Shown piece after piece: positions 1 through 64,000 of a DNA stretch of 64,000 nucleotides (its first letter is position 1; the number at the start of each line of letters is the position of its first letter). The DNA is taken from positions 250,539 through 314,538 of the forward strand of contig JAWSUS010000002.1 in the NCBI GenBank assembly GCA_033549025.1. The letters run 5' to 3'. The position numbers and the translations under genes were made by a program. The notes beneath the pieces were generated by a model. The model saw only the letters and a list, made by a program, of their open reading frames with translations. It made no database searches and was not told where the DNA came from. This stretch comes from Desulfuromonadales bacterium. Its GTDB lineage: Bacteria; Desulfobacterota; Desulfuromonadia; Desulfuromonadales; SZUA-540.

Positions 1-706
1 CCACGCCGAAAGAGGGATAGGTGAAAGATACGGACAGGGCGTAGGTGATAAGAGCGCCCAGACCGAAGGGATAATTCTTGATGATGGTGTGAACCGGTTC
101 TTTGCCGTAGGTGAGATGAATGATGAGCAGAAAGGGGAAAAGGGTGATGGGAAAGGCCGAGAGGATGCCGGCGGCATCGGGGCCGATGAGGCGGGCCAGG
201 CCGGTGATCAGCAGCACGATGGAGGCGGCCGCCAACCCGCGCAGCAGCAGCACCCAGCGGGTAAAGCGCACCGCCGTGGTCACGCGCACGTTCTTCAGGC
301 GCCGGAAGCGCCAGGCGTAAAAAGCCGTCACCGTCAGGGTGAAAAGCAGGCCCGACCCGAGGGAAAAATTGAAACGGTGCAGCAGCGCCGCCGCCAGCAG
401 AAAGGCGGCCACGGCGGCGACCGCCGAAAAGAGCCGGGCATAACGGCTGAATGACGCCGATACGACATAGTAGACATGCACCAGCACGAGGGAGGCACTG
501 AGCCCCGCCACCGTATAGACGGCTCCCTGCGCCGCGAAGTCGCGGCCGTTTTCCAGCCCGATAAAAAAGAGGGCGATGGCGGTGCCGAGGGGATAGCCGG
601 AGAGTATCCCCGCCACCCGCGGACTGACCCGCTCGGCCACCAGAGACAGGCCGACCACGGCGAGGATGGAAACCAGGATTTTGGCAAAAATGAGCAGGGT
701 GGTCAA
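1..706 (-). CDS. Multi-pass membrane protein, runs off the left edge of the window
   Basis: Manually read frame from TTG at 706 preceded by GGAGG: MTTLLIFAKILVSILAVVGLSLVAERVSPRVAGILSGYPLGTAIALFFIG...; very hydrophobic, no stop before position 1. Confidence 0.7.
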   Translation of the reverse strand, partial: MTTLLIFAKILVSILAVVGLSLVAERVSPRVAGILSGYPLGTAIALFFIGLENGRDFAAQGAVYTVAGLSASLVLVHVYYVVSASFSRYARLFSAVAAVAAFLLAAALLHRFNFSLGSGLLFTLTVTAFYAWRFRRLKNVRVTTAVRFTRWVLLLRGLAAASIVLLITGLARLIGPDAAGILSAFPITLFPFLLIIHLTYGKEPVHTIIKNYPFGLGALITYALSVSFTYPSFGV

Positions 707-902
707 AGTGGCCTCCGGGTGTCGGCCTGACAGGCTCGTTACAGCGAGGCTGCTTATGGCAAAGCGCCCAAGGGTCTCATGGACGCCGTGTCACTCTAGC
801 AGATTGGCCTCTCTCTGCCTAGCCGCTGCCGCTGACGGGGGAGGCGCTTCCCTTTTCGCGCCCCTTTGCCTATAATGCCCCCTTCCCCAAAGGACATCCT
901 CC

Positions 903-3455
903 ATGAAACGCACTTTTTCCCCTGAAGTCCGCCTGCTGCTGCGGCAGGCCATTGACGATGCGCGCGGCAACGAGGTCTTCTTCCTCGGCCGCACCGATGC
1001 CGAGCGCCTGGTCGTCAGTGTCGAGGTGCTGGCCCGCGGCAACGCCGAGGCCGTTCCCGCCATTCTGCAGGAGTGCGCCTACGGCGACGTGGTCATCCAC
1101 AACCACCCCTCCGGGCACCTGCAGCCCTCGGCGGCGGATCTGGAAATCGCCTCACGGCTCGGCTCGCTGGGGGTCGGCTTCCACATTGTGGATAACCCTG
1201 TGGACAATGTGTACAAGGTGGTGGAAGCCTTCGCCTCGAAGGACGTGCAGCCCGTCGAGCCCCAGCGCGTGGACGACCTGCTTGGGCCCGAAGGGATCAT
1301 CGCCCGCACCCTGCCGGGCTACGAAGACCGCCCAGAACAGCTGCGCATGGCCTTTGCCGTCGCCGAGGCCTTCAACAAGGGGCGCCTGACGGTCATCGAA
1401 GCGGGGACCGGCACCGGCAAAAGCCTCGCCTACCTGACCCCGGCCATCCTCTGGGCCCTGGGCAACGAAGAACGGGTGGTGATCAGCACCAACACCATCA
1501 ACCTGCAGGAACAGCTCATCCGCAAGGATATCCCTTTTCTGCAGCGGGTCAGCAACCTGGAATTCCGCGCCGTGCTGGTGAAAGGGCGCGCCAACTATCT
1601 CTGTCTGCGCCGCAGCGAAAATATCCGGCAGGAGCCGGGGCTCTTCGACGACGAGCTGGCCGGCGAGCTCACCAGTATTCTCGAATGGGCCGGGCGCACC
1701 AGCGACGGCTCCAAGGAGGAGCTCCCCTTCATCCCCCGGGAACAGGTGTGGGAGGAGGTGCGCTGCGAAATCGACCAGTGCTCGCGGGTGCGCTGCGCCC
1801 ACTACAACCGCTGTTTTTTCCACAAGGCCCGCCGCCAGGCGGCCCAGGCCGACCTGCTGGTGGTCAATCACGCCCTGCTGCTCTCCGATCTGGCCCTGCG
1901 CCAGCAGACGGACAACTACACCGCCGCCGCCGTGCTGCCCCCTTTCGACCGCATCATTCTCGACGAGGCCCACCACCTGGAGGATGTCGCCACCCACTTC
2001 TTTGCCAGCCAGGTCACCCGTTTTTCCTTCGCCCGCGTGCTCAACAAGCTGCGCCATCCGCGCAAGCCGGAGAAGGGCCTGCTCCCCCGCTTCCTCAACA
2101 CCCTGGCCGCCAAGCTGCCCGACAGCCTGGACGAGCTCTACCGGGCCCTGCACGGCCGCGTCGAAAACCTCCTCGTCGACCGCCAGACCCTCTTTGACCG
2201 CTCGGTGCAGGATCTGGAGGGGATCGGCCAGGATCTCGCCGCCGCTCTCGGCCGCCCTATCCGCGAACGGGAGGAAATCAAGCAGCGGGTGGTGGCCGAC
2301 TTCGCCGCCGGCGAGGTCTGGCAAACCCTCTGCGACAGGGTGCGCGCCCTGGCCAAGGAGACGGATCGGCTCGGCCAGGGTCTGCGCGCCCTGCTCAAGG
2401 ACTGCGGCCGCCTGCCCGACGACGTGCATGAGCACCTCGGCTCCAGTCTCACCGACCTGCGCGGCATCGCCGGCCGCCTGGAAAGCATCGCCGACGACCT
2501 GCGCTTCTTTGCCGCCGCCGAAGAGGGCACCTGCGCCTGGTTCGAGATCGTCGAAGGACGCATCGGCCGGGGCACCGGTGTCGTCACCCGCCTCTGTACG
2601 GCTCCTCTGGAGGTCGCCGGCAACCTCAAGGCCGCCGTCTACGACCGCTTCCGCTCGGTGGTCATGACCAGCGCCACCCTCTCCGTCGGCGGTCAGTTCA
2701 GCTACTTCAAGCACCGGGTCGGCCTCGACCGCGCCGAACCGGCGCGCCTGGCCGAACTGCTGCTGGCCAGCCCCTTCAATTTCACCCAGCAGGCCCTGGT
2801 CGCCATCCCCACCGACATTCCCGAACCGGGACGCCCCGACTACCCGGCCAGCGTACGCGACCTGGCCGAACGGGCCATCCTCACCGCCGACGGCCGCACC
2901 TTCGTCCTCTTCACCGCCTACTCGCTGCTGCGCCAGGTCTACGGCGAAGTCGCCCCGGTGCTCAGCGCCCGCGGCTATCACTGCCTGCGCCAGGGCGAGG
3001 AGAACCGCCATCGCCTGCTGAAAAAATTCGCCGGCGACCCCACCAGCGTCCTTTTCGCCACCGACTCCTTCTGGGAGGGGGTCGACGTGCCAGGGCGAGC
3101 CCTCGAGCAGGTCATCATCACCCGGCTCCCCTTCAAGGTGCCCACCGAACCGGTGCTGGAGGCCCGGGCCGAGGCCATCGAGCTGGCCGGTGGCGATCCC
3201 TTCATGGAATACACGGTGCCGCAGGCCGTCATCAAGTTCAAGCAGGGCTTCGGCCGTCTCATCCGCCATCGCGACGACCGCGGCGTCGTACTCATTCTCG
3301 ACGCCCGCGTGGTCAAAAAGGGCTACGGCCGCATCTTTCTGCGTTCCCTGCCCGAGGCGCGGGTGGTCGCCGCCCCCACGGCGGAGGTCTTTGCCGCCAT
3401 GACCGACTTCTTTGCAGCGAGCGAACCTGAACCCACGGCAGAGGACAAACCATGA
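903..3455 (+). CDS. dinG: DinG/XPD-family helicase with N-terminal RadC-like JAB domain
   Basis: HNHPSG...PSAAD JAB motif; EAGTGTGKS Walker A; Fe-S cysteines (CLRR, CEIDQC, C); DEAH; FWEGVD; QGFGRLIR. Confidence 0.9.
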   Translation: MKRTFSPEVRLLLRQAIDDARGNEVFFLGRTDAERLVVSVEVLARGNAEAVPAILQECAYGDVVIHNHPSGHLQPSAADLEIASRLGSLGVGFHIVDNPVDNVYKVVEAFASKDVQPVEPQRVDDLLGPEGIIARTLPGYEDRPEQLRMAFAVAEAFNKGRLTVIEAGTGTGKSLAYLTPAILWALGNEERVVISTNTINLQEQLIRKDIPFLQRVSNLEFRAVLVKGRANYLCLRRSENIRQEPGLFDDELAGELTSILEWAGRTSDGSKEELPFIPREQVWEEVRCEIDQCSRVRCAHYNRCFFHKARRQAAQADLLVVNHALLLSDLALRQQTDNYTAAAVLPPFDRIILDEAHHLEDVATHFFASQVTRFSFARVLNKLRHPRKPEKGLLPRFLNTLAAKLPDSLDELYRALHGRVENLLVDRQTLFDRSVQDLEGIGQDLAAALGRPIREREEIKQRVVADFAAGEVWQTLCDRVRALAKETDRLGQGLRALLKDCGRLPDDVHEHLGSSLTDLRGIAGRLESIADDLRFFAAAEEGTCAWFEIVEGRIGRGTGVVTRLCTAPLEVAGNLKAAVYDRFRSVVMTSATLSVGGQFSYFKHRVGLDRAEPARLAELLLASPFNFTQQALVAIPTDIPEPGRPDYPASVRDLAERAILTADGRTFVLFTAYSLLRQVYGEVAPVLSARGYHCLRQGEENRHRLLKKFAGDPTSVLFATDSFWEGVDVPGRALEQVIITRLPFKVPTEPVLEARAEAIELAGGDPFMEYTVPQAVIKFKQGFGRLIRHRDDRGVVLILDARVVKKGYGRIFLRSLPEARVVAAPTAEVFAAMTDFFAASEPEPTAEDKP

Positions 3456-3895
3456 ACGAACGGTCTTGGCCGATCCGTCAGGTCGTCACCGCTTTTCTAC
3501 GGCACGAAGGCAAGATCCTGCTGCTGAAGCGCAGCGACCGGGTCCGCACCTACCGGGGCCGCTGGGCGGCGGTCAGCGGCTCTCTCGAGGCGCCGACTCC
3601 GCTGGCGCAGGCGCTACGGGAGATTCGGGAGGAGACGGGCCTGGGTGAAGCCGACCTCTGCCTGGTCGCCGCCGCCCCGTGCCAGGAGGTGGTCGATGCG
3701 AACCTGGCGACGCGATGGCTCATTCATCCTTTTCTCTTTGAGGTGAACGGCTCGCCCGGCATCCGTCTGGATTGGGAGCATGAGGAAAGCCGCTGGGTCG
3801 AAGCGGCGGAGCTGGCCCATTACCGGACCGTGCCTGCCCTGGCCCAGGTTCTCGCCGCCTGCCTGCAGACGGAAGCCGATAGCCGGGGCGACTGA
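3452..3895 (+). CDS. NUDIX hydrolase
   Basis: GSLE...ALREIREETGL Nudix box; ATGA overlap with dinG. Confidence 0.85.
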   Translation: MNERSWPIRQVVTAFLRHEGKILLLKRSDRVRTYRGRWAAVSGSLEAPTPLAQALREIREETGLGEADLCLVAAAPCQEVVDANLATRWLIHPFLFEVNGSPGIRLDWEHEESRWVEAAELAHYRTVPALAQVLAACLQTEADSRGD

Positions 3896-3981
3896 ATTCT
3901 TTTCTTTCACGTTGGGCAAGTCCTGCTATAATCCAGAAAGTTGTGCATACTGTCACCCTGAAGTGAGGAAGGAGGCCCGCC

Positions 3982-4584
3982 ATGGCCCGTCTCAAGAAGT
4001 GCAGATCCCTGATTCTTTTTTTCAGCCTCTTCTACCTGTTAAGCTCAGCGGCAACCGCCTTTGCCGGCACCGTTTCCATCAGCCGGGTCGCCCAGGACGA
4101 CGCCTTCCTCACCGACCTGGCCTACGACAACTTCTATCTCTCCGACAGCCAGCTGGCCCAGAGATATCCCTCCTACCAGGTGGCCGCCAACCAGGCTACC
4201 GCCGGCACCCTGGCCGCTGAACCGGTAGAGAAGAAATCGAGCCTGAGCCTGCACAAGGTTCTCGGCTACAGTACCGTGCTGCTGGCCGCAGCCGCCGGTG
4301 TGGCCAACTCGGATGAGGACACCCACCATGCCCTGGCCTACACGGCCTCGGCCGCGGCGGCCGGCACCGTGCTGAGCGGTTATCTGCAGCACGGGAACCA
4401 GCTTGGCGGCGGGCAAGGGCTTTTCAGCGACCCCAACCTGCATGCCATTTTGGGAACCCTCGGCGCCGCTGCCCTCATCGCCGGCAGCGCCATGGCCGAC
4501 GGCGGCAGCGAATCGAGCCACAGCGGCATCGCCGTCACCGGCGCCGGTCTTATGTTTCTTTCCATCATCGACATCAAGTGGTAA
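3982..4584 (+). CDS. Hypothetical exported/membrane protein
   Basis: AGGAGG RBS, signal-like N-terminus, several hydrophobic segments. Confidence 0.65.
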   Translation: MARLKKCRSLILFFSLFYLLSSAATAFAGTVSISRVAQDDAFLTDLAYDNFYLSDSQLAQRYPSYQVAANQATAGTLAAEPVEKKSSLSLHKVLGYSTVLLAAAAGVANSDEDTHHALAYTASAAAAGTVLSGYLQHGNQLGGGQGLFSDPNLHAILGTLGAAALIAGSAMADGGSESSHSGIAVTGAGLMFLSIIDIKW

Positions 4585-4602
4585 AGGCTTCCGATCCGCA
4601 GC

Positions 4603-4983
4603 ATGGCAAAGATCCTGATTATCGACGATGACAAGGCGTTTCTCACTTTCATGCAGGGATATGTGGCCGAAAACTATCCCTGCCTGGAAGTGGAAACCCG
4701 CCTCGACCCTCTGCAGGGGCTGGCCGCCATCACGGCGGATCTCAGCCTGCTGCTCCTCGATCTGGAGATGCCGGGAATGGATGGCGGCAAGATTCTGGCT
4801 TACGCCACCGCCAAAGGCTTAAACAAAAACCGCATCATCATCCTGTCGGGACGCGATGCCGATTATCTGCACGATCGTTTCCCCATGGGCTGCTGCCTGG
4901 CGGTGCTAAACAAGCACGAAGTCCGGCAGAAAGCCGTGCTCGACATGATCTTCAGTTCGCTGCAGCAAAAGGGCCAGTCATAG
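4603..4983 (+). CDS. Single-domain response regulator receiver
   Basis: ILIIDDD, LLDLEMPGMDG, conserved S and K. Confidence 0.85.
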   Translation: MAKILIIDDDKAFLTFMQGYVAENYPCLEVETRLDPLQGLAAITADLSLLLLDLEMPGMDGGKILAYATAKGLNKNRIIILSGRDADYLHDRFPMGCCLAVLNKHEVRQKAVLDMIFSSLQQKGQS

Positions 4984-5038
4984 GATACAGACTCTGCAGT
5001 CGACCGGCCCGTAGTGCTGCGCGGCACGAGAGGCGACC

Positions 5039-6313
5039 ATGTCCCACCACACCCTCAAAACCGGCTACGCCAACCTGAGCGAACGGCTCAACCGCTTTCC
5101 CCAGGGGGCACCCCCCTCCCAGCTTCTTTACGACATCCTCGCCCTGCTGTTCTCTGCAAAAGAGGCCGACCTCGTCGCCCGCCTGCCCATTCGGCCCTTT
5201 TCCGCCGAAAAAGCCGCCAAGGCCTGGGGGGTTGGACTGGCCGAGGCCGAAACGACCCTGCAGCGCCTGGCCGATCGCGCCCTGCTCGTCGACATGCAGG
5301 TCAAGGGCCGCATGGAATACGTGCTGCCGCCCCCCATGGCCGGCTTTTTCGAGTTCGCCCTCATGCGTCTGCGCGACGACATCGACCAGAAGCTCCTCTC
5401 CCAGCTCTACGAGCAGTACATCAGCGTGGAAGAGGATTTCATCAGGGCCCTCTTTGTCAACGGCGACACTCAGCTCGGCCGCGTGCTGGTGCAGGAAGGC
5501 GCCCTCACTCCCGAAAGCGCCCTCTATGTGCTCGATTACGAACGGGCCACCGAGGTCATCGAGACCGCTACCGATATCGGCATCGGCCTGTGCTACTGCC
5601 GCCACAAACGCTCCCACCTGGGCACGGCCTGCGACGCCGAGATGGACATCTGCATGACCTTCAACACCGTGGCCGCCTCGCTCATCCGCCACGGCTACGC
5701 CCGCCGGGTGGAGCGCGGGGAGTGCCAGGAACTGCTGCACAAGGCCTGGGAGCAGAACCTGGCCCAGTTCGGCGAAAACGTGCAGCAGGCGATGAACTTC
5801 ATCTGCAACTGCTGCCCCTGCTGCTGCGAGGCCATGCTCGCCGCCCAGCGCTTCGGGCACATGAACCCGGTACACACCAGCAACTTCATGGCGCACGTCG
5901 AGGACAACTGCACCGGCTGCGGTCGCTGCCTGCCGACCTGCCCGGTCAAGATCATCCGCCTGGAAACGGAGCAGGCAGACGGTCGGGGCCGCAAGACGGC
6001 GGTCATCGATGAGGCACTCTGCCTTGGCTGCGGCGTCTGCGTACGCAACTGCCCCCGCGGCGCCCTTCATCTGCAACCGCGGCAGCCGCGGGTCATCACG
6101 CCGGTCAACAGCGTCCACAAGGTGGTACTCATGGCCATCGAGCGCGGCACCCTGCCCCATCTGCTCTTCGACAACCAGGTACTGTGGAGCCACCGGGCCC
6201 TCGCCGCCGTCCTTGGCGTCATCCTCAAACTTCCGCCGGTCAAGCAGCTGCTGGCCAGCGAGCAGGTGCGCTCCCGCTACCTGGCCTCCCTCTGCCAACG
6301 GTTTCCCCTATGA
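5039..6313 (+). CDS. 4Fe-4S dicluster-binding protein
   Basis: ICNCCPCCC, CTGCGRCLPTCP and CLGCGVCVRNCP motifs. Confidence 0.85.
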   Translation: MSHHTLKTGYANLSERLNRFPQGAPPSQLLYDILALLFSAKEADLVARLPIRPFSAEKAAKAWGVGLAEAETTLQRLADRALLVDMQVKGRMEYVLPPPMAGFFEFALMRLRDDIDQKLLSQLYEQYISVEEDFIRALFVNGDTQLGRVLVQEGALTPESALYVLDYERATEVIETATDIGIGLCYCRHKRSHLGTACDAEMDICMTFNTVAASLIRHGYARRVERGECQELLHKAWEQNLAQFGENVQQAMNFICNCCPCCCEAMLAAQRFGHMNPVHTSNFMAHVEDNCTGCGRCLPTCPVKIIRLETEQADGRGRKTAVIDEALCLGCGVCVRNCPRGALHLQPRQPRVITPVNSVHKVVLMAIERGTLPHLLFDNQVLWSHRALAAVLGVILKLPPVKQLLASEQVRSRYLASLCQRFPL

Positions 6314-7023
6314 GCGCTGCAGGCAGAACCGCTGGGCTCCGCTCCCTTTTCATCCTGGCTCTTGGGATCATTTGGCTCACGGCCCGGCCCCTGCCGGCAG
6401 CGACCTACGAGCCGCCGCCCACCGCCATCCAGGCTCTCTTCGGCGCCGCGGTTTTCCACGACGACAGCCTGACTTTTCGGGAAGAGTCCACCATCGACCC
6501 CGACACCTCCAAAGAAACGGACCTGTCCCAGATGCCGATGCTCGGCTTCGTCGCCCAGTACGCTCTGGCCGGGCAGAACAGCCAGGCCGGTTTCGAGGGG
6601 GGACTGCTCTTCGGCTGGCGTTCGCGCAGCACCTCCCTCACCAGCAACCTGGAGCAGACCAGCGTGCGCATCGAAACCTCTCTGTGGCTGCTCGACCTCT
6701 CCATGGGGCTCTACGCCAGCCACGTGGTGGCCGACCGCCTGCGACTCTCCCTCGGGGCCGGCCCCCTGCTGCTCTTCGCCACTTACGACGGTGAGACCGA
6801 AGAAACCGATAGTCAGGGCGACACCGCCACCACCGATACCAGCGAAAACGCCTTCGGAATCGGCGGCTACGCGCGGGCCGCCGTCGAATACCGCCTGCCG
6901 GACGGAGCCTTCATGGGCATCGGTCTGCGAGGCGTCACCAGCACCCTCGAATTTGAAAAGGGGGTTGACAGCTCGGGGCTCGAAGGGGTACAGGGGTTCA
7001 TCAGCTATACGCGGCCCTTTTAA
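6310..7023 (+). CDS. Putative outer-membrane beta-barrel protein
   Basis: ATG at 6310 overlapping the upstream stop; signal peptide, alternating amphipathic strands, C-terminal F. Confidence 0.65.
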   Translation: MSAAGRTAGLRSLFILALGIIWLTARPLPAATYEPPPTAIQALFGAAVFHDDSLTFREESTIDPDTSKETDLSQMPMLGFVAQYALAGQNSQAGFEGGLLFGWRSRSTSLTSNLEQTSVRIETSLWLLDLSMGLYASHVVADRLRLSLGAGPLLLFATYDGETEETDSQGDTATTDTSENAFGIGGYARAAVEYRLPDGAFMGIGLRGVTSTLEFEKGVDSSGLEGVQGFISYTRPF

Positions 7024-7085
7024 GCAAGCGGCCCTTGCTGACCTGCCGGACTCTCCGGACTAACTGAAAAAGGAGGACATTCACC

Positions 7086-7607
7086 ATGAAGAAACTCGCA
7101 ATCTGCCTGGCTCTTTTCACCCTGGCTCTGGCCACCGCCCTGCCCGCCTATTCGGCCGAATACATCAGCGGCCGCGCCGGCCTCTACTTTCCCGATGAAA
7201 GCGCCTTCGACACCGGCTACAACTTCGGCCTGGCCTACGGCTTCAACTTCACGCAGAATCCTAATGTCTATGCCGAGTTCGGCACCGGCTTCTACGGCAC
7301 CGAACTTGAGCGCAACAGCAGCGTCGATCTGACCGTCATCCCCTTTACCGCTTCTCTCATCCTCAATCACGCGATTACCGGTACCCCCTTCGAACTCTAC
7401 GCCGGAGCCGGACCTGGCCTCTACCTGGCCATGATCGACGGTCCCCTGGACGATGACAGCGAACTCGAACTCGGCGTGCATCTGGTGGGCGGCGGCGCTT
7501 TCAATATCGACAGTCAGTTCGCCCTCTTCGCCGAACTGCGCGGCGACCTGGTCACCGATGACGTCGGCGGCGCTTTTCTCAACTTCGGTCTGAAATATAA
7601 ATTCTAG
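7086..7607 (+). CDS. Small outer-membrane beta-barrel (OmpW/OmpA-like) protein
   Basis: AAGGAGG RBS, signal peptide, C-terminal GLKYKF barrel signature. Confidence 0.8.
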   Translation: MKKLAICLALFTLALATALPAYSAEYISGRAGLYFPDESAFDTGYNFGLAYGFNFTQNPNVYAEFGTGFYGTELERNSSVDLTVIPFTASLILNHAITGTPFELYAGAGPGLYLAMIDGPLDDDSELELGVHLVGGGAFNIDSQFALFAELRGDLVTDDVGGAFLNFGLKYKF

Positions 7608-7697
7608 GGCTGGAAGAAAACTCAGGTCTGACCTGGAAAGCCAGGCTGGGGCAGGGCCTCGGCCTGGCTTCGCCATGAAGGGTGCCATCGCCAAGAT

Positions 7698-8753
7698 ATG
7701 GATATCGTACTGGGAATATTAGGAGAATGCTGGGAGATCCTGGTGGAATCGGCCGTCTATGTGCTCTTCGGTTTCTTTGCCGCCGGGGTGCTCAAGGCCC
7801 TGATTCCGACGGAAGTCGTGGCCCGGCATCTGGGCCAGAGCAGCGCCGGCTCAGTGCTCAAGGCCTCGCTGTTCGGCGTTCCCCTGCCCCTGTGTTCCTG
7901 CGGGGTCATTCCGGCCGCCATCGGCCTGCGCCAGCAAGGGGCGAGCAAAGGGGCCTCGGCCGCCTTTCTCGTCTCGGTGCCGGAGACGGGGGTCGATTCC
8001 ATGGCCATCACCTGGGCCCTGCTCGACCCCCTCATGACCCTCATCCGGCCCCTCGCCGCCTTTGTCACCGCCACAGTGACGGGACTGGCAATCAATCGGC
8101 TACCGGATAAAACTCCTCACACCGAGGACAAGGCCTCTGCTTCGCTGATGGCCGGACAAGATGCCGCAGATCGCGACCCTCTGTCCCAACGCCTGCGCGA
8201 GGGGATCGCCTACGCCTTCGGCGACCTCCTGGGGGATATCGGCAAGTGGCTGCTGCTGGGTATCGGTCTGGCCGGCATCATCGCCTATTTCGTTCCGGAC
8301 GATTTCTTCGTCCGTTATCTGCACAGCGAACTGCTCTCTTTGCTGATCATGCTGGCCGTGGGCATTCCCCTCTATATCTGCGCCAGCGCCTCCACCCCCA
8401 TCGCCGCCGCCCTGGTGCTCAAAGGTCTCTCCCCCGGGGCCGCCCTCGTCTTTCTGCTGGCCGGCCCAGCCACCAATGCCGCCACCATCACCGTGGTCTT
8501 CCGCTATTTCGGCCGCGCCGCCACCCTGGTTTATCTGCTCTCCATCGCCCTATGCTCTCTCGTCCTCGGTTGGCTGACCAATCGCCTCTACGCCTTCAGC
8601 GGCCTCGACATCACCCGCTGGGTCAGCGAACCAGGCGCCGCCACCGAATCTCCGCTGATGGTGGCCGCCGCCGTTGTACTTCTGCTGCTGCTGGGGCGCT
8701 GCTCCCTCCCCCGCCAGAAGAGCTGTAGCGGCAGCCCGCCAGGCGGCACCTGA
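7698..8753 (+). CDS. ArsP/SO_0444-family permease (putative metal efflux)
   Basis: PLPLCSCGVIP and PLYICASASTP motifs, GPATN. Confidence 0.85.
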   Translation: MDIVLGILGECWEILVESAVYVLFGFFAAGVLKALIPTEVVARHLGQSSAGSVLKASLFGVPLPLCSCGVIPAAIGLRQQGASKGASAAFLVSVPETGVDSMAITWALLDPLMTLIRPLAAFVTATVTGLAINRLPDKTPHTEDKASASLMAGQDAADRDPLSQRLREGIAYAFGDLLGDIGKWLLLGIGLAGIIAYFVPDDFFVRYLHSELLSLLIMLAVGIPLYICASASTPIAAALVLKGLSPGAALVFLLAGPATNAATITVVFRYFGRAATLVYLLSIALCSLVLGWLTNRLYAFSGLDITRWVSEPGAATESPLMVAAAVVLLLLLGRCSLPRQKSCSGSPPGGT

Positions 8754-8867
8754 GGGCCTACCTGCTGACCGGCGGTTCGCCGGCCTTCATCTTTCCCTGC
8801 AAAAAAAGGGGCGCCGCACTTCGCAGCACCCCCTTCGTGACGATTTACTCTACACGTTGGCGAGACG

Positions 8868-9581
8868 TTAAAAAGCCATATCCGGCTTCCACTCCTTCCA
8901 CACCTTGCCGGCCAGTTCAGGACCGGGCTTCAGGGTGGGCTTGCCCGGCTGCCAGCCGGAGGGGGTGACTTCGCCGGTCTTGCGCACATGCTGGAAGGCC
9001 TGGATCTGGCGCATCAGTTCGGAGACGTTGCGGCCGACCTCGGGGGTCAGCACTTCGGAGGCGCGGATGACGAAATCGGGGTCGATGAGGAAGCGCCCGC
9101 GGATATCGACACCAGCCAGTTCTTCATAGACGCCGTAGGCCCGGCCGATAAGACCGCCAGCGTCGGCAATGAGGGGGAAGGGCACGCCGCCGGGGACCAT
9201 CTTGCTGAGCTCTTCTTCCTGCCAGATTTTGTGGCTGAAGCGGCTGTCGGTGCTGGCCGCGAAGACTTCGACGCCCAGCTTTTTCAGTTCGGGATATTTG
9301 ACGGCAACTGCCGTCAGCTCTGTTGGTCAGACAAAGGTGAAGTCGCCGGGATAAAAGCAGAGGACAATCCACTTGCCCCGGGAATCGGACAGCTTCATGT
9401 TCTTGAAGCCGCCATCCTGAAATACGGTTGCCTCAAAATCCGGGGCCTCCCGGCCTACACGTGCGGTCATGACGGCTTCCTCCTTTTCCATAGGTTGGGC
9501 CGACGGGGAACCTGCTTCAGGCTTCGCGCCTGCGACAGGGCCTCCGGCTGGCTTGACACAGGACTCTTGCTGTTTGGGCAT
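8868..9581 (-). CDS. prxU: Selenocysteine-containing peroxiredoxin (AhpC/PrxU type)
   Basis: Track ORFs 9327..9608 and 8868..9200 are one frame joined by TGA at 9327-9329 in [12 protein letters not shown], the peroxidatic Cys position; AAGGAGG RBS before ATG 9581. Confidence 0.9.
9299..9316 (-). promoter_or_regulatory. Bacterial SECIS hairpin
   Basis: UGACGGC-AGUU-GCCGUCA stem-loop beginning 10 nt after the in-frame UGA, with G in the apical loop. Confidence 0.8.
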
Positions 9582-9709
9582 GATGAACCTCCTTATCGTC
9601 TTGTTCACTCCCTAAGAAAAATCTTAGACTCCGGCGGCGACATTGCAAGGCGGAACCTGATTTTCCCTTGCAGGGTGCATCCTGACCGTTCAGCGCTATA
9701 GTTGAGGAT

Positions 9710-10441
9710 ATGGACCCAACGCTACGGGAGAAGCCCTTGCCTGCTGTTTTTCAGGCCCGCAACCTGACCAAAGTCTATGCCATGGGCGAGATGGAGGTGC
9801 AGGCGCTGCGCGGTGTCGACTTTGATCTGCACGAAGGGGAGTTCGTGGTACTGCTCGGCCCGTCGGGCAGCGGCAAATCGACCCTGCTCAACATCCTGGG
9901 CGGCCTCGATGTGCCGACGAGCGGGCAGGTGCGCTACCGCGACCATGACCTTACCACCTACGACGATGGGGCTCTCACCAGCTACCGGCGCGATCACGTC
10001 GGTTTCGTCTTCCAGTTCTACAATCTCATCCCCAGTCTGACCGCGCGGGAAAACGTGGCTCTCATCACCGAAATCGCGGCGAATCCCATGTCGCCCGAAG
10101 AAGCCTTGAAGCTGGTGAACCTGGGGGAGCGCATGGATCACTTTCCGTCTCAGATGTCTGGCGGCGAACAGCAGCGTGTCGCCATCGCACGGGCCATCGC
10201 CAAGCGGCCGGAGGTGCTGCTGTGTGACGAGCCGACGGGAGCCCTCGATGTACAAACGGGCATCCTGGTGCTGGAGGTGATCGAAAAGGTCAATCGGGAA
10301 CTCGGCACCACCACCGCCGTCATTACCCACAACGCCGTCATCGCGTCCATGGCCGACCGCATCGTTCACCTCTCCGACGGCCGTATTGTCCGGGAAGAGC
10401 ACAACCGGGAGCGCGTCGCGGCCCAGCGCCTGCAATGGTGA
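9710..10441 (+). CDS. ABC transporter ATP-binding protein (LolD/MacB type)
   Basis: [31 protein letters not shown]. Confidence 0.92.
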
Positions 10442-10446
10442 TCGTC

Positions 10447-12810
10447 ATGGGGATTCTGCAGACAAAACTACGCCGCGATCTGCTGCAGATGAAAAGTCAG
10501 GCCCTGGCCATCGCCCTGGTCATGGCCTGCGGCATCGCCACCTTCGTCATGTCTCTGTCGACCCTGCAATCGCTGGAACGCACTCTGGACTCTTATTATG
10601 AGCAGTATGGCTTCGCCCAGGTTTTCACTCATCTCAAGCGCGCCCCACAGGCCCTGGCCTCACGTCTGGCCCATATCCCGGGAGTGGCCCGGCTGGAGAC
10701 CCGGGTCGTCGCCCAGGTGACCCTCGACATCGCCGGTCTGAGCGAACCGGCGACCGGACGGCTGATTTCCCTTCCCGAAGGCAGACAACCTCGGCTCAAC
10801 CGTCTGCATCTGCGGAAGGGGCGCCTGCCTGTACCGCAACGGCGCGGGGAAGTGCTGGTCAACCAGCGCTTCGCCGAGGCCCACGGGCTTGAGCCCGGCG
10901 ACCAGGTGCAGGCGATCCTCAACGGCCGCCGCCAGGCCTTGGTCATCGTGGGAGTCGCCCTCTCGCCCGAATACGTCTATCAGATCCGCCCAGGGGAACT
11001 CATCCCCGACGATCGGCGCTTTGGCGTCTTCTGGATGGGCTACGATGACCTAGCCGCCGCCTTTGACCTGGAAGGGGCCTTCAACGACGTCAGTCTCACC
11101 CTGGAGCCGGGAACAATGGCAGCGGAGGTGCGGCAGCGGTTGGATGAGGCGACGGCGGAATACGGGGGGCAGGGGGCTTACAGCCGGGAGGACCAGATGT
11201 CCCACAAACTGGTCTCCAACGAGATGACCCAGCTGCGTGGCATGGCCCTGATTCCACCCACCATTTTCCTGACGGTGGCGGCTTTCCTCCTCAACGTGGT
11301 GCTCAGCCGCCTGATCAGCATCCAGAGGGAACAGATCGCCGCCCTGAAAGCCTTCGGCTACAGTCGTCTGGAGGTCGGCCTGCACTACCTGCGCTTCGGC
11401 CTGGCCATCTCCGTGGCCGGGGCCGTCCTGGGAACGGCGGCCGGGGCCTGGTTCGGGCGGGGGATGACACGCATGTATGCCCGCTTTTTCAGTTTCCCCG
11501 TTTTCGACTACCACCTGGGCTTCGAAGTGGCCCTGATCGCCCTGCTGGTGAGCGGCGGCACCGCCGCCCTCGGCGTGTACGGGTCGGTGCGAAAGGCGGC
11601 GGAACTGCCCCCGGCCGAGGCCATGCGCCCTGAGCCGCCGGCCGCCTTCCGTCCCACCGTCGTCGAGCGCTTGGGCTTGCAGCGATTTCTGACTCAGGGC
11701 GCCCGGATGATTCTGAGACAACTCGAACGCCGGCCTTTCAAGGCCCTGTTTTCCTGCCTGGGCATCGCTCTGGCCGTGGCCGTCATGATCCTGGGCAGCT
11801 TTTCGGAAGATATTATTGAGCACCTCATCGATTTTCAGTTCTTTCAGGCGCAGAGGCAGGACATGACGGTCACCCTGGTGGAACCTGCCGATGGCCGCGC
11901 CCTGACCGCTCTGGCCCACCTGCCGGGTGTACGCCGGGCTGAACCGGTGCGCACCGTTCCCGTGCGCCTGATCTTCGGCCATCGTTCGCGTCTGCTGGCC
12001 ATCACCGGACTCCCCCCCGACGCCAGCCTGCTGCGCCCTCTCAACCGCGATGGCCGGCCTGTTTTTCTGGCGGAACAGGGTCTGGTTCTCTCAGCGGCCC
12101 TGGCCGAATTGCTGGGGGTGACTCCCGGACAGAAGGTGCAGGTCGACGTGCTGGAAGGGAACAGGCCGGTACGGCAGCTCCCAGTTACGGCCCTGGTCGA
12201 AGACTACACCGGCACCTCGGCCTATATGCGCCTGCGCACCCTCCAGCAGCTGATGCGGGAGGAAGATTCCATCTCCGGGGCCAATCTCCTAGTCGACAGC
12301 CGTTTCGAAGAGGAACTGTACCATCGCCTCAAAAACACCCCGGCGGTGGCCGGAGTCACCCTGAAGCGGGGCGCCCTGGAGAGCTTCCGGAAAACCATGG
12401 CGGAAAACCTGCTCCGCATGCGCCTATTCAACATGATTTTCGCCAGCATTATCGCCTTCGGAGTGGTATACAATAGTATGCGTGTCGCTCTATCCGAACG
12501 CAGCCGTGAGCTCGCTACCTTACGGGTGATCGGATTTACCCGGACCGAGATTTCCTGGCTGCTGCTGGGGGAGGCGGGTTTGCTGACCCTGCTTGCCATC
12601 CCCCTGGGGCTGGTGCTCGGCACTGGGTTCGCCGCCCTGGCCACTTGGGCTCTGCAGACGGAGGTGCTGCGGTTTTCCCTCGTGGTCGACCTGTCCACCT
12701 ACGGCACGGCCGCCCTCGTGATTCTCCTCGCGGCCGTGGCTTCGGGACTGGTCGTGCGGCGCAGACTGGACCGACTTGACCTTATTGCCGTCCTCAAAGC
12801 CAGGGAGTAG
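10447..12810 (+). CDS. ABC transporter permease with tandem FtsX/MacB domains
   Basis: QREQIAALKAFGY and ERSRELATLRVIGF motifs; start could be 10435 or 10447. Confidence 0.88.
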   Translation: MGILQTKLRRDLLQMKSQALAIALVMACGIATFVMSLSTLQSLERTLDSYYEQYGFAQVFTHLKRAPQALASRLAHIPGVARLETRVVAQVTLDIAGLSEPATGRLISLPEGRQPRLNRLHLRKGRLPVPQRRGEVLVNQRFAEAHGLEPGDQVQAILNGRRQALVIVGVALSPEYVYQIRPGELIPDDRRFGVFWMGYDDLAAAFDLEGAFNDVSLTLEPGTMAAEVRQRLDEATAEYGGQGAYSREDQMSHKLVSNEMTQLRGMALIPPTIFLTVAAFLLNVVLSRLISIQREQIAALKAFGYSRLEVGLHYLRFGLAISVAGAVLGTAAGAWFGRGMTRMYARFFSFPVFDYHLGFEVALIALLVSGGTAALGVYGSVRKAAELPPAEAMRPEPPAAFRPTVVERLGLQRFLTQGARMILRQLERRPFKALFSCLGIALAVAVMILGSFSEDIIEHLIDFQFFQAQRQDMTVTLVEPADGRALTALAHLPGVRRAEPVRTVPVRLIFGHRSRLLAITGLPPDASLLRPLNRDGRPVFLAEQGLVLSAALAELLGVTPGQKVQVDVLEGNRPVRQLPVTALVEDYTGTSAYMRLRTLQQLMREEDSISGANLLVDSRFEEELYHRLKNTPAVAGVTLKRGALESFRKTMAENLLRMRLFNMIFASIIAFGVVYNSMRVALSERSRELATLRVIGFTRTEISWLLLGEAGLLTLLAIPLGLVLGTGFAALATWALQTEVLRFSLVVDLSTYGTAALVILLAAVASGLVVRRRLDRLDLIAVLKARE

Positions 12811-12814
12811 GCTC

Positions 12815-14020
12815 ATGACCCCGACAATCCGCCGGCGCCTCTGGCTGGCCCTTCTTGTCCTGATCCTCGTCCTACTGTTCGCCTATGCCTTTGTGCCCCG
12901 TCCTGTCGAGGTTGAAATCGTTGAGGCCAAAGAGGGTGCTCTGCAGATCAGCATCGACGAGGACGGCAAGACCCGTGTCAAAGAGCGCTACACCCTGGAC
13001 GCCCCCCTGGCCGGGCGTCTTCTCCGTATCGATCTCGACCCCGGCGATACGGTTCAGGCCGGCAAGACGATGCTGGCCCTGATCGAGCCCGCTGTTCCCG
13101 CCCTGCTCGATGAACGGACCCTGGCCCAGAGCGAGGCCCGGGTCAAAGCGGCGGAAGCGGCCCTGAACCGCAGCCTGGCGAACCAGAACAGTGCGGATCA
13201 ACGCCGCCGGCAGGCTGAGGCCAACACCCAGCGCCGCCAGAAACTCTTCGATCAGCAGATGATCTCCCGCCAGGAGTTCGATGACGCCTCCTATACCTGG
13301 CAGACGGCCCGCGAGGACCATAGGGCCGCTCTTTTTGCCGTGCAGATCGCCCGTTCGGAACTGACCCAGGCCAAAGCGGCCCTGCTGCGCCTGCGGGAAC
13401 TCACGCCGGGCGAACCGCAGGACGCCTTCCCTCTGCTGGCGCCCGCCGACGGGCAGGTCCTGCGGGTGCTGCAGGAAAGCGCCACCGTCGTGGCCCCCGG
13501 CACGCCCCTGGTGGAAGTAGGAAACGCCAAAGATCTTGAAGTCGTCATCGATGTCCTCTCCAGCGATGCCGTGCGCATCCGGCCGGGACAGCGCGTCTTG
13601 CTCGAACAGTGGGGGGGTGGCGAAGCGCTGCCGGGACGCGTGCGGCTGGTGGAGCCGGCGGCCTATACCAAGGTTTCCGCCCTGGGCGTAGAAGAGCAGC
13701 GGGTCGACGTCGTGGTCGACCTGGAGACGCCACCTGAGAGCCGCCCCACCCTGGGAGACGGCTATCGGGTCGAGGCCCGCATCATGGTCTGGGAGAAGGA
13801 TAAGGTGCTGAAGGTGCCTTCGGGCGCGCTCTTCCGCCGCGAAGGCCAGTGGGCCGCCTTCGTCGTGGACGGCAACCGCGCCCGCCTGCGCCCCCTCACG
13901 ACCGGCCAGAGCAACGGCCTGGAGACGGAAATCCTGTCCGGGCTGGATGCCGCCGAGAGGGTGATCCTGCACCCCGGCGACAAGGTCGCCGACGGGGTCC
14001 GTGTGCAGCTGCGACACTGA
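12815..14020 (+). CDS. HlyD/RND periplasmic adaptor subunit
   Basis: N-terminal anchor, lipoyl-like halves, coiled coil, KVSALGVEEQRV. Confidence 0.88.
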   Translation: MTPTIRRRLWLALLVLILVLLFAYAFVPRPVEVEIVEAKEGALQISIDEDGKTRVKERYTLDAPLAGRLLRIDLDPGDTVQAGKTMLALIEPAVPALLDERTLAQSEARVKAAEAALNRSLANQNSADQRRRQAEANTQRRQKLFDQQMISRQEFDDASYTWQTAREDHRAALFAVQIARSELTQAKAALLRLRELTPGEPQDAFPLLAPADGQVLRVLQESATVVAPGTPLVEVGNAKDLEVVIDVLSSDAVRIRPGQRVLLEQWGGGEALPGRVRLVEPAAYTKVSALGVEEQRVDVVVDLETPPESRPTLGDGYRVEARIMVWEKDKVLKVPSGALFRREGQWAAFVVDGNRARLRPLTTGQSNGLETEILSGLDAAERVILHPGDKVADGVRVQLRH

Positions 14021-14083
14021 CGCGGGAGTAGGTGGCCCAAAAATAAGACCACGCCTTTTACCTCGAGAACAGGAGAGACCTTT

Positions 14084-15541
14084 ATGAGCAATCCCCTGCA
14101 ATTCACCATCGGCGCCGCCGCCGGCGAACCCGTCCGCCAGCTGGCCGCCATGTGCAATCGCCACGGCCTCATTACCGGCGCCACTGGCACCGGCAAGACC
14201 GTCACCCTGCAGATTCTGGCCGAGAGCTTCTCTCGGCTGGGCGTGCCCGTCTTCGCCGCCGACATCAAGGGCGATCTCTCCGGCCTCGCTGCCGCCGGTA
14301 CGCCCCATCCGAAAATCGACGCGCGGCTGGCCCAGATTCCCCTCGACAGTTATCAGCTGCGCCCCTGTCCCACCCTCTTCTGGGATATCCACGGGGAAAA
14401 GGGGCAGCCGGTGCGCACCACCCTCAGCGAGATGGGGCCGCTGCTGCTGAGCAACCTGCTGGAGCTGAACGATACCCAGGCTGGCGTCCTCTATGCCGGC
14501 TTCAAGATTGCCGACGACGAAGGGCTGTTGCTGCTCGACCTCAAGGATCTGCGCGCCCTGCTCAGCTGGATGGCCGAGAACGCCGGCACCCTGCGTCAGG
14601 AGTACGGCAATCTCTCGCCGGCCAGCATCGGGGCCATCCAGCGCAAACTTCTCGTCCTGGAAAGTCAGGGGGCCGACCTCTTTTTCGGCGAACCGGCCCT
14701 GGTCCTCGGGGACCTCATGCAAACCGATTTTTCCGGGCAGGGCGTCATCAGCCTGCTCGACGCTACCCGCCTCTACGCCCAGTCCCCTCGCGTCTATACC
14801 ACCTTTCTGCTCTGGCTGCTCTCCGAACTCTTTGAAAATCTCCCCGAGGTGGGCGATGCCGACAAGCCGAAGATGGTCTTCTTTTTCGATGAAGCCCATC
14901 TGCTCTTCGACCAGGCCCCCAAGGTCCTGCTCGACAAAATTGAACAGGTCGTCCGTCTCATCCGCTCCAAGGGGGTAGGCATCTTCTTCATCACGCAAAG
15001 CCCTCTCGACATCCCCGAGGACATTCTGGGCCAGTTGGGCCTGAAGATTCAGCACGCCCTGCGCGCCTTCACCCCCCGCGACCGCAAGGTCATCCGCGCC
15101 GTGGCCCAGACCTTTGCCGACAATCCGGCCTTCGACACCGAGGGAGCCATTACCGACCTCGGCACCGGCGAAGCCCTGGTTTCCACCCTCAGCGCCAAGG
15201 GGGCACCGCTACCGGTCCAGCGCACCCTGATCCGTCCGCCCGAATCGCGCATCGGTCCCTTGAACGAGGAGGAGCGCCGCGAGCGCCTGGAGCGCTCCCC
15301 CCTCAAGGGCCGTTACGATGCGCCGGTCGATCGTGAGTCAGCGTACGAAATTCTCAAGCAGCGCGCCGAAAGACAGCAGGTGGAGACCCCGGCGACACCA
15401 GCGTCCAAACCGGCGGGGCGTTCCCGCCAGAGTCTGGGCGAAGCCTTTATGAAAAGCGCCGCCCGCACCATCGGCAATCAGGTGGGGCGTCAGCTCATCC
15501 GCGGCATCCTGGGCACCTGGTTCGGCGGCGGCAAACGCTGA
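14084..15541 (+). CDS. HerA-like ATPase (YjgR/DUF853 family)
   Basis: NRHGLITGATGTGKT, FFFDEAHLLF, RLIRSKGVG. Confidence 0.88.
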   Translation: MSNPLQFTIGAAAGEPVRQLAAMCNRHGLITGATGTGKTVTLQILAESFSRLGVPVFAADIKGDLSGLAAAGTPHPKIDARLAQIPLDSYQLRPCPTLFWDIHGEKGQPVRTTLSEMGPLLLSNLLELNDTQAGVLYAGFKIADDEGLLLLDLKDLRALLSWMAENAGTLRQEYGNLSPASIGAIQRKLLVLESQGADLFFGEPALVLGDLMQTDFSGQGVISLLDATRLYAQSPRVYTTFLLWLLSELFENLPEVGDADKPKMVFFFDEAHLLFDQAPKVLLDKIEQVVRLIRSKGVGIFFITQSPLDIPEDILGQLGLKIQHALRAFTPRDRKVIRAVAQTFADNPAFDTEGAITDLGTGEALVSTLSAKGAPLPVQRTLIRPPESRIGPLNEEERRERLERSPLKGRYDAPVDRESAYEILKQRAERQQVETPATPASKPAGRSRQSLGEAFMKSAARTIGNQVGRQLIRGILGTWFGGGKR

Positions 15542-15651
15542 AAATATCTGTTTCCTTTAACTAAAAGCTTTTTTTGCCGCCGTCACTGTGATAAGAAATC
15601 AAGATTATCCGGCGGAAAAAGAGGGACATCAGGAGATGCGGTGGTGAACCC

Positions 15652-16653
15652 ATGAACTATGGCGGTCTCGATTATCAATCCATCCTCGAACACCTGTATG
15701 ACGGGGTCTACTTTGTCGATCACGATCGCCGCATCACCTACTGGAACCGGGCAGCGGAGCTGATTACCGGGTACACGGCCTGCGAAGTCATGGGCAAACG
15801 CTGTTCCGACAACATCCTCATGCATGTCGATGACCAGGGGGTCAACCTCTGCGAGAAGGGCTGTCCTCTGGCCCTGACCCTGAACGATTCCAACTACCGG
15901 GAAGCCAATTTCTATCTTCACCACAAAAAAGGGCACCGGGTGCCCGTAGCCATCCGTATTTCGCCTCTGAAGGATCTGGACGGGAGACTGCTCGGCGCCG
16001 TCGAACTCTTTTCCGATTCGAGCCCGAAAGAAGCGATCATGCAGCAGGTCGTCGAACTGACCAAGCTGGCCATGCTCGACACGCTGACCCAACTGGCCAA
16101 CCGCCGCTACCTCGAGATGGAACTGCAATCCCGCCTCGATGAACTCAGGCGCTACCACATGCCTTTTGCCCTGGTCTTCATGGATATCGACCACTTCAAG
16201 AAACTCAACGACACCTACGGCCATAACGCCGGCGACCAGGTGCTGCAGATGGTGGCCAGTACGCTGAATATCAACGCCCGCTCTTTCGACCTGGTCGGCC
16301 GCTGGGGGGGTGAGGAGTTCGTCGCCATTTTGCGCAACGTCGACGGGGAGGCCATGCAGCAGATTGCCGAACGCTTCCGCCATCTTGTGGCCAGGACCAG
16401 CCTGGATTATGGCGAGGCGAACCTGCAGGTCACCCTGTCCCTCGGCGGCACCCTGGCCGTTCCCAGGGATACGATCGAGAGCCTGGTGCAACGGGCTGAC
16501 GCGCTCATGTATCACAGCAAGAAAAGGGGGAGAAACCGTCTGAGCGTCGACGTGAGCAAGGAGGGCATCGTCCCGGGCGACGTCGGATCGTGCGGCTGTC
16601 AATCACCTTTATGCGGCAACCACAAGGACACCAGCGGGGAGACGGGCCGATGA
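15652..16653 (+). CDS. PAS-GGDEF diguanylate cyclase
   Basis: PAS N-terminus; DIDHFK, RSFD I-site, RWGGEEF. Confidence 0.92.
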   Translation: MNYGGLDYQSILEHLYDGVYFVDHDRRITYWNRAAELITGYTACEVMGKRCSDNILMHVDDQGVNLCEKGCPLALTLNDSNYREANFYLHHKKGHRVPVAIRISPLKDLDGRLLGAVELFSDSSPKEAIMQQVVELTKLAMLDTLTQLANRRYLEMELQSRLDELRRYHMPFALVFMDIDHFKKLNDTYGHNAGDQVLQMVASTLNINARSFDLVGRWGGEEFVAILRNVDGEAMQQIAERFRHLVARTSLDYGEANLQVTLSLGGTLAVPRDTIESLVQRADALMYHSKKRGRNRLSVDVSKEGIVPGDVGSCGCQSPLCGNHKDTSGETGR

Positions 16654-16919
16654 GCGAGCGCCGCAACCACGAGCGATTTGAGGTGAGCATCGATATCAAG
16701 GTCATGGAAGAAGGGGGACGCACGACCATCGGCGTCACCCAGAACTTCAGTGACGGCGGCGCCCTGGTGCGCGTCGACCTGGAGCCGCCCCCGGCCGTCG
16801 GCACTGTTATGAGGCTGCAGATCCACGATCCGGGGAGCGCCTTCGAACGCCCCGTTCTCAAGGCCCGGGTCATTCGTGTTTCTGCCGAGGGCATCGCGTT
16901 CGAACTGCTGCACGAATGA
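16650..16919 (+). CDS. PilZ-domain c-di-GMP receptor
   Basis: RRNHER and NFSDGG motifs; ATGA overlap with the cyclase. Confidence 0.85.
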   Translation: MSERRNHERFEVSIDIKVMEEGGRTTIGVTQNFSDGGALVRVDLEPPPAVGTVMRLQIHDPGSAFERPVLKARVIRVSAEGIAFELLHE

Positions 16920-16978
16920 CAGCGACGGTCCATGGCTTTGCCCCCTGTTGACTTGCTCCTTTTAGCGCCACGGGAACT

Positions 16979-17596
16979 GTGCGGATGCTGACCAACCTTA
17001 CCCTGGGCACCCTTTTGGGGTTGGCCGCCGGCTTCGCCCCCGGTCCTCTGCTCTTTCTCGTTCTGCGTGAAAGTCTGCATCACGGCAGCCCTGCCGGCAT
17101 CCGTACAGCCCTGGCCCCGCTGATTTCTGACCCCCCCATCATCCTGCTCAGTTTTTTTCTCGTGGCCGAAATCGCCCGCTACGACCTTATCCTCGGCCTC
17201 ATCTCCCTCGCCGGCGCCGCCCTGGTCGGCCATCTCGGCTGGGACAGTTTCAAAACGGCCGACATCCAGGTCGATCTTAACCAACCGGCGTCTTCCTCCC
17301 TGCGCAAGGGAGTTCTCATCAACGTCCTCAGCCCGCATCCCTACATCTTCTGGTTCACTGTCGGCGCCCCCATTATCCTGCAGGCCCGGGACAGCGGGCC
17401 GCTGGCCATCGCCCTTTTTCTCGGCGGGTTTTATTTTTTTCTGGTCGGCTCCAAGATATTTCTGGCTGTTCTGATCGGCCGCTCCCGGAATTTTCTGGGA
17501 AGCCGCGCCTACCTCATCATCATGCGCCTGCTCGGCGTCCTGCTGCTTCTTTTCGCCGGCCGGCTGCTGCTGGACGCCGTCGCTTTTTTCCGCTGA
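16979..17596 (+). CDS. LysE/RhtB-family translocator
   Basis: APGP N-terminal motif, NVLSPHPYIFW. Confidence 0.85.
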   Translation: MRMLTNLTLGTLLGLAAGFAPGPLLFLVLRESLHHGSPAGIRTALAPLISDPPIILLSFFLVAEIARYDLILGLISLAGAALVGHLGWDSFKTADIQVDLNQPASSSLRKGVLINVLSPHPYIFWFTVGAPIILQARDSGPLAIALFLGGFYFFLVGSKIFLAVLIGRSRNFLGSRAYLIIMRLLGVLLLLFAGRLLLDAVAFFR

Positions 17597-17699
17597 AAAT
17601 TTCTCTCTCCCGTTCTGGACCTTTTCCCCCTTTTTTAATAGACTCTTATCTGCTATTTTGCCGAAGTTGCTTACCACTCCACGCAGCGGAGAAACTGCC

Positions 17700-18773
17700 A
17701 TGGCGAAAATCGACACCCTGTTCAAGGCCTTAAAGGACAAGGGAGCCTCCGACCTGCACCTGTCGCCGACCAACCCGCCGCTGATGCGGGCGGCCGGCGA
17801 CCTGGTCCCGGTGATGCCCAAGCCCCTCAGCCATGAGCAGAACAAGATGCTGCTCTACGAAATCATGACCGAAGAGCAGCGGCAGAACTTCGAGGCGAAT
17901 CTCGATATCGACTTCGCCTACGAAGTACCGGCCCTGCAGTCACGCTTTCGCGCCAATATCTTTTACGGCCGTCTCGGCATCAGCGCCGTCTTCCGCCTGA
18001 TCCCGACCCATATTCTCACCGCCGAGCAACTCGGGCTGCCCCCCGGCGTCCTCAAGTTCACCCAGTATAAACGCGGCCTCGTTCTGGTTACCGGCCCCAC
18101 CGGCAGCGGCAAATCCACCACCCTGGCGGCCATGATCGACCACGTCAACCGCACGCGCCAGGAGCACATCCTCACCATCGAGGACCCCATCGAATTCGTG
18201 CACGTCAGCCAGCAGAGCCTGATCAATCAGCGGGAGGTCCGCCGCCACACCCAGTCCTTCGCCGCCGCCCTCAAGGCCGCTCTGCGCGAGGACCCCGACA
18301 TCATTCTCGTCGGTGAAATGCGCGACCTGGAGACCATCGAACTGGCTATCACCGCCGCCGAGACCGGCCATCTCGTCTTCGGCACCCTGCACACCAATAG
18401 CGCCGCCAAAACTGTCGACCGCATCATCAACGTCTTTCCGACCAACCAGCAGGAGCAGATCCGCGCCATGCTCGGCGAGTCCCTCAAGGGGGTCATTGCC
18501 CAGCAGCTGCTCAAGACCGTGGACGGCAAGCGCTGCGCTGCCCTGGAAATTCTCTCGGTCACCCCCGCCGTCGCCAACCTCATCCGCGAGGGCAAGACCT
18601 TCCAGATCCCTTCCATCATTCAGACCGGCAAAGGGGAGGGGATGCAGCTGATGGATCAGGCCCTGCAGACACTGCTGACCGATAAGCGCATCACGATGGA
18701 GGAAGCCCATCGTTATGCTGTCAATAAAACCCAGTTCCCACTGCCGACCGGAAAAGGAGCCCCCCATGGATGA
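17700..18773 (+). CDS. pilT: Type IV pilus retraction ATPase PilT paralog
   Basis: GASDLHL, GPTGSGKST, TIEDPIE, LREDPD, GTLHT, NLIRE. Confidence 0.92.
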   Translation: MAKIDTLFKALKDKGASDLHLSPTNPPLMRAAGDLVPVMPKPLSHEQNKMLLYEIMTEEQRQNFEANLDIDFAYEVPALQSRFRANIFYGRLGISAVFRLIPTHILTAEQLGLPPGVLKFTQYKRGLVLVTGPTGSGKSTTLAAMIDHVNRTRQEHILTIEDPIEFVHVSQQSLINQREVRRHTQSFAAALKAALREDPDIILVGEMRDLETIELAITAAETGHLVFGTLHTNSAAKTVDRIINVFPTNQQEQIRAMLGESLKGVIAQQLLKTVDGKRCAALEILSVTPAVANLIREGKTFQIPSIIQTGKGEGMQLMDQALQTLLTDKRITMEEAHRYAVNKTQFPLPTGKGAPHG

Positions 18774-19215
18774 CGTCCGCATTGACAAAAACACCCGCCA
18801 CATCGAACTGCTGCTGACCGACGGCAGCCGCGTTGAAGGCGAGGTTTTTCTCAGCCTTTACGGGGCAAGGCACAGCGGCCCCCAGAAAGTCATCGACCTG
18901 TTGCAGGAGACGTCCCTCTTTCTCCCCATCAAAACCTCCACGGGCACCATCCTGGTCAACCGCCAGCAGATCATGACAGTTCGCGTCGCCGCTGACACCG
19001 AGCTGGATGAGCTGATGACGCTCGGTCACAAGCGCCACCTCCGTATCCACACCCGGGATCGGCAGGAGATTGAAGCGGACATTTATGTCGACATGCCCAC
19101 CGGCTTCGGCCGGGTCATGGACTACCTCAACCAGCCCATGAAGTATTACACCTTTTTCGTACCCGACTACGTGCTCTATATCCACCCCCAGTTCATCCTC
19201 TCGGTTCAGGACTGA
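18766..19215 (+). CDS. Hypothetical protein with two similar halves, coupled to pilT
   Basis: AAGGAG RBS, ATG 18766 overlapping the pilT end. Confidence 0.7.
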   Translation: MDDVRIDKNTRHIELLLTDGSRVEGEVFLSLYGARHSGPQKVIDLLQETSLFLPIKTSTGTILVNRQQIMTVRVAADTELDELMTLGHKRHLRIHTRDRQEIEADIYVDMPTGFGRVMDYLNQPMKYYTFFVPDYVLYIHPQFILSVQD

Positions 19216-19248
19216 CCCGGCCGGAGAACCCAGTCGTCAGGAGGTCTT

Positions 19249-20070
19249 ATGAAAAGCCGCATCGCTGAAGCCATCGATCTGCAGCACCAGCCCGTCGCCC
19301 TGCTCTGGAGCGACAGCAAGCCTGAAGGGGCCGTGCAGTTCAGCCCCGGCAAGTGGGGGTGTGTCATGTGGCTGGCGGCCGGGGCGGCCAGGGGAAAAGC
19401 CGGGGCCTGCGACCGTCAGACCTTCGGCTGTGTCGGCGGCGGAGTCGGCCTGGGGTTCGGCGACCAGTACGTCAACTTCCCCGGCGGCAAAGACTGTTTC
19501 TGCCACTTCCTCTCCTCGGGCAATGCCAACTGGGCGCAGGGGAGACAGGCCGCCGAGCAGCTCAAGCCTTTCATGCGCCCGGAAGCCCACGACGACTTCC
19601 TGCACGGCGAACGCTACCTTAAAACCCCCGAACGCGTGGAAAGTTTCATCCAGAACCTCCCCATCATCGAGATCCCCGCACCCTACGTCGTCTTCAAGCC
19701 CCTGGACAGCGTCGACGAAGCGACCGAAAAACCGGAAGTCGTCATCTTCTTCGTCAACCCCGACCAGTTCGCCGCCCTGACCGTACTCGCCAACTACGAC
19801 CGTCCCGATAACGAGAACGTGCTCATCCCCTTTGCCGCCGGCTGCCAGGCCCTCGGCATCTACCCCTACCGTGAAGCGCAGCGACAACGCCCCCGGGCCG
19901 TGGCCGGCCTTATTGATCTGTCTGCCCGCCTGCAGGTGCGCAACCAGCTGGGCGACAATCTGCTCAGTCTGGCTCTGCCCCTGTCCCTCTACCGCGAGAT
20001 GGAAGACAATATTTCCGGATCCTTCCTGCAGCGGCACACCTGGCAGGCCCTGGCGAAGGAAGACGCCTGA
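19249..20070 (+). CDS. DUF169-like Cys-rich protein
   Basis: CVM, FGCVGG, FFVNPDQ, AGCQ motifs; AGGAGG RBS. Confidence 0.7.
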   Translation: MKSRIAEAIDLQHQPVALLWSDSKPEGAVQFSPGKWGCVMWLAAGAARGKAGACDRQTFGCVGGGVGLGFGDQYVNFPGGKDCFCHFLSSGNANWAQGRQAAEQLKPFMRPEAHDDFLHGERYLKTPERVESFIQNLPIIEIPAPYVVFKPLDSVDEATEKPEVVIFFVNPDQFAALTVLANYDRPDNENVLIPFAAGCQALGIYPYREAQRQRPRAVAGLIDLSARLQVRNQLGDNLLSLALPLSLYREMEDNISGSFLQRHTWQALAKEDA

Positions 20071-20123
20071 CCCCGCTTTACCCCCCTTTGTTTCTGCGCC
20101 AGCCCCTTTCCTAAAAATTAATC

Positions 20124-20172
20124 TTGACAAACCCTTTTGGCCGTCTAAAATTATGACCGATTTGGTTATAAT
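20124..20172 (+). promoter_or_regulatory. sigma70 promoter and operator palindrome of the cyd operon
   Basis: TTGACA-16-TAAAAT followed by inverted repeat ATTATGACC-N5-GGTTATAAT. Confidence 0.55.
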
Positions 20173-20281
20173 TCGACAGGCCCATCGGACCTGCCCTTTC
20201 ACCACCACTGGCAATATGGTGAGAACCCGTTAAAATCTATTCGGTTGTATGCCGAAAATCGCCCCAGAGGAGAAGGTTTTC

Positions 20282-20497
20282 ATGGTTATCACGCGCGTCT
20301 ACGCATTCTACCGAGACGGCTTTCGCTCCATGGTGCTGGGTAAAACCCTGTGGAAACTCATGCTCTTCAAGCTTTTCATCATGTTCGCCATCGTCAAATG
20401 GCTCTTTTTCCCCAACTATCTCAACACCCGCTTCGACACCGACGCCGAACGGGCCAACCATGTCCTGGAAAACCTTACACGCAGTCAGGACCATTAA
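20282..20497 (+). CDS. DUF4492-like small membrane protein upstream of cydA
   Basis: FYRDGFRSMVLGKTLW...KLFIMFAI..FFPNYL; position typical of this family. Confidence 0.8.
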   Translation: MVITRVYAFYRDGFRSMVLGKTLWKLMLFKLFIMFAIVKWLFFPNYLNTRFDTDAERANHVLENLTRSQDH

Positions 20498-20518
20498 TTT
20501 CACTTCAGGGAGGTTACC

Positions 20519-22054
20519 GTGCTGGAACAAATCGACATGTCCATGGTGAACTGGGCGCGCGGGCAGTTTGCCCTGACCGCCATGTTCCACTGGATCTTCG
20601 TCCCCTTGACCTTGGGGCTCTCTTTTCTGCTGGCTTTTTTCGAGAGCCTCTATGTCAAGACCGGCGATGAACAGTGGAAGCGCCTCACCAAATTCTGGAT
20701 GCGGCTCTTCGCCGTCAATTTTGCCATCGGCATCGCCACCGGCATTATTCTCGAATTCGAATTCGGGACCAACTGGTCTAACTATTCCTGGATGGTCGGC
20801 GACATCTTCGGCGCACCCCTGGCCATCGAAGGCATTTTCGCCTTCTTCATCGAGGCGACCTTTTTCGCCGTCATGTTTTTCGGCTGGGATCGGGTCTCGA
20901 AGAAATTCCATCTCTTTTCCACCTGGATGGTGGCCGTCGGCTCCAACCTGTCGGCCCTGTGGATTCTGGTGGCCAACGGCTGGATGCAGAATCCCGTCGG
21001 CATGAAGTTCAACCCCGACACCGCCCGTTTCGAGATGGAGAACTTCTGGGAAGTTCTCGGCTCGCCCGTCGCCATCGGCCACTTCACTCACGCCACCAGC
21101 TCCGGCTTTCTGCTCGCTTCCCTCTTTGTGGTCAGTATCTCCAGCTGGTTCCTGCTCAAAAAGCGGCATGTCGAAATGGCCAAACGCAGCATCATGGTGG
21201 CGGCGGTCTTCGGGCTTGTTTCCTCGGCCTACGTCGCCTTTACCGGCGATGAAACCGCCTATACGGCCGCCCAGGTGCAGCCCATGAAACTGGCCGCCAT
21301 CGAAGGGCTGTACCAGGGGGAGGAAGGGAGTTCGCTGGCGGCGGTCGGTCTGCTGCGGCCGGATATGCAGCCGGGGGACGACAAGGATCCCTACATCTTC
21401 GCCATCAAGATCCCCTATCTGCTCTCCCTGCTGGCCAACCGGGATCCCAACAGTTTCGTCCCCGGCATCAACGACCTGGTCTACGGCAACCCGGAGCAGA
21501 ACATCGTCGGGGTCAATGCGCGCATGATCGAGGGCAAAACCGCCATCGAGCAGCTGGCCCTCTACAAGGACGCCCGGGGCAACGGGGATGAGGTGGCCGC
21601 GGCCGCAGCCCTCTCCCGCTTCGAGGCCGTCAGCGCCAACCTCGGCTACGGCTATCTCAGCCGCCCCGAGCAGGCCGTCCCCCCCGTGGCTCTCAATTTT
21701 TACAGCTTCCGGGTCATGGTGGCGCTGGGCACCTTCTTCCCCCTGCTCTTTCTGGCCACTCTCTTCTTTACCTATCGTGGCACCATCGCCAACCAGAAAT
21801 GGCTGCTGATGGCGGGGGTCGTCTCTCTCTTCCTCGGCTACATCGCCCAGGAAGCCGGCTGGATCGTGGCGGAAGTCGGCCGTCAGCCCTGGGCCATTCA
21901 GGGGCTGCTGCCGGTGCACGTCGCCACCTCCAATCTCACCACGGGTACGGTGCAGACCACCTTCTTCATGTTCCTGGGTCTTTTCACCCTGCTGCTGATT
22001 GCCGAAATCCGCATCATGCTGAAGCAGATTCACATCGGACCGGAGGGGAAATAA
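20519..22054 (+). CDS. cydA: Cytochrome bd ubiquinol oxidase subunit I
   Basis: QFALTAMFHWIFVP, EFEFGTNW, QPMKLAAIEG, GRQPW. Confidence 0.95.
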   Translation: MLEQIDMSMVNWARGQFALTAMFHWIFVPLTLGLSFLLAFFESLYVKTGDEQWKRLTKFWMRLFAVNFAIGIATGIILEFEFGTNWSNYSWMVGDIFGAPLAIEGIFAFFIEATFFAVMFFGWDRVSKKFHLFSTWMVAVGSNLSALWILVANGWMQNPVGMKFNPDTARFEMENFWEVLGSPVAIGHFTHATSSGFLLASLFVVSISSWFLLKKRHVEMAKRSIMVAAVFGLVSSAYVAFTGDETAYTAAQVQPMKLAAIEGLYQGEEGSSLAAVGLLRPDMQPGDDKDPYIFAIKIPYLLSLLANRDPNSFVPGINDLVYGNPEQNIVGVNARMIEGKTAIEQLALYKDARGNGDEVAAAAALSRFEAVSANLGYGYLSRPEQAVPPVALNFYSFRVMVALGTFFPLLFLATLFFTYRGTIANQKWLLMAGVVSLFLGYIAQEAGWIVAEVGRQPWAIQGLLPVHVATSNLTTGTVQTTFFMFLGLFTLLLIAEIRIMLKQIHIGPEGK

Positions 22055-22055
22055 T

Positions 22056-23192
22056 ATGTTCGGAAATCTTGCGCATAGCCAATTGCAGCAGCTCTGGTGG
22101 ATCATCGTCGCCACCGTGGGCTCCCTATTTCTCTTCATGACCTTCGTGCAGGGGGGACAGACCCTGCTGGCCACCGCCGCCAGGACGGAGGAGGAGAAAT
22201 CCCTGGTCATCAACTCCATCGGCCGCAAATGGGAACTCACCTTCACCACCCTGGTCCTCTTCGGCGGCGCCTTTTTCGCCGCTTTCCCCCTCTTCTACGC
22301 CACCAGCTTCGGGGGTGCCTACTGGGTGTGGATTCTCATCCTCTTTACCTTCATTGTGCAGGCGGTGAGCTTTGAATACCGTCGCAAGCCGGGCAATCTG
22401 CTGGGAACCAAAACCTACGACGCCTTCCTCTTCATCAACGGCAGCGTCGGCCTGCTGCTGATCGGAGCCGCCGTTGCCACCTTCTTCAGCGGCTCCAATT
22501 TTCAGCTCAGCGCCTACAACTCGGTCACCTGGCAGCACCCCCTGCGCGGTCTGGAAGCGGCCTTCAGCCTGTTCAATCTCTCCCTCGGCATCTTCCTGGC
22601 CTTTTTGGCCCGCATTCTCGGCGCCATGTACCTGCTCAATCATATCCACCACGATTCCCTGGAGGAGCGTCTCCGCAAAGCCGCCTTCAACAATCTGCTG
22701 TGCGCCCTGCCGTTCCTTCTCTATTTTCTCGGCCGCCTCCTGGTCATGGACGGCTATGCTGTGGAGCCGCAGACAGGGGCCGTCGCGCTGGTCGCCGGCA
22801 AATACCTGAGCAATCTGCTGGCCATGCCCCTGGTGCTGATCCTGCTGCTGGCCGGCTTGGTTCTGGTGGTGGCCGCCGTGGCCCTCACCCGCTTTTCGCC
22901 GCGACGCAGCGGCATCTGGCTGGCGGGCCCCGGGACCGTCTTCGTCGGCCTCGCCCTCTTCTTCCTGGCCGGCTTCAACCACACGGCTTTTTACCCCTCC
23001 AAATTTGACCTGCAGAGCAGCCTGACCATCGCCAACGCCTCCAGCAGCCACTACACCCTGACGGCCATGAGCTATGTGGCGATCGCCGTTCCCTTCGTGT
23101 TGGCCTACATTGCCTATGTCTGGCGACTGATGGACGCCCGCAAACTGACCGTGGACGACCTGCAGGGCGAAGAAGCCGAAGACCTTTACTAG
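22056..23192 (+). CDS. cydB: Cytochrome bd ubiquinol oxidase subunit II
   Basis: GRKWELTFTTLVLFGGAFFAAFP, SSLTIANASSSHYTL. Confidence 0.93.
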   Translation: MFGNLAHSQLQQLWWIIVATVGSLFLFMTFVQGGQTLLATAARTEEEKSLVINSIGRKWELTFTTLVLFGGAFFAAFPLFYATSFGGAYWVWILILFTFIVQAVSFEYRRKPGNLLGTKTYDAFLFINGSVGLLLIGAAVATFFSGSNFQLSAYNSVTWQHPLRGLEAAFSLFNLSLGIFLAFLARILGAMYLLNHIHHDSLEERLRKAAFNNLLCALPFLLYFLGRLLVMDGYAVEPQTGAVALVAGKYLSNLLAMPLVLILLLAGLVLVVAAVALTRFSPRRSGIWLAGPGTVFVGLALFFLAGFNHTAFYPSKFDLQSSLTIANASSSHYTLTAMSYVAIAVPFVLAYIAYVWRLMDARKLTVDDLQGEEAEDLY

Positions 23193-23204
23193 GAGGATAT
23201 CGCT

Positions 23205-23297
23205 ATGATTGCTGTACTCGTTATCGGCTGGTTTGCCGTTATTCTGGTCTCCTACAAAGGGGCTGAATGGCTGCTGAAAAAGACCGACCTGCTGTAA
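23205..23297 (+). CDS. 30-aa single-TM protein, putative small cytochrome bd subunit
   Basis: AGGAGG RBS overlapping the cydB stop; MIAVLVIGWFAVILVSYKGAEWLLKKTDLL*; hairpin follows at about 23306-23336. Confidence 0.75.
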   Translation: MIAVLVIGWFAVILVSYKGAEWLLKKTDLL

Positions 23298-23504
23298 GTT
23301 GTTTCGGCGAAGAGGAGCTTGCCGCTCCTCTTCGCCCCATTCCATCTCACTTGCGCTCCACCCGTCCCCCAAAGACCCTCCACCTGGCCCTGATTCACCG
23401 TATTTTTAAGAGGTTGCAAAAAATCCTCCGGACAGCTAGTCTATGGGGGTTTTTTGCGTGTCGGTGACAAAGGCCGGCGACTCAGCACCAAGGAGGAAAG
23501 TTCT

Positions 23505-24209
23505 ATGCCGTATGTACGTAATGTGGCCGCAATGGCTTTTCTTGTCCTGCTGGCCCTGCCCCTGGCGGCAGCGGCGGAAACCCGCTACGTGTCCGATCAG
23601 CTCGTTGTCACCCTGCGCCAGCAGCCGGCGGATCAGGCCGAGGTGATCACCACGATGCGCACGGACACGCCCCTCGAAATCCTGGCCGATCAGGGGCGCT
23701 ATCTTCAGGTGAGAATCCCGTCCGGGGAAAAAGGCTACGTTCTCAGTCAATATGTTACCACTGAGCTGCCCAAACCCCTGATTATCGATCGGCTGCAAAA
23801 TGAGCTGGCCCAGCTTCAGCAGAAGCTGGCTGTGGCGGAAAAAGCCCGCGACGCCGCCATAAACGAGCAACAAACGATCCAGGCGACCCTGACGGAAGAA
23901 AGCCAGACCACCGAACAGCAGGTGACCGAGCTGCAAACCGCCCTGGACCAGACCCGCGGTGAACTTCAGGAGGCCACCGAGCGCTACGATACGCTGCTGG
24001 CCAACTCGCGTGAAGTCGTCAACATCACCAACGCCCGCAACCAGCTGGAAGAGGACAACGCCCGTCTAAGCGCCGAGATCGAGACAATCCGCCAAGAGAA
24101 CAAGAAGCTGCTGACTACCGGCATGATCCAGTGGTTCCTGGCCGGTGGCGGCGTTTTTCTGATCGGCTGGCTGGTCGGAAAACTCTCCCGCAAGAGAAGA
24201 AGCTTCTGA
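23505..24209 (+). CDS. SH3-domain membrane-anchored protein (YgiM/TIGR04211-like)
   Basis: Signal peptide, ETRYVSD, coiled coil, WFLAGGGV TM segment, basic tail. Confidence 0.85.
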   Translation: MPYVRNVAAMAFLVLLALPLAAAAETRYVSDQLVVTLRQQPADQAEVITTMRTDTPLEILADQGRYLQVRIPSGEKGYVLSQYVTTELPKPLIIDRLQNELAQLQQKLAVAEKARDAAINEQQTIQATLTEESQTTEQQVTELQTALDQTRGELQEATERYDTLLANSREVVNITNARNQLEEDNARLSAEIETIRQENKKLLTTGMIQWFLAGGGVFLIGWLVGKLSRKRRSF

Positions 24210-24312
24210 CGGCCACAGACGGCCGTCCTCCCTGTCTGACGCAGGAAAGCATTGACTTTCCGCAAACACTGTGTTAACCAAGCAATCCAACGTAAAAGGA
24301 GAGCTTCACGTG

Positions 24313-24408
24313 ATGTTTTCCGGCAAAGGGCACAACATGGCAGCGGCGGCAGCCGCGGCGAAGGCGGCGGCAATCGGCCGCACCTGTGCCCATCTCTTTG
24401 CTGGCTGA
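24313..24408 (+). CDS. Putative alanine-rich leader peptide
   Basis: AGGAG RBS; MFSGKGHNMAAAAAAAKAAAIGRTCAHLFAG*; 10 Ala in 11 consecutive codons. Confidence 0.75.
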   Translation: MFSGKGHNMAAAAAAAKAAAIGRTCAHLFAG

Positions 24409-24434
24409 CCGCAAGCGGTCCTTGAAAAGCGAGC

Positions 24435-24472
24435 AGGCCATGGGCGCAGTCGTCCATGGCCTTTTCATATTT
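24435..24472 (+). terminator. Attenuator terminator upstream of the aminotransferase
   Basis: 12-bp stem AGGCCATGGGCG/CGTCCATGGCCT followed by TTTCATATTT. Confidence 0.75.
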
Positions 24473-24524
24473 AGCTGATTTTTCGCCGCAGGGCGACGCC
24501 ACTACCAAGACGGGGAGATAGGTT

Positions 24525-25835
24525 ATGCGCAACAATATTGTGCACATCGGCGCCGGAGAACTGACTTACGAGATCCGGGCTATTGTCGAGATTGCCGAGA
24601 AGCTGAACAAGCTCGGCATGAAAACGAACATGGAAAACATTGGCGATCCTATCGCCAAGGGTGAGAAAATCCCCGACTGGATGAAGAAGATCGTCGCCGA
24701 TCTGGCCATGAAGGACTGCTCTTACGGCTACTGCCCGACCCGGGGCGTGCTGGAGACCCGTGAATTTCTGGCCGAGTTGACCAACAAGCGCGGCAAAACG
24801 CAGATCAGCGCCGACGACATCCTTTTTTTCAACGGCCTCGGCGACGCCATCCAGAAGGTCTACGGCTTCCTGCGCCGCGAGGCCCGCGTCATCGGCCCCT
24901 CGCCGACCTACTCCACCCACTCCTCCGGCGAAGCGGCCCACGCCGGGCAAAAGCCGGTCTCCTACCGGCTTGATCCCGACAACAACTGGTACCCCGACCT
25001 GGACGATCTGCGCCTGTCGATCAAATACAATCCGGCCATCGCCGGCATCCTCATCATCAACCCCGACAACCCCACGGGCGCCGTCTACCCCGAGCGCATT
25101 CTCAAGGAGATGATCGCCATCGCCAAAGAGTATGACCTCTTCATCATCTGTGACGAGATCTACCACAACATCGTCTACAACGGGCAGTCGACCAAGCCCA
25201 TCTCCGACCTCATCGGCGACGTTCCCGCCATCGCCATGAAAGGGATCAGCAAGGAAGCACCCTGGCCGGGGGCACGCTGCGGCTGGATCGAGGTCTATAA
25301 TGCCGACAAGGATCCCGTCTTCAAACAGTACGTGCAGAGCATCGTCAACTCCAAGATGGTCGAGGTCTGCTCCACCACGCTGCCGCAGAAGGCCATTCCG
25401 CCCATCCTGAGCCACCCCAAGTATCCGGCCTATCTCGAAGAGCGCAAGAGCCGTTACGAGAGATACTCCAACATCGCCTACGACCTGCTCAAGGAAGTGC
25501 CCGGCATCAAGGTCAACCGTACCAACGGCGCTTTCTACATGAGCATCGTCTTTGAAAAGGGCCGACTCAACGACCGCCAGAGCCTGCCTATCGAAATTCA
25601 GGAAGTCAAAAACCTGGTGGAAGGCCTGGTCGACCAGCCCGGCGTCTCGCTGGATAAGCGCTTTGTCTATTACCTGCTGGCCTCCACGGGCATCTGCGTC
25701 GTCCCCATTTCCTCCTTCTGCACACCGGAAATGGGCTTCCGCATCACCCTGCTCGAACGCAATGAAAAAGAATTCACCAGCATTTTCGAACGCATCGGCG
25801 CCAGCATTACCGCCTATCTTCAGTCCGCGCCCTAA
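24525..25835 (+). CDS. Class I PLP aminotransferase, AlaA/alanine transaminase-like
   Basis: TYEIR, NIGDP, INPDNPTG, DEIY, GISK..PGARCGW. Confidence 0.85.
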   Translation: MRNNIVHIGAGELTYEIRAIVEIAEKLNKLGMKTNMENIGDPIAKGEKIPDWMKKIVADLAMKDCSYGYCPTRGVLETREFLAELTNKRGKTQISADDILFFNGLGDAIQKVYGFLRREARVIGPSPTYSTHSSGEAAHAGQKPVSYRLDPDNNWYPDLDDLRLSIKYNPAIAGILIINPDNPTGAVYPERILKEMIAIAKEYDLFIICDEIYHNIVYNGQSTKPISDLIGDVPAIAMKGISKEAPWPGARCGWIEVYNADKDPVFKQYVQSIVNSKMVEVCSTTLPQKAIPPILSHPKYPAYLEERKSRYERYSNIAYDLLKEVPGIKVNRTNGAFYMSIVFEKGRLNDRQSLPIEIQEVKNLVEGLVDQPGVSLDKRFVYYLLASTGICVVPISSFCTPEMGFRITLLERNEKEFTSIFERIGASITAYLQSAP

Positions 25836-25886
25836 TGGAGAGCCGGCCCTCGGGCCGGCTTTTTCGTCGCCGCTGAAAGGGAGTCC

Positions 25887-27245
25887 ATGACGACCTTCAT
25901 CAAACCCAACCTGGAGCAGAGCATCGACTCTCGACAGGATCTCGTCGCCTACCTTTCCCGCGGTGCCAAGCCGCGGGAGAGCTGGGGCATCGGCGCCGAA
26001 ATGGAAAAACTGGTGGTCGACGCCGAAACGGGCCAGGCCGCTTCCTATGACCGTATCAGGGCCCTGCTTGAATCGCTGCTGGCTGACGGCTCCTGGGTCG
26101 GCATTTACGAAGGTCCCCATCTCATCGCCCTGAAAGACGCCTCCTCCTCGGTGACCCTGGAGCCAGGCGGCCAGCTGGAACTCTCCGGCGCCCTCTGTGC
26201 GGACATCCATTGCTGCCAGCAGGGATTTTCCCGTCATATCGACGGCATCATCGGCGCCGGACGCACCCTCGGGCTGCGTTTTCTCGGTCTGGGCGTACAG
26301 CCCTTCAGTCGCCTGGAAGAGATCGGCTGGGTTCCCAAGGCCCGCTACGATATCATGGGGCCCTACATGCAGCGCACGGGCGACATGGGGCCGCGCATGA
26401 TGAAGCAGAGCGCCGGCCTGCAGGTCAACCTCGACTACAGCAGTGAGGCGGACTGTTTCCGCAAACTGCGTCTGGCCTTTCAGCTCTCCCCGCTCTTCTA
26501 CGCCCTCTTCGCCAATTCCCCCCTTATGGACGGCAGGCCCAGCGGCTTCCTCTCCACCCGGGGCGAAATCTGGGCGCGCACCGATGCCGACCGCAGCGGC
26601 CTGGTCCCCCGCCTGCTCCTGCCGGGAGCCACCTTCGAGGACTACGCCGACTACGCCCTCGAGGTACCGATGTATTTCATCATTCGCGATGGGAAGTATG
26701 TCGATTTCACCCGGGAGCGCTTCAGCTTTCGTCGTTATCTCGAGGAAGGCTTCGGTCTCCATCGTGCCACCCTGGGCGACTGGGATCTGCATCTCTCCAC
26801 CCTCTTTCCCGAGGCGCGCCTGCGCCCGCAAATCGAGATCCGCACCGCCGACAGCCTTCCTTCCCGGACGACCCTGGCGGTGGCCGCCCTGGTCAAAGGG
26901 CTCTTTTACGATGACCAGGCCTTCGCTGACAGCCAGGCCCTCTTCGACAGGGTGGATTTCGACACCCTTACCTCTGCCTACCGCCAGTCCTGGCGTCTCG
27001 GGCTGCAGACCCCCTTCGGCGCCGGCACCCTGCAGACCCTGGCCCGCGACATTCTGGCTATTGCCCGCGACAGCCTACAGCGACAAAAAGCTCTTGATGA
27101 AAGCGGTCAGGATGAAACCCTCTACCTGCGGGAAATCGACGAAATCGCCCTTACGGGCAAAACCCTGGCCGAGCGCCTGCTCGCGCGCTGGCAGGGCTCT
27201 CCTGCCGACAAGCTGCACGCCCTCTATGACCATTGCGGCTTCTGA
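25887..27245 (+). CDS. gshA: Glutamate-cysteine ligase (GCS2/plant-type)
   Basis: GIGAEMEK, VTLEPGGQLELSG, PKARY, QVNLD, HLSTLFPEARL, IEIRTAD. Confidence 0.85.
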   Translation: MTTFIKPNLEQSIDSRQDLVAYLSRGAKPRESWGIGAEMEKLVVDAETGQAASYDRIRALLESLLADGSWVGIYEGPHLIALKDASSSVTLEPGGQLELSGALCADIHCCQQGFSRHIDGIIGAGRTLGLRFLGLGVQPFSRLEEIGWVPKARYDIMGPYMQRTGDMGPRMMKQSAGLQVNLDYSSEADCFRKLRLAFQLSPLFYALFANSPLMDGRPSGFLSTRGEIWARTDADRSGLVPRLLLPGATFEDYADYALEVPMYFIIRDGKYVDFTRERFSFRRYLEEGFGLHRATLGDWDLHLSTLFPEARLRPQIEIRTADSLPSRTTLAVAALVKGLFYDDQAFADSQALFDRVDFDTLTSAYRQSWRLGLQTPFGAGTLQTLARDILAIARDSLQRQKALDESGQDETLYLREIDEIALTGKTLAERLLARWQGSPADKLHALYDHCGF

Positions 27246-27350
27246 CCCGGCCGCCCGACTGTCCAAGTGCACAGTCCGCTCCTGTTTCCCTGCAAGCCCA
27301 TCTTTACGCATCGACACGTAGGCATCCCTGGTTAGAAGGGATAGAGTCAG

Positions 27351-27472
27351 AACCATCAAAGGCTTGTTGTGGCAGGCGAGCCGGCGATACAAACCTCCTT
27401 TCGTTACCTCTGTTGGTTATCGGGCCGGTCAAAAGGGATGCCTCCCCCACTTGACCGGCCCGAAATCTTTTC
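27351..27472 (+). ncRNA. Putative sRNA copy 1
   Basis: TAGAGT -10, AAACCTCC motif, 13-bp stem with GGGATGCCTCCCCC loop, TCTTTTC tail. Confidence 0.55.
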
Positions 27473-27590
27473 AGCTCCACCTGCGGCGATCGCCCCGACT
27501 GCGCAAAAGCACAGTTCACCAGCGTGGCTTCTTGTCCCAAGGTTTACGCAATGGCACGTGGAAAAGCGTGACGCCACCCGGTATAGTCAT

Positions 27591-27712
27591 AACCATCAAA
27601 GGCTTGTTGTGGCAGGCGAGCTGGCGATACAAACCTCCTTTCGTTATCTCTGTTGGTTATCGGGCCGGTCAAAAGGGATGCCTCCCCCACTTGACCGGCC
27701 CGAAATCTTTTC
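27591..27712 (+). ncRNA. Putative sRNA copy 2
   Basis: TATAGT -10 and the same elements as copy 1. Confidence 0.55.
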
Positions 27713-27831
27713 AGCCGCCCTCGCGGCGCTTCCCCCCCACTGCACAAAAGCACAGTTCAGCTGCGTGGCTCCTTATCCCAAGGTTTACGCAATGGCACGT
27801 GGAAAAGCGTGACGCCACCCGGTATAGTCAT

Positions 27832-27950
27832 AACCATCAAAGGCTTGTTGTGGCAGGCGAGCTGGCGATAACTTCTTCATTGAAAACCTCCCGAACGCTC
27901 AAGGCCGAATGCAGGGATGCCTCCCCCTGAATTCGGCCTTGCGTCTTTTC
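27832..27950 (+). ncRNA. Putative sRNA copy 3 (diverged)
   Basis: Same 5' end and loop, different stem CAAGGCCGAAT/ATTCGGCCTTG, TCTTTTC tail. Confidence 0.55.
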
Positions 27951-27995
27951 AGGCTCTGAAATTTGCGGCCATCCGAGTTTTCGCTGGCAGATCCC

Positions 27996-28024
27996 TTGAA
28001 AACGGGGTGCTTTCCTGCTTCAAT
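27996..28024 (+). promoter_or_regulatory. Putative sigma70 promoter (native tkt promoter, now upstream of the omegaRNA)
   Basis: TTGAAA-17-TTCAAT with extended -10 TG. Confidence 0.4.
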
Positions 28025-28056
28025 GGAGCAGAACCCGCACCCCGCAAGGAGACGCC

Positions 28057-28325
28057 GTCAATCACCCCTGACTGAAGTCAGAGGCTTGTAACAACAAGTC
28101 TGGATTGACCAGGCACAGCCACCAGCGAGAGGTCGCTGACGGGGCTACGTTGGAAACGAAATAGGCACCTGGAATGCCCTCCCAGTTCCAGGCTCTGCGG
28201 TAGCCGGTTAAAAGACGTTCAGGGTAAAGCGTCAGTGCCGTCTACGTTAAACCGTTTCACAACCTTGCCGAGGGAGACTTTACCGCCGCAAGGCGAGAAA
28301 GCCGGGATAACCCGGTACTTAAAAG
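28057..28325 (+). ncRNA. omegaRNA (HEARO-like) scaffold
   Basis: GTCAA...TTGAC pairing, CTACGTT, CCTGGAATGCCCTCCCAGTTCCAGG hairpin, ACCTTGCCGAGGGAGACTTTACC; directly upstream of iscB. Confidence 0.85.
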
Positions 28326-29691
28326 GTACAACGATGCAGAGAGTCTTTGTACTCGACAATACCAAACAACCCCTTTCCCCTTGCTCGCCGGCACGGGCCA
28401 GAATGCTCCTGCGAAACGGAAAGGCGGCGGTGTATCGCCGCTACCCGTTCACTATTATTTTGAAGCACCGCACCGGCGGGGATGTGCAATCGGTCGAACT
28501 CAAGCTCGATCCGGGCGGCAAGACCACCGGTGTTGCCCTGGTAGGCAACCACGACTCCGCCAATACCGTTCTCTGGTGCGCGGAAGTGCACCACCGAGGC
28601 GCAGCCATCAAAAAAGCCCTCGAAAGCCGTCGGGCGATCCGGCGTTCACGGCGTCATCGCAAGACCCGCTACCGTGCGCCCCGGTTCGATAACCGGACTC
28701 GGCCACAAGGCTGGTTGCCACCGTCACTGCAGTCCAGAGTCAACAACGTCCTGACGCTGGCAAAGCGGCTGCAACGACTCTGCCCGATCACCAGCGTTGC
28801 GGTCGAAACGGTGAGGTTTGATTTGCAGAAAGCCGAGAACCCGGAGATTAGTGGCGTGGAATACCAGCAAGGGACGCTATTTGGTTACGAGGTTCGCGAG
28901 TATCTGTTGGAAAAATGGCAACGGCGTTGTGCTTATTGTGGGGACGAGAATGTGCCGCTGGAGATCGAGCATGTCGTTCCCAGAAGCAAAGGTGGCTCCA
29001 ACCGGATCAGTAATCTTACCCTGTCGTGTCGGGACTGCAACGAACGCAAAGGCAATCGGCCCGTGCAGGAATTTCTGGCTGACTGGCCGGAACAGCTCCA
29101 AAAGATCCTTGGTCAATTAAAGCGACCGCTCAATGATTCCGCTGCCGTCAACGCCACCCGCTACGCCATCGGCCATGCGGTTAAAACGCTGGGGCTACCC
29201 GTCTCTTTCTGGTCTGGCGGTCGGACCAAGTACAACCGCACTGGGCTGCACTATCCCAAGGCCCACTGGATTGACGCGGCATGTGTGGGTGAGTCTGGAG
29301 ATACCGTGCGATTGAAACCCGACCAGGCCCCTTTATCCATCACCGCCACGGGACGGGGCAGCCGTCAGATGTGCCGTATGGATCGCTTCGGCTTCCCCCG
29401 CACCAGCGCCAAGAGTGCTCGCTTCGTGCAGGGGTTTCGCACAGGTGACCAGGTTAAAGCCGTCGTTCCCTCCGGCAAAAGAGCCGGTCTGCACTTGGGC
29501 CGTGTCGCCGTTAGAACCAGCGGCAGATTCAATATCGCGACGGCCTCCGGAACGATCCAGGGCATATCTTACCGGCACTGCCGGATCGTGCATCAGGCTG
29601 ACGGCTACACCTATCAACCAAAGCCTTCCGTCTCACGACGGATCGCAATTCCTCCCCCGGTTGAAACCGGAGGTCTCCTTGTGAGGTTTCT
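28057..29691 (+). mobile_element. Non-autonomous IS200/IS605-superfamily IscB element
   Basis: Subterminal TGAA-loop hairpins CTGAC-TGAA-GTCAG and CCGGT-TGAA-ACCGG; omegaRNA plus iscB; no tnpA; lower GC than the flanks. Confidence 0.88.
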
Positions 29692-29695
29692 ATGA
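28334..29695 (+). CDS. iscB: RNA-guided endonuclease IscB
   Basis: VFVLD...PLSPC (PLMP), DPG RuvC-I, RRxRR bridge helix, VETVRFD RuvC-II, HNH with CxxC pairs, HWIDA RuvC-III. Confidence 0.93.
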
Positions 29696-31683
29696 AAAAC
29701 CCCGACTTTAAAAATCCCGTCGTCCAGGCCTCCATCGATACCCTGCGCCTGCTGTCGGCGGATATGGTGGAACGGGCCAACTCCGGCCATCCGGGAACCC
29801 CCATGGAGGCGGCGCCGCTGGCCTATCTCCTCTTTCAGCGCCACCTGCGCCACAACCCCGCGAATCCGGCCTGGCCGGGCCGCGACCGTTTCATCCTCTC
29901 TTGCGGACATGCTTCGGCCCTGCTCTACAGTCTGCTGCACCTGAGCGGCTACGACCTTTCCCTCGATGACCTCAAAAACTTCCGCCAGCTCGACAGCCGT
30001 ACTCCCGGTCATCCCGAGTTCGGCCACACCCCGGGCGTCGAGACGACCACCGGGCCGCTAGGGCAGGGCTTCGCCGTCGGCGTCGGCATGGCCATGGGCG
30101 CTCGCCATCTCGCCGAAAGGATCGACGCCCGCCTCTTCGACACCCGCGTCTACACCCTCTGCTCCGACGGCGACCTCATGGAAGGGGTGGCGTCCGAGGC
30201 GGCGTCCCTGGCCGGGCATCTGCGCCTGGGCAACCTCATCTCTCTCTACCTCGACAACCGCATCACCATCGAGGGGGAAACCGACCTGGCTTTCAGCGAA
30301 GAGGTCGCCACGCGTTTTCTCGCCTACGGCTGGCAGGTCCTACGGGTGGAAGGGGAAAATCTGGCGGAAATCGACGCAGCCATCGAGGCGGCCAAGAACG
30401 AACCGCGCCCGTCCCTCATCATCGCCCGCACCCATATCGGCTTCGGCGCTCCCACCAAGCAGGACACCGCCGACGCCCACGGCGCCCCCCTCGGCGCCGA
30501 CGAACTGGCGCAGACCAAGCGGGCCTTCGGCCGCAAGCCCGACGAGCACTTTGGCATCCCCGCCAGTGTGCGCCAGCACATGGGTCAGGCCGTTCGCCGC
30601 GGCCGCGCCCTGGAGCGCCAGTGGACGCGCCGCTTCGACCGCCTGAACCAGTCCCTGCATTCCCCCCTGACGGCCTGGCTGCAGAGCCGCGGAGGCGGCC
30701 TGCCCGATGGCTGGGGGGAGGAGCTGCCGACTTTTGATCCCGCCGACGGCCCCATGGCCACCCGCAAGGCGAGCGGTATCGTCCTCAACGCCATGGCCGC
30801 CCGGCTCCCTCTGCTGTTGGGCGGCTCGGCCGACCTGGCCCCTTCCAACAACACCGAACTCAAGGGTGAAGCCGCCTTTCGTCCCGGCCACAGCGGCCGC
30901 AATATTCACTTCGGCGTCCGGGAGCACGCCATGGGCGCCATCCTCAACGGCCTATCCCACACCGACGGCCTCATCCCCTTCGGCGGCACCTTTCTCATCT
31001 TCTCCGAATACATGCGCCCGCCCATGCGGCTGGCCGCCATGATGGGGCTGGCCCCCGTCTACGTCTTTACCCACGATTCCATCGGCCTTGGCGAAGACGG
31101 CCCCACCCACCAGCCGGTGGAACAGCTTGCCGCCCTGCGCGCCGTGCCCAATCTCCGGGTCATCCGTCCCGGCGACGCCAACGAAACGGCAGTCGCCTGG
31201 CACGAGGCCATCGCGCACCGAAGCGGTCCCACCGCCCTCATCCTCTCCCGCCAGAACCTGCCCATTCTGGACCGCAGCACACTCGCCTCAGCCGAGGGTC
31301 TGCGGCGCGGCGGCTATGTGCTGGCCCGGGAAGACAGCGACCTGGACATCCTGCTGCTGGCCAGCGGCTCGGAAGTCCCTCTCGCCCTGCAGGCCCGCGA
31401 TATCCTGCAGCAGCAGGGGAAGGGGACCCGGGTCGTTTCTCTGCCCTGCTGGGAGCTCTTCGAGGCCCAGGATGAAACCTACCGCCGGCAGGTGCTGCCG
31501 CCTTCCTGTCAGCGGCGTCTCGCCGTGGAAGCAGCCAGCCCCTTCGGCTGGGAGCGCTACGTCGGCCTGCAGGGTGCCGTCATCGGCCTCGACGGCTACG
31601 GCGCCAGCGCCCCGGCTGACCAGCTTTTTGAGCGCTTCGGCTTCACGGCGGCCCAAATCGCCGCCCGCGCCCTGGCCCTGTAA
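29692..31683 (+). CDS. tkt: Transketolase
   Basis: [47 protein letters not shown]. Confidence 0.96.
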
Positions 31684-31800
31684 ACCTTTTCGCGGCGACA
31701 GCGTCTAATGAAACAAAATCACCGTGGCTGCAGCCGCCGGTCTTTAAACGACGAGCGCCGCCGCGTTGACAGTTGAAGACCCTGGGGATACTCTCTGCGC

Positions 31801-32388
31801 ATGGATGAAGGTACGGAAAAAATTCTCCTCGAGCAGATACGCCAGGGCAATGATCGCGCTTTTGAACAGCTGGTTCAGGGCCATGCCGCGCAGATACTGT
31901 CCCTGGCCACCCGTCTCATCGGTGACCGCGACGAGGCCGAGGATATTGCCCAGGAAGCCTTCCTGCGATTGCACCGCTCGCTGGGAACCTTTCGCGGCGA
32001 CAGCAAAATATCGACCTGGCTCTACCGCACCGTCAGCCGCCTGGCCATCGACCACCTGCGAAGGGAGCAGAGGCGACGGAAGCTGTTCTTTTTCCGTAAA
32101 AGCGACGACGAAGAGCAGCCCGATCCGGTTGAAAGCGCCGCGGCACCCGATCCTTCGCCACGGGAGGCGCTGCTGGCGCAAGAGACGCAGCGACGCCTCA
32201 ACACCGTGCTGAAAAAACTCTCGCCCCGTCAGCGGGCCGTCTTCATCCTGCGTCACCAGGAGGAGCTGCCGCTGAAGGAGATTGCCCGGATACTTGAATT
32301 GGAAGAGGGAACGGTCAAGGCCCATCTGCACCGCGCCGTCACCGTCCTGCGCCACGAACTGCACGATCTGAAGGAAGGTTCGCCATGA
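31801..32388 (+). CDS. ECF sigma factor
   Basis: AEDIAQEAF, STWLYR, GTVKAHLHRA. Confidence 0.9.
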   Translation: MDEGTEKILLEQIRQGNDRAFEQLVQGHAAQILSLATRLIGDRDEAEDIAQEAFLRLHRSLGTFRGDSKISTWLYRTVSRLAIDHLRREQRRRKLFFFRKSDDEEQPDPVESAAAPDPSPREALLAQETQRRLNTVLKKLSPRQRAVFILRHQEELPLKEIARILELEEGTVKAHLHRAVTVLRHELHDLKEGSP

Positions 32389-32855
32389 CCAGAGACGACA
32401 CAGGGCGCTGCCCGGAAGAGGAACTCACCCTCTATTATTATGGGGAGCTGGAACCGGCCGAGCGCGGCGCCATCGACAAACACCTGGAAGGCTGTGCCGC
32501 CTGTCGCCAGCAGCTGGCCGCCCTGGAACCGCTGCTTGGCGCGCTGCCGAAGCCGGTCATCGAACTGAGTACCGAAGAAAAACAACGCTTCAGCGCCCAG
32601 GTCATGGAATGCCTCGACCGGCGGCAAAAGCGGCGCTTTTTACCCCTCTTCGGCGGCGGCCTCGCCACGGCGGCGGCCGTGCTCCTGCTCCTGCTCAATA
32701 CCGGCTCGCCCCCCGATTTGGCCCCACCGGCCGGCAGCAACGGCCTGGTCGCCGAATTGGAGGGACTGCCGGAGATGGAGCTTCTGCGCAACCTGGAGAT
32801 TCTGGAGGAATTCGAGCTGCTGCAGGAACTGGGGGACATGAATGACCATGCCTGA
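32385..32855 (+). CDS. Zinc-finger (HxxxCxxC) anti-sigma factor
   Basis: HLEGCAAC, single TM segment, overlap with the sigma factor. Confidence 0.85.
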   Translation: MTRDDTGRCPEEELTLYYYGELEPAERGAIDKHLEGCAACRQQLAALEPLLGALPKPVIELSTEEKQRFSAQVMECLDRRQKRRFLPLFGGGLATAAAVLLLLLNTGSPPDLAPPAGSNGLVAELEGLPEMELLRNLEILEEFELLQELGDMNDHA

Positions 32856-33069
32856 ACGGACGCTCACTTTTCTTCTGCTGCTGGCGTCCCTGCTGCTCTT
32901 CCCCGGCGCCTTGCCGGCGGCAGAGACCGTTACCAGAGATAAAAAGCCGGCCGAGGAAGAACCTCTGAACGCTACGGATCGTGATATCGTCGAGATGCTT
33001 GAGCTACTGCAAATGCTCGAACTGCTACAGAATATGGAAGTGCTGGCCATGGTGGAGGAGAGCGAATGA
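32848..33069 (+). CDS. Small exported hypothetical protein
   Basis: Signal peptide; translationally coupled on both sides. Confidence 0.65.
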   Translation: MPERTLTFLLLLASLLLFPGALPAAETVTRDKKPAEEEPLNATDRDIVEMLELLQMLELLQNMEVLAMVEESE

Positions 33070-33584
33070 AACGTATAGGAATGGCCCTTTTGCTGCTGAT
33101 GGCTATGCTTGGGCTGGCCGGGCCGGTTCTGGCCGACTCGCCGCCCCCGGCGGCCGCACCGACCACCGAGCGCCAGCAGGCCCTGGAGCGCTGGCAGAAT
33201 CTTTCGGACGCCGAACGCCAGCAACTGCGCGAACGTTACCAGCAGTTTCAGGCTCTGCCCGCCGAGGAGCAGGAGCTGCTGCGCCAGCGTCTGCAACAGT
33301 TCCGTCAGGCGCCGCCCGAAAAAAAGCAGCTGCTGCGCGAACGCTTTCAGCGCTGGCAGCAGCTCTCCGCCGAGCAGCGTGAGCAGCTGCGCGCCACCTA
33401 CCAGCGGTTCCAGTCGCTGCCCTCCGAAGAGCGCCAGCAGCTGCGGCAGGAGATGGAGGAATTGCGCTCCCTGCCCACCAATCAGCGCCCGCAGCGCCGA
33501 CAGGAAATCCGCCAGCGCTACTTCGGTAGCCCGGCGATACGCTCCGGCGGCGGCTCCCGCCATAACGGCGGCATGCACCGATGA
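33066..33584 (+). CDS. DUF3106-like periplasmic helical repeat protein
   Basis: Signal peptide and repeats WQNLSDAERQQLRERYQQF. Confidence 0.8.
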   Translation: MKRIGMALLLLMAMLGLAGPVLADSPPPAAAPTTERQQALERWQNLSDAERQQLRERYQQFQALPAEEQELLRQRLQQFRQAPPEKKQLLRERFQRWQQLSAEQREQLRATYQRFQSLPSEERQQLRQEMEELRSLPTNQRPQRRQEIRQRYFGSPAIRSGGGSRHNGGMHR

Positions 33585-34570
33585 CGGGGCCGACCCGTCC
33601 CGCCCCCAAAGCCATGGCCCCCCGTTATGCGGTGCAGGGGGGCTTTTTGCTGTTCTACCTGTGGATCGGCTGGCGCTTCGCTCTCTGGGCCGCCGCCATG
33701 GCCGGCAGCCAGACGCCCGCCATGGCCCGTCCCGCCGCCGTTGACGGTTTTTTGCCCATCAGCGGCCTCATGGGACTGCGGCACTGGGCGCAGACCGGCG
33801 AACTGCACCCCGTCCACCCCGCCGCCGCCCTCATTCTGCTGGCCGCCATCCTCAGCGCCCTCCTGCTCAAGCGCGGCTTCTGCTCCTGGGTCTGCCCCAT
33901 CTTCCCGCTGTCGGAAGGGCTATGGCGCCTGGGAAAACGCCTGACCGGACGGACTTTCGCTCCCCCCTTCTGGCTCGACCTGCCCCTGCGCAGCCTCAAA
34001 TACCTGCTTCTCGGTTTTTTCGTCTATCAGATCCTCTGGATGATGCCTCTGCCCGCCCTGCGGGCGTTTTTGTCCTCCCCCTACCACAAGATCGCCGACG
34101 TGCGCCTGCTGCACTTCTTCCAGGATCCGTCCCTGACCTTTCTCGCTTTTCTCACCCTCATGGCTCTGCTCAGCCTCTTCGTGCAGATGCCCTGGTGCCG
34201 CTACCTCTGCCCCTACGGCGCTCTCCTCGGCCTCTTCTCCCTGCTGTCCCTCAGCAAGATTCGCCGCAACGAGCGCCATTGCATCCGCTGCGGCCTCTGC
34301 TCCTCCCGCTGCACCGCCTGGCTGCCGGTCATGCACAAGCGCACCATCCGCTCGGCCGAGTGCTATGGCTGCTACCGCTGCGTGCAAGGCTGCCCAGCCC
34401 CGGGCGCCCTGCAAATGCAGGCCGGCGGACGACCCATCCCTTCCGTCTTTTTCGGCCTGGCCGTCGTTGCCCTATTCGTCGTCGTCTGCCTAGCTGGACG
34501 TTTCAGCGGCCACTGGCACAGCCAGGTTCCGCTGCAGGAAATCTCCCACTGGCTGCAGCTCCCCCGCTGA
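33581..34570 (+). CDS. Membrane 4Fe-4S protein (NapH/MauN-like)
   Basis: FCSWVCP, WCRYLCPYG, two CxxCxxCxxxC motifs. Confidence 0.85.
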   Translation: MTGPTRPAPKAMAPRYAVQGGFLLFYLWIGWRFALWAAAMAGSQTPAMARPAAVDGFLPISGLMGLRHWAQTGELHPVHPAAALILLAAILSALLLKRGFCSWVCPIFPLSEGLWRLGKRLTGRTFAPPFWLDLPLRSLKYLLLGFFVYQILWMMPLPALRAFLSSPYHKIADVRLLHFFQDPSLTFLAFLTLMALLSLFVQMPWCRYLCPYGALLGLFSLLSLSKIRRNERHCIRCGLCSSRCTAWLPVMHKRTIRSAECYGCYRCVQGCPAPGALQMQAGGRPIPSVFFGLAVVALFVVVCLAGRFSGHWHSQVPLQEISHWLQLPR

Positions 34571-34609
34571 ATCGTGCCCTACTTCGGCCGCGTACGTCAT
34601 TTTCATCCC

Positions 34610-34638
34610 TTGACATACGCCAAACTTACGCCTATAAC
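34610..34638 (+). promoter_or_regulatory. sigma70 promoter of the lexA cassette with TACGCC direct repeat in the spacer
   Basis: TTGACA-TACGCCAAACTTACGCC-TATAAC. Confidence 0.7.
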
Positions 34639-34668
34639 TAGGGGCATCCCCAGCAGAAAGGAGGCCCC

Positions 34669-35271
34669 ATGAGTCCGCTGACGCCGAAGCAGAAACAGAT
34701 ATTCGACTACATCCGCAGCCACCTCGACCAGCACGGCTACGCCCCCACCCAACAGGAAATCGCCCGCGCCTTCGGCTTCTCGTCTCTGGGCACGGTGCAG
34801 AACTACCTCAGGCGCCTGGAACGGGACGGCTATCTGGCCCGCGACTGGAACGCCCGCCGCGGCGCCCGCCCCCTGGCCCAGCGGCGCGACAGCTGGGAAC
34901 TCCCTCTCGCCGGCTGGGTGGCCGCCGGCAAGCCCATCGAGGCGGTGGAACAGCAGGAGAGTATTGAGGTGCCCCCAGCCATGCTCGGCCCCGGTGAACA
35001 TTTCGTCCTGCGCGTCAAGGGGGATTCCATGATCGGCGACGGCATCCTCGACGGCGATTACGTCATCGTGCGCAAGCAGACCGAGGCCGTCAGCGGCCAG
35101 ACCGTCGTCGCCCTCATCGACAACGAGGCGACGGTCAAGCGCCTCTACCGCAAGGGAACCGCCATCGAACTGCACCCGGCCAACCCGGCCATGGCTCCCA
35201 TCCCGGTCGACCCCACGGACGATTTTCGCCTCGAAGGGGTGGTGGTCGGCGTCATCCGCCACTGCGCCTGA
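34669..35271 (+). CDS. lexA: SOS repressor LexA
   Basis: wHTH (PTQQEIA), VAAG cleavage site, GDSM, TVK. Confidence 0.93.
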   Translation: MSPLTPKQKQIFDYIRSHLDQHGYAPTQQEIARAFGFSSLGTVQNYLRRLERDGYLARDWNARRGARPLAQRRDSWELPLAGWVAAGKPIEAVEQQESIEVPPAMLGPGEHFVLRVKGDSMIGDGILDGDYVIVRKQTEAVSGQTVVALIDNEATVKRLYRKGTAIELHPANPAMAPIPVDPTDDFRLEGVVVGVIRHCA

Positions 35272-35299
35272 AGACCGGGGCCGACTTCGCCCCGCCAAT

Positions 35300-36484
35300 A
35301 TGTCCCGCGATATCCTGCACCTGCATATTCCCGACTTTGCCGTCGCCGTCGCCCGTGTCATCGACCCGGCGCTGCGGCAACGCCCCGTCGCTCTCGCCCC
35401 CGGCGCCTCGGAGCGCGCCTTGCTGCAATGCGTCTCCGCCGAGGGACGCGCCGAAGGCCTCGCCCCCGGCATGGCCGTCCGGATGGCCAGACGGCTGTGC
35501 CCGCGTCTCATCCTCATCCCGCCCGACCCGGCCGCCCTGTTCCGGGCCGAGGCGGCCCTCTGCCGCCTCGGCGCCGAGGTCTCCCCGCTTATCGAACCGG
35601 AAGTGGCCGGCCGCCTCTACCTCGACATCTCAGGGAGCGGCCGCCTGCTCGGGCCCGGCCGCGATGTCGCTGCCCGTCTGGAAGGGGAAATCGACCGGCA
35701 GCTGCGCCTGAGCGGGGCCGTTGGCCTGGCCGGCAACAAGCTGGTGGCCCGTATCGCCGCCGGCTATCTGGAACGTCCCGGCGTCTGCGACGTCCTGCGC
35801 GGCAGCGAGGCGCCCTTCATCAGCTCCCTGCCCGTCAGTGTTCTGCCCGGCGTGGGACAGGCCCGCGCCACCCTGCTGCTGCGCGAACTCGACCTGCGCC
35901 GCGTGGGGGATTTGGCTGAGCTTTCCCTGGACGAGCTGCGCCTGCTCTTCGGCGGCTTCGCCCCTCTGCTGCGCCAGCGCGCCTGCGGCATCGACCCCTC
36001 GCCGGTGAGCCCGCCGGCCCGGACGCCGGAGATCAGAGAGCAGGCCTTTCTGCCCCAGGCCGACAACAACGACGAAGCCCTGCTCGCCGCTCTCGCCCGT
36101 CTGGTGGAACGCTGCGCCTATCGTCTGCGTCAGCGCGGGCAAGGGGCCGGCGTCCTGGTGCTGACCCTCTATTACGAGGACGGCGTCACCGCCCGCCGCA
36201 GCCGCCGCCTGCCCAACCCTGCCGCCGCCGACAGCGTCCTCATGGAAGCGGCGGAAGCCCTCTTCTACGCCACCAGCCAGCGTCGCGTGCGTCTCAAGGG
36301 GATGCGCCTGGCCTGCCGGGAGCTGGGTACGGCCCGGCAGCTCGACCTTTTCGCGCCGGCCGGCGGAGAGCCTTCACGGCAGGAAAGCACCTTACTGCAG
36401 GCCCTCGACCAGCTGCGCCAGCGCCACGGCGTGGACGTCGTCCGGCGCGGCCGCACACTGCTCGCTCCCCACCTGGAGGGCTGA
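35300..36484 (+). CDS. imuB: ImuB-like inactive Y-family polymerase
   Basis: DinB-like fold with degenerate catalytic acidic motifs (HLHIPDF, EVAGRLYLD); QLDLF clamp motif. Confidence 0.8.
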   Translation: MSRDILHLHIPDFAVAVARVIDPALRQRPVALAPGASERALLQCVSAEGRAEGLAPGMAVRMARRLCPRLILIPPDPAALFRAEAALCRLGAEVSPLIEPEVAGRLYLDISGSGRLLGPGRDVAARLEGEIDRQLRLSGAVGLAGNKLVARIAAGYLERPGVCDVLRGSEAPFISSLPVSVLPGVGQARATLLLRELDLRRVGDLAELSLDELRLLFGGFAPLLRQRACGIDPSPVSPPARTPEIREQAFLPQADNNDEALLAALARLVERCAYRLRQRGQGAGVLVLTLYYEDGVTARRSRRLPNPAAADSVLMEAAEALFYATSQRRVRLKGMRLACRELGTARQLDLFAPAGGEPSRQESTLLQALDQLRQRHGVDVVRRGRTLLAPHLEG

Positions 36485-36488
36485 AATC

Positions 36489-39400
36489 ATGCCCTTCGTC
36501 CATCTCCACTGCCAGTCGTCCTTCTCCCCCGGCTGGGGCGTCCACACGCCCGCCGCCCTCTGCGAACGCGCCGCCGCCCTCGGCCTGACGCACCTGGCCC
36601 TGACGGATCGCAACGGCCTGTATGGCATCCCCCATTTTCTCGAACAGGCCAGGACACGTGGTCTCAAACCCATCATCGGCGCCGAAGCGGTCAGCGGCCG
36701 CCACCGCGCCGTCCTGCTGGTCCGCACCACCGAGGGATACGCCAACCTCTGCCAGCTCCTCTCCGATTTGCATACCCAGGCCGGATTCTCCTTGCCCGAA
36801 GCTCTTCTATGCCGCCGCCAGGGCCTCACCGTCCTCAGTGACGACGGCGATCTGCTGACCGCTCTGGCCGCGCAGGACCGCCACCACCTCTATGTAGAGA
36901 TCTCCCCCGGCCACGCCATGGAGGCGACCCTGGCCCGCGCCCGCCACCTGCGCCTGCCGCCGGTGGCCACGGCCCGGACCCTGCTGCTGGAGGCGGCTGA
37001 CTTCCCCCTCCACCGCGTGTTGCGGGCCATCGCCCTCAACCGTACCCTGTCGCGCCTGCGTCCTGAAGAGACGGCCTGCCAACGCGACCGGCTCTACAGC
37101 GCGCCGGAGATGGCGAGCCTCTTCCCCCACTGTCCGCTGGCCGTGGAGAACAGCCAGAAAATCGCCGCCGACTGCTACACGGACTGGGACTTCTCCACCA
37201 CCGTCTTCCCCCGCTTTCGCGACCTCGACGACGGCGCCGCCGCGCTGGAACTGCGCCGTCGCGCTCACCGGGGGGCACGGCGTCGCTACGGCGAACTGAC
37301 GGAGGTGGTTCACCAGCGCCTGCACAAAGAGCTGGCCATCATCGAGGCCAAGGGCTTCGCCCACTACTTTCTGGTGGTGGAAGAACTGGCCCGCCTGTCG
37401 CCGCGCACCTGCGGACGCGGCAGCGCCGCCGCCTCTCTGGTCGCCTACTGCCTGCAGATCACCCACGTCGACCCCATCCGCCACAACCTCTTTTTCGAGC
37501 GCTTTCTCAACGCCGAACGGGTCGATCCGCCCGATATCGACATCGACTTCCCCTGGGACGAGCGCGACGCCGTCCTCGATGCCGCCTTCGCCCGCTACGG
37601 CAGCCGCCGCGCCGCCATGGTCGGCGCCCACATCGGTTTTAGGGGCCGCGCCGCCCTGCGCGAAGTGGCCAAGGTCTACGGTCTGCCCGAGGCCGATATC
37701 GGTGCCATGACCGAACGCATCTCCGGCTACTGGAAAGCTGAGCAGACGGCGGGCGCCGTCACCAGCCACCCCCTCTTTCGCGACGCCCCCCTGTCGCCGG
37801 AATGGCAGGAGATCCTCGCCGTCGCCCGGCGCCTGCAGGGGCAGATGCGCCACCTCGCCCTGCACTGCGGCGGCCTGGTCATCGTGCCGGAGGACATCCG
37901 CCGCCACGTCCCCGTCGAGATGGCCGCCAAGGGCCGACCCGTCATCCAGTGGGAGAAGGACCAGGCCGAAGCGGCGGGGCTGGTCAAGATCGACATCCTC
38001 GGCAACCGTTCCCTCGCCGTCATTCGCGACGCGGCCGCCGCCATCCGCGCCCACGGCGGCCCCGACCTCGACCCCGCCCGCTGGTCTCCCCTCGACGATG
38101 CGCCTACCCGGCAGCTGCTGCAGCGGGGCGACAGCATGGGCTGCTTCTACATCGAGTCGCCAGCCACCCGCCAGCTGCTGCGCAAGATGTGGCAGGGGCA
38201 GGCCAACGGCCAGCTCGGCGCCGAAGAGCTCTTCGAGCACCTGGTCATGGCTTCTTCCATCATTCGCCCGGCGGCCAACCGCTACATCCGCGAATTCGTC
38301 GCCCGCCTGCACGGCAAGCCCTGGCGTTGCCTGCACCCGCTGCTGGAGAGCGTCCTTGGCGAAACCTACGGCATGGCCATCTACCAGGAGCAGATCACCC
38401 AGATGGCCATGGCCCTGGCCGACTTCACCCCCTTCGAGGGGGATCAGCTGCGCAAGATCATCAGCAAGAAACATCCGGGCCAGAAGCTGGCGGATTATCG
38501 TCAGAAGTTCTTTCAGGGGGGAAAAAAGAAGGGACTGTCACCGGAACTGCTGGAGCAGGCCTGGCAGGAGGTGCTCTCCTTCGCCGGCTACTCGTTCTGC
38601 AAGCCGCACTCGGCCTCCTACGCCTTGGTCAGCTGCCAGTCGGCCTGGCTCAAGACCCATTACCCGGCCGAGTTCATGGCCGCCGTCATCTCCAACCAGG
38701 GCGGCTACTATTCACCGCTGGCCTATCTGTCGGAGGCACGGCGGCTCGGCCTGCGCATCCTGCCGCCCGACATCAATGCCAGCGACCGGGCCTATCGAGG
38801 GGAGGGCCGCGAGCTGCGCATCGGCCTCATTCAGATTAGCGGGCTGTCGCGGGGAACATTGAAGGGGATTGTGGCAGAGCGGGAGCGGGGCGGGGATTTC
38901 AATAGTTTCGGTGATTTTCTGCGGCGGGTCGCCGTGCCGGTGGAGGACGGTCGCCTGCTCATCAAGGCCGGCTGCTTCGATGCCTTGGAGGGCAGGGAGG
39001 CGCGTGCCGATCTGCTGTGGCAGCTTCTGCGCGGCCGCAGCCAGACGCCGCTGGCCGCCAGCGGCTTGCTGTTTGCGGAAGAGCCGCGCCGCCAGATGGC
39101 CAGGCCGGCTCTCAGCGCCGACGAGATAGAGCGTCAGGAGGTGGAGGTTCTGGGGATGCCCATATCCCGCCACCCGCTCAGCCGCCACCGCACCTTGCTG
39201 GCACGTCACCAGACCATCGCCGCCGCCGACCTCCCCCGCTGGGTCGGCCGCCACGTCAGCCTCGCCGCCTGGTGGGTGACGGGGAAGGTGGTACAGACCG
39301 CCAAGGGGCAGCCCATGGAGTTCATCTCCTTCGAAGACAGCACCGCCATTTTCGATACCACCTTCTTCCCCCGCGCCTACGCCCGCTTCTGCCGCCTGCT

Positions 39401-39500
39401 GTCGCGGCAGCGGCCTTACTTGCTCAAGGGCAAGGTCGAAGAGGAATTCGGCGTCTGCACCCTGAACGTCGACTGGGTCGGTTTTCTCGACGACGCCTAG
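36489..39500 (+). CDS. dnaE2: Error-prone DNA polymerase III alpha
   Basis: PHP domain, GRGSAA, PDIDIDF, YSFCKPHS; located in the lexA-imuB operon. Confidence 0.9.
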   Translation: MPFVHLHCQSSFSPGWGVHTPAALCERAAALGLTHLALTDRNGLYGIPHFLEQARTRGLKPIIGAEAVSGRHRAVLLVRTTEGYANLCQLLSDLHTQAGFSLPEALLCRRQGLTVLSDDGDLLTALAAQDRHHLYVEISPGHAMEATLARARHLRLPPVATARTLLLEAADFPLHRVLRAIALNRTLSRLRPEETACQRDRLYSAPEMASLFPHCPLAVENSQKIAADCYTDWDFSTTVFPRFRDLDDGAAALELRRRAHRGARRRYGELTEVVHQRLHKELAIIEAKGFAHYFLVVEELARLSPRTCGRGSAAASLVAYCLQITHVDPIRHNLFFERFLNAERVDPPDIDIDFPWDERDAVLDAAFARYGSRRAAMVGAHIGFRGRAALREVAKVYGLPEADIGAMTERISGYWKAEQTAGAVTSHPLFRDAPLSPEWQEILAVARRLQGQMRHLALHCGGLVIVPEDIRRHVPVEMAAKGRPVIQWEKDQAEAAGLVKIDILGNRSLAVIRDAAAAIRAHGGPDLDPARWSPLDDAPTRQLLQRGDSMGCFYIESPATRQLLRKMWQGQANGQLGAEELFEHLVMASSIIRPAANRYIREFVARLHGKPWRCLHPLLESVLGETYGMAIYQEQITQMAMALADFTPFEGDQLRKIISKKHPGQKLADYRQKFFQGGKKKGLSPELLEQAWQEVLSFAGYSFCKPHSASYALVSCQSAWLKTHYPAEFMAAVISNQGGYYSPLAYLSEARRLGLRILPPDINASDRAYRGEGRELRIGLIQISGLSRGTLKGIVAERERGGDFNSFGDFLRRVAVPVEDGRLLIKAGCFDALEGREARADLLWQLLRGRSQTPLAASGLLFAEEPRRQMARPALSADEIERQEVEVLGMPISRHPLSRHRTLLARHQTIAAADLPRWVGRHVSLAAWWVTGKVVQTAKGQPMEFISFEDSTAIFDTTFFPRAYARFCRLLSRQRPYLLKGKVEEEFGVCTLNVDWVGFLDDA

Positions 39501-39503
39501 GAC

Positions 39504-41183
39504 CTAAGGCAGCTCGTAGAGAACGATACGGGATTGACGTTTGCCGAATACGCCGAGGTCGCCGGAGCCCCCCACGGCCATGACGAGCTCGACCTGGCCA
39601 TCATTGTCGGCATCGGCCAGACGGAAATCGGCGAGATAGCCCTTTTCTTCCTGGGTCCCCCACGCCGGCGTCATGTCCATGCCGTTCCAGCGCAGCGCCT
39701 TGATCTCGAAGCTCTTGAAGCGCCGGACCTTTTCCAGAATGCCGCCGCCGTGATTGACCGGCGCCAGCAGGGTGCCCTCCGGTCCGGTCAGCAGGCGCGG
39801 CTTCAGGTAGCGAATTTCACTGATCTGCCCCCGCTGGCGCGAGGGATACTCCATGGAAGTCTCACTGCCCCCGTAGGATTCTTCGCTCCACCACAGGCGC
39901 TCCCCCCCGACTCGCTGCACGCGTAGCTGCCCGCTGTCGGCCAATTCGGCGTAAAGCATCTCTCCCCGAAAGGCAAAAGGCTTAAGCGCCAGCAACTCGG
40001 CACCTTCCGGCGCCATCAGACTCTCGGCTTCGATCAGACTTCCCCCCACCCGCGCGAGGCGCACCAGCGGCCCGTCGAACTCTTTGCTGGAGGGAGTTTT
40101 ACGCTGCCCCAACAGGCGAACATGGCCCTGGCCATCATCATCCTTGCGAAAGAACCAGGGCAGCTCCTTTTCCACCACGACATAGGAAGCCTGCTCCCAG
40201 GCGACGACGACAGAGGCAAGGCGCCCTCCCTGCGCGGCCGAGACATAGAGTTCGGCGCGTCCGTCCTCGTCCAGATCCAGCCCGTCCACCGCCAGTGCAG
40301 CCAGGCCGGGAGGCAAGTCTACCCGACCCAGGGCTTCCGTGTTCCCCTGACGCAGGCGACTGATTTCCAGGCCGTCGCCGTAGGCCATCACCGTCTCCAG
40401 ACGGCCATCCCCATCCAGATCGGCCACCTCGATACCCACGGGCGTACCAGGCTGAAAAGGCCCTTTCCACACCGCGGCGGCTGGAGCCTCGACCCGGGTG
40501 ATGACAGGACTCGGTGGCGCAACCGCCGCCGGAGCGGCTGTTGCCGGCAAAACGGCAGGCACGCTTTCTTTGTTCTCTTCCAACAGGGGATACTGGCGCA
40601 GCAACTGCCCCTGCCCGTCGCGCACCTCCAGCAGGTCAGCCTGGCGGCGGAAAAGCAGCAGAGGTTGTCCATCATCCCCGATTGAGGAGCTGGCGTTTTC
40701 TACTTTTTCGTAACCGCGCCATTGCAGGTGGGGCAGCTGCGCCTTGAGCTCCAGATAAAGCGCCTCTCCCGTGCCTGTTTCGTCGAGAAACCGGGCCGGC
40801 ACCGCCGTGAAGCGCTGCAAGGCGTCGCCCACCACTGTCTGCACTGCCGCCAGCGGCCGCACCTGGGACAGGCCGCTCAACACCAGGCCCACCTGCACGT
40901 AGCCCCGGGGAGCCGCATAGACGCCCAGCACCTTGCCGGTGACGGGATGCACCACCGATTCGCCGCCATCCGTCACGGCGAACAGGTCACCACTCACCAC
41001 CCCATGGCTGTCATCCAGATCGATCAGGTAACCGCCGTCCACCGCCTTGACCACGGTCGCTGTCAGGGGTGAAAAATCCTCGGCGACTTGTGCCGCCAGA
41101 TTTTCCGGCTGGGCAAGAGCCTGACTGGTCAGCCAGCCCAGTCCGATCAGCATCACAGCCAGCATCCGCAAGGTATAGATCAT
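39504..41183 (-). CDS. Exported FG-GAP/VCBS-repeat protein (copy 1)
   Basis: Signal peptide, HPVTGKVLG motif, DLDGDG, DLDEDG and DADNDG repeats. Confidence 0.85.
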   Translation of the reverse strand: MIYTLRMLAVMLIGLGWLTSQALAQPENLAAQVAEDFSPLTATVVKAVDGGYLIDLDDSHGVVSGDLFAVTDGGESVVHPVTGKVLGVYAAPRGYVQVGLVLSGLSQVRPLAAVQTVVGDALQRFTAVPARFLDETGTGEALYLELKAQLPHLQWRGYEKVENASSSIGDDGQPLLLFRRQADLLEVRDGQGQLLRQYPLLEENKESVPAVLPATAAPAAVAPPSPVITRVEAPAAAVWKGPFQPGTPVGIEVADLDGDGRLETVMAYGDGLEISRLRQGNTEALGRVDLPPGLAALAVDGLDLDEDGRAELYVSAAQGGRLASVVVAWEQASYVVVEKELPWFFRKDDDGQGHVRLLGQRKTPSSKEFDGPLVRLARVGGSLIEAESLMAPEGAELLALKPFAFRGEMLYAELADSGQLRVQRVGGERLWWSEESYGGSETSMEYPSRQRGQISEIRYLKPRLLTGPEGTLLAPVNHGGGILEKVRRFKSFEIKALRWNGMDMTPAWGTQEEKGYLADFRLADADNDGQVELVMAVGGSGDLGVFGKRQSRIVLYELP

Positions 41184-41272
41184 CCGGGTCCTCCCTTATG
41201 TCCTGTTCGTCTACGGTTTCATGAAGAAACGCATTCTACCACCGGAACTTTGACATTTCTATCCCGGAAACA

Positions 41273-41305
41273 GGAAAGCCCGCGGCGGGGGGCCACGGGC
41301 TTTCC
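41273..41305. terminator. Hairpin downstream of porin 1
   Basis: GGAAAGCCCG...CGGGCTTTCC. Confidence 0.55.
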
Positions 41306-41335
41306 ATTTTTCGATTCAACTCTTGAGCAGTTGAA

Positions 41336-42355
41336 TTAGAAGTCGATCTGCCACTTGATGCCGGCAAAATACAGATCGCCCTCGTCGTTGCCATTCACGT
41401 CATCCATCAGGTCATAGACGGTGTAGTGCGGAATGACATTGAAATTTTCGGCCAAGGGGATGTGAGCCTGTACGAAGTAACCGAACTGCTCGTCCTTCTC
41501 GGCATAGGCGTCGCTGTCGTCGGCCTGGTAACCAACACCGACAACACCCAGGACTTTGCCGAACTTTTGGGCAGCCTGCACATAACCACCATAAGAGCTG
41601 GCATCTTCGTCGCTGACCTCATCATAGCTGCCAAAACCATCGCCAACATAATCGCCCATACCGAAATCACCCAGGTTCTGACCATAAAACAGGTTGCCCT
41701 GCAGAGCCATCGAGCCGGCATTGGTTTTCCAGTTAAAAGCAGCCATGTAGGAATCAACGGAATCGTTATTCAAATCAAAGGTCTGATAGGCCAGCGTGGC
41801 CCCGTAGGCCATGTAGCCCACGTCATGCATATAACCAACAGCTAATTTAGGCAGGCGGAAATCATAGTCATCAGTTGACCCCTCTTCCCGGTCAGCCTTC
41901 AATTCTTGTGCATTATTCTTGATGGCAGCAACAAAGAAGCCATTTTCCATATCGACGCGGATCTGGGGCTGACGACCATCATAGGTGTCACCGAGACCGG
42001 CAAAGCCGTTGTCGACATTGGCGACTTCCCAAGAGCTGAAAATATAGGGCGTATAATCCTGGCCGACCACGACGGTTCCTTTGCCAAAATCCCAGGTACC
42101 GTAAAGGAGACGCACGTTGACGCCGGTGCCGAATTCGAACCGGCCGCCAATCGCCCCATGGTTGAACTTGCCGCCAATACGGCTGTTGCTCTGCAGTTCC
42201 CAGTTCACATCCGAATCAGCATCGTAGAAACCCGTACCTTCGGTCAGGTACGTCGCCATACGGGCCGAGCCGTACAGGCTGTATTCGGCCAGGGCCGGTG
42301 TTGCCACCATCAGAGCCAGAGCACTGAAGAGCAGAGCCATCGAAATACGCTTCAT
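41336..42355 (-). CDS. Outer-membrane porin
   Basis: Signal peptide, LYGSAR, SRIG, acidic and aromatic-rich, C-terminal WQIDF. Confidence 0.85.
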   Translation of the reverse strand: MKRISMALLFSALALMVATPALAEYSLYGSARMATYLTEGTGFYDADSDVNWELQSNSRIGGKFNHGAIGGRFEFGTGVNVRLLYGTWDFGKGTVVVGQDYTPYIFSSWEVANVDNGFAGLGDTYDGRQPQIRVDMENGFFVAAIKNNAQELKADREEGSTDDYDFRLPKLAVGYMHDVGYMAYGATLAYQTFDLNNDSVDSYMAAFNWKTNAGSMALQGNLFYGQNLGDFGMGDYVGDGFGSYDEVSDEDASSYGGYVQAAQKFGKVLGVVGVGYQADDSDAYAEKDEQFGYFVQAHIPLAENFNVIPHYTVYDLMDDVNGNDEGDLYFAGIKWQIDF

Positions 42356-42451
42356 GGTTGATAACCTCCTGAATCAAAAAAAATGTGTGCATAAATGGGT
42401 CGCGTTGGAAGCAATGAGGCATCACCTCATCTGCCCCCATTTGACCCTGAC

Positions 42452-42583
42452 TTAATGGGCCTGGAACTCATACCCGCAGGCAGGACACTTCACCTTGACC
42501 GGCTCGCTGGTCGTCTGCTTGGCGCAGGCGCCCAAAGAGAGAGCAAAAAGGGTGACGAGTACCATGGCAATCAACTTCTTCAT
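42452..42583 (-). CDS. 43-aa lipoprotein with CPACG motif (copy 1)
   Basis: AAGGAG RBS; MKKLIAMVLVTLFALSLGACAKQTTSEPVKVKCPACGYEFQAH*; lipobox LGAC. Confidence 0.85.
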   Translation of the reverse strand: MKKLIAMVLVTLFALSLGACAKQTTSEPVKVKCPACGYEFQAH

Positions 42584-42750
42584 GATGTTCTTCTCCTTTC
42601 CTGATAGTGGATGTTCATTTCAAAAACAGCCGTAAAAATGGAACGCTCATTCACGGAATGACAACGAAAACCTTATACCACAGTCCCGTTTCTATACAAT
42701 AGGGTTTTTCAATTAGCGGGGATTCAGCCCCCTTTAGCATCGATAAACGT

Positions 42751-42780
42751 AAAAAGGCCCCCGGTGACGAGGGCCTTTTT
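42751..42780. terminator. Bidirectional intrinsic terminator after the rhodanese gene
   Basis: AAAAAGGCCC...GGGCCTTTTT. Confidence 0.8.
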
Positions 42781-42805
42781 GGTTTTGGTGCTATGAAGCC
42801 GTGCT

Positions 42806-43981
42806 TTATTTCTCGACGGTGAACTGGCCGTCGGGAGCGATGTTGCACTTGGCGTCGAGGTACTGCATGTTTTCCTTGTTGGTGTACTCGGACTCCAGCA
42901 GGGCGTAGAAGGAGCTGGCGCTGCGGCCGCCGGTGGCGCAGTAGAAGACGACGCGGCCTTCTTTGTTCAGCTTGGCCACCGATTCCTTGGTGCGGAAGAT
43001 GAAATCCTCTTCGGTGATGTTGATGGCACCGGGGATGTGACCAGCGGCGAATTCTTCGGGATCACGTACGTCGATGAACTGAGCGCCTTTGGTCTCGACC
43101 AGTTTCTTGAACTCGTCGGGGTTGATCGCTTCGGGAAGAGCGTTGGCTTTGGCCGGAGCAGCTGCTTTGACCACACCGGAAGCCTCATCACCCCACAGGG
43201 GCAGGCCGGCATCTTTCCAGGCGGGCTCGCCAGCGGCATAGACCATGACATTCTTGTAGCCGAGGGAGAGTGCCGTAGCGGCTGCCTTGTGGCTGAGCAC
43301 GCAGTCATAGCCCCCGCAGTAGAAGATCAGCTTGGTGGCCTTGTCCGCAGGCAGCAGGCCTTTTTTCAGTTCCATCTCCACATTGGGGATGCTTACGGCG
43401 GTGGGGATGAAGGACTTGCGATATTTAACCGCGGGACGGGCATCGACCAGCATGTAGGGGTCCTGGCTGGGCTTCATGACCAGCTTTTCAACGAACTTGG
43501 TTTCAACCTCGTTGTAGTGGCCTTGCTTGACCCACTCGGGCTCGCCCTCATACCAGACCTTGACGTTGGTGAAACCGGCCTTCATGGCGATTTCGGCTGA
43601 CTCGGGGCTGAGCTTGCAGGTGACACCGCCGCAGTAGAAGATAATCAGCTTGTCTTTGGGCAGTTTGTCCAGGCTGTTCTGCAGCTGCACCTTGGGGATG
43701 CTGATGGCGCCAGGTACGTGGCCGGCCTCGTATTTCACAGCAGGACGGGCATCGACCAGCACGAAGGTGCCGCCTTTGGCCGAATCGTTCATCAGAGCGG
43801 CTACCTCTGCGGTGGTGATAACCAGGGCCGGGTCTTGGGGAACGAGTTTTTCTTCGACTTTCGCTTCGGCAGGCTTAGCGGTCGTTTCCGCCAGGTTGGA
43901 ACTGGGTACCGTCGTAGCGCAGGCGCTGAAGGTAAAGGCGGCCAAAAGGGACAAGGCCAGAGTGCGGATCATTTTGGTCAT
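42806..43981 (-). CDS. Triple-rhodanese-domain lipoprotein
   Basis: Lipobox FSAC; three domains with DAR/DVR, GHVPGA-type motifs and active loops CGGVTC, CGGYDC, CATGGRS; AAGGAG RBS. Confidence 0.9.
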   Translation of the reverse strand: MTKMIRTLALSLLAAFTFSACATTVPSSNLAETTAKPAEAKVEEKLVPQDPALVITTAEVAALMNDSAKGGTFVLVDARPAVKYEAGHVPGAISIPKVQLQNSLDKLPKDKLIIFYCGGVTCKLSPESAEIAMKAGFTNVKVWYEGEPEWVKQGHYNEVETKFVEKLVMKPSQDPYMLVDARPAVKYRKSFIPTAVSIPNVEMELKKGLLPADKATKLIFYCGGYDCVLSHKAAATALSLGYKNVMVYAAGEPAWKDAGLPLWGDEASGVVKAAAPAKANALPEAINPDEFKKLVETKGAQFIDVRDPEEFAAGHIPGAINITEEDFIFRTKESVAKLNKEGRVVFYCATGGRSASSFYALLESEYTNKENMQYLDAKCNIAPDGQFTVEK

Positions 43982-44054
43982 GCGGATCTCCTTCAATGTG
44001 TTGATGTGTGACATTCGCTGCCATGATTCGACATTGGTTTTGTTCCTCATTAAA

Positions 44055-44070
44055 AGCAGATTCTGTGCCA
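44055..44070 (-). promoter_or_regulatory. sigma54 promoter of the rhodanese gene
   Basis: TGGCACAGAATCTGCT (GG-N10-GC). Confidence 0.7.
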
Positions 44071-44267
44071 CAAACAGAAAGATCATTCTACTTTTAAAGC
44101 CGAGGTCTTATCTCCAGCAGATTCCCCTTATCTTTACGAAGGTTTAGCCTTGGTATTTTCTTTGCCTCGCTTTTGCCGGGCCATGTACCGCCTCAACCTG
44201 CCGGGGAAGGGACTCCGTCAAAATACGTTCTTTAGCCGCATAAAACAGTTTTTTGGAGAAATATCCC

Positions 44268-46013
44268 TTATTGCAGGTCGTAGGCCACCACGTTGGAACG
44301 TCCCTTGGACATGGGACTTTCCCGCGTGAAGGTGACCAGGGTCACCAGCTCGTCGGTGCCGTCATTGTCCACATCGCCCAGACCGAAGTCGCTGAGATAG
44401 CCCTCGCGTTCCTGGCTGTGCCAGGCTTCGTACAGGGTGCGGCCGTCCCAGACCATGGCCCGCACCCGTCCCTTGTTGAAGGTGGGCGAACGGCTGAGAA
44501 AACGGCTACCATCATGGCTGGTCACCAGCAGATGGCCCTTGCCGTCGACTTCCAGGCGGGGGGGGATAAAGACGTAGCGCGGCGTCTTAAGAATGGGGTC
44601 TGCCATGGGGTCGGGGCGTTCGGAATAAATCTCGCTGCCGCCGTAAAGCTCTTCTGACTCCCATAGGGTTTTGCCCTCTTTCGACAAGATCGTCAGCTTA
44701 CCCGAGGTCTTGAGCATGGCCACCAGCTCTTCACCGTTGGCGCCCGTAAAGGGAGTGAAGCCGAAGAGACTGACCCCTTTCGGGAGAGATACCGCCTCAC
44801 CGGCCTGCCACTCGCCCTGCTGGTAGCGCACGCGGAAGACGGGGCCCGAGTAATCCGTCGACGTATCGCCCCGGCGCTGGCCCAGTAGTACACGGCCCTC
44901 GCCGGGCAGAGTCACCGCCCGCAGATACCAGGACAATTGGGTATCGTGCATTTTAAAGCGGCCATCCTGCCATTCCACTACCCGCGACATGAGCATGTCG
45001 TCGCGCACGGCGGTCAGGTAGATTTCCGGCCGACCGTTGCCGTTCAGGTCGAGGGCATCGATAGTCAGGACCGACTGGCCGAGGCCGAGATCGACTTCGG
45101 CCACCGGCTGATAGGTGCCCTGCACATTACGCCCGACCTGAATGCTCGTGGGCAGGGCCACAGCCATCTCCTGTTGGCCATCACCGTCGAAATCGGCTAC
45201 TTCCACGCCGACCGGGCGACCCTGGATATCGGGGCCGTACCACAGACCCTGCTGATCGGGGGTCGCATTGCGCACGATCGCCGCCGAGGTCGGCGGCGGG
45301 GCCACCACCAGGGCAGGAGCACTGACCGGGGCCGGGGCCGGGGCGGGGGCGGGTACGGCGACGGGGGCCGCAGTCGCAGCCGCCGCTTTCTGCAAGGGTG
45401 CGTCGAGAGAATAGGCGTGAATCGGGGCGAAATCGGGCCCGCGGACCACCAGACCGTCAGCCTGAAGGATGAAATAGAGTTCGGCATCCTTGCGGCCCTG
45501 TTCATCGGCCCGAGGGGGACGCGAAGCCTGGGCAGCATCGTAGGCCTGCCACTCCAGGGCCGGGGCCGCGGCCTTGAGCTGCGCGAAGAAGTCCTCGCCG
45601 CCGCCGGCATAGTCACGGAAGGTGGCCCGGACGTTTTCGTAACGGCGAATGGCGTCGCCCGCTTTGAGATTTTCGCCTCCGGACACCGGGCGGGCGTAAG
45701 AATAGCCCCCCTTGACCCGCGTCACCCGCAGTAGGCCCTTGACCTCGTCGAGGGTGCCCATCACTTCTTTCGTCACGGGATGGACGATGGGCTCGCCTGG
45801 CACGACCACCGAAAAGAGATCGCCCACGGCGACGCCGCGACTGGCATCAAGATCGATGAGATATTCGCCGTCAACCGGCATAATCACATAGCCGGTCAGG
45901 GAGGCGAAGTCATGACCTAGGTCCTCGCTCAAGCCGGCAAGGGCCGGCAGCGAAAAACTGAGGGTGGCAAGCAGGGCACAGAGGGCAAGGGCGAAGCGCC
46001 GGAGGCTGAGCAT
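44268..46013 (-). CDS. Exported FG-GAP/VCBS-repeat protein (copy 2)
   Basis: Paralog of 39504-41183 (YLIDLD, GDLF, HPVT, DFDGDG, DVDNDG); AAGGAG RBS before ATG 46013. Confidence 0.85.
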   Translation of the reverse strand: MLSLRRFALALCALLATLSFSLPALAGLSEDLGHDFASLTGYVIMPVDGEYLIDLDASRGVAVGDLFSVVVPGEPIVHPVTKEVMGTLDEVKGLLRVTRVKGGYSYARPVSGGENLKAGDAIRRYENVRATFRDYAGGGEDFFAQLKAAAPALEWQAYDAAQASRPPRADEQGRKDAELYFILQADGLVVRGPDFAPIHAYSLDAPLQKAAAATAAPVAVPAPAPAPAPVSAPALVVAPPPTSAAIVRNATPDQQGLWYGPDIQGRPVGVEVADFDGDGQQEMAVALPTSIQVGRNVQGTYQPVAEVDLGLGQSVLTIDALDLNGNGRPEIYLTAVRDDMLMSRVVEWQDGRFKMHDTQLSWYLRAVTLPGEGRVLLGQRRGDTSTDYSGPVFRVRYQQGEWQAGEAVSLPKGVSLFGFTPFTGANGEELVAMLKTSGKLTILSKEGKTLWESEELYGGSEIYSERPDPMADPILKTPRYVFIPPRLEVDGKGHLLVTSHDGSRFLSRSPTFNKGRVRAMVWDGRTLYEAWHSQEREGYLSDFGLGDVDNDGTDELVTLVTFTRESPMSKGRSNVVAYDLQ

Positions 46014-46073
46014 GGTCTTTCTCCTTGGTTGCAGCTGTTCAGATGCGGGCGAAGGTTTTCGCCCTGGGCGGGC

Positions 46074-46101
46074 AAAAAAAGGCCGGGCACAAGGCCCGGC
46101 C
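46074..46101 (-). terminator. Intrinsic terminator after porin 2
   Basis: GGCCGGGC-stem-GCCCGGCC followed by T7 on the minus strand. Confidence 0.75.
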
Positions 46102-46135
46102 GAAAGCATAACAAAATCTTACTGTGGAGACAATC

Positions 46136-47371
46136 TTAGAAGACGTAGGTCAACTTGGTGCCCAGCTTCCACATATTGTCGGCGTCATTAGTTGCGGAAA
46201 GGTCGTCATCAGCCAACAGATAGCCGCCGCCGGTGGTCCACTTGAGGCCCTTGGTGATGGCATAGTCGAAGTAAGCGTCGATCTCGTGACCAAAGGTAAC
46301 GGCGTCAACGCCCTCGGCAGGATCAGCAGCCTGCTGCGCATAAATGTACGCCGCGCGGATGCCGGATTTCTCGTTAAAGAGGCGAGTGCCAGCATCAAGA
46401 CGCACATACATATAGTTGGAGTAGTAGTAACCAGGGGTCGAAGCGGTCTTGTACGCACTAGCTCCATCGAGAAAAGAGGTTCCGGCCTTGCCACTCATGT
46501 TGCCAAACTCGCCTCCGGTCAACATTTCGGACCAGTTCTGGAAGCCGTCGACATCAACGAATTCACCACCGGGCGCATCTTCATCACCGACATAGGCAGC
46601 CGAAATCGCGAAGGAGGTGGGTCCATCGACATAACCTACCTTGGCATAAGCTGCCGTGCCGAGGCCGTCATCACCACCATCCACGTCCCAGCTGCTGAAC
46701 AGGAGGTTACCTTCGAGAATGAGCTTGTCGACCTTGCCCTTAGCGCCAGCGCCAAAGAGGTAAACATCTTGGGCAGAAGTGACGCGGTAATAACCAACCT
46801 CAGGGATAAGAGTAAAGTCACCAGCTTTTACAGCATAGCTGACGCCATAGTAGTCCTCTTCAGCCCCTTCACTGTCACTGGCAGTGATGCCGCCCCCACC
46901 AATGGTGGTGGTTTCCGTGAGCTTAATGTAGCTAAAAGTTAAATCACGATACTTGGCGACAAGGCCAGTGGCTTGCTCGTTCATGATGAAGCCATTAGCA
47001 AGTTTGAAGGTCTGGGTACCAACCTTGAAGTTAGTGTCCATGGCAGTGAAGTCGAGATAAGCAGCACGCAACTCCAGTTCAGTTGTATTGTCTGCTCTCA
47101 CGGATCCACCATCGCGGCCCCAAGCATAATCAGCTTCGAGCTCGACAACCATCTTAACAGCATCGCTGAGCGCGGCGGTGGTTAGCAGACGGAAACGTTG
47201 GTCGAATGCTGCGGTGGAGTCATCAGCATCATCATCGGCGTCTTGGACGTTGTCAGACATGATACCGCGGGCGATAAACAGGCCCTTGGCGTCCAAGGTA
47301 ATAGCCACAGCGGGGGTGGCCAGGGCTACGGCCGCCAGGGCCGCAACCAGAATCTTAAGATATTTGCTCAC
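46136..47371 (-). CDS. Major outer-membrane porin, OmpJ-like
   Basis: GTG start with AGGAGG, signal peptide, DQRFRL, ELRAAYLDF, EID, C-terminal LTYVF; codon usage of a highly expressed gene. Confidence 0.8.
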   Translation of the reverse strand: MSKYLKILVAALAAVALATPAVAITLDAKGLFIARGIMSDNVQDADDDADDSTAAFDQRFRLLTTAALSDAVKMVVELEADYAWGRDGGSVRADNTTELELRAAYLDFTAMDTNFKVGTQTFKLANGFIMNEQATGLVAKYRDLTFSYIKLTETTTIGGGGITASDSEGAEEDYYGVSYAVKAGDFTLIPEVGYYRVTSAQDVYLFGAGAKGKVDKLILEGNLLFSSWDVDGGDDGLGTAAYAKVGYVDGPTSFAISAAYVGDEDAPGGEFVDVDGFQNWSEMLTGGEFGNMSGKAGTSFLDGASAYKTASTPGYYYSNYMYVRLDAGTRLFNEKSGIRAAYIYAQQAADPAEGVDAVTFGHEIDAYFDYAITKGLKWTTGGGYLLADDDLSATNDADNMWKLGTKLTYVF

Positions 47372-47409
47372 AGTGTGCCTCCTGAAATGAAATAAATGGT
47401 AGTAACGGC

Positions 47410-47556
47410 TTAGCCGTCAACGCCGACGGGCGCTTCGAATTCATACCCGCAAGCAGGGCATTTTACACGGACGGAGTCCCCTTTGCCGGCAGGAGCGCAG
47501 GCAGCGAGTGACAGGGCGAACAGACTGACGAGAACCAACGAGATCAGTTTTTTCAT
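47410..47556 (-). CDS. 48-aa lipoprotein with CPACG motif (copy 2)
   Basis: AAGGAGGTG RBS; MKKLISLVLVSLFALSLAACAPAGKGDSVRVKCPACGYEFEAPVGVDG*; lipobox LAAC. Confidence 0.85.
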   Translation of the reverse strand: MKKLISLVLVSLFALSLAACAPAGKGDSVRVKCPACGYEFEAPVGVDG

Positions 47557-47624
47557 GCGGCTTTCACCTCCTTCCCCAGAGTCAGATAAATGTGGCGGTC
47601 TTTGGCAAGACCATCGGTTTGGCT

Positions 47625-47640
47625 GGCAACAGCCATGCCT
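47625..47640 (-). promoter_or_regulatory. sigma54 promoter of lipoprotein 2 and porin 2
   Basis: AGGCATGGCTGTTGCC (GG-N10-GC). Confidence 0.6.
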
Positions 47641-47787
47641 TTTTCACATATCTGTTTCGATTAAGCAAAAAAAGCGCCAACCTCATTAAAATACAATACA
47701 AAAATAAAGCGCGTAAATTCCCGTATTTACTGAACCTTAAAAAAGACCCCGTGTAAAGACGACACGAGGCTTTCATGATGCTTCTCA

Positions 47788-47827
47788 AATACACCACATC
47801 TTGTGGTGTATTCACCACATATTCCTG
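47788..47827. promoter_or_regulatory. Perfect palindrome resembling tandem NrdR boxes
   Basis: AATACACCACA-TCT-TGTGGTGTATT, with a second CACCACAT 21 bp downstream. Confidence 0.45.
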
Positions 47828-47941
47828 CGGTTTTCCCCTCCCCATGCGGCGTGACAACCATTTCGACGCCGGCGAAAACACGGGAAAGTCCCTTGCCGGC
47901 AGGGCTGGCTGTCGATAAAGAGCGCTCGACCGCGTTCCACA

Positions 47942-48493
47942 TCACTCTTTAGACTCCGCGGCCTTCGCCTTTTCTTCGGCCGCCTTTTGGGTTTTGGCCC
48001 GAGCTTTCATCAGATCCTTGATCTTTAAGCGCAGGTCGTAGGCGTTGATAAGACTGCCATCGCGCTGCACCTTCATGTCGGGGTCGATGACCAGCACGCG
48101 GGGAATCAGGTAGACGTTGTAGGCCTTGAGGGCGGAGCCGTCATCGACGAGAGGCACATAGGGAAGGTTCTCGGACAGCGTTCCGACGTGATCTTTCACC
48201 ATGGCGGGCGAATCCTGCACGTAGACATCGATGATCTGCACGTTGTTTTCTTTGAGGAAATCGCGGCATTCGTTGAATTCCTGCATTTGCTGCTTGCAGG
48301 TAGGGCACCAGGTGGTGGCCAGTTTGAGGATGACAAACTGCCCTTTGTAATCGGAAAGGCGGACTTCTTTGCCATCAAGGTTTTTCAGTTTGAAATCGGG
48401 GGCGGGAGCGCCCACCTCAAGGGCCGAGGCCAAGGCGGGAGCAAAAAGCAGCAGGAGCAACAGGGGGAGGGCGGCGAACCAATGTTTTTTCAT
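47942..48493 (-). CDS. Exported TlpA/ResA-like thioredoxin-fold protein
   Basis: Signal peptide, GAPAPDFKL, TTWCPTC, IP cis-Pro. Confidence 0.85.
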   Translation of the reverse strand: MKKHWFAALPLLLLLLFAPALASALEVGAPAPDFKLKNLDGKEVRLSDYKGQFVILKLATTWCPTCKQQMQEFNECRDFLKENNVQIIDVYVQDSPAMVKDHVGTLSENLPYVPLVDDGSALKAYNVYLIPRVLVIDPDMKVQRDGSLINAYDLRLKIKDLMKARAKTQKAAEEKAKAAESKE

Positions 48494-48715
48494 CAATCTG
48501 TCTCCGCGTCGCTGAAGGAAAAAGGGGTTCACTGACGCCTCAGTCTATCAATCCAAATCGACAAGTCAAGAAAACCCGTTTTATTCTCCCTGTTTTAACT
48601 TTCGAGACTTCAGTATATTTTTATAAACATCAAAGTCAAGGCAAAAATAAACACAACGGCCAACATGCTGTTTTAGAAGCGTAATTTATATCCAAACATT
48701 GTTTTGTTTTTATTT

Positions 48716-49114
48716 TTACACTTCGCACAACTCTGTCAAAACGCCGCCAGTAGCCTTGGGATGCAGAAAGGCTATACGGGTGCCATGGGCGCCCCGGCGG
48801 GGTTTTTCATCGATGAGACGAACCCCCTGGGCGGCCAGATCGGCCAGAACCGCTTCGAGATGTTCGACCTGATAGGCGATGTGATGCACCCCTTCGCCAT
48901 TTTTCTCCAGAAACTTGGCCACGGGGGAATCTTCGCTGGTCGGCTCCAGCAGTTCGATGCGGCTTTCACCCACGGCCAGAAAGGCGACGCGCACTTTCTG
49001 CTCGGCCACCTCTTCGGTGCCCTCGAAGGCCATCCCCATGACATCACGATAGAGGGGGAGGGCGTTCTCCAGGCTTTTGACGGCAATACCGATGTGATTG
49101 ATCTTTTTGGTCAT
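48716..49114 (-). CDS. mce: Methylmalonyl-CoA epimerase
   Basis: HIGIAV, IELLEP, GVHHIAY, FLHPK..GVLTEL. Confidence 0.93.
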   Translation of the reverse strand: MTKKINHIGIAVKSLENALPLYRDVMGMAFEGTEEVAEQKVRVAFLAVGESRIELLEPTSEDSPVAKFLEKNGEGVHHIAYQVEHLEAVLADLAAQGVRLIDEKPRRGAHGTRIAFLHPKATGGVLTELCEV

Positions 49115-49183
49115 GATCGCTCCTGAAAAGACGAAAGCCAGAGAACCGGGGGCCGGCTTCTGGCTTTCGTGAATCGCGTTGAA

Positions 49184-50839
49184 TTAGAGAACCACGGTCT
49201 CCTGATGCTCGCCGAAGACCTCCCGCAGGGTGTTGCAGATTTCGCCGAGAGAGGCGTAAACCCGCACGGCCTCCAGAATGGGCGGCATGAGGTTGTCCTT
49301 CCCCTGAGCGGCAGCCTTGAGGGCGGCCAGTTTTTCGTCGACGGTCTTCTGGTCGCGGCCGGTCTTGACGGCGGCAATGGCCTTGAGCTGCGCGCGTTCA
49401 ACCTCGGGCTTGATCTTGAGCAGATCCTTGGGCGGGGCTTCCTTGACAGTGAACTGATTCACGCCGACGATGATCTGCTCTTTACTTTCAATGGAGCGCT
49501 GATAGGCGTAGGCGCTGTCCTGGATTTCTTTCTGCTGGAAGCCCCGATTGATAGCTTCGGCGGCGCCGCCGAGGTCGTCGATCTTCTGGATGTATTCGAG
49601 GGCCTTGGCTTCGATCTGGTCGGTAAGGCTCTCGACCAGGAAGGAGCCGGCCAGAGGATCGATGGAGTCGGCCACGCCCGACTCATAAGCGATGACCTGC
49701 TGGGTACGCAAGGCGATACGCACGGAATCTTCCGTCGGCAGGGCGAGGGCTTCATCACGACTGTTGGTGTGCAGCGACTGGGTGCCGCCGAGAACAGCGG
49801 CAAGGGCCTGGATGGTAACGCGCATGATGTTGTTGTCAGGCTGCTGGGCGGTAAGGGTGCAGCCGGCGGTCTGGGTGTGGAAGCGCAACATCTGGCTGCG
49901 GGGGTCCTTGGCGCCGAAACGCTCTTTCATGATCTTGGCCCAGATGCGGCGGGCGGCGCGAAACTTGGCCACCTCTTCGAGGAGGTTATTGTGGGCGTTG
50001 AAGAAGAAAGCCAGACGCGGGGCAAATTCATCGACATCGAGCCCGGCCTTGATGGCGGCCTCGACATAGGCGATGCCGTCAGCGAGGGTGAAGGCGACTT
50101 CCTGCACGGCGCTGGAGCCGGCCTCGCGGATATGGTAGCCCGAGATGGAGATGGTGTTCCACTTGGGTACATGGTCTTTGCAGTAGGCGAAGATGTCGGT
50201 GATGATACGCATCGACTCGCTGGGCGGATAGATGTAGGTGCCGCGCGCCATGTATTCCTTGAGGATGTCGTTCTGGATGGTCCCCATGATCTTGTCGGAA
50301 GAGACCCCCTGCTTTTCTGCCACGGCGATGTACATGGCCAGCAGCACGGCGGCGGAGGCGTTGATGGTCATGGAGGTAGAGACCTTGTCGAGAGGGATCT
50401 GGTCGAAAAGGATCTCCATGTCGGCCAGGGTGTCGATGGCGACCCCGACCTTGCCCACTTCGCCTTCGGCCATGGCGTCGTCGGAGTCGTAGCCCATCTG
50501 GGTGGGCAGGTCGAAAGCGACGGAGAGACCGGTCTGGCCGGCGCCGAGCAGGTAGCGATAGCGCTCGTTGGACTCTTTGGCGGTGCCGAAGCCGGCGTAC
50601 TGGCGCATAGTCCAGAAGCGCCCGCGATACATGGTGGGCTGCACGCCGCGGGTGAAGGGATATTCGCCGGGGAAGCCCAGCTTTTCTTCGTAATCCGGGA
50701 ATTCGAAGCCAGGGAGAAAGACCCGCTCCATGTCCAGGTCGGAGGTCGTGGAGAAATCCTCGCGGCGCTCCTTGGCCTTATCCATCACTTTTTTAAGGGT
50801 CGTTGCTTCCCAGTGTTTTTTCTGGTCCTGAATGCTCAT
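49184..50839 (-). CDS. Methylmalonyl-CoA mutase, substrate-binding subunit (split type)
   Basis: [40 protein letters not shown]; no DxHxxG B12-binding domain. Confidence 0.93.
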
Positions 50840-50928
50840 GCAAAGCTCCTTCAAAACAGAGAGTAAGATATCGGCTGCCGGGCCAAAGGCCGTGGCGGTC
50901 GACTCAGTCGGTCATAATATTAAGGGGT

Positions 50929-51495
50929 TCAGCGGGTCACCACGGCCAGCACCTCGACCTCCTGGCCGTCGAGAGAGAGCAGGCGGTGGCGAAGATCGGA
51001 GTCGAAGTAGATGGCGTCCCCTTCTTCAAGGATAAAGCGCTGGTCTTCGAGGATGACTTCGGCGGTGCCGCGCAGGATCAGCAGAAACTCCTCGCCCTCG
51101 TGATTGTAGAGGGTTTCCTCTTCGGCCCGCTCGGAGACGGTGAGGACAAAGGGCTCCATCTTCTTGTTCTGCTTGTGGAAAGACAGGGCCTCGTAGGTAT
51201 AGCCATGGCCCGTCCCCGCCTTGGAAATCACCCGGCTGATGACCCGCCTTTCGCCCCGGCGCACGACTTCGTACTTGCGGTCCTCTTCGTCATCTTCAAA
51301 GAAATGCCCCATTTTGACGTCGAAAAAGCGGGCGATCTTGGAGAGGGTGGCGATGGGGGGCGAGACGTTGTTGTTCTCGATCTGCGAGATCAGGGCGGGT
51401 GAAAACCCGGTTTCCCGAGCGACATCCTGCAGCGTAAGTTTGCGGGCTTTGCGCAACGCCTTGATCTTGGTGCCGATATTGAATTCGAGAGCCAT
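50929..51495 (-). CDS. XRE-HTH plus cupin transcriptional regulator
   Basis: ISQIENNNVSPPIATL, HEGEEF, GDAIYFDS..H. Confidence 0.92.
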   Translation of the reverse strand: MALEFNIGTKIKALRKARKLTLQDVARETGFSPALISQIENNNVSPPIATLSKIARFFDVKMGHFFEDDEEDRKYEVVRRGERRVISRVISKAGTGHGYTYEALSFHKQNKKMEPFVLTVSERAEEETLYNHEGEEFLLILRGTAEVILEDQRFILEEGDAIYFDSDLRHRLLSLDGQEVEVLAVVTR

Positions 51496-51785
51496 AAGCC
51501 ATCCAGCGAAAATAGAAAATGGTTTTATAAGGGTTTTTTCTTAGCGGAAAACCCCATGATTGTCAATGTAATTATTTATCGTCAGTAAATGCACTTTATC
51601 GAAAATAAAGGAAATTTAGCTGGCATTCCCCTGCGTCGAAATCACCCTGAGTGTCCGTTTTTTGTGCTGCCGCTCTTGCGACTCTCCCCGCACCTTTTAT
51701 ACTTTTTCAAAATGAAACAGTGAGAATCACGCACCGGCTGCCATTTGACCCATACCGTCATCTTTTTTGCCTGAGGGGGTTTGCC

Positions 51786-52151
51786 ATGACCGGACTTGAA
51801 CTGGCCAAAAAACTGGAACAGCACCCGGACAACCGTTACATCTTCATCCGCTGGTGGGGTGAAGACGCCGGACAGGATGAATACGAGACTCTGGAAGCCT
51901 TTATCGAAAACGCCTCGGCAGAGCAGCAGGTTGCCGGCTATGAGCTTCTCGATCTGGAAGGGATGTGGGACACTTTGAATCGCCTGCACCCCGATCAGGT
52001 CACACGGGAGAAACGCCTGAACGGAGAATTCATCGTCTGGGCCCACGATAGCGGCGCCGGTGAAATGGTCATCGAGGACTGTCCCTATACACCGGAAGCG
52101 CTAATGACCATCTTCAAGCTCGAACTGCTGCAGGAGCGCCCCCTGAGCTGA
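51786..52151 (+). CDS. Hypothetical protein
   Basis: GAGGGG RBS, acidic globular ORF. Confidence 0.65.
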   Translation: MTGLELAKKLEQHPDNRYIFIRWWGEDAGQDEYETLEAFIENASAEQQVAGYELLDLEGMWDTLNRLHPDQVTREKRLNGEFIVWAHDSGAGEMVIEDCPYTPEALMTIFKLELLQERPLS

Positions 52152-52238
52152 GCCGCCTTCATATAAAAACGCCCCGCCCGACAAAGGGCGAGGCGTCAGT
52201 TTTCAGGCTCCCCGACAACGGGGAGCCTTTTTTGTGGA

Positions 52239-55139
52239 TCAGAGGATCACTTTCAGATACTCGCTGGTGCGGGCCCGCTTTTCACGCTCGATCTCTTTGG
52301 GATCGACCTCGACGAATTTCTCGTCGGGAGTGATCTTGAACAGCGGCTGGCCTTTGGAGACGATGATGCCGTCGCCGCCGGAGATGATGATTTTGTCGAT
52401 GGTGCCCGAGAAGGGCGCCCGCACCGTGTTGAACATCTTCATGACTTCGATGATGTAGAGCGGCTGCCCCTTCTCGAAGTGCATTCCTTCCTCGACAAAG
52501 TGCGGCAGGCCCGGCGCTTCCTGGGCGTAATACATGCCGCCGCAGACCGCCACAATCTCGTCGGCCTTGGTCGCCGGTGGCGGCACCAGGACCTTCTTCA
52601 TGCGCGCCTGCAGGTCGGGGTCGGTGAGATGGTCGGGGATGGTGATCTCGAGGTCGTCCTCGACTTTCAGATCCCAGAACTTGGTGTTGAGGGCAACCAG
52701 GAAGACCATGCCGAGCAGTTCGAGCCCGGCTTCGTAGCCAAAGTGGGAGGCACGGATCTGCTCCCACATGTCGGCATCGAAACCGCCCTGCGGCTTGTCT
52801 TTCTGCAGCATCTCATTGAGCTGGAAGTAGTCTTCCTCGTGCAGACCGAAGGCCTCGTTGAGCTTGGCGTAGAAACGCACGGCTTTCTGCAGCAGCTCGT
52901 CGTCGTGGCTCCAGATCACTTCGGCCGCGGGGTCTTTCGGATTGTAGAGCTTGTTGAGGTAGTCGTAGGTCTCGCTGAGCACGACCACGGGATTGCGCAG
53001 CCAGATGACCTTGCCTTTTTCCAGACGGAAGTTCCGCTTGTTGAGGCTGAGCCAGCCCAAAAGCATGTGGGGATCGTCCAGCAGCTTCTCGATGGGGCGG
53101 GTCAGCAGCGTACCCTTGCGGTCGAGGAGCTCGGACATGTTCTTGAGTTCTTTGCCAAGCACCTCGGGCTGGTCGGCAAACTGCTCGGAGACCTGCTGGG
53201 CGTAGTGCTTTTTCATCTGCAGGAAGGCATAGACCGGGTCGAGCTTGTTGGCTTCTTCCTTCAGCATGCCGACGAGGGTGAGGTAAGGCACGACGAAACG
53301 GGTGGTCGGCTTGGCGTTGACCGTATTGCCGATGAACCAGTTGACCAAACCGTAGTGGAATTCGAGGTTGGTGGCCAGGTCGGTGCCGCGGATTTTGGTG
53401 TTGCGCAGCACCTTCGACAGGTGCTTGTAGCTCTCCAGACGATTCTCCCCCTTGGTCAGCAGCAGGGCGATGTTGGAGTCGTAGGCCCCGGCCACCCGGT
53501 ACTTCATGAACAGGCCGGTGTCGGGATTGAGGGCGCTGATGCCCTGGTCGTCGCGGATTTCGCCGTCGATGGGGCGCGACCAGTAGCGAATCATGCCGCC
53601 GGCGTGAGGAGACAGGGAGGCGTCCGTGGCGTTGAGACGGGCCTCGACGGCGGCGTTGAAGCGCACCACCCGCTCGGGCTTGGGCAGCCGCTTTTTGTGG
53701 CGGGCCATCAGCGCCATGGCTTCGACGAGGGATTCGACCATGAAATAGTCGCTCTTGTCGTCGGGGTTGGTGAACTTGAGGCTGTAGCAGAGTTCGGTCA
53801 CCCGGTGTTCCACCTGGATGCGGGTATTGACCTCCATGAAATAGTGGCGGTCGCGGTCGACGATGCACTCGAAGGTCGAAGCCGAATCGAGGCCGACGGC
53901 CTGGCCGAAGCGCTCGGCCTCTTCTTCCATACGCTTGAGCACGGTCAGGTCGGTCTCCAGTGCTTTGGCGGCTTTCTCTTCACCCGCCGCACGGGCTTCG
54001 GCGATACGGGTGGCCAGCCCTTCCTGGGTGACGGAGACTTCGAGCAGCTTCTGCTCGTGCATCTGCAGGGAGCAGTCGCGGCCGCCGAGGGCGATGCACC
54101 ACTCGCCGTTGCCCAGCAGCTGAATCTCGTTATGGCGGGTCTGCTCGATGTTCAGCTCAATGAGCACGTTCTTGTTGTCGCCAATGCCGTTGGCCTTGAC
54201 TTCGTTGAGGACTTCGCGCACCAGGGTCGGCGCCTGGGAGGCCTCCTGCTCGATGAGGGCGGCATTGATGTTCTTGGCCGTGAGCAGGGACGCCCCGAGG
54301 ATGCGCTGCCCTTTACCCCCACCGCCGCCGATAGCCTTGAGGCGCACGCGGCTTTTGGGGTACTTGCGGAACATCTCGGTTACTTCAAACTGTACCTGAG
54401 CGCAGAGCTCTTCGAGGGAGAAAAGGTCGATCCCCTTCTGATAGGAGGCATAGAGGATGTGATCGGCCAGCTCTTCAAGGGAAAGGTCCTTATTGTCGAG
54501 GACCGCCTTGTTGCAGTCGAGGCTTTCGGCGTCGACCAGGGCCAGCAGCTTCGCCCGGGTCGGGTGCTTTTTGACCAGGGTACGGGCGGTGACGTTGTCG
54601 ATGCCGGGGGTGACGCTGACGTTGACGCTGAGGGCGGTGCGCTTGGCCTCGTCCTTTTTGCCGGCATTGGCCTGGGTGGAGGCGCAGGGGCCGATAAAGT
54701 TCAGACCGGCTTTTTCGATAGCGGCGACGAATTCCTCATCCTCGGCCATGAAACCGTAGCCGGCAAAGATGGAATCGTAGCCGTTGTCTTTGGCGATGCG
54801 AATGATCTGATGGATACGCTCGACGCGCTCCTCTTTGCTCGCCCCCGAGTAATCGGGCACCCGGTGCACCCGGCGCGAATCGGTCAGTTGGCGGAGTTCC
54901 GGAGAGAGGGCATTGGGGTAGACAATGGAGTCCTTTTCCGAAAGCAGAATGCCGTAGTGGGTGATCCCCATTTCATCGTAGATGTCCATCGCCTCTTTAC
55001 GGATGGGACCCCGGCAGACGATGAGGGGCTTGAGATCCTCGCAGGAGAAGGAGCGCACCCACTCGGAAGCGGCCTTGCCCAGGCGGCGGTCTCGGTGAAT
55101 CAGGGGATTGTCGTTATAGTAATCTCTTTGTTGAGCCAT
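52239..55139 (-). CDS. Biotin carboxylase fused to biotin carboxyl carrier domain
   Basis: GYGFMAE, KAIGGGGGKG, RDCSLQ, MEVNTRIQVEH, EVMKM biotinylation motif. Confidence 0.93.
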   Translation of the reverse strand: MAQQRDYYNDNPLIHRDRRLGKAASEWVRSFSCEDLKPLIVCRGPIRKEAMDIYDEMGITHYGILLSEKDSIVYPNALSPELRQLTDSRRVHRVPDYSGASKEERVERIHQIIRIAKDNGYDSIFAGYGFMAEDEEFVAAIEKAGLNFIGPCASTQANAGKKDEAKRTALSVNVSVTPGIDNVTARTLVKKHPTRAKLLALVDAESLDCNKAVLDNKDLSLEELADHILYASYQKGIDLFSLEELCAQVQFEVTEMFRKYPKSRVRLKAIGGGGGKGQRILGASLLTAKNINAALIEQEASQAPTLVREVLNEVKANGIGDNKNVLIELNIEQTRHNEIQLLGNGEWCIALGGRDCSLQMHEQKLLEVSVTQEGLATRIAEARAAGEEKAAKALETDLTVLKRMEEEAERFGQAVGLDSASTFECIVDRDRHYFMEVNTRIQVEHRVTELCYSLKFTNPDDKSDYFMVESLVEAMALMARHKKRLPKPERVVRFNAAVEARLNATDASLSPHAGGMIRYWSRPIDGEIRDDQGISALNPDTGLFMKYRVAGAYDSNIALLLTKGENRLESYKHLSKVLRNTKIRGTDLATNLEFHYGLVNWFIGNTVNAKPTTRFVVPYLTLVGMLKEEANKLDPVYAFLQMKKHYAQQVSEQFADQPEVLGKELKNMSELLDRKGTLLTRPIEKLLDDPHMLLGWLSLNKRNFRLEKGKVIWLRNPVVVLSETYDYLNKLYNPKDPAAEVIWSHDDELLQKAVRFYAKLNEAFGLHEEDYFQLNEMLQKDKPQGGFDADMWEQIRASHFGYEAGLELLGMVFLVALNTKFWDLKVEDDLEITIPDHLTDPDLQARMKKVLVPPPATKADEIVAVCGGMYYAQEAPGLPHFVEEGMHFEKGQPLYIIEVMKMFNTVRAPFSGTIDKIIISGGDGIIVSKGQPLFKITPDEKFVEVDPKEIEREKRARTSEYLKVIL

Positions 55140-55187
55140 CGGTATATATCTCCAATCTGATTCCTTAGATAGGGTTCCGGTGAGGGC

Positions 55188-56912
55188 TTAATAAAACTCG
55201 CGCTGCACGCTCTGCATCGGGCCGGGCTTGTAGTGGCGCAGGAAGAAGTTGAGATTCTCCCCGAGCACCTTGCGCAGATCCGTCGGCATAACGATATTGG
55301 AGATGGAGCCGAGGCTCAGGGCCTCTTTCGGGTTCATCAGCTCTTTCTCGTAGCGCAGATTAAGCTCGGCCTCGGCGGCTTTGAGCCAGTCGGCTGCCTC
55401 TTTTTCGGCGTCCTTCTTGGCCACGTCGTCGCGCAGGCCGGCATCAAGGCGTTCCTGAATCCCTCTTTTGACCCGCTCGGCTATCGAACCGCGCAGCTTG
55501 CGCAGCTCGTCCTTGTAGACGAACTCCTTGCCGGCCGGGCCCATGACCGCCAGGCGGGTGGTGGGCAGGGCCAGCACCAGGTCGGCCCCCGTCGGGTAGT
55601 TGTTGTAGGAGGCGTAGGCGCCACCGAAGGCGTTGCGGATGATGAGCAGGATGCGCGGCGTGCGGATGTCGACGATGGAGTCGAGCATGGCGCGGCCGGC
55701 CTGCACGATGCCGCGGGATTCCTGCTCGCGGCCGGGGAGGAAGCCGGTGGTGTCTTCCATGAAGATGAGCGGAATATTGTAGATGTTGCAGAAACGGTTG
55801 AAGCGGGCGATCTTGTAGGCCGCGTCGCAGTCGATCTGACCGGAGTCGACGGCGCTGTTGTTGGCCACGAAGCCGACGACGTTGCCGCCGAGGCGACCGA
55901 AAGCGGTGATGACGTTGCGGGCCCGGTCCGGCTGCATCTCGAAATAATCCCCGTGATCGCAGATCTGCTGGATCATGAGGGACACGTCGAAGGGGGTATT
56001 GAAGCCGGTGGGCGAATTGAAGGTCTTTTTCAGCAGGGTGTTGATCTCCCAGGTCTTGCGGTCGAGGGGATCACTGGTTTCCTGAAAAGGCGCCATGACG
56101 CTGTTGTTGTCGGGCAGGTAGCTGAGCAGGCTGATGGCCGTGCGCAGGGCGGAGACTTCGTCCTCGACGGTGAGGTCGGCGACGCCTGACTTGCCGTGTA
56201 CCTGCGGGCCGCCCAGCTCTTCCGGGGTGATGTCTTCACCCAGCACCGACTTGACCACGCCGGGGCCGGTGAGACCGAAAAAGGTGTCGTTGGGCTGAAT
56301 GACAAAGCTGCCCTGCCGGGGCAGGTAGCTGCCGCCGCCGGCGTTGAAGCCGAACATGCACATGATGCTGGGCACGACGCCGCTGATCTTGCGCAGGGCG
56401 GTGAAGGCTTCGGCATAGCCGTCGAGGCCGCCGACGCCGGCGGGGACGTAGGCGCCGGCACTGTCGTTCATACCGATAAGGGGAATCCCCTTCTCGCCGG
56501 CCATCTGGAAGAGGCGGGCCAGCTTCTGGCCGTTGGTGGCGTCCATGGAACCGGCGCGCACGGTGAAATCGTGGCCGTAAAGAGCGACGTCGCGCCCCTT
56601 GATGTTGAGGATGCCGGTGACCAGCGAAGCCCCGTCGAGATTCTTGCCCCAGTTCTGGAACAGGATATTGGGATCTTTGTCGGTGAGCACGCGAATGCGC
56701 TCCCAGACCGTCATGCGCTTTTTAAAGTGCTGTTTTTCGATCTGGGCCACGCTGACCGATTTGATGGGACGCTGAATGAGGTCGTGTCCCTCTTTCATGG
56801 CCTCTTCGTAGCCACCAGCGACGCCGGCGATTTCGCCGGGAATAGTGAATTCGACTTTTTCCGGCGGATCAAATGGATTCTTCAGTGAAGGTTTAATCGC
56901 TTTTTTCGACAT
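55188..56912 (-). CDS. Acyl-CoA carboxylase carboxyltransferase subunit
   Basis: [35 protein letters not shown] 56912 after GAGG. Confidence 0.92.
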
Positions 56913-57397
56913 TTCGGTTATCCCTCTGATTTGATAAGAACGATCTTTTCGGTACGCGTCACCCGGGCTAACCAGGGCTTCACGCACCAACCTATCCTGT
57001 CTTTGCGGCAAAAAAACAAAATTCCGCCGTACCGGAGAAGCCTCCGGGGCCGGGCGGTGATTTTTTCTTCAGCTCGAAAACCCGACCCCAGGGCAAGCCG
57101 CCGTCGAGTCTGGATTTTCGTCTAAAAATAAAAAGTAGTTTTATTTCCGCACCGATATAGCGAAAATGGCCGGAATTGTCAATAAAATAATTTATTGTCG
57201 GTAAAAAGATTTAACGCTAATAAATGTTAATTTCAGAGGAGTTAGCCCTTCGGGGCGGTCTTTCCTTCCACATGTATACGGCATCCTGTCTCCAAACTTT
57301 TGTTTTGTTCTCCATCAACTTTTGCAAAAGGGGAAGGTGAAGGGCAACCGATGACACCGAGGGGGCGATATTGACTTTTCCGCCGTGATCAACTACT

Positions 57398-58552
57398 TTG
57401 ACGGCTGGGCGCGACCACCGGATTGGCGCGCATCTCGCGTCCGCGCAATACTCCAGACAAGGCTCTCTTTTGACTCCTATGACGTTCAATCTGCCTATCG
57501 GGCTGCGGCTTTGGGAAAACGAATTCCACCGCGGCAAATCGCCCCTCCACCGGGGCTACTCCTTCTCGCCGCTGGAGGCCTCTTCGGACGCCTATCGCAT
57601 TACCGTCATGGCCGAAGCGGACCAGATCTCCCGCCTGTTCCACAGCATTGGCCGGCTCATTGGCCCCGAGGCCTTCCTCATCCTGGAATTTTATCCGCAC
57701 GAAATGGAGGCTCCCGGCGAAGAACCCGGCGGGCCGACCACTTTCTACAGTCCCTACCTGCCGACCGCCGACCTGCTGCAGGCCCTTGACCCCTACCTGC
57801 CTCGCCTGATTCACGATGGCTTTGTCGGTTTCGGTCTGGCCAACAACCGGGCCGGGCTCGAATTTTTCTATTCCGAAGAAAAGGTGCTGACCTGCTTTTC
57901 CGGCAACCACCTGCGCGTCATCGACCTGCTGAACCAGCACGGCCTGCCCCATCGCCCCGAGCTGCTAACCCCCGGCGATTTTGGCCACGACCATCTTTCA
58001 CTCCTCTGCCTTCCCGCCGAAGAGCTGCCCCCATTTCTGACCGAAATGGGTCAGGATGATCTCGACTACGTGCTCTTCTGTCAGGAAATCGTCGAGGCTC
58101 TCGACATGTATCCCGTGGAAGAGACCCTCAGCTTTTTTCTGTCCAAGAAGGAACAGGATGCCATCGAGGCCTGTCTGAGCCGCCACAGCGAATTCTCCGA
58201 GTTTGCCGAGGATGATTTCGGCAGTCTGCTGCTCGACTGGAACGACTTTGTCAGCGAGTGTGAGGCCGCCTTTGAAGGCGACCTCTGGGAATATCAGCAG
58301 GGACTCAAGCTGCGCGACATGATCCAGTATGTTATCGAGGGAACCCCGCCGTCGCTCGCGACCAAACTCAAGGAGATTCTGGCCGAACCGGATGCCCAGT
58401 TCCAACGCAACCTGATCGACCGCCGCAAGCGGCTCGACGCCCCCGGCGACATTCCGGTGCGGGAGGAACGCTTCTGGTACCAGGGCGTGGTTCGCAACCA
58501 GGGCGCCTATCTGCGTCGGGACCTCATCCGCTGCGGCTGGTTCAAACCCTGA
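57398..58552 (+). CDS. Conserved-looking hypothetical protein (start uncertain)
   Basis: Long ORF with host-like codon usage. Confidence 0.7.
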   Translation: MTAGRDHRIGAHLASAQYSRQGSLLTPMTFNLPIGLRLWENEFHRGKSPLHRGYSFSPLEASSDAYRITVMAEADQISRLFHSIGRLIGPEAFLILEFYPHEMEAPGEEPGGPTTFYSPYLPTADLLQALDPYLPRLIHDGFVGFGLANNRAGLEFFYSEEKVLTCFSGNHLRVIDLLNQHGLPHRPELLTPGDFGHDHLSLLCLPAEELPPFLTEMGQDDLDYVLFCQEIVEALDMYPVEETLSFFLSKKEQDAIEACLSRHSEFSEFAEDDFGSLLLDWNDFVSECEAAFEGDLWEYQQGLKLRDMIQYVIEGTPPSLATKLKEILAEPDAQFQRNLIDRRKRLDAPGDIPVREERFWYQGVVRNQGAYLRRDLIRCGWFKP

Positions 58553-58598
58553 TCGCCACCGCTCCTTCGCTCTTCATCCTTCCCCATGGGACGCGTAC

Positions 58599-59345
58599 AT
58601 GATTGCCCTGATCGCCGCCGTACCGCTTGAAACCGAGCTGCTGCGCCAGACTCTGTCGCCGTGGGAAGTGCGCCATTGCGCCGGCTACGACCTGTTCCAG
58701 GGCAGTTATGCGGGACGTTCCATCGGCCTGCTGCATTGCGGAGTCGGCAAGGTCAACGCGGCGGCGGCGGCCAAGGCGCTCATCACCGCCTGCACACCAA
58801 GCCTCATCCTCTCTTTTGGCTGCGGCGGTGCCTACCCCAGCGCCGGCCTGCACACGGGCGACCTCGCCCTGGCGACGGCCGAGATCTACGGGGATGAGGG
58901 CGTTTTGATCCCCGACGGTTTTTGCGATATGGAAGCCATCGGCTTTCCCCTGGCCCGACGGGGCGGGGAGGCTTTTTTTAACCGGTTTCCGCTGAAGACC
59001 GGCCTGATCGAGCACGCCGCTCCGCTGCTAACGGCGCTCAGCGACAACAGAAACTGCTGCTTTGCCTCAGGACCGTTCGTGACCGTCTCCACCTGTTCGG
59101 GGACTTTGGCGGCCGGACTGGCCATGGAAGAGCGCACCGGCGGGATCTGCGAAAACATGGAAGGGGCGGCTATCGCCCACGTCTGCCAACTGCATGACAC
59201 CCCTTTTCTGGAGGTGCGGGGCATCTCCAATCTCACCGAAGACCGAGATTTTTCTCGCTGGGATCTGCGTGGAGCTGCCGCCATCGCCCAGCAAGGGGTG
59301 CTGACCCTGCTGGAAAACCGGCCGGAAAGGGCTATCTCCGCATGA
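58599..59345 (+). CDS. mqnB: Futalosine hydrolase
   Basis: GVGKVNAA, GCGGAY, TVSTCSGT, ENMEGAA, RGISN; adjacent to mqnD. Confidence 0.88.
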   Translation: MIALIAAVPLETELLRQTLSPWEVRHCAGYDLFQGSYAGRSIGLLHCGVGKVNAAAAAKALITACTPSLILSFGCGGAYPSAGLHTGDLALATAEIYGDEGVLIPDGFCDMEAIGFPLARRGGEAFFNRFPLKTGLIEHAAPLLTALSDNRNCCFASGPFVTVSTCSGTLAAGLAMEERTGGICENMEGAAIAHVCQLHDTPFLEVRGISNLTEDRDFSRWDLRGAAAIAQQGVLTLLENRPERAISA

Positions 59346-60178
59346 GCCACCGACTGACCCTGGGCTACTCGCCCTGCCCCAACGATACCTTTATCTTTCA
59401 CGCCCTCATTCATGGCCTGATCCCCACGGGCGACCTGCGTTTTCGCGAACGCCTTGAGGATGTGGAGACCCTCAACCGCCTGGCCCTGGAAGGCATCCTC
59501 GACCTGACCAAAATCAGCTACCATGCCTTGGGCCACCTGCGCGAGGACTACGCCCTCTTGCGCAGCGGCGGCGCCCTGGGCCGCGGCTGCGGTCCGCTGG
59601 TGGTGACAACCGGCGCTACCCGCATGGAGGAGCTGAAAGGGAAAAAGATCGCCATCCCCGGCCGCTTGACGACCGCCAATCTCCTGCTGCAGCTTTATGG
59701 CGAAGGGTTCGAGGACGTGCTGATTCTGCCTTTCGACCAGATCATGGCCGCAATCCGGGCGGGGCAGGTCGAAGCCGGGGTGATCATTCACGAATCCCGT
59801 TTCACCTACCAGGCTCACGGTCTGACCCAGGTGGCCGACCTCGGGGTCTGGTGGGAAAAAGAGACCGGCCTGCCCATCCCCCTGGGGGGCATTCTGGCCA
59901 AACGTTCACTGGGCGCCGCCACGATCGCCCGCGTCGAGGCAGCTCTGCGCGACAGCGTGGCCTACGCCCAGAGTCACCCGGAAAGCTCGCGGGCCTACAT
60001 CCGCCAGCACTCCCAGGAGCTGGCCGATGACGTCATTGCCAGCCACATCGCTCTTTACGTCAACCCCTTTTCCCTCGATCTGGGCGAAGAGGGGGTGCGG
60101 GCGGTGGAAACCCTACTGCAGCGGGCGGAGGAGCGGGGCATCATCCCGGCCAGCCGACAGCCTCTCTTTGTGACCTGA
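59342..60178 (+). CDS. mqnD: 1,4-dihydroxy-6-naphthoate synthase
   Basis: GYSPCPNDTF, DVETLN, GGALGRGCGP, IHESRF, HIALYVN. Confidence 0.93.
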   Translation: MSHRLTLGYSPCPNDTFIFHALIHGLIPTGDLRFRERLEDVETLNRLALEGILDLTKISYHALGHLREDYALLRSGGALGRGCGPLVVTTGATRMEELKGKKIAIPGRLTTANLLLQLYGEGFEDVLILPFDQIMAAIRAGQVEAGVIIHESRFTYQAHGLTQVADLGVWWEKETGLPIPLGGILAKRSLGAATIARVEAALRDSVAYAQSHPESSRAYIRQHSQELADDVIASHIALYVNPFSLDLGEEGVRAVETLLQRAEERGIIPASRQPLFVT

Positions 60179-60196
60179 AAGGGTCTGAAAAGACAT

Positions 60197-60232
60197 AAAA
60201 AAAAGCGACTCCCGGCAAGGAGTCGCTTTTTT
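60197..60232. terminator. Bidirectional terminator between mqnD and serA
   Basis: A8-GCGACTCC-loop-GGAGTCGC-T6. Confidence 0.85.
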
Positions 60233-60253
60233 TGTGCCAAAAGGACAGGCAGT

Positions 60254-61846
60254 TTACCGTGCCATGTGGACGGCTTTGATGAAGTGCGCTCCTACCGCCT
60301 CGGCCAGCCGGGCGACAGTCTCCTCCGGGATGGGGGCATCGAGGGAGAGAACTACCATGGCTTCGCCGGCTTTTTCGCGGCGCCCCAGGTTGAGGGAACC
60401 GATATTGATATCGGCTTCGCCCAGAATGGTACCGATTTTCCCGATCAGACCCGGCTTGTCATCGTAGGTGATGACCAGCATGTGCTCTTCCGGCTGGAAG
60501 TCGGTGTTGAAGTCACGCATCTTGACGATCTTGGGGACACCGTCGAACAGGGTGCCGGCGATGATGCGGCGCCCCTCGGGGGTCTCGATGGTCAGGGTGA
60601 TGAGGTTGGAGAAGGAGCCGGCTTCGGTGTTGCGCACCTCTTCCACGTCAATCCCCATATTGCGGGCGATGAGGCGGGCGTTGACCATGTTGACTTCCTG
60701 CTCAGTGTGCCGGTTGAGCAGCGTGGCCAGACCGCACACGGTCAAAGGAGCGCAGTCGTAGCGGGCCAGCTTGCCGTTGTAGGTGAAAGTGACCTTGTTG
60801 GGGTTGGGGGTCGCCAACTGGGAGATAAAGTCGCCGATACGGCTGACCAGGGCCATGAAGGGTTTCATATGGTCCATGAGGTCGGGATCGAAACGGGGGA
60901 TGTTGAGGGCGTTTTCCAAAGGGCGGCCGTCCAGATAGTTGACGATCTCCCGGCTGACGTCGATCGCCACGTTCTTCTGGGCTTCAAAGGTGTTGGCCCC
61001 GAGGTGGGGGGTGACGATCATTTTGGGGTGAGCGATGAGCTTCTGCAGGGTTTCGGTACGCGGGGGCTCTTCGCTCCACACGTCGAAAGCGGCGCCGGCC
61101 ACCTTGCTGCTTTCAAGGGCCGCCAGCATGGCCTCTTCGTTGATAATGCCGCCGCGGGCGCAGTTGACAATGATGACGCCATCCTTCATGCCGGGAAAAT
61201 GCTCGGCATTGAGCAAGTCGCGGGTTTCTTCGTTCAGGGGCGTATGTACGGTGATGATGTCGGCAAAGCGCACGATGTCTTCGAGGGAAACCAGCTTGAC
61301 ACCGAAATCTTCCGCCCGCTTTCCGGCAATGTAGGGATCGCAGGCGAGGACGTCGGCCTCGAAGGCCTTGCAGCGCAGGGCCACACGGCCACCGACCTTG
61401 CCGAGCCCAATGATGCCGACGGTCTTGCCCTTGAGTTCATAGCCGGTGAAGGGCGCCCGCTTCCACTCGCCGCTTTTGAGCGAGGCGTTGGCCACCGTGA
61501 CGTTGCGGCACAGGGACAGCAGAATGGCCATGGTGTGTTCGGCCGCCGAATTGACGTTGCCGAAAGGGGCATTGACCACGATCACCCCTTTGCCGCTGGC
61601 CGCCTCCACATCGACATTGTCGATACCGACCCCGGCGCGGGCGATTATCTTGAGCTTGGCGGCATGATCCAGCAGCGGCTGGTCGACCTGGGTGCCGCTG
61701 CGGGTAATGATGGCGTCGTAGGCTCCGATCGTCTGATGCAGTTCGGGAACGGACAGGCCGAGCTTGACGTCGAGTTCGATACGGGGATCATCGAGAAGGG
61801 GCTGGAGCCCTTCCTGGGAAATTTCATCGGTAACAAGGACCTTCAT
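60254..61846 (-). CDS. serA: D-3-phosphoglycerate dehydrogenase
   Basis: RAGVGIDN, GLGKVG, NCARGG, TPHLGA, ASB and ACT domains. Confidence 0.95.
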   Translation of the reverse strand: MKVLVTDEISQEGLQPLLDDPRIELDVKLGLSVPELHQTIGAYDAIITRSGTQVDQPLLDHAAKLKIIARAGVGIDNVDVEAASGKGVIVVNAPFGNVNSAAEHTMAILLSLCRNVTVANASLKSGEWKRAPFTGYELKGKTVGIIGLGKVGGRVALRCKAFEADVLACDPYIAGKRAEDFGVKLVSLEDIVRFADIITVHTPLNEETRDLLNAEHFPGMKDGVIIVNCARGGIINEEAMLAALESSKVAGAAFDVWSEEPPRTETLQKLIAHPKMIVTPHLGANTFEAQKNVAIDVSREIVNYLDGRPLENALNIPRFDPDLMDHMKPFMALVSRIGDFISQLATPNPNKVTFTYNGKLARYDCAPLTVCGLATLLNRHTEQEVNMVNARLIARNMGIDVEEVRNTEAGSFSNLITLTIETPEGRRIIAGTLFDGVPKIVKMRDFNTDFQPEEHMLVITYDDKPGLIGKIGTILGEADINIGSLNLGRREKAGEAMVVLSLDAPIPEETVARLAEAVGAHFIKAVHMAR

Positions 61847-61984
61847 GACGGCTCCTTTTTCGGGGAATGGGGACAGCCAAAAGACCCTGTCCCTTTTTAG
61901 GCAAGCGCAAATCTTAAAACTTTACAGCGCCCCTGTCAACGCCGTATACCACGCCAAAAGCCCGTCCGAGGCAGAGCCCGACGA

Positions 61985-62257
61985 TCATTTGATGCATTTG
62001 AGATGACCGCCTTTTTCCCCATCCTTCTCCGGGGCGGCACCATCGTCAGCGCGCGCACCTTCTTCTGAGTCTTCTCCGAGAAAGGGCAGGGTTTTTGTTT
62101 CAATCATGGTCTCGATGGAGGTGGCGATGGAGAGGCACTGCTTCATGCAGACGCGCCGCGCCGGGCAGCTGGTGCAGTCCGCTTCGCCGCCGGCGACGCG
62201 CAGGGCATGCACGACCAGTTCAACACTTTCAACCTGAGACAGCGGAATAAAAAACAT
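61985..62257 (-). CDS. Small Cys-rich hypothetical protein
   Basis: GGAGG RBS, ATG 62257; CTSCPARRVCMKQC. Confidence 0.7.
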   Translation of the reverse strand: MFFIPLSQVESVELVVHALRVAGGEADCTSCPARRVCMKQCLSIATSIETMIETKTLPFLGEDSEEGARADDGAAPEKDGEKGGHLKCIK

Positions 62258-62347
62258 GCTTTCCCTCCTGGCGGCGGGCAGATTGAACCGGCGCAACCTC
62301 ACGCCGGCCCAATCTGCCCGAGTTTCGGCCGAACACCCTACACTCTT

Positions 62348-63367
62348 TTACAGGGTTTTTCCAGCGACCGCCGCGTACTGCCGCAACTTTTCCATGACGG
62401 CGGCGAACTCCTGGGGCCGCAGGGACTGGGGACCGTCGCTGGCCGCCTTTTCGGGGCAGGGATGCACCTCGATGATGAGGCCGTCGCAGCCGGCGGCGAC
62501 TGCAGCATAGCTCATGGAGGGGACGAGGCTGGCATGGCCGGTGGCATGGGAGGGGTCGATGAGCACCGGCAGGTGGGTCTGCTCTTTGAGGACAGGCACC
62601 GCCGAAATATCCAGGGTGTTGCGAGTGGCGGTCTCGAAAGTGCGGATCCCCCGCTCGCAGAGAATGACGCGCCGGTTGCCCTCGGCCAGAATGTACTCGG
62701 CGCTCATGAGGAACTCCTGGATGGTGGTAGCCATGCCGCGTTTGAGCAGCACCGGTTTGTCGAGCTTGCCCAGCATTTTGAGCAGGGCGAAGTTCTGCAC
62801 GTTGCGCGCCCCCACCTGCATGATATCCGCATAGCGGGCCACCAGCTCGACGTCCCGGGGGTTGACCACCTCGGTGACGATGGGCAGGCCGGTTTCCTGA
62901 CGCGCCAGATCAAGCAGCTTCAGTCCCTCTTCCTCCATCCCCTGGAACGAATAGGGGCTCGTCCGCGGCTTGAACGCCCCGCCGCGCAGCACCTTGGCGC
63001 CAGCCGCCTTGACCGCCCTGGCCGTCTCGACGATCTGCTCTTCACTTTCCACCGAACAGGGGCCAGCCATGACCACCAGGGAAGAACCGCCTATGGTCAC
63101 ACCCGGCGCCAGCTCGATTTCACTGGGAGCGGGGCACACTTCCCGACTGGCCAGTTTGTAAGGCTTGAGGATGGGCACCACGCTCTCCACGCCGGGCATG
63201 GACTCCAGAGTCTGCAGCACCATCTTGCCCCGCTCATCCCCGACGGCGCCAATGACGTTGCGGGTCTCCCCGTGAATGACGTGGGGCTTGTAGCCAAGTT
63301 CGCGAATGCGTTTTTTCACTTCGGAAAGTTCTTCCTTGCCGACGCCCTGCTTCATGACGATGATCAT
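62348..63367 (-). CDS. aroF: DAHP synthase (class I-beta, N-terminal ACT-like domain)
   Basis: [44 protein letters not shown]. Confidence 0.95.
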
Positions 63368-63407
63368 TTTTTTGCCTCCTGGTGTGTGATCGCCTTGCCG
63401 TTAAATG

Positions 63408-63441
63408 AAAAAGGCCCCGGAGCTGGTCCCGGAGCCTTTTT
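63408..63441 (-). terminator. Second terminator-like hairpin in the aroF leader
   Basis: AAAAAGGCTCCGG...CCGGGGCCTTTTT on the minus strand. Confidence 0.65.
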
Positions 63442-63457
63442 GATTTCGATCACAAGC

Positions 63458-63500
63458 AAAAAGACCACGGGAAAACCCTCTGCCGGTCTGCCCATGGTCT
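63458..63500 (-). terminator. Attenuator terminator in the aroF leader
   Basis: AGACCATGGG...CCCGTGGTCT-TTTT on the minus strand. Confidence 0.7.
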
Positions 63501-63526
63501 CTGTCGGTTTGGTGTGTGGAGCCTTC

Positions 63527-63616
63527 TTACGCCAGCAAACCTCTTCCCAGGGCAGACGGTCTAAAATAACCGTACCAAAAGAAAAAGCGGCTAAAGATGG
63601 CGAAGGAAGAAAACAT
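63527..63616 (-). CDS. Aromatic-amino-acid leader peptide
   Basis: GGAG RBS; MFSSFAIFSRFFFWYGYFRPSALGRGLLA*. Confidence 0.8.
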   Translation of the reverse strand: MFSSFAIFSRFFFWYGYFRPSALGRGLLA

Positions 63617-63730
63617 GCTCTGCTCCATTAAAAATCAATGATTTTCTCTTTTAGCAGTATTCAGGAGAGATAGCAAGAACTAAGTTGACCCCCTGCAAAG
63701 ACGCCTTCGTCAGAATCCTGATATTTTTTC

Positions 63731-63759
63731 TTGACAGCACAAAGCGATTTAGCTATAAA
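63731..63759 (+). promoter_or_regulatory. sigma70 promoter of tRNA-Phe
   Basis: TTGACA-17-TATAAA. Confidence 0.8.
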
Positions 63760-63772
63760 CGGGCTTCCAAAC

Positions 63773-63848
<76 letters not shown>

Positions 63849-63857
63849 GAAAAATCA

Positions 63858-63895
63858 AGGGGTTAGCCTTATCGGGCCAACCCCTTTTTCTTTTA
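63858..63895 (+). terminator. Terminator after tRNA-Phe
   Basis: AAGGGGTTAGCC...GGCCAACCCCTT followed by a T-run. Confidence 0.75.
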
Positions 63896-64000
63896 CTTGA
63901 TCCACTCGCCAGAACTTACCTACTGTAACACCCCGCGCGTTTTGGCACTGGATTGCGCTCGGTTTGGCACTTGCTAAACGTGTTCGACCCTCTCTCCATC

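Follow-up and report, generated by a model that had tools for sequence, protein, structure and literature searches.

Leader-peptide attenuators are textbook devices for sensing His, Trp, Leu, Thr, Phe and Ile/Val, with trpL, hisL, leuL, thrL, pheL and ilvL as the classical enterobacterial cases. Their design appears to recur at the locus described here: a short ORF that is translated (or, here, appears to be) and carries end-product codons in a run, an intrinsic terminator ahead of the structural gene, and an alternative pairing (here a candidate one) that overlaps the terminator 5' arm, the position of the ribosome being the signal. Non-preferred codons within the run are a further common trait; leuL, for example, uses rare CUA codons. 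The locus departs from the classical attenuators in that alanine would be the amino acid sensed, in that it precedes one lone aminotransferase gene and not a pathway operon, and in showing neither a conserved 1:2 protector/pause helix nor any sequence or Rfam relationship to them. The control of alanine synthesis is poorly understood; in E. coli, Lrp controls alaA, which is not known to have a leader-peptide attenuator.

Outside the enterobacteria, the uORF of ilvB1 in Mycobacterium tuberculosis follows the same three-element logic in the available text of its description: the antiterminator is blocked when a ribosome at the stop codon masks RNA, and it can form when the ribosome stalls on the regulatory codons (PMC13236596). 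That system has four branched-chain codons (LVVI), belongs to another phylum and was tested with reporters, whereas the present candidate has an Ala run. Polycysteine leaderless short ORFs of mycobacteria also combine a single-amino-acid codon run in a small upstream ORF with downstream biosynthetic genes; as far as the accessible part of the preprint goes (bioRxiv 10.1101/834739) they respond to cysteine, where we propose alanine. The closest published analogue, judged from the accessible part of its report, is the mycobacterial whiB7 uORF or 'Ala leader', an Ala-enriched uORF followed by a Rho-independent terminator, in which alanine shortage leads to read-through and the final output is more of the alanine aminotransferase aspC (PMC10274678). 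According to the same text, however, whiB7 acts in trans, the WhiB7 protein activating aspC together with resistance genes, and its uORF is longer, has 25-40% Ala and answers many stresses; the element here stands directly before its aminotransferase gene and has a near-pure Ala run. The view of the initial annotation that no alanine attenuator had been characterised holds for direct, cis-acting elements and must be narrowed for the whiB7 uORF, which the accessible text describes as alanine-tuned through a transcription factor (PMC10274678). Our literature search found no paper describing an element such as the present one; the whiB7 uORF was the single alanine-tuned uORF that it turned up.

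The window, by which we mean the whole 64,000-nucleotide stretch of Desulfuromonadales DNA that was analysed, contains the features listed in Table 1. The element is very probably a real leader-peptide attenuator. As far as can be judged from sequence, it probably acts through the ribosome to raise transcription of the aminotransferase gene when charged Ala-tRNA is scarce; we infer both this response to alanine and the activity of the enzyme. The design is of the three-element type (control codons, antiterminator and terminator), for which a 1:2 helix is not required. When the window was re-read, the promoter-like site, the ribosome-binding site, the Ala ORF, the terminator and the complementary stretch were all found where the initial annotation had placed them.

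Table 1. Features of the candidate attenuator and of the gene that follows it (positions in the window)
Feature	Position	Strand	Basis
Promoter-like site: -35 TTGACT 24252-24257, TG 24272-24273, -10 TAACCA 24275-24280	24252-24280	+	read from sequence
Shine-Dalgarno AGGAG of leader ORF	24297-24301	+	read from sequence
Leader ORF, start GTG 24310 or ATG 24313, stop TGA 24406-24408, 31-32 codons	24310-24408	+	sequence and homologous ORFs
Possible region 1, GGGCACA, pairs with TGTGCCC (24385-24391)	24331-24337	+	full-length minimum-energy fold of the window sequence
Control codons, 10 Ala in 11 (7 Ala, Lys, 3 Ala)	24340-24372	+	read from sequence
Region 2, putative antiterminator 5' strand: TGTGCCCAT, CTC, TTTGCT	24385-24402	+	complementarity; within the 3' end of the leader ORF
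Small hairpin GACCGCAAGCGGTC, overlaps leader stop codon	24407-24420	+	window folds
Region 3: terminator 5' arm with flanks, common to antiterminator and terminator	24432-24448	+	folding, conservation
Intrinsic terminator, stem 24435-24446 / 24451-24462, loop CAGT, tail TTTCATATTT	24435-24472	+	folding and conserved helix
Shine-Dalgarno GGGGAG of aminotransferase gene	24513-24518	+	read from sequence
PLP-dependent aminotransferase, 436 aa, predicted alanine aminotransferase	24525-25835	+	NCBIfam and structure matches

Translated from the ATG, the leader ORF gives MFSGKGHNMAAAAAAAKAAAIGRTCAHLFAG. The alternative GTG start is in frame with this ATG and nearer to the AGGAG, and two relatives (L003 and L004) have an ATG at the position of the GTG. 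The Ala codons comprise three GCA, six GCG and one GCC, with a single AAG among them. The six reading frames of the genome contain 48,316 ORFs of 15 aa or more, of which solely the leader ORF and its own antisense have at least 9 Ala within 11 codons; the Ala run exceeds chance. GCC is the preferred Ala codon genome-wide (58%) and makes up about 19% of the codons in the Ala columns of the leaders. The aminotransferase ortholog was found in all 41 genomes of the order, and a homologous leader ORF precedes it in 40 of them. The Ala-run ORF upstream of orthologs proved to be conserved, as the initial annotation would have it: at least 6 Ala in 11 codons were found in 36/41 genomes of the order compared with 3/414 control windows, the count in these 36 being 6-10 per 11 codons.

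The ends of the leader peptide diverge among the relatives within the order and the Ala run is retained; besides the run, the peptide has nothing conserved but an Arg and the 3' portion overlapping the RNA pairing. Over 49 leaders the column entropy was 0.76, 0.83 and 1.44 at codon positions 1, 2 and 3, the third being the most variable, and all four GCN codons occur at each Ala position. The leader stop codon lies 19-47 nt (median 25) ahead of the terminator arm in 40/40 loci; a stop 15-40 nt from the arm was present in the Ala frame of 39/40 loci, compared with 3/40 and 5/40 for the other two frames. The three-base periodicity and the frame-specific position of the stop argue that the ORF is read as codons, and the pattern of conservation as a whole indicates that the leader is likely to be translated.

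Upstream of the ORF, the two hexamers of the promoter-like site are separated by 17 nt. The motif TTGAC-N15-17-TGnTA was found upstream of 48/49 leaders, 28-90 nt before the Ala window in the leaders compared, and is otherwise rare: both strands of 255 kb from the flanking loci L001-L030 contain only 32 occurrences, of which about 30 are at leaders. A consensus promoter scan of the window did not list the leader promoter because the second hexamer ends in A, not T, and the promoter claim therefore rests on conservation. An in-frame start behind GGAG, GAGG or AGGA was present in 35 of the 49 leaders, and the other 14 are without an obvious Shine-Dalgarno core.

The terminator begins 26 nt past the leader stop codon and has a stem of 12 pairs, 8 of them G-C, with a loop of 4. 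Its fold has a free energy of -24.6 kcal/mol (z = -5.8), and 0/200 shuffles were as stable. In 40/41 genomes of the order the leader ORF is followed by a AAGGCCATGGGC-loop-GCCCATGGCCTTTT terminator, with compensatory changes in 6 of the 11 pairs of the consensus helix, in agreement with the initial annotation. The sequence of region 3, GGCCATGGGC, is near-invariant throughout the order.

We then come to the pairing that would compete with the terminator. The stretch TGTGCCCAT (24385-24393) is complementary to ATGGGCGCA (24440-24448) in the terminator 5' arm, and the pairing continues between TTTGCT (24397-24402) and AGCAGG (24432-24437). The resulting alternative fold of 24383-24450 has a free energy of -34.6 kcal/mol (z = -3.95); in the window this is nearly iso-energetic with the terminator form (-36.6 kcal/mol). 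Region 2 is a conserved block with the consensus TGCCCGTnGCCT, and its pairing with the terminator 5' arm is kept in 76.9% of cells, compared with 35-46% for slid partners. At 7/12 pairs both sides show some change, but covariation is weak: shuffles equalled the observed score in 84/500 cases with alignment A1 and in 36/500 with alignment A2, the latter enlarged by 9/28 phylum loci that were picked because a leader was visible. The antiterminator helix therefore rests on conserved complementarity, and of the initial proposal it is this part, rather than covariation between the arms, that stood. When region 2 and the terminator arm were paired in RNAduplex against mononucleotide shuffles, the z-scores were weak, since segments of high GC content readily pair without any selection for it.

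The spacing in the window suits this pairing, with the final Ala codon at 24370, the start of region 2 at 24385 and the stop codon at 24406. Folding with a masked ribosome footprint, as suggested in the initial annotation, gave a mixed outcome. Applied to the whole leader it had no discriminating power (0.66 / 0.69 / 0.62), since bases on either side of the ribosome could pair. With only the RNA 3' of the ribosome folded, such pairs thus being excluded, the terminator arm was sequestered with P = 0.72-0.75 when the ribosome was on the Ala codons compared with 0.22 when it was on the stop codon, and sequestration was greater with the ribosome on the Ala codons in 38/40 loci. Relative to dinucleotide-shuffled upstream segments the effect is modest, 0.72 versus 0.60, with 12/40 loci beating 95% of their shuffles.

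Other folds were also considered. A family-wide 1:2 protector/pause helix was unsupported, with 58% of cells paired versus 31-47% when slid. A pause hairpin formed by the Ala codons was likewise unsupported; synonymous shuffles fold equally (mean z = -0.03; 1/49 below -1.64). The stop codon falls within a hairpin of the inner segment in 33/40 leaders, and the sequences of these hairpins vary among taxa.

These elements suggest the following scheme. During transcription the nascent leader RNA would form the antiterminator, in which region 2 pairs with region 3 at about -35 kcal/mol. When Ala-tRNA is plentiful, the ribosome would pass the Ala codons and reach the stop, unwinding and covering both the stop hairpin and region 2; with the 5' arm thereby freed, the terminator would form and transcription would stop near 24465-24472. 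When Ala-tRNA is scarce, the ribosome would stall at 24340-24372 with its footprint ending before 24385, the antiterminator would persist and the polymerase would continue into the aminotransferase gene. More enzyme would then be available to make alanine from pyruvate.

A covariance model of the element (R1) gave a single match in its own genome, at 86.3 bits with the runner-up at 20.8 bits; no second copy was found by R1 in this genome before other genes, alaS for example. Across the class the model matched 121/151 genomes and 52/58 genera, nearly always with one strong copy; additional class-wide matches are weak, partial and score 30-37 bits. In all 29 of the 29 best R1 loci the start of the aminotransferase gene lies directly downstream. 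Among 77 loci from GTDB species, an ORF with 6 or more Ala in 11 codons was seen at 41, and a terminator-like hairpin was present in all 41. These loci extend to a cultured organism: in Desulfuromusa kysingii DSM 7343 an Ala ORF (7/11) and a terminator hairpin lie upstream of the ortholog. The gene occurs without the leader in one family of the order (0/10 genomes with a leader) and among Desulfobulbia-labelled orthologs. Rfam returned no relevant match for the window (E up to 10) or for 12 orthologous loci (E up to 0.1). Contigs from the RNA libraries of two studies bridge leader, terminator and gene; these are assembled contigs in which DNA may be present, and strand, ends and level cannot be read from them.

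The aminotransferase scores 755.8 bits against NCBIfam NF005334 (cut-off 443), a family without a specific function name, and 201 bits against the alanine-aminotransferase model NF006230, below its cut-off of 534. Among solved structures its best relatives are E. coli AlaA, a glutamate-pyruvate aminotransferase (4cvq, E = 1.7e-46, residues 13-367), and 1xi9 (E = 6.3e-46). The enzyme shares with AlaA the fold-type I of PLP-dependent aminotransferases, and AlaA ranks first among the solved matches, but the initial label 'AlaA-like' denotes only a distant similarity. We infer that the enzyme makes alanine from pyruvate, for which the Ala leader is indirect support. An alanine dehydrogenase is also encoded in the genome (538.8 bits, above the cut-off), so the aminotransferase is not the sole candidate route to alanine. 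In front of the gene, ACGGGGAGA likewise precedes the ATG in many orthologs.

One feature of the leaders lies outside the attenuator model. Within the Ala run, CGA-GCU is conserved at the nucleotide level in most leaders, and CGA-GCU(A) at the head of the run is near-invariant across two orders; CGA is found in 39/49 leader rows, though it makes up only about 8% of Arg codons. The window's own genus is without the CGAGCU motif and has kept the Ala run, the terminator and the promoter, and the leaders of Desulfobacteraceae type are plain Ala runs. As the model does not explain CGA-GCU, another factor may act on the leader. A search for a pairing partner of CGAGC gave none that was consistent, the best partners lying anywhere between -60 and +190 of the end of the ORF; in a few loci the first CGAGC was taken, which is not the aligned motif. 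Slow decoding of CGA by I:A wobble is weakened as an explanation, the genome having a tRNA-Arg(UCG) gene. A broader idea, speculative and rather unlikely to hold in full, is that CGA-GCU(A) serves as a stall amplifier, either because the Arg codon is slow or because Arg-Ala acts in the nascent chain, with Ala decoding rate-limiting and the leader a graded gauge of alanine; the plain-run versions in other Desulfobacterota would then complete an alanine branch of attenuation, and the members of NF005334 would be the regulated alanine synthases of these anaerobes.

An attenuator of this design reacts to the position of the ribosome, whatever the cause, and the leader might accordingly be a general sensor of translation stress, in which any slowing of ribosomes (by antibiotics, by shortage of other amino acids or by a low supply of ribosomes) would lead to read-through and the Ala run would be one trigger of several. 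The retention of the rare Arg codon CGA fits such a sensor, as does the precedent of the whiB7 uORF, which in the available text answers many starvations and drugs (PMC10274678). We consider this unlikely. The run is extreme, both in the window with its 10 Ala in 11 codons and in 36/41 relatives with 6-10; nothing else in the peptide is conserved save the Arg and the part overlapping the RNA pairing; and AlaA is the best solved match to the aminotransferase that the regulated gene encodes. These points favour a leader tuned to alanine.

The conservation of CGA-GCU beyond coding need could instead mean that a protein, a small RNA or a ligand recognises the CGAGCUA/GCGGCCGC block, the ORF being secondary or incidental. 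The missing pairing partner and the weak covariation of the antiterminator would agree with this. It is nevertheless very unlikely, given the three-base periodicity with third positions that vary freely in the Ala codons, the frame-specific position of the stop, and Shine-Dalgarno sites and start codons that are conserved while the N-termini vary. Moreover, the genus of the window does without CGAGCU and yet retains the Ala run, the terminator and the promoter, and no Rfam family matched the window or the 12 orthologous loci.

The ribosome could also be stalled by the nascent peptide. TnaC provides a precedent, with ribosome stalling in response to tryptophan. By analogy the sequence A-A-R-A-x-S-A-A-A, present in most relatives, might arrest the ribosome in the presence of free alanine or some other metabolite, so that excess and not shortage would induce. 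The Arg-Ala conserved within the run, and an enzyme that is reversible in principle and might thus have a catabolic role, would suit such a mechanism. We regard it as highly improbable: the window's genus has a plain Ala run with Lys instead of the motif, the Desulfobacteraceae-type leaders have nothing but plain runs, and the Arg is fixed as one codon, not as an amino acid. Runs of cognate codons are, in addition, the hallmark of starvation sensing, which we count against peptide arrest. Finally, a chance ORF beside the ordinary terminator of the upstream SH3-domain gene, which the many short ORFs of GC-rich DNA and one RNA-library contig beginning at 24243, ahead of the predicted -35, might suggest, is refuted by the comparative data, since the genome has no second such Ala run, the SH3 gene adjoins the element in only 7/30 loci compared with a leader in 40/41, and 29/29 model matches lie directly before the aminotransferase gene.

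The attenuator reading, with its predicted response to alanine, can be taken to the bench, since Desulfuromusa kysingii DSM 7343 is cultured and has both the Ala ORF and the hairpin. The element is searchable with a simple model of promoter, Ala run and GGCCATGGGC terminator. For an aminotransferase family that has no more than a generic NCBI name, its regulatory logic would supply a functional annotation. With a direct, cis-acting Ala leader shared throughout a bacterial class, alanine would join the amino acids that attenuators sense, and the element would represent a compact switch, of natural origin and responsive to alanine, in metal and sulfur reducers.

The initial annotation placed a candidate alanine-sensing leader-peptide attenuator upstream of an AlaA-like aminotransferase, and its promoter-like site, ribosome-binding site, Ala-rich ORF, terminator and alternative pairing of the ORF 3' end with the terminator 5' arm were each found in the window. 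We conclude that a genuine leader-peptide attenuator dedicated to this aminotransferase very probably lies here. The leader ORF has 10 Ala in 11 codons; when all six frames of the genome were scanned (48,316 ORFs, 15 aa or longer), a count of 9 or more was otherwise met only in its own antisense. The terminator folds at -24.6 kcal/mol (z = -5.8), which none of 200 shuffles equalled. The candidate antiterminator fold (24383-24450) has -34.6 kcal/mol (z = -3.95) and the competing form, terminator plus inner hairpin, -36.6 kcal/mol, so that the two states are near in energy. Rfam returned no relevant match in the leader region, its three matches (E at least 3.5) being on the opposite strand or unrelated.

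Features of the leader and its neighbouring genes in the window
Feature	Position	Strand	Remarks
Promoter-like site, -35 TTGACT	24252-24257	+	read from sequence
Promoter-like spacer (17 nt), TG	24272-24273	+	read from sequence
Promoter-like site, second hexamer TAACCA	24275-24280	+	read from sequence
AGGAG ahead of leader ORF	24297-24301	+	read from sequence
Leader ORF	GTG 24310 / ATG 24313 to TGA 24406-24408	+	translation MFSGKGHNMAAAAAAAKAAAIGRTCAHLFAG
Leader Ala codons	24340-24372	+	GCA x3, GCG x6, GCC x1; single AAG interrupts
Candidate antiterminator 5' strand (ORF 3' end)	24385-24402	+	TGTGCCCAT-CTC-TTTGCT
Small hairpin over leader stop codon	24407-24420	+	
Candidate antiterminator 3' strand	24432-24448	+	AGCAGG-CC-ATGGGCGCA; partner of 24385-24402
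Terminator hairpin	24435-24446 / 24451-24462	+	12 pairs, loop CAGT, then TTTCATATTT
PLP aminotransferase (putative regulated gene)	24525-25835	+	NCBIfam profile match
SH3-domain protein gene, upstream	23454-24209		TIGR04211; C-terminal membrane anchor
GC-rich terminator-like hairpin, aminotransferase/ligase-like gene	25842-25859, then T5		-22.4 kcal/mol
Glutamate-cysteine-ligase-like gene, downstream	25887-27245		TIGR01436 405 bits, cut-off 463 not reached

An ortholog of the aminotransferase (73-100% identity) was present in all 41 sampled genomes of the same order, and we searched the 450 nt 5' of each. As expected for a conserved leader, 36 of the 41 were preceded by an ORF having 6 or more Ala in 11 codons (at least 7 in 31; at least 8 in 23), compared with 3 of the 414 control windows taken from these loci, none of which reached 7. 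A hairpin AAGGCCATGGGC-loop-GCCCATGGCC followed by T's was found in 40/41 genomes, and the distance from Ala window to terminator tail was uniform among relatives (136-159 nt). Locus L032 had neither Ala ORF nor terminator hairpin upstream of its ortholog and was excluded from every alignment. On the 40-row alignment A1, RNAalifold returned the terminator as its sole structure, with compensatory changes in 6 of its 11 pairs; two genomes, for example, have GGCCGCGG/CCGCGGCC instead of GGCCATGG/CCATGGCC.

Across the phylum, 31 of 201 sampled genomes had an ortholog at E <=1e-100, and 9 of 28 new loci had Ala ORF and terminator; these nine, picked for that reason, were added to A1 to give A2 (49 rows), from which a covariance model was built. 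In the window's own genome the model matched one place at 86.3 bits (next 20.8 bits, E = 0.08). Within the class it found the element in 121/151 genomes and 52/58 genera, nearly always as one full-length match, and in 0/10 genomes of one family of the order, that of L032 (genome G026). In each of the 29 new best loci the aminotransferase started 20-60 nt past the match. Scanning GTDB species genomes gave 80 loci, or 77 after L128, L138 and L182 were skipped for too little upstream DNA; 41 had at least 6/11 Ala, all 41 also with a terminator-like hairpin. By record title the carriers were Desulfuromonadales/Desulfuromonadaceae and Geobacteraceae, with a plainer Ala leader (e.g. AAAAAAAPVVPVV) and a different hairpin sequence in Desulfobacteraceae- and Desulforhabdus-labelled genomes; Desulfocapsa, Desulfobulbus and Desulfurivibrio loci were without an Ala leader. 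The L032 family and Desulfobulbia-labelled genomes (L139-L159) keep the aminotransferase (~67-80% identity) with no Ala leader or terminator upstream. Eight Desulfobacteraceae-, Desulfobacterales- or Desulforhabdus-labelled loci (L167, L170, L171, L173, L176, L178, L179 and L181) have a different-looking Ala leader, e.g. SNGAAAAAAAPVVPVV, with a hairpin of the GGGCTGCGGGC or GGGGCTGC type. Their different appearance suggests that Ala leaders before this enzyme family either share an older origin or were invented repeatedly.

Four results, read from sequence comparison, argue that the leader ORF is translated. Firstly, mean column entropy was 0.76/0.83/1.44 at codon positions 1/2/3 (A2 columns 28-57), with all four GCN codons at every Ala position; the preferred Ala codon is shunned, GCC making up ~19% in the leader Ala columns versus 58% in the genome's long ORFs. 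Secondly, the Ala-frame stop codon lay 19-47 nt (median 25) 5' of the terminator 5' arm in 40/40 loci; it was 15-40 nt before the arm in 39/40, versus 3/40 and 5/40 for the other two frames, whose first stops were scattered, a count with some selection bias, since the most Ala-rich ORF was chosen. Thirdly, 35/49 leaders had a start codon in frame after GGAG, GAGG or AGGA, with freely varying N-terminal peptides. Finally, TTGAC-N15-17-TGnTA preceded 48/49 leaders, and ~30 of its 32 occurrences on both strands of 254,914 nt (loci L001-L030) were at leaders. A consensus promoter scan of the window listed no site at the leader, the last base of the second hexamer being A; the promoter claim is thus based on conservation. 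In four Geobacteraceae-like leaders of the sister order (L053, L054, L062 and L063) the conserved -10 element lies ~7-12 nt ahead of the ATG and no Shine-Dalgarno core was seen, so that translation of their ORF may begin at or close to the 5' end of a leaderless or almost leaderless mRNA.

The run in most relatives has the form A-A-R-A-x-S-A-A-A, with CGA as the Arg codon in 39/49 rows of A2 and CGT in one, followed by GCU, GCG or GCA. The CGA-GCU step is near-invariant within the run in loci L005-L063 (A2 columns 34-39), and is absent from the window's own genus (window 24340-24372). CGA makes up ~8% of the genome's Arg codons and the genome has a tRNA-Arg(UCG) gene. A search for a sequence with which the motif might pair was negative, and a hairpin formed by the Ala codons was no more stable than in synonymous shuffles.

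Covariation, which the annotation proposed as a check, was seen in the terminator but was weak in the antiterminator. A conserved block at the ORF 3' end (consensus TGCCCGTnGCCT) is complementary to the terminator 5' arm; 80.6% of antiterminator cells were paired on A1 (32-46% with the partner slid) and 76.9% on A2 (35-46% slid), where 7/12 pairs had some change on both sides. By eye, both strands were altered together in L042, L043, L053 and L055. Column shuffles, however, matched the covariation score in 84/500 (A1) and 36/500 (A2) cases, so covariation is weak and the helix is based on conserved complementarity. With only the RNA 3' of the ribosome folded, and cut before the terminator 3' arm, the 5' arm was sequestered with P = 0.74/0.75/0.72 for a ribosome on the first/middle/last Ala codon versus 0.22 on the stop codon, and the last-Ala value was the greater in 38/40 loci. 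This result is weakened by dinucleotide-shuffled upstream segments, which already gave P = 0.60; only 12/40 loci beat 95% of their own shuffles. Folding energy of the upstream segment was below shuffled (mean z = -2.0; 22/40 under -1.64), and the stop codon sat inside a small hairpin of taxon-dependent sequence in 33/40 leaders. A trp-type 1:2 protector helix was unsupported family-wide (58% paired versus 31-47% slid); GGGCACA (24331-24337) pairs with TGTGCCC in the window's own minimum-energy fold. This leaves a three-element scheme, which matches that of the M. tuberculosis ilvB1 uORF as set out in PMC13236596.

The aminotransferase matched NCBIfam NF005334 at 755.8 bits. Its description as AlaA-like stands as a distant similarity, the best solved relatives being E. 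coli AlaA 4cvq (E = 1.7e-46) and 1xi9, but the alanine-aminotransferase model NF006230 scored 201 bits, below its cut-off of 534. The ligase-like gene adjoins the aminotransferase gene in 26/30 related loci, and the SH3-domain gene is adjacent upstream in just 7/30. The hairpin and T5 between aminotransferase and ligase-like gene (25842-25864) are missing from the terminator-scan output for the window. No terminator-like site was seen between the SH3-domain gene and the leader promoter in the window, and one RNA-library contig spans that junction. RNA-library contigs from two studies join leader, terminator and gene start (23900-24697, 24330-24775, 24372-24628 and 24243-24626); ends and levels are not readable from such contigs, which may also contain carried-over DNA. 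The genome further encodes an alanine dehydrogenase (G000:C15:62439-63536; TIGR00518 538.8 bits, above cut-off), a possible second route to or from alanine.

The nearest published counterpart found is the whiB7 uORF (PMC10274678), which is enriched in alanine, has a terminator behind it and senses alanine starvation, with the alanine aminotransferase aspC raised via WhiB7. In the full-text literature searched, with few subscription journals among it, we found no description of an aminotransferase gene with an alanine leader peptide immediately before it; Naville and Gautheret 2010 (PMC2965389) and Korolev et al. 2016 (PMC4833913) do not mention alanine, aminotransferase, Geobacter or Deltaproteobacteria/Desulf. 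We would predict that the present leader senses Ala-tRNA, that transcription terminates at 24463-24472 and that the enzyme forms alanine. The alanine leader directly before this aminotransferase is very probably a further example within the known leader-peptide attenuators.

Follow-up and report, generated by a model that had tools for sequence, protein, structure and literature searches.

This Desulfuromonadales genome carries a tandem array of three similar units, flanked on one side by a gene of the glutamate-cysteine ligase family and on the other by an IscB/HEARO element, beyond which lies a transketolase gene. The array raises the question of what the units encode, what switches them on and which transcripts they might control. 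Coordinates without a contig label refer to the window, the whole stretch of 64,000 nucleotides that was analysed.

Three predicted small RNA genes in tandem

Motif checks, folding and model searches identified in the array three complete genes of an RNA family of approximately 120 nt, all on the + strand. The features of the three units and of their upstream neighbour are as follows:

25887..27245, + strand: upstream neighbour, glutamate-cysteine ligase family gene (TIGR01436, 405 bits, below the cut-off of 463)
27259..27274, no strand: unit 1 promoter palindrome, probable response-regulator site (family consensus CTGTGC-N4-GCACAG)
27303..27321, + strand: unit 1 second promoter element, TTTACG-N7-ACGT, separated from the palindrome by 28 nt
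27342..27347, + strand: unit 1 -10 hexamer (TA---T columns conserved)
27354..27474, + strand: sRNA gene 1, paralogue type A (97.6 bits with model R1, and fold; predicted 5' end)
27361..27382, + strand: unit 1 hairpin P1, loop GUGGCAG at 27369-27375
27393..27398, + strand: unit 1 linker anti-Shine-Dalgarno (anti-SD) motif ACCUCC, from the sequence
27420..27474, + strand: unit 1 terminator, a hairpin whose loop is GCCUCCCCC, then a U-rich tail (fold and family covariation)
27499..27587, + strand: unit 2 promoter, of the unit 3 type (palindrome 27499-27514; TTTACG..ACGT 27543-27561; -10 27582-27587)
27594..27714, + strand: sRNA gene 2, putative crossover hybrid of type A body and type B promoter (R1, 94.8 bits)
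27601-27622, + strand: unit 2 P1, loop 27609-27615; then ACCUCC 27633-27638 and terminator 27660-27703
27740..27828, + strand: unit 3 promoter (palindrome 27740-27755; TTTACG..ACGT 27784-27802; -10 27823-27828)
27835..27952, + strand: sRNA gene 3, paralogue type B (R1, 104.7 bits)
27842-27863, + strand: unit 3 P1, loop 27850-27856; then anti-SD 27886-27891 and terminator 27900-27941
27872-27880, + strand: unit 3 anti-AUG-AAG-AAG motif CUUCUUCAU, from the sequence

An earlier note on this DNA had proposed a multicopy family of structured, independently promoted RNAs of about 120 nt with anti-SD motifs, and the motif positions that it gave were all recovered: TTTACGCA at 27303, 27543 and 27784; the -10 hexamers TAGAGT (27342) and TATAGT (27582 and 27823), each 39 nt after TTTACGCA; the 31-nt 5' segment at 27351, 27591 and 27832; AAACCTCC at 27391, 27631 and 27884; GGGATGCCTCCCCC at 27435, 27675 and 27914; and TCTTTTCAG at 27466, 27706 and 27944. 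Both terminator stem pairs are present as described there, and RNA starts near 27354, 27594 and 27835 are supported. The units themselves begin further upstream than proposed, at the palindrome (27259, 27499 and 27740). Units 1 and 2 are nearly identical, as reported, across the 125 nt of their RNA bodies, where they differ twice; the resemblance breaks down upstream, with differences at 44 of 92 positions. The terminator stem of unit 3, which had been called unrelated, does differ from that of units 1 and 2, but both stems appear to share a GGCCG/CGGCC core. Beyond the three array sites, the 3.39-Mb genome contains no further occurrence of the 14-nt loop motif or of a 16-nt portion of the 5' segment. 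The covariance model found exactly four genome copies, the three in the array and a fourth, more diverged, on contig C13. Folding z-scores against shuffled sequences were -3.3, -4.5 and -2.6 for units 1, 2 and 3, respectively. The promoter spacer of unit 1 contains, at 27319-27329, a sequence reverse-complementary to 10 nt in the region of the terminator loop; this complementarity is inexact in the congeners G001 and G002 and is probably due to chance.

History of the array and its neighbouring DNA

The array had been interpreted as recently amplified, with one stem completely replaced. This reading is not supported: units 1 and 3 are old paralogues that are already paired in three congeners (G001, G002 and G003), which carry a two-unit array of A then B. 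Upstream of the RNA, only 7 of 101 positions separate unit 2 from unit 3; compared with G001, unit 2 is B-like upstream (5 differences) and A-like in the body (1 difference). Unit 2 is thus best read as a hybrid of the two old paralogues, generated by unequal crossover in their common 5' core. From the two-unit congeners and the hybrid make-up of unit 2, it follows that unit 3 is an old paralogue and not a stem-swapped copy. The private differences of unit 2 argue against its being an assembly copy, and the contigs of public sequencing runs gave no confirmation of the three-unit copy number. The ligase-side position recurs as upstream neighbour at 29 loci, some of which are repeats of one place, and we regard the site downstream of the glutamate-cysteine ligase family gene as the conserved ancestral position of the array.

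On the other side of the array, the IscB gene with its HEARO/omega RNA (28057-29695) is inserted between the Shine-Dalgarno (SD) sequence of the transketolase gene and its ATG. The element is directly followed by ATGAA, which we take to be a common IscB target motif. A contig from the metatranscriptome run X8 joins position 28056 directly to the transketolase start, without the IscB element, so strains that lack the element exist. Further downstream (34669-36484), open reading frame translations point to a lexA-like gene followed by an imuB/dinB-like gene.

An RNA family across the Desulfuromonadales

Searches of related genomes recovered the family well beyond the array. By blastn, relatives were found in 28 of 61 genomes. 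A pattern scan returned 114 stretches, 70 of them with promoter and terminator features; the 44 without promoter and terminator were dropped as chance. Model R1, built on 76 sequences, was positive in 58 of 75 genomes of the same order (Desulfuromonadales), at one to eight copies each, and two further same-order genomes were positive under laxer filters. Outside the order, the model matched 2 of 75 other-order genomes and 2 of 150 genomes of the phylum sample, and all four matches proved on reading to be chance. The weak matches outside the order that were dismissed as chance on reading lie in G139, G155, G063, G309 and G319; the sole viral match is chance as well. Nor did these searches find a family member in a cytochrome-rich sister order. 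Titled records with credible members belonged to Desulfuromonadales, to deltaproteobacteria and to metagenome-assembled genomes that bear the label Geobacteraceae or Thermodesulfobacteriota; the order of the window was deduced from these records and from regulator names. A single contig recorded as Shewanella (L100) also carries a typical family member and is probably mis-binned.

The alignments of homologues revealed covariation. P1 pairs columns 11-17 with 26-32; six of its seven pairs change on both sides and 96% of the cells are paired. A short alternative P1 hairpin was rejected, as none of its pairs changed on both sides. Many of the P1 pairs are G-U, which assigns the RNA to the + strand. 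All 12 stem pairs of the terminator change on both sides among 37 matches, in an alignment that was fitted by the model and thus leans towards the structure. Longer siblings (L056, L065, L069-L071, L202, L206, L223 and others) contain two P1-like hairpins that present GUGGCAG on different stems. The genes downstream of the RNA loci lie on the same strand in 50 cases and on the opposite strand in 38, out of 88 distinct neighbours, and have mixed, unrelated functions. The units hence behave as stand-alone genes, and we rejected a cis-acting leader or riboswitch, which would be expected consistently before same-strand genes of related function. A type I toxin-antitoxin system or small open reading frame was likewise rejected, as no conserved small frame is kept. 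In contigs from the metatranscriptome runs X8, X11 and X20, the promoter and gene parts were covered alike, and no discrete transcript could be made out; the X8 contigs contain two spacer variants. The family very likely consists of genuine sRNAs.

The earlier note recognised no known family, and neither did Rfam, which identified in the window only HEARO and tRNA. Rfam 15 gave 15 sub-threshold matches to the array region at E<=10, mostly miRNA hairpins and none at the gathering threshold; on seven homologous loci (E<=0.5), the only match was a tRNA located elsewhere. The supplement on multicopy sequences of Pelobacter carbinolicus (PMC3543383, file 2) contained none of four family motifs. In the open literature searched, as far as its accessible text goes, there was no description of the family or of a seed directed at the codons of CxxCH or another protein motif. 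We thus describe a new, order-wide sRNA family and its probable regulator.

A shared promoter and a candidate two-component regulator

The promoters of the family have a fixed order: the palindrome CTGTGC-N4-GCACAG, a gap, TTTACG-N7-ACGT and the -10 hexamer, with no good -35. The distance from the palindrome to the second element is 28 nt in 70 of 73 promoters and 27 nt in the other 3. The earlier promoter reading had the -10 right and missed the palindrome and the likely regulator. In four relatives (L054, L060, L063 and L080), the activator-type promoter gives way to a simple TTGACA -35 that precedes an unchanged -10, which supports both the strand and the start of the RNA. Of 185 genomes, 95 matched a promoter-only pattern that was almost never matched in the controls.

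Neighbour clustering of the RNA loci did not reveal a regulator. Apart from those of the RNA genes, the best palindrome of the genome lies before the following operon:

G000:C10:58602-60736: kinase-regulator operon, membrane kinase (HAMP, HisKA_3, HATPase) and NarL-type response regulator, the latter at 58602-59351

Of 30 orthologous loci, 29 have the palindrome in the operon promoter, 27 of them at a distance of 33-35 nt from the ATG; none of 30 control stretches has it. In five genomes, the operon and an RNA gene diverge from a single palindrome that is common to both. The regulator is encoded in 73 of 75 same-order genomes, in 0 of 75 other-order genomes and in 0 of 150 genomes of the phylum sample. 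The same-order exceptions are G012, of family f10, and G072, neither of which gave an RNA, promoter or loop match. Four more f10 genomes are also without the regulator, and family f10 lacks both regulator and RNA. G072, a complete and cytochrome-rich genome, retains a regulator remnant interrupted by stops (L361, G072:C1:2973834-2974130). There is precedent for such an arrangement, since GacA/UvrY, a NarL-family regulator, activates the sibling RNAs RsmY, RsmZ and CsrB through an upstream palindrome. Those RNAs carry many GGA loops that sequester CsrA, whereas GGA is not conserved in the family described here. The palindrome points to the NarL-type two-component system, which co-occurs with the RNA, as the likely regulator of the family; the response regulator would bind the palindrome. 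For the sensor domain of the kinase, we obtained only a four-helix-bundle lead (scores 0.88-0.90).

The start of the operon (G000:C10:60736-60790; L314, L320-L349) has an extended -10, which ends approximately 6 nt before the ATG and at a fixed distance from the palindrome, and no SD. The operon therefore looks leaderless; if so, it would be immune to the anti-SD siblings. Further intergenic palindromes are located at G000:C17:11454, C3:55920, C2:236972, C32:4808, C13:79554 and C25:27812, in contexts that include the inside of a multihaem cytochrome cluster (C17) and positions before a lipoprotein gene, a FeMo-co/rhodanese pair and an RpoH-like gene. They are a possible direct regulon. Two full promoters lead into protein genes instead of RNAs, as identified by eye: one into the gene of an SH3-domain exported protein (L217/L318, G186:C218), the other into a small gene that is followed by genes for cytochrome c maturation of the ResB/ResC type (L256/L319, G176:C22).

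Anti-SD motifs in the linker and terminator loop

The anti-SD motifs proposed for the RNAs recur across the family. A CCUCC-type motif follows within 135 nt of the promoter in 122 of 124 distinct promoter matches, while the adjoining 55 nt contain one in 9 of 122, and the linker reads ACCUCC in 98 of the 124 promoter-anchored copies. The anti-AUG motif UUCAU occurs in 16 of the 100 copies outside family f5 and in none of the 24 f5 copies. In type B, the anti-SD and anti-AUG motifs are both in the unpaired linker. Target ranking gave the anti-SD linkers no preference for cytochrome start regions (p 0.06-0.5). The type B linker leaned to signal-peptide genes (p 0.002), with gene calls and signal-peptide labels taken from our own scripts. 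The genome also encodes Hfq.

The P1 loop matches the codons of the haem-attachment motif

The earlier note missed that the most conserved element of these RNAs is the P1 loop GUGGCAG rather than the CCUCC loop. GUGGCAG reads as GUG (His anticodon), GCA (Cys anticodon) and G. Its complement, CTGCCAC, spells the Cys-His codons of the CxxCH haem-attachment motif. The idea arose after chance model matches proved to be antisense to CxxCH codons (L178 and L180, both rejected as family members, as was L351, antisense to an SD-ATGAAGAAG gene start), and the tests came later. With our own gene calls (3,058 genes), and with 45 multihaem genes set against 2,957 others in the enrichment tests, CTGCCAC ranked 1 of 16,384 and the 8-mer CTGCCACA 1 of 65,536 for enrichment in the multihaem genes. 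Longer complement words ranked lower (9-mers 3-7, then 39 and 994), consistent with a seed the size of the loop. The 7-mer was carried by 34 of the 45 multihaem genes and 133 of the 2,957 others, and two or more times by 23 and 5, respectively. In a test of clumping within genes that used no gene classes, CTGCCAC was joint third of 16,384; the sole words level with it or above were of low complexity, namely Leu-codon repeats and a T run. In eight cytochrome open reading frames from three other genomes, the 7-mer ranked 1 and the 8-mer 15. Predicted pairing reached -10 kcal/mol at 222 of 302 CxxCH sites compared with 92 of 3,000 random sites, and all 45 multihaem genes had at least one site at this energy or better. 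As G at wobble positions pairs with C or U, the G at three wobble positions allows the loop to pair with all four Cys-His dicodons (Y-UGY-CAY). CxxCH codons show no bias to the perfect match (TGCCAC in 112 of 302, about the expectation from genome-wide codon use).

The distribution of the loop bears on the same question. The 7-mer is found in 75 of 100 promoter-anchored copies outside f5, thirteen copies carrying two on separate stems, and in 0 of 24 within f5; the exact 7-mer is missing from the other 25 non-f5 copies. In cytochrome-poor family f5, the CxxCH excess ranges over 45-281 with a median of 159, whereas RNA-positive genomes have a median of 428. The family retains the regulator, promoter, anti-SD linker and terminator; its loop was probably lost in a single event. 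The cytochrome-rich G006, G025 and G098 gave loop-less copies only. Loop-pattern matches in f5 (three), G006 (one) and G025 (two) were rejected as coding-sequence chance; G031 gave a single match. Copy number correlated weakly with CxxCH count (Spearman 0.30 in 60 positive genomes, whose kin are not independent). The loop hexamer has a median unpaired probability of 0.77 (lower quartile 0.49), and part of it is buried in the lowest-energy folds of unit 2 and of the C13 copy. Pairing with the anticodon loop of tRNA-Gly(GCC) was rejected, as that loop is UUGCCAA and not the complement. On balance, these complementarity data make it fairly probable that the P1 loop pairs with Cys-His codons.

Other readings of the loop and the units

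A less likely reading is that the RNAs are ordinary anti-SD siblings driven by the same two-component system, whose P1 loop is a site for a protein such as an RNA chaperone, a nuclease or a sequestered regulator, or a seed for one or two mRNAs, with the Cys-His match arising by chance. Invariant, repeated loops on covarying stems are typical of protein sponges such as CsrB and RsmZ, and the family has invariant loops on covarying stems, doubled in 13 copies; the loop-less siblings in cytochrome-rich genomes and the lack of codon bias on the target side fit this reading as well. Yet a chance match would have a small probability of ranking first of 16,384 in the hallmark gene class of the order and third in a class-free test, and the loop contains no GGA. 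Of 14 start-region matches to the 7-mer, none is an evident shared target, which speaks against a seed for specific mRNAs.

We consider it quite improbable that the loop reads Cys-His codons with a positive or kinetic effect, stabilising the mRNA or slowing ribosomes for export and haem attachment. The complementarity evidence serves this reading equally, and the linkers have no preference for cytochrome starts. Against it are the anti-SD motifs in 122 of 124 copies, which are usually repressive in the systems covered by the accessible parts of two earlier studies (PMC4132741, PMC3091779).

Still harder to sustain is P1 as a mimic of the tRNA-His anticodon arm that would bind, or lure away, HisRS, an anticodon nuclease or an enzyme of tRNA modification. 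The tRNA-His loop of the genome, UUGUGGC, does coincide with alignment columns 17-23, and column 17 is a pyrimidine in 83 and column 18 a U in 82 of 88 loops. But a loop of 7 nt would have to be closed by a pair between columns 16 and 24, and these are G and A; column 17 is itself paired with column 26 in 85 of 88 loops, so that P1 does not form the 5-bp stem and 7-nt loop of an anticodon arm. Moreover, the alternative short hairpin has no changes on both sides, and the mimic leaves the invariant A24-G25 unexplained.

The units are most implausible as DNA-level elements (a mobile repeat, a cis leader or minus-strand small frames with MKK... starts): the minus strand of unit 3 does offer an SD and an ATG that opens a frame of 31 codons, which some homologues retain, and the IscB element is next door, but units 1 and 2 have no such start, the 17 of 35 copies with ATGAAG vary in frame and length, the G-U pairs place the RNA on the + strand, terminal repeats are absent, copy number is low, the ancestral site is fixed and orientation has no link to downstream genes.

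Relation to known sRNA systems

Among described systems, the family invites comparison with LhrC1-5 of Listeria monocytogenes, multicopy siblings that strictly depend on a two-component system (PMC4132741, accessible part). Like LhrC, it combines two stem-loops with C/U-rich anti-SD sites that recur, redundantly, in the linker and in the loop of the terminator, and the genome encodes Hfq. Dependence on one two-component system is suggested by co-distribution, a shared palindrome and linkage, with binding predicted. It differs in belonging to another phylum, in having GUGGCAG in the first loop, where LhrC has the UCCC that it also carries in its other loop and its linker, in its NarL-type regulator with an inverted repeat and in the absence of an Rfam sequence match. 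The csRNAs of streptococci (PMC3091779, likewise from the available portion) are also two-component-driven siblings with redundant C/U-rich sites, and the combination of anti-SD and anti-AUG in an unpaired linker is present in both groups. The csRNA promoters carry the CiaR direct repeat TTTAAG-N5-TTTAAG, whereas those of the family have an inverted repeat plus TTTACG-N7-ACGT and no CiaR direct repeat; nor does the family match the csRNAs in Rfam, and the accessible csRNA text reports no dicodon-like loop (PMC3091779). The family thus belongs to neither group.

Cuckoo/CcsR RNAs, which the earlier note mentioned, share a CCUCC anti-SD motif in loops on variable stems and tandem copies. As described in the text available, they are alphaproteobacterial and have two to four hairpins, each with CCUCCUCCC (PMC4615179). 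The P1 loop of the family is NGUGGCAG, CCUCC-like sequence is found only in the terminator loop and each copy has its own promoter; with different hairpin loops and a range outside the alphaproteobacteria, the family is not part of cuckoo/CcsR. RyhB of Shewanella oneidensis also lowers many c-type cytochrome mRNAs (10 of 41) but, in the part of the paper at hand, is Fur-repressed, single copy as described and active at target 5' ends, and the term 'CXXCH' is absent from that text (PMC5826389).

A model for class-wide control of cytochromes

Combining these observations, we lean towards LhrC/csRNA-like siblings that, under one regulator, repress cytochrome mRNAs picked via their CxxCH codons. 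An extracytoplasmic signal would be relayed by the membrane kinase to the NarL-type regulator, which, once phosphorylated, would bind the palindrome and switch on all siblings as well as its own operon. The ACCUCC linker, the type B CUUCUUCAU and the terminator loop could pair loosely with the SD and start regions of many mRNAs, while the P1 loop, as two tandem anticodons, could pair with every Y-UGY-CAY. A message that combines an SD with numerous CxxCH motifs would then be bound with avidity, far better than other mRNAs. Initiation on the bound cytochrome mRNA would be blocked and the transcript exposed to decay, probably with Hfq. The predicted outcome is a class-wide damping of c-type cytochrome synthesis. 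The broader proposition, an sRNA regulon chosen via the codons of a protein motif, with a wobble loop that covers all CxxCH spellings and control proportional to haem number, we hold to be only slightly better than even.

The family alone provides an order-wide module (kinase, regulator and one to eight siblings) in metal- and sulfur-respiring bacteria that are important for the cycling of iron and sulfur and for electroactive biofilms, and our literature searches turned up no sRNA family described for them. If the Cys-His reading is true, it would represent a new targeting principle, with specificity deep in the coding sequence and a strength of binding that rises with the number of haems. 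Multihaem cytochrome genes are scattered in their dozens and often exchanged, and such a principle would account for their co-regulation in the absence of common promoters; newly acquired c-type cytochrome genes would also come under one two-component system. Such control would offer a direct handle on tuning extracellular electron transfer.

Follow-up and report, generated by a model that had tools for sequence, protein, structure and literature searches.

A transposase-less IscB-omegaRNA element that separates a transketolase start codon from its ribosome-binding site, and enrichment of related elements at gene starts

Elements of the ISC group were described by Kapitonov et al. (2016; main text of PMC4810608) as inserting at N|ATGA without target duplication. 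Three elements in that description, ISC1-1_MA, ISC2-1_HM and ISC2-1_MS, resemble the one considered here in carrying only iscB, in having a 5'-GT terminus and subterminal hairpins, in lying immediately 5' of ATGA without duplication and in the presence of empty sites in relatives. According to the available text of Meers et al. (bioRxiv 10.1101/2023.03.14.532601), IscB guides arise from transcription that starts outside the element, and GstIscB, encoded by ISGst5 of Geobacillus stearothermophilus, has as its TAM the transposon's own target, TTCAT (ATGAA on the iscB strand), and cuts empty donor joints. The likeness of ISGst5 to the present element covers this TAM, the outside guide, dependence on host transcription, an orientation bias to upstream genes and cleavage of the empty donor joint, whereas the activity measured by Meers et al. 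for GstIscB is predicted for the element described below. N|ATGA insertion, a TTCAT (i.e., ATGAA) TAM and reliance on host transcription are already published (Kapitonov 2016; Meers 2023). In IS608, as set out in PMC3201880, each cleavage site pairs with a 4-nt guide lying 5' of the corresponding subterminal hairpin: position -3 is matched by the first guide base and -4 by the second, while A-2 is unpaired. From the TTAC/AAAG and TCAA/GAAT pairs in PMC3201880 and PMC5934647 we would read an additional pair between the fourth base and position -1. IStrons (as presented in bioRxiv 10.1101/2023.11.20.567912) are, like the present element, of the IS605 type and limit harm to the host gene, but they splice out via a group I intron whereas the present element has no intron and sits outside the reading frame. 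In the main text of PMC4810608, the terms codon, translation, ribosom and intergenic occur 0 times, ATGA is not related to gene starts and no ribosome-binding site (RBS) at an element end is described. Start-codon landing and a replacement RBS go unmentioned in the available text of the Meers et al. preprint, and a start-codon or RBS pattern for IscB elements is unstated in the main texts of the literature searched, including PMC9581776, PMC9755519, PMC10705468 and PMC13565253, a search that key papers lay outside.

The window analysed here is a stretch of 64,000 nucleotides from a Desulfuromonadales bacterium (contig JAWSUS010000002.1), to which all coordinates refer unless another contig is named. 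A small mobile element encoding an RNA-guided DNA cutter, a non-autonomous ISC2 or IscB-omegaRNA element of 1,635 bp without target duplication, occupies 28057..29691 on the + strand, where it precisely separates the start codon of a transketolase gene (tkt) from its ribosome-binding site. Its boundaries were indicated by empty alleles and by a second copy with identical ends. In-silico excision of 28057-29691 gave ...CCCCGCAAGGAGACGCC|ATGAAAAAC, regenerating AAGGAG, a 5-nt spacer and ATG ahead of tkt. In the empty site of congener G001, the last 16 upstream bases were identical and ATGAAAAAC followed directly, while congener G002 showed the same junction with a few substitutions. In a contig from public run X7, 28056 was joined to 29692 with exactly 1,635 bases absent, 1 difference in 329 and 0 ambiguous letters, the last of which rules out a target-site duplication or a shifted boundary. 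The sequence-only reading, which had placed the element between the RBS and ATG of tkt with these boundaries and had anticipated an empty site of this form in relatives, was thus borne out by exact empty alleles in G001, in the X7 contig and, with substitutions, in G002. The filled allele was found in contigs of runs X1, X3 and X9, which come from three studies that may include the source sample, and it thus persists in nature; given that the junction is filled in some contigs and empty in the congeners and X7, the site is polymorphic. The tetramer ATGA at 29692..29695 (+) is at once the insertion target, the predicted TAM, the tkt start codon and the iscB stop codon, as indicated by the sequence, the second copy and the empty alleles and in agreement with the N|ATGA target in the main text of PMC4810608.

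In composition the insertion is a transposase-less ISC (IS200/IS605) element consisting of a HEARO/omegaRNA (28057-28283) and iscB (28334-29695), and it shows the insertion beside a 4-5 nt target, without duplication, that is typical of IS200/IS605. The omegaRNA scaffold at 28057..28283 (+) matched the whole Rfam HEARO model (RF02033, model positions 1-211) with 132 bits against a gathering score of 83, and the match, upstream of iscB, began exactly at the element boundary, 28057. In an Rfam search of the window, HEARO and one tRNA alone reached gathering scores; no group I intron was found, and the element thus does not contain the intron by which an IStron is recognized. A search of this genome (G000) with Rfam HEARO for gene-less copies returned just two full copies. 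The iscB gene (28334..29695, +; Pfam, NCBIfam and alignments) encodes 453 aa with an RRXRR domain (PF14239; split RuvC) and an HNH domain, scored 458 bits against NCBIfam guided_IscB (NF040563; cut-off 175) and terminates on the TGA at 29693-29695, which is the TGA within the tkt ATGA, so that the target provides the iscB stop codon. Catalytic residues D59, E158, H213, N227, N236, H311 and D314 were all present, were invariant in 42/42 aligned relatives and aligned with those of solved IscB chains. TbaIscB (9K30) and OgeuIscB (7UTN/7XHT), although distant in sequence (E 1e-48 to 2e-30), align in the RuvC I-III and HNH motifs, and the RNA match to HEARO is full-length. Nuclease activity is likely from these features but not certain. 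A profile search placed all 6 Y1_Tnp matches in the genome outside the element, which accordingly lacks the tnpA (iscA) of its own that an autonomous ISC2Y element carries. The intact catalytic motifs, the stop codon shared with tkt and the lack of tnpA had all been read from the letters alone, and these claims stand. An intact tnpA was noted on another contig of this genome (G000:C8), where its hairpin shares the loop TTTCAA with the left end of the element, and the element may be mobilised in trans by this TnpA.

In IS200/IS605 terms, the end adjoining tkt, taken for the right end in the sequence-only reading, is the transposon left end. The right end, on the - strand at 28057..28088, comprises a cleavage site TGAC, a hairpin at approximately 28065-28084 (ssDNA fold z -3.5) and a DNA guide, CAAG, at 28085-28088, and its CAAG/TGAC combination fits the guide/cleavage-site pairing of IS608 described in PMC3201880. 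The left end, also on the - strand, at 29651..29677, comprises a subterminal hairpin with the loop TTTCAA and, at 29674-29677, a DNA guide GAGA from which TCAT (ATGA on the + strand) is predicted as the target. The fold z-score of this hairpin was just -1.1, and the support for it therefore comes from position, conservation and guide/target covariation. At both ends, then, subterminal hairpins are accompanied by 4-nt DNA guides that match cleavage sites (GAGA/TCAT and CAAG/TGAC).

Covariation was evident from a survey of 112 loci with a tblastn IscB match, which provided 72 called junctions and 58 distinct sites. A guide with T as its first base (read on the + strand) accompanied ATGA at 52 of the 58 sites and C-first guides accompanied GTGA in 3 of 4 cases, while the rule did not fit at 3/58 sites, two of which were GTGATGA runs where the cut was possibly misplaced by the search pattern. 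When the left end was located without any motif requirement, the first ATGA or GTGA lay 12-18 nt past the guide in 66 of 77 partly redundant loci. The fifth target base was A at 44/58 sites, which is a preference only, and a strict ATGAAA or ATGAA motif was ruled out by ATGAAT after the second copy and ATGAC in run X1. The target common to the copies and their close relatives is ATGA. The TAM had been read earlier as ATGA(AA), and this extended form is too long; the narrower proposal that the TAM equals the ATGA target, as well as the proposal that the guide is taken from the tkt leader, follows from IscB biology as published in the available text of Meers et al. (bioRxiv 10.1101/2023.03.14.532601).

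The second copy (G000:C1:227781-226147) has the same ends and 98.5% identity, and it sits between a GAGG-containing leader (RBS) and a subtilase gene that begins with ATGAAT, in agreement with the earlier expectation of a 3' ATGA beside other genomic copies. This site is empty in G001; G002 was left out of the comparison at site 2 because its locus had been read in the wrong orientation. A close relative (L069, IscB 94% identical in aa), missed by the search pattern and identified by eye, sits between a GAGGT flank and ATGAAAGC, and in contigs of run X1 another 5' flank contains AAAGGAGG and ATGAC stands next to a 3' end. L069 and the AAAGGAGG flank mark additional gene starts occupied by close relatives. 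No IscB was detected in the three congeners (one of which, G003, is 78% complete), and the protein occurred in just 4/400 other genomes of the phylum, a patchy distribution that, together with its lack in the congeners, fits recent horizontal arrival.

Landing at gene starts was assessed at sites with both ends. There were 31 such sites with both ends distinct and 27 after removal of those shortened by a contig end; loci L044/L076 and L141/L143, which share one flank and may be assembly chimeras, were counted once in this set. Among the 58 distinct junctions, 52 were not cut by a contig end, and 43 of these opened a frame of at least 50 codons. A site was considered start-like if it opened such a frame and had an in-frame stop within 30 codons upstream. 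By this definition, 20 of the 27 distinct two-ended sites were start-like, 16 also having a Shine-Dalgarno (SD) sequence in the host flank, and 7 were not start-like; with the two copies of this genome removed, the corresponding values were 18/25 and 14/25. The same criteria applied to ATGA sites in the flanks of those loci identified 50/508 as start-like and 11/508 as start-like with SD. Among 4,841 intergenic or gene-start ATGA sites of G000, a null that rests on one genome and a home-made gene caller (2,885 genes), 1,358 were start-like (28%) and 778 also had SD, against which the excess at the insertion sites gave P values of 9e-7 for start-like sites and 4e-7 for those with SD. These counts come from few host lineages and from metagenome contigs that are possibly chimeric. 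Gene starts are likewise the location of the second copy and of most relatives sampled, and gene-start landing probably lets the elements borrow a host promoter without breaking a host gene. Taken alone, the tkt locus is unremarkable within a family already described, and its landing pattern is the usual one of that family, nothing special to tkt.

The host gene is intact: tkt (29692..31683, +; Pfam, and TIGR00232 above cut-off) encodes 663 aa, and residues 1-663 share 95-96% identity with the congeners. A probable tkt promoter was noted by eye at 27996..28024 (+; TTGAAA, 17 nt, TG-c-TTCAAT), from which the transcript start would fall near 28031; a sigma-70 scan did not call this motif. The CCTGCTTCAAT stretch is found again 5' of tkt in G001 and G002 as well as in several other families. 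The tkt 5' leader (28031..28056, +) is host DNA in the empty alleles and adjoins the start of HEARO, and by analogy with the findings of Meers et al. it is predicted to serve as the omegaRNA guide and to be the target when the allele is empty. Within it lies the original tkt SD, AAGGAG (28046..28051, +), 5 nt before the insertion point, for which the duplex energy with a generic anti-SD was -8.5 kcal/mol. A contig from RNA library X9 covers 27956-28327 and thus starts 75 nt upstream of the predicted transcript start; contigs do not give strand or 5' end, and this one may derive from DNA. Unannotated small-RNA-like repeats were noted just upstream. A promoter scan called none inside the element, and terminator-like sites numbered 4 compared with 3.7 by chance; an internal promoter or terminator acting on tkt was rejected for these reasons.

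The left-end linker contains an SD-like TGAGGT (29682..29687, +) that is a possible replacement RBS for tkt, with a duplex energy of -6.8 as opposed to -8.5 kcal/mol for the host SD. Its GAGG, which had been picked out before, is at 29683-29686, 5 nt ahead of the tkt ATG. Folding predicted the replacement SD to be mostly paired, as is the host SD in the empty allele, and accessibility was thus uninformative. In the survey, an SD-like motif (at most -5.5 kcal/mol in the last bases of the element) was found at 42/58 sites, which collapse to 9 of 23 protein clusters (lineages), compared with 2.5 expected from shuffles (P 3e-5) and 3.7 expected from the element body (P 0.006); the remaining 14 lineages lack it. 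The iscB stop was the target TGA at 19/58 sites, and a -2 overlap (TGATG or TAATG) occurred at 4 more. Among the 21 sites at which iscB reads past the junction, these 19 stop on the target TGA (7/23 clusters), and iscB reads further into the host gene at just 2/58 sites. An SD, an overlap or both were present at 48/58 sites. Translational coupling is associated with overlaps of the ATGA and TGATG forms (in the text available as PMC6728339), and translation of tkt may proceed via the iscB-stop/tkt-start overlap together with the weaker element SD.

A mechanism can be proposed from these observations. TnpA made elsewhere would insert the single-stranded DNA element immediately 5' of ATGA, with the left-end DNA guide (GAnA) pairing with TCAT, a step modelled on IS608 and matched by the sequence fit. 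Of all ATGA sites, only a start codon would leave every frame unbroken while also placing the element behind a host promoter of the same orientation, with a short leader in front of it. Persisting insertions are strongly enriched at RBS|ATG junctions; the cause may be that a start-codon ATGA spares frames and provides both promoter and leader, and that many genes begin with ATGA. At tkt, host transcription from the promoter at 27996-28024 would run through leader, omegaRNA, iscB and tkt in that order, and the leader of approximately 26 nt would serve as the guide. By analogy with GstIscB, IscB would cut just the empty allele, in which leader and ATGA are joined, and the element would be restored by recombination, while neither filled junction would offer a guide match and a TAM together. 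Tkt would stay translatable through the ATGA overlap and the weaker SD in the last 10 bases of the element. We consider this account as a whole (i.e., a recently mobile element, ATGA-guided insertion, persistence at starts, a leader guide, cutting of the empty allele and retained Tkt translation) to be probable.

The same pattern might arise passively if ATGA were hit at random and insertions within genes were purged, the SD-like end and the stop overlap being by-products of the left-end hairpin with no translational role. ATGA begins 1,078 of 2,885 called genes in G000 (37%), for which reason this explanation covers part of the pattern, and it gains from the 14/23 lineages without SD, from the ability of the linker to form a separate small hairpin of the CCT/AGG type and from the further hairpins that IS608-family left ends have according to the available text of PMC5934647. 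It falls short of the observed start excess, however, since gene starts make up 22% of the non-disruptive ATGA sites in G000, or 36% if half of the intergenic ones are counted, as opposed to 20/27 start-like insertions (P 7e-5 against 36%), and it predicts neither the lineage-level SD enrichment over shuffles and element body nor the 19 of 21 read-through iscB genes that stop on the target TGA. We regard it as rather unlikely. A preference of the transpososome for RBS|ATG during insertion itself, for instance by way of additional base pairing of the left end with the host leader, was suggested by complementarity at 13/15 positions between tkt leader 28039-28053 and left end 29673-29687, a match that, with the end of either copy, places tkt among the top 0.4% of 1,076 genes that begin with ATGA. 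Among 31 sites, own pairs slightly exceeded permuted pairs in strength (P 0.016; 0.042 with tkt left out), a minor family-wide signal for which shared GC content may be responsible. The leader complementarity was noticed post hoc, is absent at site 2 (rank 0.67-0.91), overlaps the DNA guide needed for pairing with TCAT and differs in geometry from the extended pairing engineered for IS608, a pairing located upstream of the target tetramer (in the available text of PMC5934647), and such targeting seems very doubtful.

The insertion could also be a tolerated relic, in which the tkt-copy IscB no longer cuts and tkt expression is lowered or abolished but covered by a second transketolase. Private substitutions were noted in this IscB at G62, V85 and W251, of which G62 contrasts with S or A in 42/42 relatives and W251 is outside the four commonest residues of its column, and between the two iscB copies of G000, 11 codons differ non-synonymously and 6 synonymously, a near-neutral divergence. 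The tkt-copy nuclease may thus be decaying, as judged from the unusual G62 and W251 and from these codon differences, and a second transketolase, present in two pieces on contig C13, may make tkt expression dispensable. Against this, the iscB reading frame, its catalytic positions, the full-length HEARO and tkt are all intact, and codon 62 has the consensus base in the X1 and X3 contigs, so that we judge a relic improbable. Compared with these alternatives, guided insertion at ATGA followed by persistence at gene starts remains the preferred reading.

A more general proposal is that IscB elements that target ATGA or GTGA are start-codon specialists, in which target motif, TAM, borrowed stop codon and portable left-end SD have been co-selected, so that the element could insert between RBS and ATG of any gene, with the entire short leader, transcribed from the host promoter, providing a ready-made guide and translation being handed back to the host gene; we give this proposal an even chance. 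IscB elements need host transcription for their guides, and landing at RBS|ATG would provide that transcription and spare the host. If true, start-codon specialism would be an intron-free counterpart of the IStron strategy and would explain the recurrence of start-codon-like TAMs in IscB. From the tkt locus, a guide and a TAM can be predicted for a compact nuclease not yet characterised, and the locus is a clean natural test, in which a housekeeping gene is available in filled and empty form with exact junctions and the same genome contains a second site. The interest lies in a family-wide start-codon habit that is directly testable at the tkt locus.

In the tkt leader, the host sequence directly 5' of the IscB element (window 28057-29691, plus strand) and its predicted omegaRNA guide, 13 of 15 positions (28039-28053) were complementary to the left end of the element, which adjoins tkt (29673-29687). 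The complementary stretch of the left end spans the element-encoded SD-like motif (29682-29687), and the predicted RNA duplex had an energy of -25.4 kcal/mol; such a duplex could occlude this possible new RBS of tkt. Alternatively, the complementarity could be due to chance, and it was absent at site 2, the insertion site of the second element copy in the source genome (G000:C1:227781-226147; loci L001 and L036). That copy lies directly upstream of a gene for a 618-aa subtilase with a predicted signal-like N-terminus, adjacent to type II secretion/pilus-like genes. An ATGA-flanked site on the minus strand of contig C22, near offset 10478, matched 13 of the last 14 bases of the site-2 guide and, judged by sequence, is a possible chromosomal off-target; guides built from RBS regions may be prone to such matches. 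In related elements at loci L080, L100 and L101, the left-end guide was GAAG and the downstream ATGA was replaced by GTGA, possibly likewise a start codon.

Elsewhere, the source genome carries an intact IS605 tnpA-tnpB element (C8:111361-111723), another tnpA that is interrupted by the contig ends of C20 and C59, and a second, two-piece transketolase (C13:11010-12521) with 34-42% identity to tkt. A tRNA gene was identified by Rfam match at window 63773-63845.

Upstream of tkt, three tandem units of about 240 bp (window 27354-27475, 27594-27715 and 27835-27950, all plus strand) resemble, by their sequence, a family of unannotated small RNAs. Every unit contains a promoter-like stretch (CACGT..., followed by TAGAGT or TATAGT) and a near-invariant 5' part of about 36 nt with a hairpin, joined by a CU-rich linker to a terminator-like hairpin with anti-SD-like CCTCC in its loop. 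Two units were present in congeners G001-G003, and within the order 78 of 151 genomes gave matches. Covariation in the 5' stem (10 cells altered on both sides, 17 distinct rows) was equaled in none of 500 shuffles. An Rfam search with the units gave no meaningful match at E ≤ 5 and a literature search found no paper on the family, whose novelty may exceed that of the IscB element.
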